A stretch of DNA of 64,000 nucleotides from Octopus vulgaris (Eukaryota): the NCBI GenBank assembly GCA_951406725.2, contig OX597823.1, positions 42,966,001-43,030,000 of the forward strand. The letters run 5' to 3'. A program made the translations under genes and the position numbers. The notes under the pieces were generated by a model. That model made no database searches. It had not been told where the DNA came from and saw nothing but the letters and a program-made list of their open reading frames with translations. Positions 1 to 64,000 of this stretch are shown piece by piece. Position 1 is the stretch's first letter. Every line of letters begins with the position of its first letter.

Positions 1-435
1 ACGAAGTGTGAAAGGGCTGAAAGAAAGAAGGAAAGAATGAAAGAATACAAAGAATAATAGAGTCGTACAAAATTTATATATATATAGTTATGTATAAGAA
101 ACCAAAGTGTACGTACGTTGCTATGCATGTATGTATGTATATATGAGTGTGTTTATATACGCGCGAACGAGTAGTGTGTGAATGTGTATGTGTACGAATA
201 AGTTTTATCGTTTTAATTCATCTTTTAATTCTTTAAACTAAAAATCACACCATTTCTGTCAAGCAACTTAAAAGGAGAAAAAGAAGCAATACCATTTAAG
301 TTCATTTCTATAAGATATTATTAAATGACAGGATTTCAAAAAAACGTTTTGAAATTCCTTGCTTAACATAATTATATAATGTTTTCAAATATACTGATCG
401 ACGCTGTGAAATCTCCTGCTAATTACTATTATCAT

Positions 436-594
436 AAAGCAGCGAGTTGGCAGAATCGTTAGCACTCCACGCAAAATACTTAACATCATTCCTTCTGTCC
501 TTACGCCTTACGTTCTGAGTGAAAATCTGCCGAGGTCGACTTTGCTTTTCTTTCTTTCGGGATCGCACTGGAGTTGCTATAATCGACTATCCCC
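436..594 (+). mobile_element. Degenerate SINE copy (family A: tRNA-like head plus 'gaggtcgactttgcctttcatcc' central domain)
   Basis: Similar to copies at 774-1475, 3325-3970 and 61440-62020. Confidence 0.7.
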
Positions 595-694
595 TCTTCT
601 TCTTCTTCTTCTTCTTCTTCTTCTTCTTCTTCTTCTTCTTCTTCTTCTTCTTCTTCTTCTTCTTCTTCTTCTTCTTCTTCTTCTTCTTCTTCTC

Positions 695-754
<60 letters not shown>

Positions 755-773
755 GTTATTATTATTATTATTA
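595..773. repeat. Compound microsatellite (CTT)n-(ATT)n
   Basis: Seen directly. Confidence 0.98.
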
Positions 774-1474
774 AGGCGGCGAGCTGGTAGAAACGTTAAT
801 GCGCCGGGCGAAATGCTTAGCGGTATTTCGTCTGCCTTGTTTGTCTCCTCTGTGTTTAGCCCCTTGTGGGTAGTAAAGAAATAGGTATTTCGTTTGCCGT
901 TACGTTCTGAGTTCAAATTCCGCCGAGGTCGACTTTGCCTTTCATCCTTTCGGGGTCGATAAATTAAGTACCAGTTACGCACTGGGGTCGATATAATCGA
1001 CTTAATACCTATGTCTGTCTGTCCTTGTTTGTCCCTTCTGTGTTTAGCCCCTTGTGGGTAATAAAGAAATAGGTATTTCGTCTGCCTTGTTTGTCTCCTC
1101 TGTGTTTAGCCCCTTGTGGGTAGTAAAGAAATAGGTATTTCGTTTGCCGTTACGTTCTGAGTTCAAATTCCGCCGAGGTCGACTTTGCCTTTCATCCTTT
1201 CGAGGTCGATAAATTAAGTACCAGGTACGCACTGGGGTCAATGTAATTGATTTAATCCATTTGTCTCTCCTTGTTTGTCCACTGTATGTTTAGCCCCTTG
1301 TGGGTTGTAAAGAAATAGGTATTTCGTCCGTCTGTACGTACTTAGGTCAAATTCCGCTGAGGTCAACTTTGCCTTTCGGGGTATATAAATTAAGAACCAG
1401 TGAAACACTGGATTCGATGTAATCGACAAAGCCACTCTCCACAAATCTGAGACCTTGTGCCTCCAGCAGAAAGG

Positions 1475-1475
<1 letters not shown>
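774..1475 (+). mobile_element. Tandem array of family A SINE units between (ATT)n tracts
   Basis: Head ggcggcgagctggtagaaacgtta, then three repeats of ttacgttctgagttcaaattccgccgaggtcgac... with tail agccccttgtggg. Central domain resembles Nin/Deu-type SINE domains (from memory). Confidence 0.85.
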
Positions 1476-1536
<61 letters not shown>

Positions 1537-3324
1537 TATCGAACGCATGCTCCTGAGAATTTAGTTCAGCAGAGCAGGACATGTTCGAACGCCAGATAAT
1601 AGCATTCCGAAAATTCTTCTGTATGGCCGACATGCAGATGGATTCCGCGATAAAGGAAGAACTCTGCTAAGATAAGGATAAGTGGAAACGGTCTCTAATA
1701 TCCCAACAGCTTAATGTAACGCTATAAAATGTGTCATAATGCATCTGAACAATTTGAGTTGAATGGAAAAATAATAGAAATCAAAATCATAAGTGTCCTC
1801 TTCGTGGCACCGTAGCAAAATCCATACCTAGATTCGAATTACATACATGCATACTTTGCAAATAGATGTAGCTTACTTTTTTTTCTAATCATTTCCTTCA
1901 AACTCTCGTGAGTCAAGGATGATCTTCATTCTCATTAAACCTTCATTTTCAACAGTATTTGACGATGTGAGCGTATGATTAAACATCAGAACAACAAATG
2001 TCTTATCGTAATTAGCCAACCGGAAGGCTGGAGGACTATCTGAAAAAAAAGTAGCTGACGAAGATATTTGCCGAACAAATGACGTGTGCAGAAAAATCAA
2101 CCATCCAGCATACTGATGGGCAAAAACAAGTGATCAAAGGACCTCATCAGAAGTCAACCAGCCAGAACGCTAGACTACTGCGAAACCAAATTTATGACCA
2201 GGAATTTCGAAAAATTAATGGCGTATTCAGGCAGTCGCGAAACCAGAACTCCGGGGCACAGGTGGACAAAATTTTGAGATGTCATTGAATTTATAACCAG
2301 TCAGGAATTTAACGAATATCTAAAAAAGTTCATGTACAAAGCAATGTCAACTTAAAGCAATAGATGTTCTTACCAACAAAACCAACGATGAAAAATTGTC
2401 CTTCATATACTACATCGGAAGGTATAAAGAAATTGGTTTTCCCATCTTTTTTTCCCTATTTTTTGAGACCTCATCGTAACTAATTATTAATATAACTTAT
2501 TGATCTGAAACACGGAGAATCTCATTCATGTATTATTCATCAAACATTCGAACGCTTATTTTTTATTACTGTGAAATTTATTGAATATTTGGATTTGTAG
2601 GAATATTTGATATTTTAAAGCATGTTTTATCGAATTTTCTCTTGTAACTTCAATTTCTTCTATCATTTTAATATAACATTGAAAAAAAATTGAAACCGGT
2701 ATGGTTAAAAAATAATTCATTTTAAGGTGCATTTCCAAACCCCAAACCAACACTACTATATCATTTCCTGCGTGGACATAGACCATTTTTTCTACACAGA
2801 CACACACACACGTACACACACGCACACATACATTCACACTTTGCATGCACACACAGACGCAGACAGACAGACACACACACACAAAGACATATATATATAT
2901 ATATATACGTCTGTGTGTGTATTGTATAGCTAGGTATATGACTTTTTTCACGGTGTAATATAGAAGCGTTTCATCTATCTAAATGTCATGTCAGTGTGCA
3001 CCTTATTTAGATACGAAATGCATATCAACATCGCCGTAGCTCTCACAATAGACAGCTCAACATATATATTCTTGAGAGAATTTCCAGTTTGTACTTTCTC
3101 AATCAATATGCTGTATGTTTTCTCAATCAGATAGTTGTGTTCTTGAGATTCTCTGTGCGTGTCAGTGCGCGTGTGTATGTGGGGAGGTATGTGTTTGTTT
3201 GCATGTACCTAAGAGATGATTCAGTAACGCTATGTACCACAAATATTTCATTTATTTCTATTCTTATGTATCCACACAGCAACAATAAACTTGTCTCCAA
3301 ACTTAAAGAAAATCTGGCAACATT

Positions 3325-3970
3325 ATTGATAGGCTGGTAACTGGAGAGAATTTTTAGAATGTCAGTCAGATTCTGTTGCGAGATTTATTTTGGTTCGTTA
3401 TGATCTAGGTTCAAATCCTACCGAGATCATCTTGCCCTTTCATACTTTTGATTTCAACAAAGTACCAGTCAAATAATCAAGTATCAACCAACCCCTCCCC
3501 TCAAAATTTCTAACCTTACCTTGTCCCTAAATCAGAAACAATAAAATACATGAATTGGCAGAATCGTTACAGCGTCAGATAAATTTGCGGTCTTTCTCAC
3601 GGCTCTTTACGTCCTAAGTTCAAATCGCGCGATAAACCTCTTTTACTTTCACCCTTCTATGGGTTGAAAAATTAAATTACCAGTCAAATAATTTGGATGA
3701 TGATATCAACTAAACCTTCTGCTCAAAATTATTGGGTTTGTACCTAAATAAGAAACACATAAGGAGTACACTGTCAGGCTCGTTAGTCGCCGGACGAAAT
3801 ACGTTGCGGTACTTCTTCCGTCATTTTACCTTCCAAGTTCACACCCCGTTGCGGTGAAATGTGCATTCATCCTTCCGACATCAATAAAATATATTTCCAG
3901 TTAAATAATGAGTATCGAGTAACACACTCTTCTCAAAATTGCTGGAATTGTGAATTAGAAACACTAATTT
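3325..3970 (+). mobile_element. Old tandem array of about 3 degenerate family A SINE units
   Basis: Recurring gttcaaatc...tttca...accagtcaaataat...ctcaaaatt at ~180-190 bp period. Confidence 0.7.
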
Positions 3971-4343
3971 TCTATTTGTTTATGAATAATGAAGAAACGG
4001 AAGGGTAGTGCAGTAACTCTGATTCTTTTCCGAATTTGGCAGACACATGAAAAAAAAAAAAAAAAAGAGAAGAACTATTTTCAGACCGGAAATCTGGCTT
4101 GAATATTTCTAACACAGTGAGTTGGCTGTAGAATCAAATCTTTCTCGTTTATGATCGGTGATTATGCGCGCTTCCGAATAATTTCTGTTTTCCAAATTCC
4201 AATCAATGGGCTTTGATCGAGCAAAGGCTTTTATTAGAAGATAATTGTAAGCGCTTAAAATATAACAATAATTTTTATATATGTATATATGCATATATAT
4301 ATACATGCATGCATGCATAAATATATTTGTATATATATGTATG

Positions 4344-4388
<45 letters not shown>

Positions 4389-6628
4389 GCATGTATAAAT
4401 GCACGTGTTATCCTTTTGTTCTACACTACCAATCATGTTGATGCTGTTGTAAATGGTTTTCTTCTGAGAGAGTTACAATTCATGACAAAGAAAGATAAAA
4501 ATGATATATCCTTTACAATGTTTGCTACTAGTTTATTTATTTGGAAATTTGCTTCTTATTTTCTAATTGCTGGCAATTTTTTTTTTAATTCTCTTCTGTT
4601 CGCTAATTTGTTCGTTTGTTCGACTTCTTCCATTTTATTTTATTTCATAATATTTTTTTGTACTGCTTGCTGTTTGTGTTTCTTACTTTACTTGACAAGA
4701 AATAATAAAGAGCAGTCGGCACAATAAACGAATCGATTTGTCATTATTATTATTTTCTTAAATTAATAATTACTCATACACATTTCTATTAGATACACAG
4801 GCTTTATATATATTTTTACCCATGTTATTTTTTCTGCCACATTCTTTAAAACGATTAGTTAAAACCAGATTTTTTTCTTTGTCTTTCTTTCTTTCAAAAT
4901 TGCTATTAGCTCGGACAAAAAATAATGGAGAACATTTGGGATGTAATTATAAACACAGAAGACTCGAAACACACACAAAAAATTAATAATCAAAGGAATG
5001 TAAGAACGTCAGAGTTCCACCTTTATTAGAAATTTGGTAAATTAATAACCAATTCTGTTTCTAATTTTTATTTAAGTTTTCAGTCTATTCATAGCTCATC
5101 TCAAGTTCTATTTTTCCATTCCTTTCTTCTTTCATTCTCATCTACTTTCTTTTGTATTTTTGTTATTTTATTATTATTATTATTATTATTGGCTGTTGTG
5201 TTTTTTTTTCATTTCTCGCAAATTTTACGTGTTTCTCTGAATTGAGATGTTCTCAATATTGGATTGTCAGTATGTCATTGGAAACTGTTTTAAATAGCAG
5301 TTCTAATAAAAGACATGATAATTGATGGAAGTGGAGTAGAATTTTCCAATCAATGCCTGGAAACTTCGTAAATATCGATTGTAATCTAATTTCTCGATGC
5401 GGAAGTAGTTGATCAATCAACGGCACAAATAACGCATCACTACCCCACCATATTCCACTCCTACCACTCCAAAACAAAATGGTCGCTTGGACTTAACAGT
5501 GCTTCACGTCCTCCGTAACGGTGTTAACTAAATTTGAATGAATTTATACTCACACACTCAAAAACACACATACATACACACACAAGCATGCACACACACA
5601 TATATGTAAATGAGTAGTATAAAATGTGGATTCAGGGAATTGCATGGCTATCACAGTACGCCTCTCTTACGGACTCGTGTAACAGTCTACATGATAATCC
5701 AACATATAATGTAGAGTACCCATGGAAAAGAAATGCAAAAGATCCGATCAATGAAGTTATTTCATGAAGAATACATAAAATATAAAAGTCAGGAAGTATG
5801 AGAGGTGAATATATATATTTATTTAACTACATGACTTCATTAAGGTTACAGCCGTTTCGCAATCTTCTTGCAATATTAATTTCAGTGTGGAAGTAATTAT
5901 GCTAACTAGTTTGCATTAACAATACAATTGTATATTCACAAATAAATGCACATAAAGGAAGCTAGCTCAAGGGATCACTAAAACATCATGATTTCAAGAA
6001 AGTTTCAAATCTAAATACACACACAAAATTCTCTCTTTAGATATACAATATATGTGAGCCCGACAGTGAGTAAAAATAAGAATATGTTGCTTTATATCAA
6101 GGTGCTTGAAAGAAATCTAAGCAATTGACTATTTTCAATGTAAACAAAACACAGGTAGAGATAAGAAGTAAATGTAGATAAAGTAAATTCAAAAATTTTT
6201 TTTAATACTTTCAAAAGTATGCAATCATATAAAAAAATATAATAATAATAATAATAATAAAAATAATAATAATATATGTACACGGGAATGTTCGCAGTTA
6301 CTTCGAAAGTTTAGCGTTCTCGCTCCCATCACCATTTAGGAGATAAGCAAGCCGAAATTTCGAAGTCCTTGAAGCCGTTTTCCATGTAAAATTTTAATGA
6401 TTATGTACAACACTTTAAAGTTTTGAGAAAGCCTTCTGTATAATAATACATTCTGTTTGTATATAACGTCATATATAATATATATATTAAAATTATAAAT
6501 TAGGGTATCTACGAGATTCCACCATGCTGAAAATAGCAGCCATGATCTGACTTTAAAACCACCTAAATTGTCCATATATGAACACAGAGAAAAACAAAGA
6601 GACGAGATGAAACTAGTAAAAAATTATT

Positions 6629-6668
<40 letters not shown>

Positions 6669-6726
6669 CGGAGATGTACTCGCATAGCAAGTAATTTGAT
6701 CTGAGATCGTGTGCTGAAACGAAAAC

Positions 6727-7007
6727 AATTGCAGCGTGGGAGGTGTTTATAAGCCATTTAAGAAACACACAAAAGCCGTTCGATTCACTCCAACATTTAA
6801 GTTTAATTTGTCAAAATATTTTCGTCGCTAAAATCCGCGACCTGTTCACTGACAAAGTCCGTGCTGAGATGCAGCACGGACTTTGTCAGTGAACAGGTCG
6901 CGGATTTTAGCGACGAAAATATTTTGACAAATTAAACTTAAATGTTGGAGTGAATCGAACGGCTTTTGTGTGTTTCTTAAATGGCTTATAAACACCTCCC
7001 ACGCTGC

Positions 7008-7011
<4 letters not shown>
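6727..7011. repeat. Perfect inverted repeat (140-bp arms, 5-nt spacer AGATG), probable Penelope-like inverted pseudo-LTR
   Basis: 6727-6866 is the reverse complement of 6872-7011. It lies in (TA)n and each arm carries a hammerhead-like motif. Confidence 0.9.
6882..6931 (+). ncRNA. Minimal type I hammerhead-like motif, variant core GUGAACA (mirror copy 6807-6856 on minus)
   Basis: tttgtca-GTGAACA-g-gtcgc(ggatttta)gcgac-GAAA-atat-TT-tgacaaa. Stems I and II pair and loop III is palindromic. Confidence 0.55.
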
Positions 7012-7075
<64 letters not shown>

Positions 7076-7079
<4 letters not shown>

Positions 7080-7360
7080 GGCGCAATGGCCCCGTTGTTA
7101 GGGCAGCGGACTCGCAGTTTCGATTCCCAGACCCGGCGTTGTGAGTATTTATTGAGCGAAAACACCTAAAGATCCACGAGGCTCCGGCAGGGGGTAATGG
7201 CGATCCTTGCTGTACTCTTTCACTACAACTTTCTCACACTCTTCTGTTGGCCTGCTGGCTTAGCTAGCGGGGTGGCGTCATTTGAAGGCTAAAACAATGC
7301 GAAGCGCATTGTTGCCAGCGATGTGTAACAACATCTGATAGACTGGTTGGTCACGGTGAT
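7076..7360 (+). mobile_element. tRNA-derived SINE (family B)
   Basis: A box-like tggccccgttgtt and B box-like gtttcgattcc. Near-identical copy at 57872-58188. Both end in (TA)n. Confidence 0.85.
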
Positions 7361-7516
7361 ATATATATATATATATAAATCCTTAAAATCCTTAAAAATG
7401 TTTTAGCCCGAAGGCTATATCAATATTCATATATATATATGTATATATATATATTTATATTTATATATATATATGTATATATATGTATATATTTATATTT
7501 ATATATATATATATGT

Positions 7517-7564
<48 letters not shown>

Positions 7565-8199
7565 TAGAAGAAATGAGGTACTCAGAAGATCGGATGGTTT
7601 ATATCTACAGATATTTATTTATATATTACATTTTTTATATATATATCATATCACTTAGATCATTAGCGCTTTCTCCCTATTCTAGTGGGGTTTTCAAATC
7701 AAACTAAGTTCCTGTGTGGGGAATTTTGATCATTTATATAAAATGATTTTTAAATGGTAAGGACAAATAAGGAGAGAAGTGTGTAACTGACGATAAATAA
7801 TTAAATGGTTGGTTTAATATACAGTGGTAGTGAGCGTGGATGAGCGGTAACATTTATGAAGGTTAGGAGGTAAAAAGCGCGCTGGAGTTTTAATTACATG
7901 TATTTTGAGAATAGGTTTGATTCTTCCATGCGGCAACATGTACATCATTGCGCAAAGTAACCTTCAATTTAATCAAGATATCCTTTGACCTGAAGAGTAT
8001 CCGACGGTATACACTTTGCTAAGGTTTTTTTTACCATACCGTAGCATTTGTATATATATATATATATATTTATATATATAATCGATTGTGCGGGTACATG
8101 TGTATGCGTATGTGTATAACTATATAATGCCAATCAGCCATGACCGTCACTTGCAAATGTGTATATGATGGAGCGTATCATATTTTGGTTAAATGTTTT

Positions 8200-11100
8200 T
8201 GTTGCCTATATAGATGTGAGAAAACATAGATACCTTCAAGACTAACCTACTCATTGAATTCTTTTGAAATTTCTAAAACATTAGCAAACTATTTTATAAC
8301 ATTTAGAAATTAAGAAACCTTGTAGATTAAAGAGTTTATGGCAATTTCCTTCATAGAAAATATAGAATCTCTTTAGATTAATGAGGATTTTAAAGACATT
8401 CTTCATTTGGAAAGGAACCGACTCTTTTTTGGAACCGAAAATTTGATTTGAAGTAAGGAAATGACGAGTATTTCGAAGTTTGATGTTCTGATTATGATAT
8501 CTTTGTGGCTTTATGTTTACTGGCTTTGAGTAGATGATCCATGCAGCAGAAAAACATCTCAAGTTTGATAGAATTTATGACAAGATGAGATGATATTTTT
8601 CAAAAGCATGTATTACAAAAGCAGAAGGATATTAGATAAGGGATGATCAAGTTCAGGTTCGCTATATACTTCCCGAGTCACATAACGGATTTATTTCAGA
8701 ATATGAGGCAACGTACTTTATTGGAAATGACATCTACATAATATATCCAAGTTATTGTGGATACAGACTTGGCCCACTTCGAGCAGATGACATTTCTTTA
8801 GAGATGTGACAAATCAAACTACGGCAGGTTTAAGGTACAAGAAGCTTTTCTTAGGTTCGCCGAACGCAGCTATACGTATAGGTAAGAGATTATTGAGTTA
8901 TTCATATACAACTGGAAAGAATACGACAGTTTTCTGGTGAACTGCAGGACGCAAATACATATCATAAGTACCAGTATGGAAAAATTTTACAAAGAGGCCC
9001 GGGAAAAATACTAGAGCTGTGTCCAATTCCATTCTTCTCCAGCTAAAGCTACCATATTCTCAAAGTGAGAGCATACCGGAAGACATTAAATATATCAAAA
9101 CAATTCGAAGGGTTTACATCTTGTTTTGTTCCAGCCCTAAACAATCAGATTTACTCTAAAATCACATAAGGTTCTTTTAGTTCAAAGGCATGTCATAAAC
9201 GAGATGGTCTGACGAACTTCAAAGTATTAAACCTTTAGCATCTCAACTTACTTATGTTAACATTACAAGATCATGATATGGCAAGAGTATATATTGAATC
9301 AAGCATTCCTAAAGAAATTGATTTAGATAATATTTGGAATTATGTTGGTGTAAAAGCCAGAAAAGCCCATTTCATTTACAGCTTAGGCTTATCGTTGCTT
9401 TCTGTAAAGATTGTTGTTATTTAGGCGTTCCGGTGAGAAAGGAATAAAGCGTTTATGAAAGTTTGCAGAGGTTTAACCTGAGATACACCGCCATGTTCAA
9501 TTAGGCTTTCATATTCATTCGCCAAAATCGGTCTCCTTTGTTCTTGTTTTATCATAACCACATTTTGCTATAAAGAAGCGAAACAATTACAACTTTAAAA
9601 TATACAATCTGTATTGAAAAGATTGAAGAATTAAGAGCCATGAAGCTAAGGAGCCAGTGTTAGATCTTAAGAAGAAAACTCTTCCATGGGTTTGGAAGGT
9701 AATCGAACGGTGGATGACAAAACAACAGCTGATATTTTACAAAATTTCTTCTCTAAGGTTTGTGTACACAGAGCCAGAGACTGAACTCTTTAACTGATTT
9801 CTTTACAATTTTAAAATCAATTTTTACTGTTCTCTTATCAATGTCTTCGCCCCCTTTTTGCACAGTTTCTGTATATCTACAATGTCTTTCCATTGTGATG
9901 AGCCAAAGTTTAATATTGCCAGCGTCGGTTTAGAATTTCAACCTTGTGCAATCAACATGCTTTCTAAAACAGGATCACTATTTATATTTTCCCTCTTAAA
10001 AAATAAAAGAATCTTGAGTAATCGAAAATTACGCTCTCCAATTCCTGCTGTTTCCTATTTGAGGAAGAAAATCTCATTAAGATAAAGATTGCTGCCAGAA
10101 GTTGGTTTCCATTTAGGCAGAAGTTATATTTCCAATAATAACTTTCGTAATTTTTCTCCACGAAAGAATGTATGAAACAAAGGGAAACTATGCATAAATT
10201 TTGAGCTCGTATTTTATTTTATAAAAGGAGCAAATATCGAAATGAATGACATTAATATTCTGACTCTAGATGATGCTTCAGAAAGAATATCAATAAGGAA
10301 GCGATACGTACCGTGGTAAAATATCTAGTAAACTTGTGAAAGCATTAAACGCTGAGAAAGAGACGAAACTAAATCCCGTAATACTTTTTGTGCCGAGGTT
10401 CTATGTTGCAAGCGCTTAAACCATTCCATTACCATCTTGAAGAGATTACAACGGACAGCTGCAGTGTTGGTTGACATCTGTGCTTCGTCACGGATTTTAT
10501 TCAGTCCATACATTATATTCATGATGAATGGCGTTCACAGCTATTACGGAAGCTGCCAACATTTCTCCGGAAACCGTTTAGCCTAACATAAATAGCACAT
10601 GTATTCGATTGTCGATTTCTAAGCAGAAATAGATGTAAGAGCAATAATGTAACTACATCGTTAAATAAGATTTTACTAATGCAATCGAATCAAGAATAAA
10701 AATGGATTATATGCAAAAGCAGAAAGGCTAGTCATCTCATTTGTCTTGGTGTAAACTGACACTGGATCGGATGAGACTGATTACTACACCATCACCAGAT
10801 CATCTGACAAGGAAAAGGCCAATAACATTAAACAATGGTGAGGGTGTAATGGAAGATACAAAGTAGACAAATGTTTTATCTCTGAATCAAGTACGTTATT
10901 TTTCTTTTTTACGTATTATTTCGAGAAAAAGGGAGCGTGACCAAACTTTTTTTAGTACTTCCCAGAAAACCCGGATGTAATGTGATTGATGTGTAGCTTA
11001 AACTTTTGTATGGAGATGACAGTTATGCAAAAGGCAGTAGAGAATTATTGCCAGATATTTGAAGTTGCTTGTGAAAAAGATTAGAATGCAGATTTCAGTT

Positions 11101-12350
11101 AGAGGTTCTATATAAAAGACAGAGTTAATCAGAAGCAGGAACGTATGAGAATCTAATGATACCTTACTCGAAGAAAGCACAAAAATTTATTCGCAGTTGT
11201 TAATATCTTGACGGTATACAAAATATACGTGGGTTGTGCGTTGGTGGTTAAGGATTCCCCAAATCAGTTAGGTAGTGTTTGGACATTTTCTTTAAAATCT
11301 TGTCCTTACGTGTGTAATTCAGTCTTCTAGAAGTGCAATCTCGGTCCCATACATATTAACAATCTTCCACTTTGCTTTATATAAAGACACCGGTCATTTA
11401 TATGAAGTAATGACTAGCTCGTAGAAGACAGTGCAGTCTTTGATTTATTGTATCGGCCGTAAGACGGATATTCCGTTATTATAAGAGATTATCACACGTA
11501 TTATGAAAGTGATCATTTGTAAAGACTCAGAATGATTATTTTGAAGCTTAAATTTGATCAGAATCAGTAAGTTTCAGGAGTCATCAAGAAAGAATGTGCA
11601 CCACTTTGGAGCCTTTACTGCACCCCTTCCCCCATCACTGATGTAAGGCCCGCACCTGCTAGTTCGATTTAATAGTATTCGACCTCAAGTCCATTTTAGG
11701 CTCCTCTCTTCTCCAAATAGGTTTCATCACACCTTTTAGTTATATCCGCCGCCTGGATCTCTTTCAAGATTTTATTTGCATGATGATGTTAAGCGCAGCC
11801 ACCGTCTCACTCTGGTTCCAGTACATTCACTTTCTATGGGAAGGTGTGCTGCACTCTAACCAGCGTCTATTCAGACTTCTTGTAGTATCTCATATTTGTC
11901 TTTCCTGACATGAATGTATCTACCCCGTTGCCATTGACTTGTACTTTTTTCTATCAACTCCAAATTAGGAAAGCAAATTAAAAACCTCGGCAGGTTTTTA
12001 ATCCAAATGGCCAGAACAAACGCTAAAATACATTCTTTCGCTTGCTCTACCAACTCTGTCAGTTTGCCGCCTTTTATATGTTAGTAATCATCGATATATT
12101 ATTGATATATTTATCTCCATTCCTAAATAACAGGTTTCTTGTCTAAAACGGTTCAACGTTTGATTTGCAGGTTTGTCCGGGTCATTAGCATGGCGGCTAT
12201 CATTAACTCCAAAATTAGCAATTTTATGGAGTTAATCATTCTTGAAGTTTGTAAAGAATAATTAGCGCGGGTGAAATTTGGCCAGGATCAGTTTCGTTGG
12301 AAAACACCGCTAAAGAATTATGAAACTAAAGTATTATTTAGATTCGTCTT
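8200..12350 (+). pseudogene. Putative endogenous narnavirus-like RNA virus element (decayed RdRp); boundaries approximate
   Basis: Repeat-free coding-like block with scattered stops. Collinear remnants: LQALKPFHYHL..SCSVG/LTSVLRHGF (10403-10500), motif A-like FTAITEAANISPE (10534-10572), motif B-like GEGVMEDTK*TNVLSL (10837-10885), motif C LYGDDSYA (11006-11029), RMQIS (~11085), YLDGI (~11205). Confidence 0.5.
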
Positions 12351-12921
12351 ACAAGGTGGAGAGCTGGCACAAAACCTAAGAAATATAGAAATAGTTCATA
12401 CACATGGTGTGGTGGTAATTTAGTGGCTAGTTATTGCAAAGGAAATATTCATTTCTAGCTTAATCTGCCTGGATTAGAAGTTCGAATCTTAAATCGAGGA
12501 AGAAGGTAGAAAACGCATATACTATACATATTTTATTTTCATATTCTTACTCATTACATTTCTTACTCATCTAGAAATCACTCGAAGACGACATCACTGT
12601 TATAATACAGAAAACTGTTTCTTGATCACAATAAGACGTACGTTAAAACGGTTCAGTCAATAGGTCATAAAATCATGACTGATCTGGCTCCACAGGCTGA
12701 CCCTTATATGCAACTATAGTCATTAATAAAACGATTCGCTAAAGAATTTCCGGCTGTACGTTTCTTTAGCTGCTGTAAACCTGAATTGGTTTATAAATGT
12801 AATATAACTTCATGAAGTGAACTCTTCATGGTGTCAAGCAATAATAACGCATCGGTTGAATGCTATGCAATATGGCTTGACCGATTTTCACTGAATTTTT
12901 ACATTCAGTTGCGCATGTATA

Positions 12922-12988
<67 letters not shown>

Positions 12989-12997
12989 GTATGTATG

Positions 12998-13052
<55 letters not shown>

Positions 13053-14007
13053 ACATACATACATACATACATACATACATACTCATACATGCATATGTAT
13101 GTGAGTGTGTATGTATGAGTGTGTGCACATGTGTGAAATGTGTGTGTATATGGAGTTTATGGAGTGTAGGATTTGATATTCCTATTTTTCAAAGCAAATA
13201 ATTGTATATATTACACTCACTCCCGCGGACATGCTCACACGCACATGCATACGCAAACTCACATGATCATATGATATTACACACAACCGCGCGCATGAAA
13301 TTCACACTTTCTCTCACATACATGTCTATATCTATAAATGTGTTTGTGTGTATGTATGTACGTTCGTGTGTGTGGATATGTATGTACGTGTGTGCATCTA
13401 TACATACACACACATGCATATAATACATACATGCATACATACATACATGCATACACACGTCTATACTTCAGTTTGTATGCATGTATGTATATATTTCCGT
13501 GAATAATTTGTGTAATTGAATTATTTTAACAAAGTTCTGAATATGAAATCCTGTATTTAAACAGATCTAGCTGTATTTCAGATCGTTCCGATCCATATTA
13601 CAACTGGTTTTAGTGCATCTCTCCATGCAGAAGTGTCTCGTCATGTGATTTTACATGGGGCATCTAGTTAAATAAACCCTGTTTGGATCGGTTTTAATAC
13701 ATCTTGTTATTGTCCGTACGTTTTATCCCTTGAAGACGAACGGCCATTTCTCCCCGAGGGCTACATGTATGTATGTATGTATGTATGTATGTGTGTATGT
13801 ATGTATGTATGTATGTATGCATGTATTTATGTATGTATGTATGTATGTATGTATGTACAAATGTATGTGCGTATGTTGTATTATGTATGCATGTATGCAT
13901 GCGTGTGTGCATAACGATGAAATAATATCGTGTACAGTGTGAGGAAAGATAGACCGATGGAGATGGAGAGAGGGAGAATAAGAATGTGGTGTGTGTATGT
14001 AAGAGGA

Positions 14008-14042
<35 letters not shown>

Positions 14043-14314
14043 GAAAGAGAGAGAGTCATATTATTCCTTTCAAGACAACTTGGCGTGTTGTGTTACTGAA
14101 GTAAACAAACTCTGGAATGGTTTTGTTATTATAAATATACAAATTTTATTGTCGCACGTAATTTATGCAGCTCAAATTTCCAGACGCGGCCATACATATA
14201 GACGTACATGCACAAACAGAGACGCACATACACACATACATACGCACATACACACACAAACACACATACTCAGGCAGGCAGGCACGCACACACACATACA
14301 CACACACTCACATA

Positions 14315-14363
<49 letters not shown>

Positions 14364-14839
14364 TTATATATGTAAAGTTTTAGGCATTCATACATCCTCA
14401 TTAATTGTTATTTCTTTATGAATAATTTGTGTGAGACAATAGAACAGTTATTTTATACATTTTAAAATTTATTCCAGATATTGTTTACTTCTAGTTTCTG
14501 TTTACTAACAGAAACTGCCATGTTGTCTTGATGAACACAAATTATGCAACAAGAAAGTGAACTTCTAACAGTGACCCATGGTCATTTGACAGCTATTTCT
14601 AGCATGTCGAGATAAGATGTTACAGTCATAAAGATACGGATTCACACAAACACACAAGCGCTTACATACGCATACAGTTATATATACACTCAGAGATATA
14701 CTAAACTTTCTGATGAAGAGGTGTGACATTGATTTCAAAATTTAGGCTACTTGGTGTTTCTCCGATGAATGTTAAACTGGGTATTACCCAGAAATGCTTC
14801 AGCCTGCTTGCTTATAGATTAGCTTGTACGAGCCAAGCA

Positions 14840-15370
14840 TCTGTTTTTCACTGACAGGAGAGCCCAGGCAAAGCAAGTGCACCGAGCAGCTCATGTTGAT
14901 CCCCTTTTTAAAAACCGCGAGAATCATCTACATTCACTGAGGTTCCTTCGACCGTGCTTTCAACAAAGAGAACTTAGTGGATGTTTAAAGGAGTTCAGGT
15001 AGAGTTTGAAGGCTTGAAGGATTTCAGGTCAGAGGTTTTTCACATCCTGTTAACCAACACTTTTGACAGCGATGGGCATCAAAGCTGTGCTCCACCCACC
15101 CTTTGGTTCAGACCTTGCTCCTTGTGATTTTTGGTTGTTCCACAAGCTGAAGGAGAACTCAGGAGCAGTCATTTTAAAGACGTTGAGATGGTGAAGACAA
15201 GGGCCCTGGGGACATTAATTTTGAAGACTGCCATAGGGGCTTCACGAAATGGCTGGAGCACTACAAGTTCAGTGAAATTAGAGGATGCTACTTTCAAAGA
15301 AGCTAGAGTTTTGTACTTCTTTATAATTAATGTCTGTCCTATAAATGTCTCAAACATTCTAGAATGCTCC
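14840..15370 (+). mobile_element. Mariner transposase remnant
   Basis: GIKAVLHPPFGSDLAPCDFWLFHKLK at ~15075-15150 matches the mariner HPPYSPDLAPxDF motif. Frameshifted. Confidence 0.8.
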
Positions 15371-15489
15371 CTGTACTCTACAAAATGTATTGAGTAATTC
15401 TTCAGTTTGATGTTAGATCGTTTATATTTTAACTTGACAAGAAAACAAACATTAATATATATATACATATATATATATATATGTATGTA

Positions 15490-15695
15490 TAGTTAATCCA
15501 AACATGAAAACACAAAGAGAAAACACAACAACGCGAGGACGTGGAACAAGTATAGTATTATTGGACGCTCAGGAAAGAAGGAGGGTTTAATGTTTCGAGG
15601 GGAGCTCTTCGTCAGAAACATAGGAAAAGGAAAGATCCAAGGAAGGAAAGACGGAGGCAAAAAATCGGCAACGGTACACCCACGTCACATTTTGA
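15490..15695 (-). mobile_element. Penelope-like pseudo-LTR remnant with minimal hammerhead (15585-15619)
   Basis: Minus strand gttt-CTGACGA-a-gag(ctccc)ctc-GAAA-ca-TT-aaac, in (TA)n context. Confidence 0.6.
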
Positions 15696-17354
15696 ATGTA
15701 TATATATATATATTGTGGTTTTGTGTGCGCGTGCGTATGTGGATTCACACATATATTCATGACGTCAATTTCAGACACGTCAATATACTGTAAATGCATT
15801 ACACCTTCCTTGGTACAATGAATGATGTACCTTGAAAACTGCCATTTATAAAAATTATAGTAAAACAAATTATAATTTTCTTTGAATGTTTGCTCAAAAG
15901 AGAGCGAGTTTTAAATAAGTTTGTAATAGTAAATGAATAGAAGAACAAAGTAATTATGCTGATGAGCTGTTTGGCAAGTACCTTATTTCGTCGACCTCCA
16001 CATGGACATCCCTTGGAGGGGTTTGAAATGAGAATATAAAATCCAGGACTAAATACAGCGAAGCATTATTTTCTTTCTATTCAGCCAACCGCCTGCCACC
16101 AAAGTAATATTTATCTGTTTATCTTATTGACTCTGCATTTAGATGTCCCTGGTGCATTTGAACTTAGACCCTGGTGCATTTTGTACTTAGGCTAGGAAGA
16201 ACTATGGGAATGCATTATGTCCGAGACTGTTAAAATTCAACCAGCTCACCGCCCTCAAACTGATAAATAAGATGTATACTATTTCTAAGTACTCTACAAA
16301 ATGACAGGAAACTGAGATCAGCGATCTGGTGTTGCAGAAATATCGTGAGATGTCCCAGTGGGCCACTGAATTAAATCAAGGTATTTTTAAAGTCTACAAA
16401 AATCTTGAGATCTCTTGGTTCATTACACGATAAGTAAGATTTACATGGATGTAAAAAAAACTTCCAATGGCTCATATTTCAATGCAAAACAATTATAATA
16501 GAGAGAAATGTTTTTTTTTTTTAGAGGAAATAGGTAAGCTAGGTAAGCGAAATCGAATGCACACCTAACATGCACACAAAATATAAACTGTGTCAGGAGA
16601 CTCGTAAAGACTCCCCGCGTAGAAAATATCAATCACAACAGAAGAGAAAACCACAATAACATAGAAACAGGGTGATCAAGTGAAAAGAGGCAAGGTACAG
16701 CAGATTACTTTCAGCCAACGGCAATTGAAAGTCTCTGAAAAGTAATTATCAGAACATCTTTTAGCAAATAGATTAGCAGTCGCTGTAGGTTCTTCATTGG
16801 TACTCTGAGCTCTGACCGATTTATTGGCAGAAACAACCATCTTATAGATCCACCATGGTCACTTAATGAATATGAAGAGATATTTGGGAAGAATATAAAC
16901 TACACAAAACAAAGCCCAGTCTTAGAGGAGCTACGTAATATGAATTGGTTTGCCTAAAAATAATTCTTGCTAACCGTTTTGGAAATTGAATCTGTCATCT
17001 TACGGCAAATTTGTGCCTAAAAACTTAAGCGATTTCACACACACACACACACACACATACACACACACACATACACACACACATACACACACACACACAC
17101 ATACACACGCACGCACACACACACACACAGAAACTTGTATATTTGTATATATATATATGCGTGTGGGTGTGTATATATACAGAGATAGATATGCATATAC
17201 ATTTCTACACACACACATATATATTCATACATATTTATGTAATCGATATACGTGCATACGCGTGAATGTGTTTGCGTGTAGGTGTGTGTCTGTGAGCGAG
17301 TTTACAGATTAGACCCACAGCATTTGCGTAGATGGAACAAATATAGATGTGTGC

Positions 17355-17425
<71 letters not shown>

Positions 17426-18669
17426 TATATATATATATAGCAACAAATCTCAAGTAATTTCGATATGATTTGATCCCACATTACTGGATTTCAGTACATT
17501 CTGTTCGTAAGTTTCTGTACCCAAAAACTTCAACGTAGCTTCAACACTTATGACAAGAATATTTTCAGTGTAGCAACGTAGACATTCTCCATTAAATATT
17601 ATTCTTCGTTCTATAGTGCGTCAGTGATATTTTCTAGTGACGTGCGTGAAATATTAAATGTCAGATCGGTTTTGTGACAGTAAGAGCTGGCGGAATGAAC
17701 TTCTAAAAATATACTCCAAATTTAGAGTGTTGATAGACTTAAATATTGTTTCCACGTTTCACCTTGAAATAATCTTTTCTTTACCTTGTCTCTTCCTATT
17801 TCCATTTCCTATTATGATATGTGTACGATGAATGTGCGTATGCATATGTAGGTATATACGTTCACACGTATGTATATAGAACTGTATGTGTGTAGTTATG
17901 TATATATGTATACATGTGCGCGCTTGTGTGTATATCATCCGATTATACACACACATAATCGCACTCACGTACGCAGCACGTACCCACCTGCACACAGAGA
18001 CACATATACAGACATGAAAAGACGGAGAAAGGGAGAGATTTATATATATATATATATATGCATATATGTATACACACACACTCACATACACACACACACA
18101 TATACACGCAGAAAGATTGTGACAGAGAAGGGAGAACATTGCACTCATAGAAACAAAGATGGCAGGTTAACATTCGGTGTATACCTGTTTGCGTGTGTAT
18201 GTGTGTGCTTGTATGACTGTGCGTGTGTTTTTTTTTTGCGCGCGTGCCTGTGTGTGTGTGTCTTACCGCATGCATATACGCGTATATGCGTGTGCTCTTT
18301 TAGCAAGAATATGTTAGATTGCACCTATGACATATGTATTCACCTCAGACCAGTACGACCGATACGATTAATTCAGCTTGAATTTCAATCAATTGCGATC
18401 AGGTAGGATTGAGTTACGTATTTCAGACAGGACTTAAAAGGTGTTACAATGCGAATGAGCAGTGTATGAAGATGGTGTGGTCGTTTTGCGAAGATTTCTG
18501 CGTAGTTTGTACTCGGCTGGTTATTTCGGTATACAAATTATTTTGTAGTAACTAGATGAAGTTTGTAAAATAGGAAACGTGTGTCTGAGAATATTTATAA
18601 ATGGGAATTTCAGTTAAGAAAAAGGCGAGCATGACTGCTACAAAAAAAGAGAATATGTCAAGAATATAA

Positions 18670-19015
18670 AGGGTAAAGTTCCCGCTTCAGTCATGAATAA
18701 GCGTGGGATTGCACTTAGAAAGTCCCCCAGCAAAGCACAAGTCCGGGAAAGGTTGTTTATGGAATACCAGAAGTCGTCCATGCATACCAGCCTTCTATCT
18801 CTCCACGCCACCTATGTTATCCAAGGAAAAAGCAGAGGTCAATACAGCATGGCACCAGTGACGTTGCAACTCATTCCTACAGCTAAGGGAACTGGATCAA
18901 CGTGAAATAAAGAGTCTTGCTCAAGAACACAGCACACAGCCCGGTTCGGGAACCGAACTTGCAACCTTATGATAGTGAACCCAATGCTCTAACTACTAAG
19001 CCATGCACCTTCACG
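18670..19015 (-). mobile_element. SINE (family C, tRNA head plus CORE-like domain)
   Basis: Homologous to 57530-57825 (+) and partly to 50125-50372. tRNA-like head at 18940-19010. Confidence 0.75.
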
Positions 19016-19519
19016 GCAAGAATATAAAGAACATAAAAACAAAATACAATGGAGAAGAGGGATTTAATATGAAGAGGTTTGCCCAAAGGCAACTCCTGCC
19101 AACCGTTTTGGAAACTGAACCTGCTATCTCACGTCATTTCTGTGTCTAAAAACGTAAGTGATAGACCATCAACTTCACACACACACACACGTGTTTTGTG
19201 ATTCGAAGTCAATAAAATAAATTGCTAGTTGCGTACTGAAGTCGATGTAACCGACTAATCCTCACCTCTAAAATATCAGGCCTTGTACCTATAGAAGAAA
19301 ATATTATTATAAATAATAATCAATGGAACACCCAACCTAAACTGGCTGTGTTAATTATAACAACGTAGTCTGCAGTAACCGTTCCGAAACTGCACGGCAG
19401 TTTTCGACGTTATAAACAACGCATCTAGGTAAGCTTTGGTGAGCTTATTAATATATTTTTACAAAGGATGATTCTATCGCTGATTGCTAATTAATCTCAT
19501 TATTTTGGTTTGGTTCAGG

Positions 19520-19730
19520 TTCGGTCTCATTCCTGGTAGGATTTATGTGGGTAGCAGATTACTACTTGTAAACTTAGGTATCCACAAGTTTTCAGCAGTG
19601 CTTACAACTCTCCCGATAATTCTTGCTGTCCTTAAGAGCCAAATTTTCTGTAGGAGCCCTACTGTACGTTCTATTTCCATCTCCTCCTTCAGCCATTTGT
19701 CTATATCTTTCCTTACTGTTCTCAAAGCAC
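19520..19730 (-). mobile_element. R4/Dong-like LINE 3' fragment
   Basis: LLQKIWLLRTARIIGRVV resembles the C-terminal LQKxxLLxTAxIxRxVL of restriction-like-endonuclease LINEs. Confidence 0.65.
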
Positions 19731-19862
19731 TTTACTCTTCGCGTGCTCCAAATTTACTCTTCACGTGCTCCAAATTCTTAACCAGTTGAGCATGTCCTTT
19801 GATGGCTGATGTTATGAACATATCTGATCATGAGCAGAAGTAGGGGAGGAGCATCATATCCA

Positions 19863-19883
19863 TATTATTATTATTATTATTAA

Positions 19884-19941
<58 letters not shown>

Positions 19942-20048
19942 CTTTATTATTATTATTATCATTAATATTATTATTAATATTATTATTATTATTATTATCA
20001 TTAATATTATTATTAATATTATTATTATTATTATTATTATTATTATCA

Positions 20049-20093
<45 letters not shown>

Positions 20094-20130
20094 GTTATTA
20101 TATTATTATTATAATTATTATTATTATTAA

Positions 20131-20214
<84 letters not shown>
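19863..20214. repeat. Long (ATT)n microsatellite
   Basis: Seen directly. Abuts the 3' end of the Dong-like element. Confidence 0.97.
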
Positions 20215-20215
<1 letters not shown>

Positions 20216-21420
20216 GTTTGACATTTGCTTTGTATTTGTACAAGTTGACTCCATGTCTCACCCAGAGACCTCAAGAGACAACAAGTTAGAAGTTCATGTT
20301 GGTGTTATGCTTAGGGTGTCATATATTTGATTTTGTACATAGTATTGTTCTAGAGAATTTTTAACAAAACGTAAGAAAATTATGATCTTTTTTAAATTTG
20401 TGATTTCATAGGCGCAGGAGTGGCTGTGTTGTAAGTAGCTTGCTAACCAGCCACATGGTTCCGGGTTCAGTCCCACTGCGTGGCATCTTGGGCAAGTGTC
20501 TTCTGCTATAACCTCGGGCCGACCAATGCCTTGTGAGTGGATTTGGTAGACGGAAACTGAAAGGAGCCTGTCGTATATATGTATATGTATATATATGTGT
20601 GTGTGTGTTTGTATGTCTGTGTTTGTCCCCTTAGCATTGCTTGACAACCGATGCTGGTGTGTTTACGTCCCCCGTCACTTAGCGGTTCGGCAAAAGGGTC
20701 CGATAGAATAAGTCCCGGGGTCGATTTGCTCGACTAAAGGCGGTGCTCCAGCATGGCCGCAGTCAAATGACTAAAACAAATAAAAGAGAGTAAAGACAGT
20801 ACTTTATGTAGGATATGGGCAGTTCCCATGAGCACTATCTTTTGAATTTCTGCAATTTTGGGGTCTACTGGTATCTGACCTAGGAAGCAATCAGCCCCCT
20901 TTGCTATCATTCCTTCGGCACCTGTGACAACAGTTATTATTTTAGCCTTGAGGTTCCACATTTTGCCAATTTCTATTTCGAGATCCTTATATTTGCTCAG
21001 CTTTGATACATTTATGTCGATTGGGACAGTCATGTCAACAGGAGGCATGATTTTTGTCTGAAGTCTTTCAATATAATGTCTGACCTATTCGCATCCATCT
21101 TTCTGTCAGTTTGAATGGTGAAGTTCCAGAGGAGTGAGATGTGATCATTTTCAAGAACTGGCGGTAGTTTGTTATCACACCAGTTTTAACCATAGGACAG
21201 GTCCAGTTTTTTGCAAATTACCGAGTGAATATATTGTGCTGCTCTATCATGCCTGTTGAGATACTCTGTAGGTGCAAGAAGACTGCACATGGAGTTGACG
21301 TAATATTAGGCTACTGCCGTTCCTTAGTATATTGACCTGGTAGTTCCTTGTAGGCAAGCATTAATCTTGGGCTGCTATGATAAACTCTTCTGTTTCTGAT
21401 CTTAAGTCAGAAGCCACTAA
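20215..21420 (-). mobile_element. R4/Dong-like LINE 3' portion (REL endonuclease plus 3' UTR) interrupted by a SINE
   Basis: YLNRHDRAAQY, WNFTIQTDR..NRSDII, DMTVP..KYKDLEIEI..IQKIVLMGTAHILHKVL. Ends in a (TAA)n tail, as in Dong elements. Confidence 0.8.
20410..20790 (+). mobile_element. SINE (family D, head ggcgcaggagtggctgtg)
   Basis: Near-identical to 40038-40445 (-). tRNA-like A/B boxes and an internal microsatellite. Confidence 0.88.
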
Positions 21421-21484
21421 CTCAATTTACCATTGAGAGGGGGTTTTTTTTACACTTATCAGTACGAATATCTAAGGCAGCAGT

Positions 21485-21561
21485 TTATCATTATTATCAT
21501 CATCATCATCATCATCATCATCATTATTATTATTATTATTAGTAGTAGTAGTAGTAGTAGT

Positions 21562-21635
<74 letters not shown>
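21485..21635. repeat. Compound microsatellite (ATC)-(ATT)-(AGT)-(AGC)-(AGT)
   Basis: Seen directly. Confidence 0.95.
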
Positions 21636-21865
21636 AGAAGGACGCGAGCTGCCTAAATCGTTAGCATATTGGGTAAAGTAATTAGCGGCAATTTCCCCCG
21701 TTCTTATATCCTGGTTTCAAGTACTACCGAAGTCAAATTTACACCTCTTCCTTTCGGAAATCGATAAAATGTAGTACCAGCCAAGTACTGCGATTGATAT
21801 AACTGACTAAATCTCTCCCGCTAAAAACATTGCTGACCTTGTGACAAACTTTGGAACCATAATTA
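21636..21865 (+). mobile_element. Degenerate family A SINE
   Basis: gcgagctgcctaaatcgttagca ... tcgataaaatgtagtaccag ... gaccttgtgac. Confidence 0.65.
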
Positions 21866-22349
21866 GTATTATATCTTTCGTATGTAAGGTACCTTAACAA
21901 AACAAAACAGCCATTTTCCACCATAAGTATTTTATGCTGACTATAACATGAGAGATGTTACCATTTATCTATTCGTTTGTTCTTTTTAGTTTTCCCTTGT
22001 CAAATAGAACAATGCTAATAAGGAATATACAAGGACACTTTGAAGTTGTTAATCACATAGGAATGTAAATTAGATTATATTAACTTCTAAATGACATACA
22101 AGGATCAAAAATAATAAAAGTGACAGCTTCCAAATACGAAGCTTCCTAAACAGATATACGAGCATCGGTATTTCTGGGATTTTTTTTCTTTTTAGAAAGC
22201 TGTCTGCATTAAGAAACTTTACGATGGTTATTTGTCGCCAAAACGTAATATATGTCCATATACACATTCACACACACAGACACACACACACACATGCACC
22301 ACACGCATACACGCACATGTATGTATGTGTGTATTATGTATGTTTACAT

Positions 22350-25300
22350 ATACTAGCAGAGTTAGAAGAATACCTGTAGTTCATCAGGATAAAATTTCTT
22401 AATATGATAATGAGCGTAGTGTTTTTTTTATATTTTTTTATATTTATTTGATATAAAATAGGTTTAGTGGACACTGACGAATCATTTCACTAGGGAAATG
22501 CTTTGTTTACATGTTACGAAGATCATTTTCTCTAATATTTCCGTTCCAATGCCTGTGTGTAAATTTACAGTATATAGTGTTTATTATTAATTCACTGATA
22601 ATTTAATTATCACTAATCCTATGACTTGTTTACAGTATATAGTGTTTGTTATCAGTTCGACTGATACTTTTAGTCATTCGTATTCTCATAACTTATTTAC
22701 GGTATATAGGCTTTGTTATCCATACACTGATACTCTTTCTTCTGCTCCGGAGAATGAAGCAGACAGAAGGCGACTGTTAGCCAGAGAAAGACAAAGGCGA
22801 AGAACAGCCAGTCTCACTCAGGAAGAACTGGACGCAAGAAGATTAAAAAAATAGATTGAAAAGTATATTTTTGAATCAGTCACAAGAAATGAGACAAGAG
22901 AGAAGAATACATGATGCAAGACGACAGGCTCTAAGCCGTGAAAATGAAAATGAGAACCCCATCGCACAAAGAAGATATCCAAAAACAGAGAACAACACAA
23001 AAGTGCCAGGATAAAACAGAACAGCAAACAACAGAGAGGAAGAGCAAGCAGCAGAGATGAGAGAAGATCTAAGAATGAGAGTATTGCAGAGGCGACGAGT
23101 TGAACCGGGAAAGCAAGTATCAAAACGGAAAGAAATCGAAAGAGCGAGAACATCGCAAAAGCGCCAAAGTAAAACGGGAGAGCAAGCAGCATAGAGGAGA
23201 GATGGTCTAAGAGAGAGAGAGGGGGGAGAGGAGGGAGAGACTAAGACTTGAGAATGAAACTGAAGAAGAAGCAAATGAGGCGAAGAATCGAAGAAAAATT
23301 AAAACTGAAACAGAAGAACAAAGACGTAATCGAAGGCAGCGGAATGCGAATACCATGAGAGTTTTGCGAAGAGTTGGAAATCATGTAAATTTAGTGAATA
23401 ATCATACTTATAAAGAAGAGAATTCTCCAGTTAATAACTGTGGTGACATGAATACATTGTGTCAGTTTTGTAGAGCCAAACATTTTGCTTCAGAGCGACT
23501 ATCAGGCGGATGATTTAACAGTTGCTGCTACGGAAACTCTTGCCTCCACTTAGAAGAGACTTTCCTCCATACTTACGATCTCTGTTGTCAGACACTCAGC
23601 ATCCACATTATGTTAACTTGAAGGAAAACATAAGGTCATACAACTCTGCTCAAACTTTCACATCTATGGGTGCTCACATTGATGACCCACAAGGACGAGG
23701 TCCTTTCTGCTTCAGAGGTCATGACCAAGTTTATCACAGGTCTTCGCACAAACAATTTGCGCAAATGTATGTTGTTGACAGATGTACACTTGAGGTGATG
23801 CACAGATTTGATGAGATTATCAGAGCGAACAATGTCTATGCTGAATCTTACAGGACACCACGAGAAGTAGAAGTGCACGAGGAACAGCATCCTCAACAGG
23901 AACAGAGGCCTATGTCTGTCGTAAATTTAGTTTTCAACACTGCTGATAGGTGGAAACACAATTTACCATCAGCTAATGAAATAGATATCGTCTTCAGCAA
24001 TACTGACAGCAAGCCACTATTCAACAGAGATTTCAAATTTACCCAAGAAACAATGAAGTCCATGTTATCAGTTTGAACATTCTTAGCTCCGACCTCGACC
24101 CAATGACGTATATATTTTCCATATGGAGAGCCAGGATGGCAACCACATATGGTTGGTAATAAAAATAGAGCAAACTCAAAGCAAACTGTTACATTGTTCC
24201 AACATACAATATCTCTTACAGCAGTTAGAGATGGTGAAGTCGAAGGTAACAATATAGATTTTGTGAAGAATCATCAACACAGGTTAAAAGTAGAACAATA
24301 CCATGATCTTGTTGATCAGTTACAGAATGCTGCTAATTCTGCAAATGCTCGAGTAGGACGCAGAGTTATCTTGCCTTCATAATTCTCTTTGGAATATGCA
24401 TGAGCGCTATCAAGACGTCATAGCTATTGTGCGCATAGATAATCCTACTGGTATCTTCCTCACAATAACCGGCAATCCTAATTGGCAAGAAATTAGAGAG
24501 AATTTACTTCCAGGCCAAACTTCATCACATAGACTGGATTTGATTGGCCGTGTATGGAGTATAAAGCTGCACGAAATCTTGAATGACATCACTAAAAACA
24601 TATATTTGGAAGAGTCCTTGCTTGCTGCCACACCATTGAGTTTCAAAAGAGGGGCTCACCACATGTCCACCTGTTGATCATTTTGCACCCTGATGATAAA
24701 TTGGATGATCCAGAAAGAATTGATTAAATTGTCTGTGCCGAGATCCTTGATCCCGTCACTGAACCCTTACTACATGAAACAGTGAAAAGGTGTATGATTC
24801 ATGGGCCCCGTATTGATCTCAACCCTGCTGCTCTCTGCATGGAAAATAAAAAGGGCCTTAAAGAATTTCCAAACGAGTATCCACAACACACACGGATAAA
24901 CCCAAACGGTTACTCGTTGTACAGGCGACGTCGAGGGACAATAACTCGTGTTCGCAACCACGCAATAAAAACCGATATGTAGTGCACTGCAATGAGTATC
25001 TGTTACGTAAGTTCAATGCTCATATTTGTGTTGAGATTTGCCTCTTCATCTTCTCTGTAGTTCTTAGTGGTTGGAAATGGAATCCTCACTAACAATGAAG
25101 GGTTGGGAGAAAATCTCATATAAATTTCCCAAAACATGGTATCTACAAATAACATTTTTAAAAAAGTTTTTGGGGAAGACTTATTACTAGACAATGATGA
25201 GGCAATTGAAAAAGTGTCATCGAAAATCATTTCAATACCTAAAAACAAAGATTCTCTTCACATAAACAGACATAATATCATTATTGGCTAGTGAGGCAAC

Positions 25301-25680
25301 AATCTGCAGAAGCTTTGGTACCATCGTTGTAGAAAATAACGAAGCTGTTATACATTATCCATTGGAGTTTTTAAATTCACTGACGCTTTCTGGGATGCCA
25401 CTTCATAAGCTGACCTTGATGAAGCGTTCGATAGTCATGTTGCTGAAGAACCTGAACCCAATGAGAAGTTTATTCAATGGGACCTGGATCTTACTGCTGT
25501 CCATCAAGAATTTTTTCATTCGTGGAAAAATACTTAGTGGAAGTAAGAAAGGAGAGGAAGCCTTTATTCCGCGCATCAACCTCCGTCCCAGTGAGACAAC
25601 TCTTTCCCTTAGTAAGAGTAGACGATAGTTTCCTCTTATCTCAACATAAACAAAATAGCTCTCCTTTGCGTCGACGAAGT
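22350..25680 (+). mobile_element. Degraded Helitron Rep-helicase
   Basis: ENIRSYNSAQTFTSMGA, MHERYQDVIAIVR..IFLTITGNPNW, VKRCMIHGP and PIF1-type YPLEFLNSLTLSGMPLHKLTL..NGT..FIPRI. Many stops and an internal deletion. Confidence 0.9.
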
Positions 25681-25689
25681 CGTAAAGTT

Positions 25690-26100
25690 TGCGTATGAAA
25701 TCAAGTGCTGTACCTAGGATAATGGTGCTTCTATCATGAGCCTTTCTTTTTAAATCATCAACAAAACACAGCTTCAGAAACCGCAGCACTTCATTGGGAA
25801 AGAGCTGAAGAGGATCAAACTTATGATAGATTCGCCCTTTTACTTTAAAAATTGGCATAAGTTTACTGGTTGTGATCTAGCCCTTACTTCTTGAGATTTC
25901 TGCCTGCCCTGGCGCTGTTATGAGTTTTCATGCTATCTCTGTACAGGTTGTTTTGCAGAAGTTTGTTAAAGACGAGGCCGTCAGCATCAGGTATCTCCAG
26001 TCATTTACAACAGTCTGTCTAATGGCGCTTTGTTTACAGGATGTGTCACGTTCACTATCAGTCACAAGTTTGCATTGATCTGCATTCCTGGCAGCATAAT
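25690..26100 (-). mobile_element. Second Helitron N-terminal fragment, opposite orientation
   Basis: MPIFKVKGRIYHKFDPL resembles the Helitron FMPTFKxQGQVYHxIGSL motif. Confidence 0.55.
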
Positions 26101-26689
26101 CACGAAGTCTTTGTTAACGATGTTTATTTATTTCTTCTTCCTCAGAGTACATTGAATTTGGCAGCAGAAGACGTTGTAGGTGGGGCACATGTTTTTTTGT
26201 AGAATTATTGATGAAAACACTATTAGAAATGAATTGTAAGTGTTATTTTCGCTTATACCATGGAGAAAAACATCTTTCATAACAGAATATGTATAATCAG
26301 GAAGCTATATGAACCTTGATGCTGAATGAAATTACCATAGCTTGACGCTAAATTGTGGCTTCCAGGTTAAAGAGAAATTGTAAACATTCAATTTCAAGAA
26401 ATGTATGACGTAAAAGATTTGAATGACAAAACATGTCACTTGTTCAGCCGAGAGAACACAGTTCCCATCTTCCCCATTCATCTGTTCCATATAATTGTTT
26501 TGGTTTCCTTCCTTCTTTCTTTTTTCCCTTCTGCTTGACGTTCACGTGATTCTGGCTCTTGAAAATTTTCACGAGGTACAGTAAGGTGCAGGGTTTTCGA
26601 GGAAGATAAATACGTAACACTTATCAGATAATGAAGAAGATGAGAGAGAGAGATGTCGTGATATTGAAAGAGAGAGGGAGAGAGAGAGA

Positions 26690-26690
26690 T

Positions 26691-26768
<78 letters not shown>
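26690..26768. repeat. (GAAA)n microsatellite
   Basis: Seen directly. Confidence 0.97.
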
Positions 26769-26959
26769 CGAGCATATGATAATTAAAAGAGTGAAAATTT
26801 GGATGAGAGTCTGAAGTGAGGCAAGAGTGAATGTACAAACCGATGTAACATAAAAATGAGAAAGTGGGTGTTTAAAGAAACAAAACAAAGAAAAAAAGGA
26901 AACCAACAATATAAGATCATAAACTTTCCAAAACCATATGATAGTAGAGATGGTACGAA

Positions 26960-27300
26960 AGAAAATGAGAAAATTAAGAAATACCATGCCCTAGCCAGAG
27001 ATATCAAGAGATTGTGATAGACAAAGGTGATAATTGTTCCTCTGATAGTTATGGCAGTTAGCGCAACGCCCAAACTGCTACCTAAGAGGCTAAAGGAGCA
27101 GTTTCCAAGGGCTATTAAAGATATATTAAGAATATCGGTGCTGATCTCAGGCTCGAGGTGATCCAGAAAACCGCATTGTTGGATACAACTCGCATTCTAA
27201 GGAGTGTATTGTCACTTTAAGTCACAGAAGATAATACTTGAAACATTTGGTGATTTGTTGTTGCCTGTTTTCAAGTAAAGTATAACCGGTAATTAAGAAC
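26960..27300 (+). mobile_element. R4/Dong-like LINE 3' end followed by (AAT)n (27317-27467)
   Basis: KYHALAREISRL..VIIVPLIV..IQKTALLDTTRILRSVLSL*, then a short UTR and TAA repeats. Confidence 0.75.
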
Positions 27301-27343
27301 TACTCAAGAAGCTTTCATAATAATAATGATGATGATGATGATG

Positions 27344-27452
<109 letters not shown>

Positions 27453-27467
27453 TGATAATAATAATAA

Positions 27468-27998
27468 ATGCTCTGGTAAATTACCATGCCCTGGTTCCTA
27501 TGGCTTCTGATCATAACTGATTGATGTTACTATCTATATGTTTTGTCTTCAAATATTCTTCAAATATTCTGCTCAATACTACATACCTGTTTGTCAGTTG
27601 CTTGACCTTAATCAGTTAGTGGCTGACGATATGTGCTTCTCTGATCACGAGCAAGAGTAATGAGAGAGTGTCATGGCCATGTGGTGAGAGGAATTCTTTA
27701 GTTGTTTGAATAATTCACTTCTGGGAACATGGATGTTTCGTTAAACATCCTTAAACAACCCTCATTCAAGGACCTTCGGAGCGGGATGGGCTACTCGACC
27801 TGAAGAAAATTTGAACTAGGCCCCACTTGCAAGATCATGAGCTGTTTATCTTGATATGAAATCACCATGTCACACACATGGTTGTGATACATATGCCTGG
27901 CGTACCCTTATCAGACGGGTGGTCGTGATGAATATATATTGGGCTTTGTATACTTGTACGCCTGTGTCACTTTGATGGCATGCGCTCTTCTCTCACTC
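27468..27998. repeat. ~530-bp interspersed repeat bounded by (AAT)n, copy 1
   Basis: Aligns end to end with 35449-35990. Fragment at 19780-19862. Confidence 0.85.
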
Positions 27999-28829
27999 AA
28001 TAATAATAATAATGATGATGATGATGATGATGATGGTGATGATATTGATAATGACGATATCTATGGTTATTTCACTGAATATACAATCGAGTCGAGAATG
28101 ACGCTGAGTACTACATCGCATATGATATTCCTCACAAATATACAAAACAAGAAGGACTAAGTGTTTAAACAGTAAAAGGAGTTTGAAATAATAAAAGAGA
28201 AAAGTGGGACGGAGGGAGGGAGAGAGAAGAAGGCAGTGGGCGGAGAGAAAACAGGGAGCATGGGAAATCAAAAAGAAAATGATGGAGGAAGATTGGAAAC
28301 ATTGGAAAGAGAGTCTAAAAGACTCGCCGTAAACATATTCGAAGCCAGCCGTCGTCGTCGGCTCACCAACGCAGGATATCTTTATTTATTTGCATTCATT
28401 TATTTGCTAATTCCATTTCTATAAAATTTTATCCATAATTTATTCATCTATTCATTCCCTGATTTATTTCGAAATTAGACAATATTCAAGACTAACGACA
28501 TCCATCCTCACATCAGACAAAATACTACAGTAAACGTTTAACGTTGTAGGTGGGTGACCTTACCATAAATGCTAACTACGCAATGCAAATTCAGCATCGT
28601 TTCAGATCTTCTCATCAAAATCCGAAATAGATTTATACATATCTACGTAATTCTATCGTCATTCCCAACAACACTACACCATTGCGAACATACCGAATAG
28701 CCTTCCTCCTGCTCTACTCTTGAAATTATTCAAATTCAAGTAAATATCAGTAGCTATTTAATCATTAAATTCATTCATGTTTAAAAGAACACGGAAACTT
28801 TTACGTATGAATGAAGGAGTCGAACAGGG

Positions 28830-28853
28830 CGATGAAGATGGTGATGGAGGTGG

Positions 28854-28906
<53 letters not shown>

Positions 28907-29170
28907 ATAATGATGATGATGCAGATGCAAAGAAGGAGACAGAGGATGGTGCCGACAATGATGGTGATGGTAGTGGGACTCGTGATGAGGATAATGATGA
29001 TGATGACGACAACAATGACTATGAAGTGGTGGTTTTTGTGGTGGTGGTTTTTGTGGTAGATGTAGTGATAGTTGTGATGGTGGAGATGACGATTAAGATG
29101 ACGGTGATGGAATTTGTTATGTTAGTGATGGTGGAGGACGTGATGGTGATTGTGGTGGAGGAGATGGTAG
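28830..29170. repeat. (GAT)/(GGT) low-complexity tract
   Basis: Seen directly. Confidence 0.9.
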
Positions 29171-29358
29171 CTAAGATGTTGCTTTTGATTTCTTAGATAA
29201 TCAGCAAGCAGCAAATCTCTAAAAGTTGTGTCCAGTTGTTGATTCAATCAACTCTTGTACCATTTAATTACGCTACAATGGGATTTGAACTTAAAATGAT
29301 GTAATTCAATACTGGAGACAATCTAGTCCTCCCAGCAGTGATCAAGTTTAAAGTTTTA

Positions 29359-29398
29359 AATAATAATAATAATAATAATAATAATAGTAATAATAATG

Positions 29399-29459
<61 letters not shown>

Positions 29460-29464
29460 TAATA

Positions 29465-29497
<33 letters not shown>

Positions 29498-29502
29498 CTG
29501 CT

Positions 29503-29533
<31 letters not shown>

Positions 29534-29559
29534 ACGATAATAATAATAATAATAATAAT
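29359..29559. repeat. Compound microsatellite (AAT)-(GAT)-(GCT)-(GAT)-(AAT)
   Basis: Seen directly. Forms the 3' flank of the Tx1 LINE. Confidence 0.97.
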
Positions 29560-29836
29560 CAATTCTTTTTTATTGGCCACAAGGGCTGACACGCATGATT
29601 ACATAAAGGGACAAGACAGGACGAAAGGTTACAAAGGGTTTTGCCGTTTTTTAAAAACATCGAGTAAAAATCTTTATAACAACTTATAAAATTCAACAAT
29701 GAAAAACTCCCAAAAGGGGGAGACGTTTCGAAAGGTTCCTGGTGGAAAAAACCCTACAAAAGCCAACGGGAGCCTGGTCAAAAAAAGGGGGTGTATAGAG
29801 TCCCCTTTCTTCTCCTTTTGTATTACCTTTTTGAAA

Positions 29837-32800
29837 TCACAGGCGAAACCTGAGAACTGGTCCATTTATACAAGCCAGTCTCGCACAATTCACCCACCTT
29901 TCATAAAACTTGCTATCGGACAGCACTTTCCTCTCTAACCTCATCTTCCTTTTCAAGTGAAACTTGAAAAAGTTGATGAGGCCTTGACCAAAGAGGAAAG
30001 TGTCTGTCTTTAGCCCTTTCAAACGAGTCCACCACACGACCTCTTTCGCCACAGCCACTAGGCACAAGAAAACGGCCTCGCCCTCCTTGTTAAAGGAGGT
30101 CGGCGGGGCAATCTTCACTATGGATTCGGCCGATAGTTGGATCCGTCCTATACGTGACAGTAGCTGTTCGACATAAACCCATATTTCAGCAATACTCGGG
30201 CACTGGACGAGTGCGTGCAGAACAGTTTCGTCGTCCTGGCAACACCTCGGGCAGGCCCGGCTGACGGCACTTCCGTGCCGGTAGAGTTTATCTCGAACAG
30301 GCAGAGCCCCTCGGTAGCACTGCCAGGCGAGAGACCTCTGGAAATTATCCATCGGCCCCGGCCCGAAAGTCCTCCCGAACAGACCGCTCAGTTCGTCGTC
30401 TTCAACGCCTAGAGTTTCCCCGAGAACGTCGTCGCATTTTTCCTCCACTAACCCTCTATAGAACGCTAGAGTGGAGCTGTAACCGACCGCATTGCCCGCC
30501 TGGTGGAGGGCGGAGAGGGCTTGACGGCACTCGAGGTGCCAAGCGCCCTTTCTCGGTCTACGTTTGATCCAGGTCTGCAGCTCCGTCAAAGAGACGAGCT
30601 GCGGAAAATCGCGTCTGACAAAAGACGACCACACCTGTTCACCGTCTAGGAAGCGCTTGAGATGCCGCAGCCTGAGCGCATGTCTGCGCAACAGCAACCA
30701 CGGCATTCCAAGGCCTCCGTTCAGCGGTCGTTGACAGCAGATGGATCGCCTGACCAGTGGCACCTGACCCTTCCACAAAAAGTCGAAGAGCAGACGTACC
30801 AGCTTGGCCAACCAGCGGTCGGGATAGGGACGACGGTCAAGCGGTAATAGATGACGGATGCGATGTACGCATTCGCCACCTCCGCTCGACCATTCAGGGA
30901 CAGCTTCCTCTCGGCCCATTTCTGGGTGAGACGTGCCACCCTGCTCGTCACCTCTTCCCAGTTCTTATCCACCTGGAGGTCCGGACCGAACCAGACCCCG
31001 AGCAGTTTAACGGGTCCGTCTGTCCAGCGCCCTACGACGCTGTTGGACGGCATGGGCTTGCCTCTCCAGGTGCCCAGTTGCAAGCCCACAGACTTTTCCG
31101 CGTTAATCTTTGCCCCTCTCACCGCTTCGTACTGGTTTAGCGTCTCGCCAATCAGGCAAATGTGCCTGTGGCTCGACACCACCACGGTGACGTCGTCGGC
31201 ATAAGCAGACACGCTGTTTCCGCCTCCTAGATCGCGCGGGATACCCCTCAAAGCCTCCAACTTGCGCAGTAATGGCTCGAGAGTCAAAATGTACAAGAGG
31301 GAGGAGAGAGGGCATCCTTGGCGGACCGAACGCGAGATGTCGAACGGTTCCGAAAGGTGACCGTTCACCCGTATCACTGAGCAGATGTTGCTGTATAAAG
31401 CAGCGATCCACCCGCGGAAGACTGGACCGAAGCCGGCTGCCCTGAGGACAGCTGCCAGGTACCGATGGTCGACCCTATCGAAGGCTTTACTCTGATCCAA
31501 GTTGATCAAAGCCCCACCCGCGCCAGCGTCGTTACCCACCCTCTCTATGATGTAGCGCATGAGATGGAGGTTGTCGTGTATCGACCTGGTCGGCACGGCG
31601 CATGTCTGCGTCTCGCCGACCAGCTTATCCACGACAAGCGCCAATCTCTTGGCTAGCACCTTGGCCAAAATCTTCAACTCTGCATTGAGCAGAGTGATGG
31701 GCCGGAAATTCCCTATAACGTCCCCCTTGTTTGGGTCCTTCTTTAGCAAAGCCACCACCCCTCGACAGACAAAAGCAGGAATTCTCCCGTTTTGCTGCCA
31801 GTTGCAGTAGACGTTTGCCAACAGGTCCGCAAACAAGTCTGGCATTGAAAAGTAAAGCTCGTAGGGCAGACCATCCAAACCCGGCGATCTACCTCTCGTG
31901 CAACTCTTCATCGCTTCCTGTACTTCCCAGGCAGATATCGGTCCTTCGCAGCACTCTGCCTCGCTGTCCGAGAGTTGCGGCAGTCCGTCCAGGTACACAC
32001 CGAAGTCTGTACCGTTGGTGTCCGTTCCACCGCTCGTCCCAAACAGTTGAGCAAACTGCCGCTGAAGCACCGTACACATCTGCTTCGGTTGGGTAACCTC
32101 GCGCCCGTTCTGGTCCACCAAAGACCGAATGGTTGCTCTGTTGCCTCGCTTCGCCTCCGCCACGCGGGCCCATCGAGCGGCTCTAGTCCCCTCCCCGCTT
32201 AGCGAACGTGCCTTAGCTCTGACAACGCAGCCTTCGTGTTTGGCGTCGAAGTGTTGGTCGAGGGCCAACCTTGCCGCCAACACGTCGGTCGCGATGCCAG
32301 TGTCAAGAGCCTCGTCTAGTTTCTTAACTAAATCCCGCTCTCTCTTCCTACGTTCAATAGCTAGAGTCTTACTATACCTAATCGACTCTACTCTAATTGC
32401 TCTCTTGAGGGCAAACCACCAGTTGTTGTTGATGATTGCCCCCGTGAGCGCCCGCTTAACTAGTAAACTAATCCGGTCTCTGTAAGCTTTGCACGCCGTT
32501 AACGACGCGTTCAGCTTCCAGTAGCCGGGTCCCTGTCTATGTAGCCTATCTAAGTCGACCGTACAGATCACTAATTTGTGGTCCGTATATTCGACTAGGT
32601 GGAATTGTGGACACCCTACGCTGTCCTTATCCGCTGGCCTACAAAACACTCTATCTAAGTACGATCTAGACGACCCGATGCGGTTTGTCCAAGTCCACAT
32701 TGGCACATTCGGGTTGTCTAGTCGAAACCTGTCGGACAGCTGAAAGCGGCCGAGTAGGTTGGCGAGGCTCTTGCACCCTCCCCCTCTCCTATCAGACGCT

Positions 32801-33232
32801 CCCCTGCCCACCCGATCGAAACGTTCGTCTAAGACAGCGTTCCAATCCCCAACTAGTACTAGAGTGCGTGACGTTCCCAGGAAAACTTCCAGACGTTTGA
32901 AATAATCCGACTGCCCTGCTCCTGTCGGAGCGTAGGCAGCCAGCAGTCTGAAAGCACCGCCGTCACTACCGTCGACGTCGAGGACCACCAACTTACCTTC
33001 CGGATCCAAGAAGACTGTCCTTATTTTCAGGTCCAGGCCCTTCCGAAACAACACCGCAGTACCACCACCGCCCGCTCCCGGCCGACACGGAGATAGAAAT
33101 ATCTCGTATCCGCCGAAAAAGGGCTGCGAGTACATCCACATCATGAAACCTCAGGTCGTTTAACAGGTGACCCTGTTTCCAAGGTGACCCGAGGCCTCTC
33201 ACATTCAAGCAACCGATTCTAAGATTTGCCAT
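29837..33232 (-). pseudogene. LINE ORF2 (APE endonuclease, reverse transcriptase, C-terminal zinc finger); two frameshifts
   Basis: CLNVRGL, LVGDWN, YLDRVF, TDHK, SPGLDG, FRPITLLN, DQSKAFDRV, QGCPLS, YADD and CPRC..ETVLHALVQC. Shifts at ~33130 and ~30825. Confidence 0.93.
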
Positions 33233-33271
33233 GTTTCAAAAGTTAGGGGAAAAAAAAGGAGAAAAAAGGCT

Positions 33272-35154
33272 CTACTTACTGTTGTTGGTGGTGGGGGTGG
33301 CTCCCTTGTGCTTTTGCACGAGTGCTTCAATAATATTTTTGTAAAGTTTCTTCGAGAAACTTTTCCTTAACGATCCCACATCGTTAGGGAATATTTGTTT
33401 TATTTCGTTGTAAACTGTTTTGTTTATTTTTATTGTGAGAATGTGTGCTGGTGGTGTGTTGTGTGTAGGTATTATGAAATCTGTAATATTTGTGCTTGTT
33501 TTGTTTTTCAAATACTCAACCAGTTTTTGGTTTCTTGTATTCACTGCTGTAATCGTGTCTGTAATTGTGTCTGTGTTTGTTTGTGTCTGTGGTAGTGGCA
33601 GTAGTGGTGTCGAAAGTGTTGTTGTTGTTGTTGTTTGTTGTTGTGAGTGTGTGTTGTTGTTGATGTTGTTGTTGATGTTGGGAAGTACTATTTGTTCGTG
33701 TTTCCCCTGTAAATCTTTTTGTTTTTTCCTCCTTTTCTTTTTTGGAGGCACTATGTTCCATTCTCCTTTGTTGGAATCAGAGCTCGCACAATCCGAGATC
33801 TCTTCATCCGGCAAAGGAATGGTTGAGGGGTCTGCTTCAGTAGCAGGACGAAAAGTTTTTGGTTCCACCGGTATCGGTGGTGCCGCTGCTCCTGTTACTG
33901 TTGATGTCGCTGCTGTCGACCTTCGAGGTACTGGTGTCGGTGTTGGTTTGGTGGTGGTTGTCGGTGTTGGTTTGGTGGTGGTTGTTGTTGTTGGAGGTGG
34001 TGTTGTTCGTCTTGGTGCTGGTGTTGGTGATGGTGTTGGTGGTGTGGCAGCCTTTGGTGTTTCTTGCTGTTTTTGTTGTTTCTGTTGTTGTTGCTTGTGT
34101 TGTTGTTGTTGTTGTTGTTGTTGTTGCTGCCTCTTGCTATACTCCTCCATTCTCTTTTTTTGAATGGGGCAGTCCCTTTTCAGGTGGCTTTCGCTACTGC
34201 AGAGGAAACATTTTGGCTTTCGCCCCTCTACAGTAACATTTAGCCTGGTCCCATCCAGTAAGATGACAAAGTCAGGTATGGCATTGATGTTTTCCTGCTG
34301 GATCTGTACCAGCAGTTGAATACCCATGCCTGACCAGTTCTTTTCTCGTACCCTCCGAACATTCAGAATAGTGGCAGTGTCCTCTATGCCATAGAGGACA
34401 GCCGCCACTAGCCATGAGATTTTCTGTTCGGGGGGTATTGTGCTTATAGTTATTTTTTGTACCTTACGCCCGAGGTACGTCGGGACGAGGAACAAATGTT
34501 CATTTTGCAAGGGCGAAATGGCGTTCGCCCTTGCAAGCTCCTCTGTTGGGAAGCGAACCTCCACGGTTCCAAATCGCTTCCCTCTTGTCACATAGCTCTT
34601 CTGGCCCCAAATGGGCTTCAGAGCCATCTCTAACTGTTGTGGTGTGGCGTTAAACAATCTTTTAGTTTTCTTTTCGAAAACTTTATAAAAGATTGTTCTT
34701 TTGTTTGTCTCTTGTGTGAGTTGTTGAGGTGTGTTGAGGAAAACACTGTTTCCCTCCTTTCTCAACAAATCTTGTGCCATTTTTATGTCCTCCATTGTTA
34801 TTTCTACATCTTCCGAAATTTGCTTCGCAGCAGAAGCAAAATCGTTAGAGACTTTTACATTTTTTTGTTGGTTCTTGTCTGTGTTTGTGTCTGTTATAAG
34901 TTTCTTTTCCTCCCCCTTCGGTACAGCATCACTTGTTGAAGGCAGAGGGGGAAATCAAGAGTGACGTCGAACGCGACGTCCTGACTAGCATTCTCCTTTC
35001 GAACGGTGCGCGTGCTTTCCGTTTCGGAAGGAGGAGCTCTGTTGCCTTTTACGGCTTGAAATGGGTTGTACGTAACCCGTGACGTTGTTTTTTGTTCTTG
35101 TGGAGGGGGTGTTGTAAGAAGGAGGGAAGAGCCAGCAGCTCGTTTTAAAGCCAT
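33272..35154 (-). pseudogene. LINE ORF1 (gag-like, CCHC zinc knuckle); one frameshift near 34950
   Basis: CFLCSSESHLKRDC knuckle and Q/T/P-rich tail. The upstream MALKR ORF joins the 507-aa ORF if one base is added at the G-run near 34948-34952. Confidence 0.8.
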
Positions 35155-35373
35155 TTTGTAAATGTGTGTGTGCAAAAAAATGTCAATTTCAATGTAATAA
35201 ACAGCAATTTCACCCCTAAGGGGCAAAATTTCGCCCAACCGACGAGCTCCGCAAGAAGCCGGTCGGTTTGGCTACAAAAATATTAAAAAATATTCAAACT
35301 TATTAAAAAATTTCCAATAAAATTGGCACAAAACTCACAGAGCTGATTCACGTACGTCCATCGGCGTCGGAAA

Positions 35374-35374
<1 letters not shown>

Positions 35375-35448
<74 letters not shown>
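35375..35448. repeat. (AAT)n microsatellite
   Basis: Seen directly. Forms the 5' flank of the Tx1 LINE. Confidence 0.98.
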
Positions 35449-35449
<1 letters not shown>

Positions 35450-35990
35450 CAGGCATTGGCTCTCGTAGCTTCTGATCTTAACTGATTAGAAGTGTTATCA
35501 AGTACATTGTATTGTCTTGGTATAAAAGGTGGGATACAGCAAATATTCTGCTCAATACCACAGATTTGCTTGTCACTTGTTTGACCTTAACCAGTTGAGC
35601 ATGTCTCTTAGTGGCTGACGATATGTACATCTCTGATCACGAGCAGAAGTAGTGGGGGAGCATCATAGTCATGTGTTGAGAGGGATTCTTTGGGGTTTGA
35701 ATATTTCGCCTCTGGAAACATGGGTGTTTCGTTCAACACTCTTAAACAACCTTTATTCAGGGACCTTTTGAGCAGGATGGGTTACTCGACCAGAAGAAAA
35801 TTCTAACTGGGCCCCACCTGCAAGGTCATGGGTTGTTTATCTTGATATGAGATCACCATGCCGCGCACATATGGTTGTGATGCATGTGCCTAATGTGCCC
35901 TTATAAGACGGGTAGTCATGATGGGTATACTGGGCTTCGTATATTTTACCCCAGTGTCACTTTGATGGCATGCACTGCCCTCTCACTCAA
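35449..35990. repeat. ~530-bp interspersed repeat bounded by (AAT)n, copy 2
   Basis: Aligns with 27468-27998. Confidence 0.85.
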
Positions 35991-36079
35991 TATTAATAAT
36001 AATAACTATCTGGACCCATGAAAAATTCACGGAAAACATAAAAAATGTAAGCATCTGTAAACAGTATACTGGTGTCATG

Positions 36080-36230
36080 AGAAATATTTGCATATTATGA
36101 CCGTCTGTTTTTACGTTCTGAGTTCAAATTCTGCCGAAGTCGACTCTACATTTCGTCCTTTCGGAGTCGATAAATTAAGTGTCAGTTGTGTACTGGGGTC
36201 GATCTAATTCGTACAAACATTTTAGGCCTT
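36080..36230 (+). mobile_element. Family A SINE fragment
   Basis: ttacgttctgagttcaaattctgccgaagtcgac...ggggtcgat. Confidence 0.75.
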
Positions 36231-36419
36231 GAAAAGTATATTGTGACAGTTTCAGAATATAGAAAGTGATGTAACACCAATGACTGTATAATCCAACCAA
36301 AATATCTCAGTTACACAAACTTAAACGGAATTACTATTCAACCTTAAAATACATCGTACATATTCAAAGAATCTACTTGGTTTAGTGGCACGGAATGTTT
36401 TTCTGGTATTTTTTTATTC

Positions 36420-36690
36420 TTTTATCTGTTTCATTCAGTCATTTGACGGTGGCCATGCTGGAGCTCACCACTTCAGTCGAAGAAATTGACCCCTGGACCT
36501 TTTCCCTGTAAACCTGGTGTTTATTCTATCAGTCTTTTCTGCTGAACGGCTAAATTATAGGGACGCAAACACACCAACATCGGTTGTCAAGCAATGATGG
36601 TAGTGGTGGTGGTGGTGGTGGTGGTGGTGGTGGTGGGACAAACACAGACAAAAGCACACATACATACATACATAAACACATACATATATT
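36420..36690 (-). mobile_element. Family D SINE 3' portion
   Basis: Matches 40050-40280. Confidence 0.7.
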
Positions 36691-36859
36691 TGACGGCCTT
36701 GGAGGAAGTTATGATGCTGGCTGGTGCGATTTTGTGGTTTGCTGGTATACTGAGAGAGATCAGCGGGCCCCTAACTGGTTTTCAGATATTAGAGGTGTAA
36801 TGTGGATGGGTAATGATGGAGCGGCTGGTGTGGTAGTGATGCTAGGTGGTGCGGTGATC

Positions 36860-37560
36860 TTCCTCACAGTACTTCATTGTAGACAATATTTTGTGTGTAT
36901 GTCACACCACGTTTTGGCTTTGTCTGTTATCCCAACTGAGTGTCATAACTCTTACTTTGATATTGTTCATAGCCCATGCTCTTGAAAATGCGACATATAA
37001 TTGGCCGTGAGAAAATACCGGTTGAGACAAATGTATTCCAATCTTTTCAAATGTTTGTCCTTGAGCCTTATTAATTGTCATTGAATATGCAAGTCGAATT
37101 GGAAGCTGAAGTCTGTTTAGTGTGAATGGCATATTTGCATCACTTGGCCTATGTTTGATTCTGGGAATTAGAACTGTACGATCTCTGTTGGAGCCTGTTA
37201 CCAATGATGCCTCTACACAATGTTCATGAAGTCTTTGCACTTTCATGCGAGTTCCATTACATAATCCTTGACTGATCGAAAAATGTCTTAGCAGTATTAC
37301 AATAGTCCCTACTTTGAAGTTTAGGCGATGAGGAGGCATACCGGAGGGAGTGAGTTTATGAATTCAAATGGATAGTTCTGAACCTCCTCTTCATTAATGG
37401 AGGACACTGAATCTGTGCTTAAGTATGTTTTAAGTGCCTCTGCTATAATATTAAGAACTTTTTCATTTATTGCAAGACAGTTAGAATTTATAGGAGATAA
37501 AATTACTCGCTTTTCCACTTCTTCTGGCATGCATGCAATGTTGAAAATTTCTGGGTACAA
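36860..37560 (-). mobile_element. Helitron PIF1-like helicase C-terminal fragment
   Basis: YPFEFINSL/MPPHRLNFKVG..GLCNGTR..IPRI..QLPIRLAYSMTINKAQGQT..FSHGQLYVAFSR, with one frameshift. Confidence 0.9.
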
Positions 37561-38076
37561 TTGTACAAATTGAAATGCAAAAGAACAAAATAATAAATGG
37601 ATTCATGAATGAAAGTTTGGTAACTGCGTTTATCTCCACCACGTGACACTTATTATTTCAAACATGTTTTAACGAACTTATACTATACACGCACACACTC
37701 AAATACATTGAAATATATATATATATATATATTCGAGTTGTAGCTGTAATTCAAAGGGACTAGCCTTGTCATATTCTGTGTGAGGCTGAATCTCCCTGAG
37801 AACTACGTTAATGTTATGCATGTCTGTGGGGTACTCAGCCATTTCTGAGTTAATTTTATCCTCGTGTAGTAATGAAAAGGGAAATTGACAGTCAATATTT
37901 GCTGTGTCTATGTATCTATAATTTTTTCTTTGGATTTATGTATCTACTGTCTCTCTCACTTTTTCTCTTTCACTTTCACTTACTTTGTGTCACTCTTCTC
38001 TGCCGCATTTGACTTAACAATGTGTATATGCATCTCTTGCGATGGGATAAAGATTTAAACACACAAAACTTTGACT

Positions 38077-39013
38077 AATATCATTTTGGGATCGATGAAA
38101 TAAGTTCTGGCTGCGCAATCGATAGATGTAATCGACTAGTTACTACTCTCCCAATTGAGGGTCTTGTAGAAAAGACTATTCTCATTAGTTTTTTTCTTCC
38201 TCCAATTTCGTTTCTATTTTTGCCATGTGTTTTCCCGACCCCTAGAACAAAGAAACTCACTGAATATATTGAATGACCATTAAAATAAACTCTCCAGATT
38301 ATTATCAATAATATTAATACGCTAACGTTTTTGGTTTTGTACGTATCTGTTGTGTGCGTCACACCTCTTTGAAGTGACAATGCGAGAGAGAAGAGGACAG
38401 AGAGAAAGTAAGAGAAAAGAGAGAGAGAGAAAGTGAGAGAGTGAGAGAGAAAGAGAGAGAGTGGAAGAGACATCGAGTGGTGACGACGTTCGTTTTAAAT
38501 GCTTCAGAGAAGACGTCACCACTCACTGTCGCTCTCACTTTCTCACTTTTCATCTCACACTCTTACTCTCTTACGTTTTCTTTGAAGCATTTAAAAACAC
38601 AAAATGAACGCCGTCACCACTCACTGTCTTTTTCACTCTCTCTCTTTCTCTCTCACTCTCTCACTTTCTCTCTCTTTTCTCTTACTTCCTCTCTGTCCTC
38701 CTCTCTCTCGTTTGTCACTTCAAAGAAGTGTGACGCACACAACAGGTACGTACAAAACCAAAAAAGTTAGCGCATTAATATCATTGATAATAATCTGGTG
38801 AGTTTATTTTAATGGTCTATCAATGTATTCGGTGAGTTTCTTTGTCCAAGGTGTCGGGAAAACACTTGGCAAAAAATAGAAACGAAATTGGAGGAAGAAG
38901 AAAAATAATGATAATAAACTTTTCTACAAGACCTACATTTAGTAGAGTAGGAGCTAGTCGATTACATCTATCGATTGCGCAGCTAGAACTTATTTCATCT
39001 ATCTCAAAATGAT
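38077..39013. repeat. Large imperfect inverted duplication (~430-bp arms)
   Basis: 38077-38510 mirrors about 38580-39013. Opposite-strand ORFs share peptides such as VTHTTxTYKTK. Confidence 0.88.
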
Positions 39014-39163
39014 AACAGTCAAAGTCGACCTCGACAGAATTCGAACATTAGAATGAAAGGTAAGGAGAAATGCCGCAAAGTATTTTGTCCTGCTTTCTAA
39101 TGAATCAACCAGCTCTCCCGTAAATATATATATATGTGCGTGTGTGTTTCTTTGTGTGTATGT

Positions 39164-39230
<67 letters not shown>

Positions 39231-39547
39231 CGTGTGTGTGTGTGTGCGTGTGCATATCAATTTGATTTGGATATTACCTTTGTATCTTGTTTTAGAAAGC
39301 CCCTCTACGGTTATTGGATATAGGACAATTTTGCAACGAAAAGTGATCGCATTATTGATGATACATGTAAATCATGAATATATGTCTCCTTATGTGTGTC
39401 CATGTGTACTGTATAATCTTTTAAGTAAATGGTAATTTTTAATTTTAACTTCGTATATGATATTGATTATCGAATTAATATTATGTGTGTGTATCTGTAT
39501 ATATATATATACATATGTCTACACATAGACATACATACACACACAGA

Positions 39548-39625
<78 letters not shown>

Positions 39626-39849
39626 TACATAGAATTTAGAGGAATGGAAAGTGATTTCTCGTTTCTTAATCATTCTACTTAATTCTAATTTACTAGGTTT
39701 ATTAATTGACTTATTTTTCCAATAAATCATTTCCAGATGGAAGACATCTATAAATTAACACTGAATAAAGATAGCATTATCAGACTAAACACTCGTGGTT
39801 TGACTTCCTAAGGACTTCCGTAGGTGAGATACTAGTCTGTTGGTTCCAA

Positions 39850-40032
39850 TATTTTGGCACAAAGGTAACAATTTCAGATGTGGCGAGTTTGTTACACCAA
39901 CTCCAGTGCTTGACTGGTATTTATTTTATTGATCCTGAAAGGATGAGAGGCAAAGTAGACGCCAGTGGCATTTAACCTCAGAACATTAAAGACAAACGTA
40001 ATGAGGCTAAGCATTTTGCCCGGCGTGCTAAC
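39850..40032 (-). mobile_element. Degenerate family A SINE
   Basis: actggtattta...ctgaaaggatgagaggcaaagtagac...ttttgcccggcgtgctaac. Confidence 0.7.
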
Positions 40033-40037
40033 TATAC

Positions 40038-40445
40038 TCTTTTACTCTTTTACTTGTTTCAGTCATTTGACTGCGGCCATGCTGGAGCACCGCCTTTAGT
40101 CGAGCAAATCGACCCCGGGACTTATTCTTTGTAAGCCCAGTACTTATTCTATCGGTCTCTTTTTGCCGAACCGCTAAGTGACGGGGACGTAAACACACCA
40201 GCATCGGTTGTCAAGCAATGCTAGGGGGACAAACACAGACACACAAACACACACATATATATATATATATACATATATACGACAGGCTTCTTTCAGTTTC
40301 CGTCTACCAAATCCACTCACAAGGCATTGGTCGGCCCGGGGCTATAGCAGAAGACACTTGCCCAAGATTCCACGCAGTGGGACTGAACCCGGAACCATGT
40401 GGTTGGTTAGCAAGCTACTTACCACACAGCCACTCCTGCGCCTAT
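40038..40445 (-). mobile_element. Full-length family D SINE
   Basis: Reverse complement of 20410-20790. Confidence 0.9.
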
Positions 40446-40619
40446 ATTAAGATTTTATTGTGCTTAAGATTCTGTATGTATCAAAAGAATAGAACGACCC
40501 TAGACTTCCTTTTGCATTTTCTCTATCGTAGGTAAAAAAGCATGCTCGTTTCTGACCGAAATCTCACTACAATGAAACTATCAATTCAGCTATATTCATA
40601 GTTGTAGCATATTTTATGC

Positions 40620-41080
40620 CCACAGAAAACAAGCAAACAAACCCGATTGAAAACAATACCTTCGCCTTCGCTAAGGCTGAAATAATAATAATAATGATAA
40701 GAATACTCAGAGAGCACAAACCTCCATCAAGGCAACACGAGCGTCGTCTCAATGATCAGCCAGTCACGACTTTTAAAATGAGAATATCTGAAATAAACTC
40801 GACTGCACTCACAAACGCGAATACTAAAAGTGAATCCGACCGCTCTCAAAATTTAAATATAAAACCGGAAAAATAATCCAGAATCCTTGTTCAGTATCGG
40901 ATCGATCCAAAAATCTAATCAGTTTGTGCTAGTAACGACGCGAAACATCTCTGAAAGTTTCATCCGAATCCATTGAGCGGTTCTTGAGATATCTTGTCCA
41001 AAGACTAACAAACAACCAACCAAACAGACAAACACGACTGAAAAACAATACCTCCGCCTTCGGTAAGGCGGAGGTAATAA
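40620..41080 (+). mobile_element. Helentron-associated non-autonomous element (HINE/DINE-like)
   Basis: Terminal hairpin acctccgcc-ttcggtaa-ggcggaggt (41050-41075) after a (caaa/caac) microsatellite. A decayed duplicate of this end lies at 40630-40685. Confidence 0.65.
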
Positions 41081-41537
41081 ATAAATCATTCATCGTATTG
41101 CTGTAATAATTACTACAGTATTATAGTGGATATTTTTTGTCATCATTAATCATTATTTCCTTTTACCATCTTCAATTAATCGATTATTTTAAAGTTTATT
41201 TATACTACAAGAGAACATATTAATAAAGCATAAGAGTGTAACAAAAGTATTTATAACATCTTTTACATTCTAAATATTACGTAGAAAAATACAATAACAA
41301 CTTTGATCCTATTTCAATATAACTAAATGGAGACAAAGTACGCAGTAGTGCCAAAGGATATCTTCTGTTTTGAGATATAGAAGTAGAATGAAAAATGCGC
41401 GTTGGCAAAATATAGATCAGTCACGTGATGGGCGGAAGAGTGTTTTTCCTTTCATTTTATTTGCTTTTCTTGTTTTATGAAGTGAATTGTTTGATTTTAC
41501 AGTGATAAGAAACGTTTGTGATATGTGTGTGTGTGTG

Positions 41538-41590
<53 letters not shown>

Positions 41591-41629
41591 TGTGTGTGTG
41601 AGTGTGTATATTCTTTTATTTTTCAACTT

Positions 41630-41790
41630 GTGTTGATTTTACTGTGGCCATGCTGGGAAAGCCTTAAAGGCTCTTAATTGAAGAAATCGGCCACAGGACT
41701 TATTCCTTGTAAGTCTGTCGGTCGCTTTTGCCGAACCGCTAGCTTATTGAGACATAAACACACTAGCGTCGGTTGCCAATCGATGGTGGA
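41630..41790 (-). mobile_element. Family D SINE 3' fragment
   Basis: actgtggccatgctgg...tttgccgaaccgcta. Confidence 0.65.
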
Positions 41791-41887
41791 GGGGGGAACA
41801 CACACATGCACTCGCGCACTCACAACCACACACCCACAAATATATATGTACATATATATATATATATATATATATCTTCGTTATAAG

Positions 41888-41932
<45 letters not shown>

Positions 41933-41938
<6 letters not shown>

Positions 41939-42842
41939 TAATAAATAAAATATATGCATACATACAAACATATATGTACGTACCGACATCTACATGTATA
42001 TATACATGCATATATAAATATATATACGTACAGGACACCACAAGAAGACGTAAAAATCAACAGAAACGAAAACGGAAAAGCCATTTTGTTACAACAGAAG
42101 AACAGAGACGTGGAACAAGACGAAACGAAAACGGGAAAAACAGTTATGTACAGCAGAAAAACGAAGTAGAGGACATGCTGCACAAGGAAAAATCCCCTTC
42201 ATCAGCTGTCGCTAGCAGACATAGCGTATTTCGAAGGCAAGACAGGACACGTCTGTGCATATAAGGCCTTCCTACGAGAGAATTAAAATAAAATAACCTC
42301 GTAGAGGGGTAAAACGAGCAAGAAAACAATGTAACACAAAGAACTGCCCAAAAAAATACAAGAAAAAAATACAAAATTAAAGATACATGTACAAGAAAAT
42401 ACAAAACGAGAATTAAATTACAATACGAGAAATCAAAATAAACAAGAGAACAAACGAAAAAGACGAACGAAGGCCTTTGTTCTGGCGGGGACGAGAAGGT
42501 AACTGGCGAGGCTGGGAAACATGACCTTACGGCCTGAAGGCAACAGGCGAAAGAATTATCAGTGACGAAAGTGGGGAGGAGTGGGAGAGAGAGAGAGAGA
42601 CAGAAAGAGGAAGACACGTGGCTAGAGAGAAGGGTGAGGCAGAGAGAGAAAAGGAGGGAGAAAGAGAGAGGGGAAGGCAAAGCAAGGGGAGAGAATTTCG
42701 CATCATTATAGTAAACTGTAAAACAAACTGGGATGAAAGAGACGGAACGAAGTGAGAATTCGAAAAATCGAAAATTCAAACGAACCCGACGCGAAGCGCT
42801 GTCAGACAATAGTGTAATAAATAAAATATATGCATACATACA
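41933..42842. mobile_element. Unclassified ~0.85-kb insertion with 34-bp direct repeats (possible Penelope-like remnant)
   Basis: atagtgtaataaataaaatatatgcatacataca at 41933-41966 and 42809-42842. Confidence 0.6.
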
Positions 42843-43732
42843 CACACACTAGCGATGCATTCTGGCGTTGCCTATATTGTATTACATATATTGTATTATT
42901 TGTTCCTTTCTTATGGGCAGAATCAGCACAAGTGATATATAGTGAACTGGATTACTGGCGTAATGAAAGTAATTGTTTGTTTGAAATGAATTGGTGGGGG
43001 GATACAGTTTGCATGGGTTTGCAAGAAACTACCTTCTGTTCTTAAGAATGATCACAAACTATGTATTGTTTTATCATATAGAAAGGGGTAAATATGATTT
43101 TCACAGAAATCACGTTTTCAAAATATTAGTTCCACCCCCGTTCCCACCACAATTTCTCAATTTGTAGAAATACATATTTTGTTAAAGTTTAATTTTTCTT
43201 AAAGAAATACTAATGCTCCTTCCCCCGCCTCGTCCACCCATGATCTACCCGCTTTCAGAATGCTAAAACACCTGATATTTCACGCATGCGTAGAATTGTA
43301 CTCAAATAGCAGACGTGAAAAATAGTAGAGCACCACCGGAAAACGTAATATGCTAGAAACAACAGGTAAACGACATTATTTCTGAAGAAATTCCCTGCTT
43401 TCCAAAGAGCTAAAAGTGACACATTTTGAGTTTATAGCATTTTGAATGTGGTGAGGTGATAGGCGGGTGTTTAAGAAAAGATAAAGAAACTTCTTTAAGA
43501 TTCGAAAAAAAATCGAAAAGGTAAAAGAATGAAGAAATTGGGACGGGGAGGAAGGAAATTAAGATATTGAGAACGTGCTTTTTAGGCGATATCTTAGAGA
43601 GGGAGATATATATGATACATATACGTATTTATATATGTATATGTATGCACGCACACACGCACATATACATACATGCATACATACATACATACATACATAC
43701 ATACATACATACATACATACATACATAATACA

Positions 43733-43798
<66 letters not shown>

Positions 43799-44569
43799 CG
43801 CCCGTATACCTTATGTAGGGATAATGTTGTAAGCTCTGTAATATATTGCTATATCCAGTTAAATTAATTTAATATGTAACCGAATGTTTGCGAGTATTCT
43901 GAATGAACTGAAATGTTATGCTATGTTAATATTCTATCATTTCTTATTATACATTAATAGTAACTTCTACATTTCGACATATACATAAAATTATAATACA
44001 TTATCTGAATAAATTCAAAGCTATGCGTATTCCTTTTTGCATGCGTATATAAACAGTTTTGAATTTTCAACAGGTTTTGTTAATCTTATTTCCTGCAATG
44101 CATTAATAGACCATATATATATGTTGGTTGGTTGGTTGCTCGGTCGTTTGTTTGGCTGGCTGTTTGGCTTGGCTAATTGGTCGATTTTCTTCACATTACG
44201 CTTTACATCGAACAGATTGGATGAGAAGAGTAATGAGAGATAAGGAGCGCGCTGAATTAATGCAAAGACTAGATTTGAGGCAGGCAATGAGTAAAGGATC
44301 GCTATTTTACACTGAGAGGGGAAAGAAACTTAGAAAAAGAGAAGACAAGAGTAAATCACAAACTAATTATGGGAGGAGCTATACTAATGAGAATTTTGTT
44401 TTAATTAATTTTAAGGTAATAAATATTTTTCTTTTGAAAATTTGCTTTCATTTCACCATTTCACTAAGAAATTTGATAAAAATTAAACTGTAATCATTGT
44501 GTATATGCCATATTTCTTCATACACGCATCGTGGCTCTTTAGATAGTTGCGTTTACGGCAGTTAAATGC

Positions 44570-44730
44570 GCAGGCTTAACTGTGTGATTAAGAAGTTCGC
44601 TTTGCAAACACGTGGTTTCAGATTCAGCGACACTGCACGGCAACTTCTGTAAGGATCATCAACTATAGTTTCGGACCGACTAATGCCTTGTGAGTGAATT
44701 TGGTTGAAAGAAACTGTGTGGAAAGCCGAT
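44570..44730 (+). mobile_element. Family D-like SINE 5' fragment
   Basis: gcgcaggcttaactgtgtgattaagaagttc...gccttgtgagtgaatttggt. Confidence 0.65.
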
Positions 44731-44929
44731 GTAGATATACATACATTATACCTCTATATATACATATATATGTATGTATATAATTAAGGGTTTAGCAAAA
44801 AGTTGCTTCACCACATATCGAAAATTTAGAAATAGCAGTCAAGACCGACTAATTCTTTTAACTACAAATATAACTCCACATAGGCAAAAAGAAGAAAAAA
44901 TAACGAAAACAACCAGTCATTCGATTAAG

Positions 44930-44983
44930 CATGTACGCGTTTCAGGATTAGAATTGTAAAATTCATTTCCACTCATCAGCATG
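44930..44983 (-). ncRNA. Minimal type I hammerhead ribozyme within a Penelope-like remnant (about 44785-45290)
   Basis: Minus strand catg-CTGATGA-gtgga..gaatt(ttac)aattc..tcct-GAAA-cgcg-TA-catg. Canonical core with a palindromic CGCG loop III. Confidence 0.72.
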
Positions 44984-45324
44984 ATATTTCAAGATTATAA
45001 TTTGTAAATACTAAACCTACACTTTGCATCTTCGATCAAGCGACCTCGACATATAACATAAGATAACCAACATTTCCGAATATATATAGACGAGTAATTT
45101 CGCATCCTTCCATTCAGATTTATCATGTGTTTCACAAGATAGTACCGCAGAAAAAAACTGCAGTTTGCTATGAGGGAGTGAAAATTATCATTATAGATAT
45201 AGGATAAAAAATTATTAATTTAATAATCAACAAATTTTACCAAGTAAATTCGGTATGGAAAAAAACCCACTATCGGTAAAAACTTATATAAAAAGTTATT
45301 TTATAATTATAAATATAAATATAA

Positions 45325-45359
<35 letters not shown>

Positions 45360-47149
45360 TGTATGTATGTATGTATGTATGTATGTATGTATGTATGAGC
45401 GCACGCGCATGCCTGTGTGCACCTTTGATGTTGTGTTTGTCCCTCACCGCTTCACAACCTGTGTTGGTTTGTTTACGTCAAGGTGGTGTTCTAGCATGGC
45501 CGCACTTCACTGACTGAATCAAGTAAAAACAATTAAGGATAAGTTATAGAGATAAAAGATTATCCACGGTGGCTAATATATATTTCCAAATTTATCCGTC
45601 ATATGAAAGGTAACACTAGTTTTTATTATAATCTATATCATTAATTTCTAATAAATCTCATTATTAGTTCTCTTATAATTACTCCAAACTCTTAACCGTT
45701 AAAACATTTCTACATTATATGTCAATAACCACTAAATGATATCACATTAATGAACCAAACTTGTTTATTAATATCGATCACATAAATATTTAAACTATTT
45801 TAACCAATAATGACATCAATAGATTGAAATGGAAATACATAATAGCTGTAAACAAAAAATTACCTCATCTTTTATATATCCAATGTTAATTAATAGCAAT
45901 TAACTGTCATCATTAAAAATAAATAGTAATGTTTGATTGATCTTGATTCTCAACGTATACATGCAGTTACATGGAAATATACATATGACCTATTGAAAAT
46001 ACTATGATGTATCGGATCTAAAACAGTTTCTAACCTCACTTATGTATCTATCAAATTTTATATACTTTCAAAGTTTACAACTATTTTATTTATGGTTACA
46101 TCATTTCTTAATTTGCATGTGTATAGACTGATATATCAAATGCACATTGTATTCGTATAAAAGCATTATTGTAATAACTGCAATCACAGTAAAAATAATG
46201 CACGTTTTATTTCGTAGATTTGATTATACAATTTGTGGAGATATTTCATCCTTGTTTACATATTCTCATCATAAATATTTATCATTCAGAAAGTATTCTC
46301 TTAAAATCGTTTTCTTTTATTCTTTACAAGTCTTAGTATATTTTTTTGTTTATTTGCTTTCTGGATTATATCACTGTCTTGTATAATTTTTTCTTTCATT
46401 TGTACAATTAGATCTCTTAACATTAATTCAAATAATTTTAGTAATTAGTTTTTTTTAATTATTTACTGTCACTTCGCTATTATATTACCCTTTGTTTAAA
46501 CATTGTGTATGTAAAAAGCTAACCCCTTTATGTCTCCTCCACATTGGTTGTGCTTTATAATATCTTATAATGATCTATGTATTTAAATGCAAAAATATAT
46601 TTTTTGTACTATTTTTAAACTGTTATTTTATATTGTTGTTTGTCCACTTAAGTTTCATACTGGTGATAATTTCTTTCACTAAATACTTAAATGATAAAAA
46701 ACACGATAGAAATCTAATATTTTGGCGAGTAACCACCCCTGTGATATAAATATATGCTAATCCAAAATCCTGATTGTCTTCATCTTCTTCGCAAGTACTC
46801 TAAATTTGGAACCATAAAGCAGAAATCATTTTATATAATTTTTCTTTTGGATGGTACTGTATGTATACATTTAGATTTAGTACTTTTTGAGATTGTTTGC
46901 TTATTCCAAAACCTCCATGTGACATTTTTATTTTCAGAAATTTCGGTAATTTCTGTGTAATGACAAACTGGACAAGCTAACAGCGGTGGAAAGACGTGAA
47001 AAGCGAAATCCTCAGAATTTAGATTTTGTGATCAGGTACGTATGCGTAAGAATACGTATTGAGTGATAGGCGAAATGAGCCTATTTTTTATATTCATCTA
47101 TTTTTTATACTCATCTATTTTTTATATTCATTTTCAATGGAGATGACTC

Positions 47150-47760
47150 TGAGATGTGTAACTACAATAAATAACAAAGGAAATATATGTATATAAAACC
47201 AAATTAATGCTGTTCTTTAAAAAGCAATAATTATAACAGAGTGTGAGCTAAATGATTAGACACTAAAAGTAATATGTACGGGATGTAATTAGTAAGAGAT
47301 AGGAAATGTGAAGGCGAAGTCAAATTGTTATTGAGAATACAAGGTATTCATTTCGGAAAGTAAGTGGAAAATATATTAACCTCATTAGATATTAATAAGG
47401 AGGCCAGAATTAGGTTATGAAAAATTGTATATGGTCGTCTAATATATGAATTTCAAAATGGAAATTAATCAAAGTATTATCAGATAGATTAAAAGTCTTT
47501 CAGATGTGGGTAGTGGGACGATATTTAGAATATCCTGCACAAATCACATTGAGAAATATTAACGACAAATTAAGACAATTTTATTAGATATTGTGAAAGA
47601 GAAATAAACTAAAATAGTTTTGACTCATAATTAGAAAATATCAGGCAAGATGAACAGCAAGAGAGGAAATGAAACGAAGAATTACATGGATGTACATTAT
47701 GATGAATTGAATAAATATGAAATATAATGGAATGTATAAGTCCAGCACAAGACGTATTCT
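47150..47760 (+). mobile_element. Highly decayed RTE-clade LINE 3' fragment
   Basis: RLKVFQMW..IFRISCTNHI resembles RTE RIxAFEMWxxRRMLRISW. Confidence 0.55.
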
Positions 47761-49659
47761 AATTACTATACTTATTAGAGGAACTGACGATGATGTAGTG
47801 TCTATGAAGACACTTATTTAGTTATCACCGTTACATCTACAGGATGTGTTGATCTACTGAAAGAAAGCACCACCATGATTCTTTTCGAAAATAACTATGT
47901 CCACCCTGAATATTTTAAAAGATACCATCTACTTGCAGATTCACAGTACGAAACTATAACATGTTTATTTCGAGGACTGAAAGAGCTGGTTGACAATAAT
48001 ATGAAAACCTACAAGTTAACGGCTTTAATGATGTGACTTATCAAGATTGATGTTTAATACTGAAAGATTGATGTTTAATACGATGCATGTGAATATGAAA
48101 TTGTTCTGAAATCAGATTTGAGATTTTTATTCGAATATTGCATCTTTTTTTTTTTTTTGTCAATTGCGAGCTAAATTAGGATTATTCCAATATCGCAATT
48201 GTCTTTAGCATTAAACACTTAGAAACATGTTACAAATGATTTACAAATGTTCTGCCTCTGTAGACTACTGCTAGCATGTCTGTACATTATGTAACAGAAA
48301 TGGTTTAAATCATCCACAGTCATTGCCGACAACAACCTTCATTCGGTGAGCACAAGAAAACAGTTGAAAAGAAATACTGAAACAAAATCGAGGCCTTGCT
48401 TTTAACAACTTAAATAGATGCCACACGGACTACTAATCAATATGAAATAGTTTTTATGTTTACAGTCTGTGAGAAAGCTTCTGGGAAAACTTACTTCAAG
48501 CAAATATTTATTATCTGGAATAGGTTTTGGGCCAATCAGTTCTCAATATTGCATCCACAGGAAGGATTGCTCTGCAATAGAAGTTTTGCACATGATGCAA
48601 CTTTGTACATTCTAATTTCCATTGGCATTCTTATTTCTGTTTGCAGTAATTAAATCAACAACTAACAGCCAAAAAAAAAAAAGAATTAGTATAAAATATG
48701 CCACAGTTTTGAAATGTGAACGAAGCTAACGCTTTCTGAGATTTTGGTCTTTTCCAAAATGAATTATGCTTTAGTAATCATTCTCAGTAATTTTCAACCA
48801 ACATTTCTATTTTTAAAGATACTGACAGATCTACTACCACCACCATATTTAGGGTCAATTCTTTATTTCAGAAAAGTATGACGAAAAGCAAATTTACTCT
48901 AAATATCTGAATAGAGAATGAAGAAGTGTATTTTATTGAACAGCTAGCTATTTGCTTATAGGAATTTCATAACTGTCTATCTAGTGATTTATCTATAGCT
49001 CTGTCTCTCTAACCGTTACTCTATCTCTTTTCCCCGGAATATTTCTATTGCTTTATTTCTCAATCAACTTCGATACTAAATTAATAGCATGACATGATGA
49101 TTTTCCTAATATAAAATCAAACTAACGATTCCTTCTGTTTGCTACTGCAGGCCGTTCTTTTCGCCTTTCATTAAAACTTATCAATTATGTTATACCATTT
49201 CGGAATGATGGGAATATGACGCGTATAAAATGATCAGAATGCATAAGTGTTCAACAGAACTCAACGCATACGAAACACCAACATATAATTCCCAATAAGC
49301 ATACACATTACACGCACATATATATACACACACAGTCAAAATGTATTTCCGTGTTTATCAATCTAGGCATTTATTTAATGTGATTAGACAATGACTAATG
49401 AGTGGACTAATTACCTTTTCTTGTAGCCGATCACCATAACAGCCATGAATCTTTAATTCTGTTATGATTCTTGAATTCTTCATTCTAATTATTTAATCAG
49501 ACAGATTGAAGTTATGTATTTTCGTCTTTTCAGCCTTGTCTCCCTCTTTGTCTCAAAATCGTTTAACTTGATTTATTTGACCCCATCATGGACACTCAAG
49601 CAAAAGGAATGCACACACATCCTTGCACATAGATAAAAACACACATTGTTTTCAATTCA

Positions 49660-50060
49660 ATTTTTATTGGCTCAAAAAGCAAAAGCAAGGCTATGTAGGG
49701 GGACAGGGAATTATGTACAGGGAGGGTGGTCATACAAAGAGTTCAGGCCATTTCTGGTCAAGAGAGACTTTGAACCGAGCGGTCGTCGGCATCTTCACTA
49801 TCTTGTCCGGCTGCTTATTCCACGGATCCGTAACCCGGACGGAGAAAGCCTCTCTCCTACGATTGAGATAAAATCGTCGTAGACAGTGCTTTTCGGAGTG
49901 ACCCCGCAGCCCACGCTCTGGAGCAGGAGTGAAGAACAGCTTCGAGAGGTTACACTTTCGAGAGGTTACACTTTCCGCTTATGATGTTGTGAGCGAGAAT
50001 GAGATCACTACGGCGTCGTCGTTTTTCGAGAGAATAAAGGTCGAGCGTCTTCAGCCTTTC
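49660..50060 (-). mobile_element. CR1-clade LINE 3' fragment
   Basis: DLILAHNII..LRGHSE..RRREAFSVRVTDPWNK..FKVSLD is a typical CR1 ORF2 C-terminus. AATAAA follows. Confidence 0.8.
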
Positions 50061-50124
50061 ACATATATAATAAACCAAACATAGACACACACAAACACAC
50101 ACGAGCATACATAAATAAGTAATA

Positions 50125-50372
50125 AATGCGCCCTTTTAGAGCCTAGCCAGGCTCATGGGTTCGGTTCCCCGGTTTCATTGGCGTATGTGTTCCCCAGCTG
50201 GACGGGACGCCAGTCCGTCGCAGCGTTACTCATTTTTGTCAGCTGAGTGGACTGGAGCAACGTGAAATGAAGTGCTTTGCTCAAGCTTAGAACGCGTCAC
50301 CCGGTCCAGGAATCGAAACCACAATCTTACGATCATGATGTTGACACCCTAACCACTAAGCCACGCGCCTCC
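50125..50372 (-). mobile_element. tRNA-derived SINE related to family C
   Basis: Minus-strand head ggaggcgcgtggcttagtggttagggtgtc...gtttcgattcctggaccgg. Confidence 0.8.
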
Positions 50373-50435
50373 AAACAAGCATACATATACACACATATTT
50401 ATTCATATATATAAATGAGCACATAGGTATACTTG

Positions 50436-50476
<41 letters not shown>

Positions 50477-50763
50477 GTTCATACATACTTAGTAAAACAG
50501 GTGCACACGCACACACTCATACACACACATATATATGTATTTATGCATACAGCTAGACACACATGGCCTGTCTGTCTCCAAATCATTACCTTGATTTTCT
50601 TACCTTAATTATAGTCACAAGCATACAATACACACAAGCATCATTCACCACCCTGCACCATTGTCACTCTGTCCTCTCTCCTTCACCTTCCTCTCCCTAT
50701 CTTTCTTTGTCTGTCTGTCTGCATCACTCTATCTTTCCCTCCCTCTCTCTCTAAATATGTATA

Positions 50764-50834
<71 letters not shown>

Positions 50835-51464
50835 TATTTAAACTTCCGCATCGCTATCTATCTCAGCTTCTTTCACTTCTTTCTCTGAGCAATTCTTCTG
50901 ACAGCTTTCTCTACAATATATCAAAAGTTGTTGACTCCAATCAATATATGCTTCCGTTTAATCAAGCTAGGGTTTTTCAAAGCAATATTTACTGCAACAA
51001 AGTCTGAAGTGGTTTTGCATGGCAGAGTGCCGCGCAAAAGTCGTAATTGAATCAAGGAAAATGTTTAGGAAAGTTTGCTAAATTTCAGTGGCAATTACTT
51101 TACTGGCTTTTTCATTCATTTAAAGCAAATGTTATATTTATTTCTATTCGTGTAATAAAATTTTTACTATGAATATTAAGAGTTTATTTGTAATGTCTCA
51201 GAACAAAATATTTGGTTAGCAATCTATTAGAATATGCGTGGATTGTGTATATGAACTATACATATACACAAACCTATACACACACAAACACATACATGTA
51301 TACGCACATATGCATATATATGTGCATATATAGATAAATAGATAGATATATAGACAGACAGATAGATAGATATTGATATAGATTCATACAAATACATATA
51401 CATATAAAGCACAAACATATATAGACACATTCTTATATTGTTATATCGTCTTATATATACATAC

Positions 51465-51553
<89 letters not shown>

Positions 51554-51624
51554 TAAATATATATATATATACATATATGTATACATACATATATGTTAAT
51601 ATATACATATAATACATATAGATT

Positions 51625-52010
51625 ATTGCAGCGTTGTTGTGTGGTAAGAAGCATGCGTCCCAACCACATGGTTCCGCGTTCAGTTCCACTGCGAGGCAGT
51701 TTGGGCATGTGTCTTCTACTATTGACTCGGGTAGAGCAAAACCTTGGGAGTGGATTTGGTAGACGGAAAATGAAAGAAAACCGTCGTATATATGTATATA
51801 TTTGTGCGTGTGTACGTCTTTGCTTGTCCCGACACCATCGCTTGACAACCAATGCTGGTGTGCTTACGTTTCCATAATCTAGCGGTTCGGCAAAATCACC
51901 CGATAGAATAAGTACTAGAGTTACTAAGAACAAGTTCTGAGGTCAATTTGTTCGACTAAAAGCGGTGCTCTACTATAGCCGCAATCAAGTGACTGAAACA
52001 AGTAAAGGAA
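51625..52010 (+). mobile_element. Family D SINE
   Basis: Diverged copy of 20410-20790. Confidence 0.8.
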
Positions 52011-52014
52011 TAAA

Positions 52015-52075
<61 letters not shown>

Positions 52076-52784
52076 ATATATTATATCATATATCTATATA
52101 TGTGTGTGTATATATATGCATACATAAACAAATACATACATACATAGATACATACATACATATATGCATATACACTGCACACATATGATGGCAATATATG
52201 AACGGCTAGTATGTATAATTTTAACTTGAAAGAGTATTTACAATGAATCTCGAGGATAAAAGAAATTATGATAAAGGTTATGACATCGATGAATCCATAT
52301 ACCTGTTTGTTTATTGAGGATGACATATCGATTTACACCGATTAAAAAGTATGTGTACGTGCTTATAGATACAAAGACACGTATACATACAAGCAAATAT
52401 ATAACCTCTTCTGTGTGTATGTATTAGTGAGTTTGTACATTGATAGGTTAGTAGATAAATATTTGTTCTTTGTTATTTATATATTTATAGTTTGGTACAG
52501 AACGGCTTCCTTAAACATATTCTATCTCACAATGATTCCTAACAACGTTGCTATATACCTTAGTCTCTCTGTCTCTCTATCTCTCTATGTATCTATCTAT
52601 CTTTCATTTTACCTATATATCATGCTCTCTCTGTCTCTCTCTCTCTTTCCACTCACACAAATACATATTTACATATATGCATATGTATATATATATGTAT
52701 ATATATATATATATATATATACATAATTATACATATATAAAGACATAACGATAGACTCATACATATACACATTAATGCACACAC

Positions 52785-52815
<31 letters not shown>

Positions 52816-53246
52816 CTGGTACAGAGAGACAAAGAGATGCATTTCACATAATCATTATTATATGGTTTCTTTATGAAAAGTAAATTTTATTCACGCGTCA
52901 AAATCTCTTTAAATCGCGGTTCTTTGATATTCAACATAGAAATTGTGATAGGAACAGTGATGTGATTCAAAATAATATTAATGACTCTGGTTCGATGAGA
53001 AAATTTGAAGTTCTGCAAGTGGTTGTAGCGAGAGTGGTGATGATCATGTGCTGGGGTGAGGATATGGAAGAGGACGATACAGTGCGTATCGAACAACATT
53101 ATCAATGTCATCAGTATCATCAAATGAAAATTACAATGCATAAAACGTAACACGATGCGAGAGGCAGGTCACAGTTCTGATTCTGAAGACTTCATATATC
53201 GCGAAGTAACTCGCGCGTCTTCAGACATATCATCAATGAGAGAAAC

Positions 53247-53277
<31 letters not shown>

Positions 53278-53302
53278 AAGATATATATATATATATATAT
53301 AA

Positions 53303-53364
<62 letters not shown>

Positions 53365-53448
53365 TATATAAATACATATTTATATGCATATATACATATA
53401 TATGTACACATATATATATATACATATATATCTATATCTATATATATA

Positions 53449-53492
<44 letters not shown>

Positions 53493-53535
53493 TATATATA
53501 TATATATATAGATATATGCATACATATATATTTAT

Positions 53536-53592
<57 letters not shown>

Positions 53593-56545
53593 AGGCAAAT
53601 AAGAAATTGGGGAGGATTTAAAATCAACAAACAACAGCCAGTAAACATTCCATTGTATCTATTTATTAGATGGTAACAAACATGTGTTAAATAGTATGAG
53701 TAACCGAATGAGATCAGCCAATAAATACGTAAACAGATATTTATATATATATAGAAATGAATGAATAATACTAGATGAGCCCCTTCACGACTCCCGTGCA
53801 GATAATTACATGTTTTGATGTGTGTCTCTGATATAACGAAATAAAACGCTACTCGTATATCCATAGGTACTTCACGTAGCCCATCCATTAGTAAGGACGA
53901 ACTTGAATTTTCATGCCTTAAATATTCTTATATGTATGTGTACATATGTATTCTTATAGTTATCCGTATTATTATTTTATTTTTTATTTTAATCTTTTGT
54001 TTTACTGGTATTGTAATTTAAAGATAGCCCTAACGGACCTAAACAGCGCCATTGTTTTTAAATGTTAGCTGACCAATTAAGCTGCAGGATTGAATTTGAC
54101 CTCACTCCACTACGCATAGGGGTACTGGGATTAGGTTTCGGTCAATAAGTAACAAATATTAACATCGCTCTAAGGTTTCACCCAGTTTTTATCTCATTAA
54201 TTTACGCCTAACAGGTTCTATTTAAGGTATTTCTACCAACTCCTTTCATAATGCTATGTCTATTAAATAGCGACTAGCCTCTATCTTCTGACCCCTTGTA
54301 ACATGGAGCATACCATAGAAACAGCTTGACCTCTCGCTATCCAAGATCCCGATGAACCAATATCAAGGTACGAAACTCAAATGAGGGCAGCAGTATTAAA
54401 CTCCCTCATTCAGCAAAATCCAATCCCATAGGATTGACCAATTAAAAGGTGTTTATTCTGGCGGTGCCCCATCATGGCCACAACCTCAGAACTGAAACAT
54501 TTAAATGAATAAAAGGACTCTCTCCTGTTTCACCATGGTTCACTCTCTTTTTGTGTGTGCATATGTGTGTGTGTGTGTGTGTGTGAGTCTTTTACTCTTT
54601 TTTACTTTCTCTCTCTACACGATGTAAAGTTTTACTACATAAACGAACCGGTTAAGCAACCAACAGTTATCTCGGCTATTTTATAGAGAAACATTGCTGA
54701 CCAGACTATAAACAAAATCAGAAATTAAAATTACTCCCCGAAATTTCAGATCTTAAAAATACAATCAAGAACATTTTAAACTGCAGTTATTCAACATACC
54801 CACTACAGTTATGTGAGAAAAATCTCCACCCTATTGTAAGTATCTATTGAATATTTCTAGAAGACGCTTGGTTATATTAAAGACAAATTTTTATTCAATA
54901 TATGTAATCAGTTTGTGAGGTGAAATCCATTGGAACAACAAGAACACATTTGAATTTTACTAGGCTGTCGGATAAAGTGCATTAAAATCTCTATTATTTG
55001 GATGTAATCCAAAACCCGAATGCAATGCAAATGCACAGACTTTGTGCTATGAAGCCATTTAAGTATTAAATGGATACCTTTCAGTTTAGAACGATCCAAT
55101 ATACATTGTAAATATTATATAAAGTCACTCGTTGTAAGGATCAAAGAAACGTGTGGTAAAGTGAGTGCGAGATAACAGAGCCATACTAAATGTGTAAGTT
55201 TTTTACAAGCTTTATTTTAGATTCAGGCAACTTAGCCATTTCTTACACTCATACAAAACGTATATAAGAATAAGAAAGAAAACTATATTATACAAGAAGT
55301 TTGATTTTGAACTACTGAGAATTAAAAGAAGCTCTTTTCATGTTCTTTACAAGCGGCTCCATTAACAAAACCTAATGCAGAATTAAGTCAGCATTCTTTT
55401 TAATCCTTCGTAAGGTTGCTAACGATTATCTATAAATATGGACGTAGAATATATTAATGTTTGAGCAGAGATTCAGCCGTATGAAAGGGATATCAAACAT
55501 AAAATAAAATAATAATAATAATTTGATGAAAGAGTGAGGATCGTTTACAGATATTCTACTTCATAAATCAGTGTATTTTGGATATTTTGTAGTTTCTTGT
55601 TTGTTGCTTCAGATGAAAACTGATTATCATATTCTTAGCTTCGACAAACATATACAGAGGTGGCAGTGGTTTAGGTATTGATGATGATGATGATGATGAT
55701 GATGGTTGTGGTGATGGTGATGGTGATGGTGGTTGTGGTGGTTGTGGTAGTGGTGGTCTTAGTGGTGGTGTTGATGGTAGTGGTGGTGGTGGCGGTGGTA
55801 GTAGTGATGGTCTTGGTGGTGGTGGTCTTGGTGGTAGTGGTGGTGTGGCAGTGGTGAGGGTGGTGGTGGAGGCGGCGTTGGCGCTGGTGGTGGAGGTGGT
55901 GGTGATGGAGGGAGAGGTGTGAAGTGTAGAATGAGTGAACAAGGGAACTGGAACAGAGAATATCTTAAATTTCAACGTGTTGAATCCAGCTGTAAAAAAT
56001 TGAGGTACAAAACAATCCCCAAATCCCAAAATAAGAGAATTTATAATACAAAAGAAAAAAAGGTAGAGAGAGAGAGAGAAAGAGAGAAACAGTAGAATGG
56101 TGAAGCAGAAGGTGACAGAAAGAAAGAGAGAATGACACACAAACAAAGATATAGAAAAGGAGAAGAGAGATGAAACGAAAAGAAGGGAGCGGTTTTTTTT
56201 TCTTTTTTGATGTCTAATTTTGAAATTACAAAGTATCAAATATTCTATTAAATACAATCAACCACAACAGCAACAACTACAACAGCAACAACCCGAAACA
56301 GCATGGACTGAACGTGTGGATAACTGTTTCCCTATTTTAAATTAACCTTTCTTCTGACAGTAATTGGGGTTAATTAAGAATAGGGCCGAAATTGTAAGGC
56401 AACAAGCCACAGAAGAAAATTTATTTTTGATTATTGATTGTGGTCGCGCTAATGTTATTGCTCTTGTTGTTGGCATTGTTTGTTGTTTTCATTATTGTTG
56501 TTGTTGTTGTTGTTGTTACTATTGTTGTTGATGGTTGCTGTTGTG

Positions 56546-56599
<54 letters not shown>

Positions 56600-56670
56600 G
56601 TTACTATTGTTGTTGATAGTTGCTGTTGTGATCATCATCATCATCATCATCATCACAATCATCATCATCA

Positions 56671-56738
<68 letters not shown>

Positions 56739-57529
56739 GTCGTTGTCGTTGTTGTTGCTGTTGTTGTTGTTGTTGTTTATAGAGTCTGTTTAATTTCGGA
56801 ATTAAGCTTGGCTTCTATTTTCTGTCACTATTTCTATTTCTATTTACGCACAACACACACATACATACACGAGCCCACTTGAATGATGATTAAAATCAAG
56901 TCGCTAATAAAAGCAACATATCAAGGAAATATATCTGTAGCAGAATAAAAGAGTGGATTAGATGTTTCATTATTCTTTATTCACTTCCCTCTGTTTGTAT
57001 GTCGTTTAAAAATGAAAAACATAAAACATTTAAGTGCCAAATGTAATTTCAAAGTTATTTTTGTACTTTCACTTCTAGTACTGTCCTCATGGCTATTCTA
57101 ATACCAGTCGTCTTACTATTAGGCTTATATGTTTAACAAGGCCTCATCTTTGATTATATATTTTAATACATTCATCATCATCATCATCATTGTTCGACCG
57201 TGGTCGAGACTTTCATAGTCTTTTCAAATGGCTAATAATGTGTGCGCGCGCCACTACTACACACATTGGAAAGCATTGTACAACCAAGTACTAAAGAAAA
57301 TCTTTCCTCCTCCATGAAACAAAGCTGTTCCCGCTGGACGTCAACCCAGTATTTCTAAGCTACGGACCCTGTGATTTATTGTAAGGTTATCTCCCTAGAT
57401 AGATTGCCTTCACTACGGCTAAGGAGCCCTTTCTACCCCATTCATACATACATACATACATGCATACATACATACATACATACATACATACATACATACA
57501 TACAAACATACGTCAAGCTGACAATTATG

Positions 57530-57825
57530 AAGTAGTGAGGTCTATTCCCGGACCGGGCTGGGTATTGTGCTCTTGAGCAAAACACGTTATTTCATGTTGC
57601 TCCAGTTCATTCAGCTGTAGAAATGAGTCGCAACGTCACTAGTGCCAAGCTGTATCGGTCTTTGCCTTTCCCTTGAATAACATCAGTAGTGTGGAGAGGG
57701 GAGAATGGTAGACATGAACGACCGCTGGTCTTCCATAAACAACCTTGCCCAGACTTGTGCCTCGGAGGGTAACATTCTAGGTGCAATCCCATGGTCATTC
57801 ATGATCGAAAGGGGTCTTTACCCTT
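57530..57825 (+). mobile_element. Family C SINE
   Basis: Reverse-complement match to 18670-19015. Confidence 0.8.
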
Positions 57826-57829
57826 TATC

Positions 57830-57871
<42 letters not shown>

Positions 57872-57874
<3 letters not shown>

Positions 57875-58184
57875 GAGGCGCAAGGGCCAAATGGTTAGGG
57901 CAGCGGACTCGCGGTCGTAGGATCGCGGTTTCGATTCCCAGACCGGGCGTTGTGAGTGTTTATTGAGCGAAAACACCTATCTAAAAGCTCCACGATGCTC
58001 CGGCAGGGGGTGGTGGCAATCCCTGTTGTACTCTTTCGCCACAACTTTCTCTCACTCTTTCTACTGTTGGCCTGCGCGCTTAGCCAGCGGGGTGGCGTCA
58101 TTTGAAGCCTAAAACAATGCGAAGCGCATTGTGACCAGCGATGTGTAACAACATCTGATAGCCTGGTCGGTCATGGTGATCACG

Positions 58185-58188
<4 letters not shown>
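57872..58188 (+). mobile_element. Family B tRNA-derived SINE in (TA)n
   Basis: Near-identical to 7076-7360. Confidence 0.88.
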
Positions 58189-58226
<38 letters not shown>

Positions 58227-58282
58227 TGTAAGTATGCATAGTAACTGATGGGTTGCGTTACACTACAGCTGTTTCAGACTAC

Positions 58283-58560
58283 ATATGTTTTCTAGGTAGC
58301 TTATCCTCGGAAGTAATAATTATTCAACGAGTTGTAGTCCACTAGCTACTCATAAGGCCAAAATACCCAAGTTAAATAAAGATTAAGTTGTCGTTAAGGA
58401 ATCCCAAGTTAAATTATATCTAAGCCGCGTTAACTTGGTGTTCCTTAACGTCACTATAACCATCATATAATTAAGGTATCTTCGGCCTGATGAGTAGACA
58501 ATAGAGAACCCCTCGTTTAGTATTTGTTTCGACCGAGAATCTGCTAGCTAGGAAACATAT
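58283..58560. repeat. Decayed inverted repeat (~130-bp arms) with hammerhead-core remnants
   Basis: cgttaaggaatcccaagttaa / ttaacttggtgttccttaacg and atatgttttctaggtagc / gctagctaggaaacatat are symmetric about ~58421. CTGATGAG at ~58487. Confidence 0.65.
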
Positions 58561-58999
58561 ATAGCCTTGATTTTACCTGCTCCATTCCTTTATTTTGGAT
58601 ACATATATATATATTTCGAGAAGTGGTTTAGTTGTGAGGAACAAAATTATAAAAAGGGGAAATAATTAGAAAAATACGTAGTACCATGGTAACATTTATT
58701 GTAAGGGAGACATTATTGTAAGGGAGACATTCTAGATGTACCAAAAATTAAGGTAGGGTGAGATGTTTGAATTTTAAATCTAATATAAAAAAAGAAGATA
58801 CACAGAATATACCTATTTCGTCAGAGCAGATTAGATTTCTGTACACAGCTTTGGTCTCCAGACTCATCAGGTCTCATAGAACGAAGTGAAGAGTTACAAA
58901 GGATGTTCAACAATAAAATAACTTCGCTTAAATGCTTTAATTAATGAGAACATTTTAATATTCTGCGTCTCTTCTCTCTTGAACGCCGAAGAGAGAGAT

Positions 59000-63780
<4,781 letters not shown>

Positions 63781-64000
63781 TTATCAAAGTGGGCACATAC
63801 ACACGAGAGTGCGTACGCCCGCACAATATAACAGCGAATAATCGTTACCAGCGTTATTATGTGTATCTACGCCTCCTTATTCTTTCATTTACTTACACAC
63901 ATAACACACACACACACACACACACACATACACACACATGCATTTACGTCTGCACAAAAATACGTGAGGTGACGAAATTGTCAAATAGGAAGAGCAATAT

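Follow-up and report, generated by a model that had tools for sequence, protein, structure and literature searches.

The block at 8200-12350 is a patchwork in which remnants of old transposons flank a single-copy stretch of 1.9 kb, and a whole fossil virus genome is excluded. It lies in the window, i.e., the whole 64,000-nucleotide stretch of Octopus vulgaris DNA analysed here, and an initial annotation had described it as an integrated, near-complete narnavirus-like genome. The flanks are hAT DNA and repeats, the middle is single-copy, and the mosaic is present in a second organism. We regard the block as probably debris of host mobile elements, with RdRp-like motifs in the middle at near-chance strength. 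Of the two forms of this reading, unassignable decayed DNA carrying chance motifs falls only a little short of an even chance, and an old LINE reverse transcriptase (RT) from a clade unsampled here is unlikely. The features are as follows.

8175-8243, no strand assigned: small old repeat at the left margin, matched at 84% identity by one other place in the genome; contig ends lie loose at 8175 and 8237
8784-9650, + strand: hAT DNA-transposon remnant (transposase end and 3′ non-coding end), 20 other places at 66-78% identity; 8250-8783 to its left carries no assignment
9627-10316, + strand: 230-codon frame with 3 stops, possibly worn coding DNA, noted for stop depletion
9650-11545, + strand: single-copy decayed middle containing every motif quoted by the initial annotation; self match only for 10200-11400
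10351-10500, + strand: motif-F-like region, then an H-x-L and R-H-G-F stretch, with two frame changes
10600-10692, + strand: candidate motif-A sites at 10613 and 10669, of which the latter aligns to LINE RT domain 3 as well
10837-11062, + strand: motif-B-like stretch and YGDD with A-x-G, holding nearly all of the narna signal
11063-11275, + strand: region of RMQIS, TYENL and YLDGI, assignable to narna motifs D/E; the alternative assignment, RT domains 6-7, needs no frame change
11564-11922, no strand assigned: old dispersed repeat, 24 other places at 65-81% identity
11934-12068, no strand assigned: second old repeat piece, DNA match over 143 nt with 63.6% identity (E 5e-7); at the protein level, matches have E 5.6e-4 and 2.2e-3
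12402-12558, no strand assigned: third old repeat, directly outside the block, 16 other genomic places (match interval 12408-12558)

Composition and age of the block

The left flank resembles many genomic copies of the hAT superfamily, with collinear DNA matches to five of them (L468, L473, L438, L431 and L436) and a transposase dimerisation region at about 9200-9390. A Pfam search with the window's own piece gave no match. The C-terminal dimerisation domain was identified through a further copy, L466, which matches 9274-9378 at the DNA level and carries PF05699 at E 9.9e-8, over the Pfam cut-off; another copy (L437) shows the same family at E 0.067. The remnant differs from these elements in being a decayed, internally deleted end only. 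On the right, the genomic match of 11934-12068 adjoins an R4/Dong-like endonuclease remnant, and organism E carries 176 different letters at 11568-11575. The idea that 11564-11922 is the 3′ end of an RTE element was left unconfirmed by the RTE C-terminal model. A scan against Rfam returned only repeat-driven or chance matches, all under the cut-off.

It is exceedingly improbable that the whole of 8200-12350 is a near-complete narnavirus-type genome integrated in one piece. Narnavirus genomes measure 2.3-3.6 kb and consist of one long ORF; the length of the block fits such genomes, and the reported lack of microsatellites is real, with no tandem array anywhere in 8081-12917. Against this, the claim of a block free of SINEs is not confirmed, and repeats are present: 9275-9632, 11563-11909 and 12408-12558 match 20, 24 and 16 other genomic places, respectively. 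About 0.9 kb of the supposed 5′ end is hAT DNA (8784-9650) and the 3′ end consists of old dispersed repeats (11564-12068), which refutes the proposal for the flanks. A near-complete Lenarviricota-type genome is ruled out because the flanks leave only 9650-11545, that is, at most 1.9 kb between hAT DNA and repeats rather than one long ORF. Both ends of the middle adjoin repeats, so that no terminus can be placed. Nor does the broken + strand ORF extend over 4 kb: a coding signature is restricted to 9611-11564 (z 2.2, none of 60 shuffles as high, one of 16 tests) and is absent from 8200-9274, where 42 of 60 shuffles scored as high.

The middle has no significant paralogues in the genome by protein comparison, and by DNA the best match among 854 kb of genomic loci compared reached E 0.014. 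Five weak genome matches (L458, L459, L462-L464) were inspected as possible paralogues and are chance. Of the two kinds of copies that the initial annotation suggested looking for, orthologues and paralogues, the former exists: the entire mosaic has an orthologue in organism E at about 7% divergence, which also bears out the claim of germline inheritance. For this reason, we take the stretch to be old germline DNA. In organisms B and E, individual contigs span the middle together with both flanks, and the block itself sits in a 118-Mb contig; the stretch is fixed host DNA of the germline and not contamination. The stop depletion of the frame at 9627-10316 was equalled by 10 of 300 shuffles, yet by 104 of 538 genomic stretches. 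We hypothesize that the pieces were inserted successively while the lineage of organism E had not yet split off, and would later have decayed through substitutions and indels, without a function.

Polymerase-like motifs in the single-copy middle

All ten peptides quoted by the initial annotation occur where it placed them, although they are split over two + frames. The first frame holds AEKETK (10351), LTSVLRHGF (10471), FTAITEAANISPE (10534), GEGVMEDTK (10837), TNVLSL (10867) and RMQIS (11083); the second holds LQALKPFHYHL (10406), SCSVG (10457), YGDD (11009-11020) and YLDGI (11204). The YGDD is indeed intact, on the + strand. When the narna blocks are searched one by one, H, B and C take first rank at their places and A takes second; their order is right, and the A-B and B-C spacing is natural.

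The strength of these motifs is uneven. The E-P-G-x-K-x-R of motif F is missing, with 0.2 bits at 10354, outside the top four places, and a long F block gave a Bayes factor below 1 in seven of seven groups; the same block peaked at 10501-10506 in four of the seven. By eye, the distance from the motif F K to R-H-G is 40 codons, like several group-4 proteins, and the H block of the narna models ranks first at 10430. The motif-A aspartates had been written off as lost, a caveat that was overstated. The motif-A block model places D-F-T-N-A-I-E at 10669 second in the middle (8.0 bits), 60 codons upstream of motif B; compared with D-x4-[TS]-D, this candidate has the natural A-B distance but ends in E, and taking it as motif A lengthens the H-to-A interval by about 35 codons. 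A second candidate, D-x5-D at 10613, stands in the third frame, and a search for an internal duplication as the source of the pair found none.

Motif B (M-G-[DE]-P-x-x-K-x-x-L) is best matched at 10849, 54 codons before GDD, with 2.7 of about 25 expected bits; the stretch has an internal stop and lacks the conserved G-x-P and K. For the C block, the top-ranked place is the GDD at 11012, which scores 8.7 bits and has a narna-like context; YGDD occurs in only one of 267 natural narna-like proteins. An hhalign comparison of the B-C region (10837-11062) gave E 0.043 and a probability of 1.2%.

Homology searches and competing polymerase models

No standard search produced a significant collinear RdRp match, the outcome that the initial annotation had itself named as refuting; our custom models came near to the same negative outcome. 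The middle had no match by phmmer among 1.84 billion proteins, in a collection of 5.8 billion proteins or among viral contigs, and its six frames had none to a 103-sequence narna profile in HMMER. The protein atlas likewise returned nothing for it. The best match to PDB sequences (E 0.057) is to an unrelated protein. Scans with patterns derived from motif C of the window picked up 8, 97 and 1 stretches, and no RdRp was among them. Searches of 12 long and 20 short readings against Pfam gave three unrelated matches (E 0.04-0.2) and no RdRp or RT family, RVT_1 included. Since Pfam also misses three of three genuine narna-like RdRps, this blank carries no weight against a narna origin. In a scan of the genome with PF05919 there was no match, and the positive controls were silent too.

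When natural narna-like RdRps are modelled glocally with frameshifts allowed, the peak falls at 11258-11277, where the quoted chain ends, and it appears on the + strand alone. Of the clade models, the best one (its B-C spacing is 43-59 aa, and its clade is that of Beihai narna-like virus 21 and Blattella germanica narna-like virus 1) gave 17.2 bits and z 6.1-6.4, a score reached by none of 700 shuffles and none of 538 genomic stretches (fitted p about 4e-4). Proteins collected later repeated the signal (z 3.7-5.2), and among the families tested it was the narna models that scored highest. The middle reaches 14-17 bits, against 50-195 for undecayed proteins from other narna groups. Depending on the model, the fitted p is 4e-4 to 1e-2 per 1.9-kb stretch, and the expected chance count is 0.03 to 0.7 per 64-kb window before correction for the number of models tried. 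It is therefore borderline whether the narna match exceeds chance.

The signal is confined to motifs B-C. The B-C sub-model reached z 5.1 (none of 700 shuffles and one of 538 genomic stretches as high), and four of five narna sub-models were blank, with z -0.4 for F-A, -0.7 for D-E and no signal for the N-terminal and tail sub-models. Extension of the model lowered z from 4.3 to 2.4; an N-P-x-x-G tail and N-terminal extensions, both by-eye leads, made z fall. Local frameshift-aware Viterbi alignment found nothing above shuffles with the general profile, seven group profiles or 199 single proteins. An automatic block chain was matched by seven of 60 shuffles, and a glocal Forward search of the whole 4.4 kb by 6 to 47 of 60 in nine settings. 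Forward scoring with 181 single proteins, at z 3.6 for the best of them, did not set the stretch apart from controls. For pan-narna block chains, the log2 Bayes factor did not exceed 0.5, and 8 to 355 of 538 genomic stretches scored as high; for group chains it was always negative.

It is somewhat unlikely that 9650-11545 originated as an endogenous piece of a divergent narna-like RdRp gene; such a fragment would cover about 600 codons, from upstream of motif F to past motif E, and would not be a genome. A host LINE enzyme would have reverse-transcribed it, and its germline insertion would predate the split from organism E, with decay ever since. That the top-scoring model overall is a viral one, that the ranked H, A, B and C blocks are collinear, that the glocal peaks fall on the + strand only, and that the long F block and the K-to-R-H-G spacing behave as noted above all argue for such a fragment; the single copy and weak + strand coding signature are consistent with it, as is a middle without relatives although the genome teems with LINE copies. 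Against it, the 17.2-bit model is the best of many, its interval, frameshift rate and clade were picked after looking, and one chance genomic stretch scored 14.9 bits on it. Three of the five groups modelled (of seven) had z of 1.0 or less, and the 267 + 33 natural proteins include no close relative. Added up over the by-eye places, the block scores come to about 38 bits, where about 140 are expected of a typical member at 20% decay, and the narna reading requires at least seven frame changes.

LINE enzymes compete for the same region. A model of the host's own RTE reverse transcriptase peaks at 11221-11243, the same GDD region, and RTE domains 5-7 align there in one frame with z 4.9 (0 of 400 shuffles), or z 3.9 (3 of 700) with the model rebuilt, so that this part of a LINE RT fits nearly as well as the narna models. 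Seven RTE-clade RTs of the genome (L618, L623, L630, L680, L683, L684 and L689) share with the middle L-L-Y ahead of DD, the one-frame spacing from DD to Y-L-x-G, and a domain-3-like stretch at 10624-10692. The prior would also favour host elements because the genome has 56,078 LINE RT candidates. On the other side, whole-RT LINE models scored z 0.9-2.6 on the middle, below the narna models overall. It differs from the RTE clade in having no scoring domain 1, 2 (at the right place) or 4 and no RVT_1 match, and the conserved C-terminal tail after domain 7 gave z -0.5 to 1.4, compared with 40-120 bits for true old RTE pieces elsewhere; the weaker LINE scores, the tail at z -0.5 and the silent RVT_1 are in the viral fragment's favour. 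An R4/Dong-like LINE, with its YMDD-type RT, was considered and rejected: eight sub-models gave z -0.8 to 2.2 and none peaks at the GDD chain, while a held-out copy scores 39-163 bits.

Both palm families tested peak on the same GDD, and YGDD is typical of picorna-like RdRps, so another polymerase-bearing element, such as a Penelope-like one or another YGDD RNA-virus family, might come to mind. This is very unlikely: Pfam, which includes models for many such polymerase families, is silent in every frame and piece.

Relation to known narnavirus insertions

Narnavirus EVEs are already known as a class from insects. As described by Dinan et al. 2020 (PMC7010960), they are, like our candidate, RdRp sequence of capsidless positive-strand RNA viruses in animal assemblies, and they served as evidence for the true host. 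That article gives nine matches at E 5e-15 or better, with reciprocal best hits to narnaviruses, whereas the middle described here is heavily broken and has no significant standard match. A narna-like RdRp sequence was also reported from a dinoflagellate genome (10.1101/2022.04.12.488082). The literature searched, which covered few subscription papers, contained no report of a narnavirus EVE from the genome of any cephalopod or mollusc.

Motif order, a B-C distance of about 54 codons and A-x-G after GDD are common to the middle and to the clade of Beihai narna-like virus 21 and Blattella germanica narna-like virus 1. The middle departs from it in its YGDD context, the loss of invariant F and B residues, and a longer H-to-A spacing. 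If the viral fragment were true, its RdRp would come from an unsampled narna-like lineage, and capsidless Lenarviricota RNA would have entered the germline of a marine invertebrate prior to the divergence from organism E. It would be the first such fossil in the cephalopod host group within the literature searched. PMC7010960 and PMC12282059 both raise the question of whether the hosts of narna-like viruses found in marine invertebrate samples are the animals themselves or the fungi and protists they carry; an orthologous EVE would give these viruses a host link and a minimum age.

Under the leading reading, the block is ordinary transposon debris, and the motif chain may have been picked by an eye tuned to palm motifs from six frames of decayed DNA. 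The block also serves as a warning: by-eye chains could be assembled for narna, RTE and R4/Dong alike, so palm motifs of several families are legible in one and the same piece of decayed DNA.

Composition and age of the block

The block at 8200-12350, which the initial annotation had read as a near-complete fossil genome of a narnavirus-like RNA virus, is a mosaic. All ten peptides quoted for that reading are present where they had been placed, six in one + strand frame and four in a second, and the freedom from microsatellites was borne out, with no tandem array from 8081 to 12917. As DNA queries against the genome (2.8 Gb, 227 contigs; window at G000:C10:42966001-43030000), 8100-10200 matched at least 22 other places (at least 20 over 9275-9632, one over 8175-8243, one over 9099-9175) and 11400-12900 at least 40 (24 over 11563-11909, 16 over 12408-12558). 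Since 10200-11400 matched itself alone and those two queries cover the remainder, the middle (9650-11545) is single-copy by DNA; at protein level it had chance matches only. The flanks, a hAT remnant and other repeats, therefore exclude a near-complete viral genome.

8784-9650: left element, hAT remnant (extent from sensitive blastn against fetched loci)

Locus L466, matching 9274-9378, bears a hAT dimerisation domain (E 9.9e-8), which locus L437 shows at E 0.067. Tried on 11500-12450, in the right-hand repeats, an RTE C-terminal model gave no confirmation. Two further fetched loci, L458 (G000:C31:4141471-4144677) and L459 (G000:C6:135541162-135544350), are near-copies by translation over ~3 kb on different contigs, either a small segmental duplication or an unknown repeat.

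The middle is present, whole or in part, in 20 of the 24 sequencing runs listed (10 studies, organisms coded A-E). Four runs were aligned to the block. A single 4,873-nt contig of organism B spans 8087-12910 with 17 differing letters, and organism D is represented by short pieces. The search for orthologues succeeded in organism E, where each of two runs holds one 5,169-nt contig covering 8099-12906 in four pieces, with 239-241 differing letters and 52 gap letters (6.9%) over 8099-11568. The block is old germline DNA and, since organism-E contigs span the mosaic, the latter would predate the split from that organism. The right-hand repeats appear to have been altered after the split, as organism E carries 176 other letters at 11568-11575 and lacks 39 bases at 11929-11969 and 33 at 12211-12245.

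Polymerase signals in the middle

A weak + strand coding signature covers 9611-11564 (reached by 0 of 60 shuffles, against 5 of 60 for the − strand; among 16 tests), and the frame at 9627-10316 has 3 stops in 230 codons, equalled by 10 of 300 shuffles and 104 of 538 genomic stretches. Read one frame at a time with stops replaced by X, the sequence matched nothing in Pfam, PDB sequences, 1.84 billion representatives, a 5.8-billion collection or viral contigs. Because the Pfam controls missed three of three genuine narna-like RdRps and found a LINE (E 4e-34), the Pfam blank counts against a reverse transcriptase (RT) more than against an RdRp. The three RdRps (P0032, P0035, L008:3-3704), all full-length, match no Pfam family up to E 10, and Pfam screening thus overlooks narna-like sequences of this kind.

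The reference set comprised 267 distinct natural narna-like RdRps, later joined by 33, and the purpose-written aligner was frameshift-aware with a codon-decay model. Local alignment did not rise above shuffles with the general profile (best piece in region 11012-11097), seven group profiles or 199 single proteins. Run across the full 4.4 kb, glocal Forward had its peak at 11254-11274 under eight of nine settings, and 6-47 of 60 shuffles attained its score. On 9650-11545, a restriction decided after repeat mapping, 1-28 of 500 shuffles scored as high as the pan-narna model over 12 settings, with improvement as the frameshift rate rose. Group models gave z 6.1-6.4 for group 1 (the clade of Beihai narna-like virus 21), 3.2-3.4 for group 0 and 1.0 or less for groups 3, 4 and 6, two of the seven groups having too few anchored members to model. 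A model from the later proteins gave z 3.7-5.2, and is not fully independent since these are mostly of the group-1 clade and the alignment used to retrieve them included window pieces.

Three narna models reached 17.2, 13.7 and 11.6 bits, equalled by 0, 1 and 4 of 700 shuffles and by 0, 0 and 2 of 538 genomic stretch-strands (expected per 64-kb window: 0.03, 0.2 and 0.7); a chance genomic stretch scored 14.9 bits on the best. Fitted p for these custom models is 4e-4, 3e-3 and 1e-2, and the standard searches gave no collinear RdRp match.

Among five sub-models, B-C alone scores (z 5.1; 0 of 700 shuffles, 1 of 538 genomic stretches); the N-terminal, F-A, D-E and tail sub-models gave z -0.7 to -0.2, and lengthening the model lowers z from 4.3 to 2.4. 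Ungapped motif blocks built from 117 representatives ranked H (10430), B (10849) and C (11012) first and A (10669) second; these are collinear, with natural A-B and B-C spacing (60 and 54 codons) and an H-to-A interval ~35 codons longer than natural. Block scores at the places chosen by eye sum to ~38 bits against ~140 expected, and chained Bayes factors were about 1 or less. Undecayed contigs of other narna groups scored 50-195 bits on the group-1 model; a low score alone is no refutation, since heavy decay could bring a distant member equally low.

RT models, built from 11 distinct sequences, have their peak at 11221-11243, the same place as the narna models (z 0.9-2.6). The LINE RTs of this genome usually carry Y-A-D-D, whereas YGDD occurs in one of 267 narna-like proteins. 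Among nine RT sub-models, domains 5-7 gave z 4.9 (0 of 400), with YGDD through YLDG in a single frame; domain 2 reached z 3.8 at 10183, a position too far upstream. Rebuilt, domains 5-7 gave z 3.9 (3 of 700), and an RTE tail model gave nothing on 9650-11545; genuine old RTE pieces from random stretches reach 40-120 bits. With hhalign the narna profile finds the GDD (E 0.043) and the RT profile domain 3 (E 0.4), probability never exceeding 1.2% in six comparisons. An R4/Dong LINE was rejected (three-copy model, z -0.8 to 2.2; held-out copy, 39-163 bits). Lightly decayed R4/Dong-like copies (L598, L600, L601, L615, L698) turned up in at least 4 of 40 random stretches of 10 kb, which marks the family as abundant in this genome.

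Origin of the middle

The original scan took in ~68 stretch-strands of this length and was open to many polymerase families; many models were tried afterwards, so that p ~1e-3 per stretch is obtainable by selection alone. Our weights for the readings are estimates, not computed posteriors. The middle is probably host debris, DNA of a kind already known; within this, decayed DNA with chance motifs has a chance somewhat short of even, and an unsampled old LINE RT is unlikely. A narna-like RdRp fragment, for which the best model speaks with no equal among shuffles or genomic stretches, is rather improbable, given the reach of selection and the 56,078 LINE RT candidates in this genome, beside which narna EVEs must presumably be rare. 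Any other reading is very improbable.

If the middle were viral, cytoplasmic viral RNA would probably have been captured by a host LINE reverse transcriptase, inserted in the germline and left to decay neutrally. It would add to narna EVEs already known elsewhere: nine narnavirus-related EVEs have been reported for insect assemblies (E 5e-15 or better; PMC7010960) and one narna-like RdRp sequence for a dinoflagellate genome (10.1101/2022.04.12.488082). In a horseshoe-crab survey the EVEs are mostly of chuvirus origin and a narna-like virus is interpreted as fungal (PMC12282059), and narna is absent from the main text of an invertebrate virome preprint (10.1101/2023.11.03.565523). The accessible literature yielded no report of a mollusc or cephalopod narna EVE; supplementary lists might contain some.

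Other elements in the window

23519-24076, + strand: 185-aa open frame without Pfam match, Helitron Rep/helicase N-terminal-like by eye
36902-37363, − strand: Pif1 helicase tail matching PF21530 (E 1.3e-13), a probable Helitron fragment
29837-34954, − strand: young GC-rich (~56%) two-ORF LINE, its ORF1 of 560 aa and its ORF2 split between two overlapping frames

The ORF2 frames of this LINE (809 and 375 aa) carry endonuclease, RVT_1 (E 3e-30) and zf-RVT domains, and by its layout we take the element to be L1/Tx1-like.
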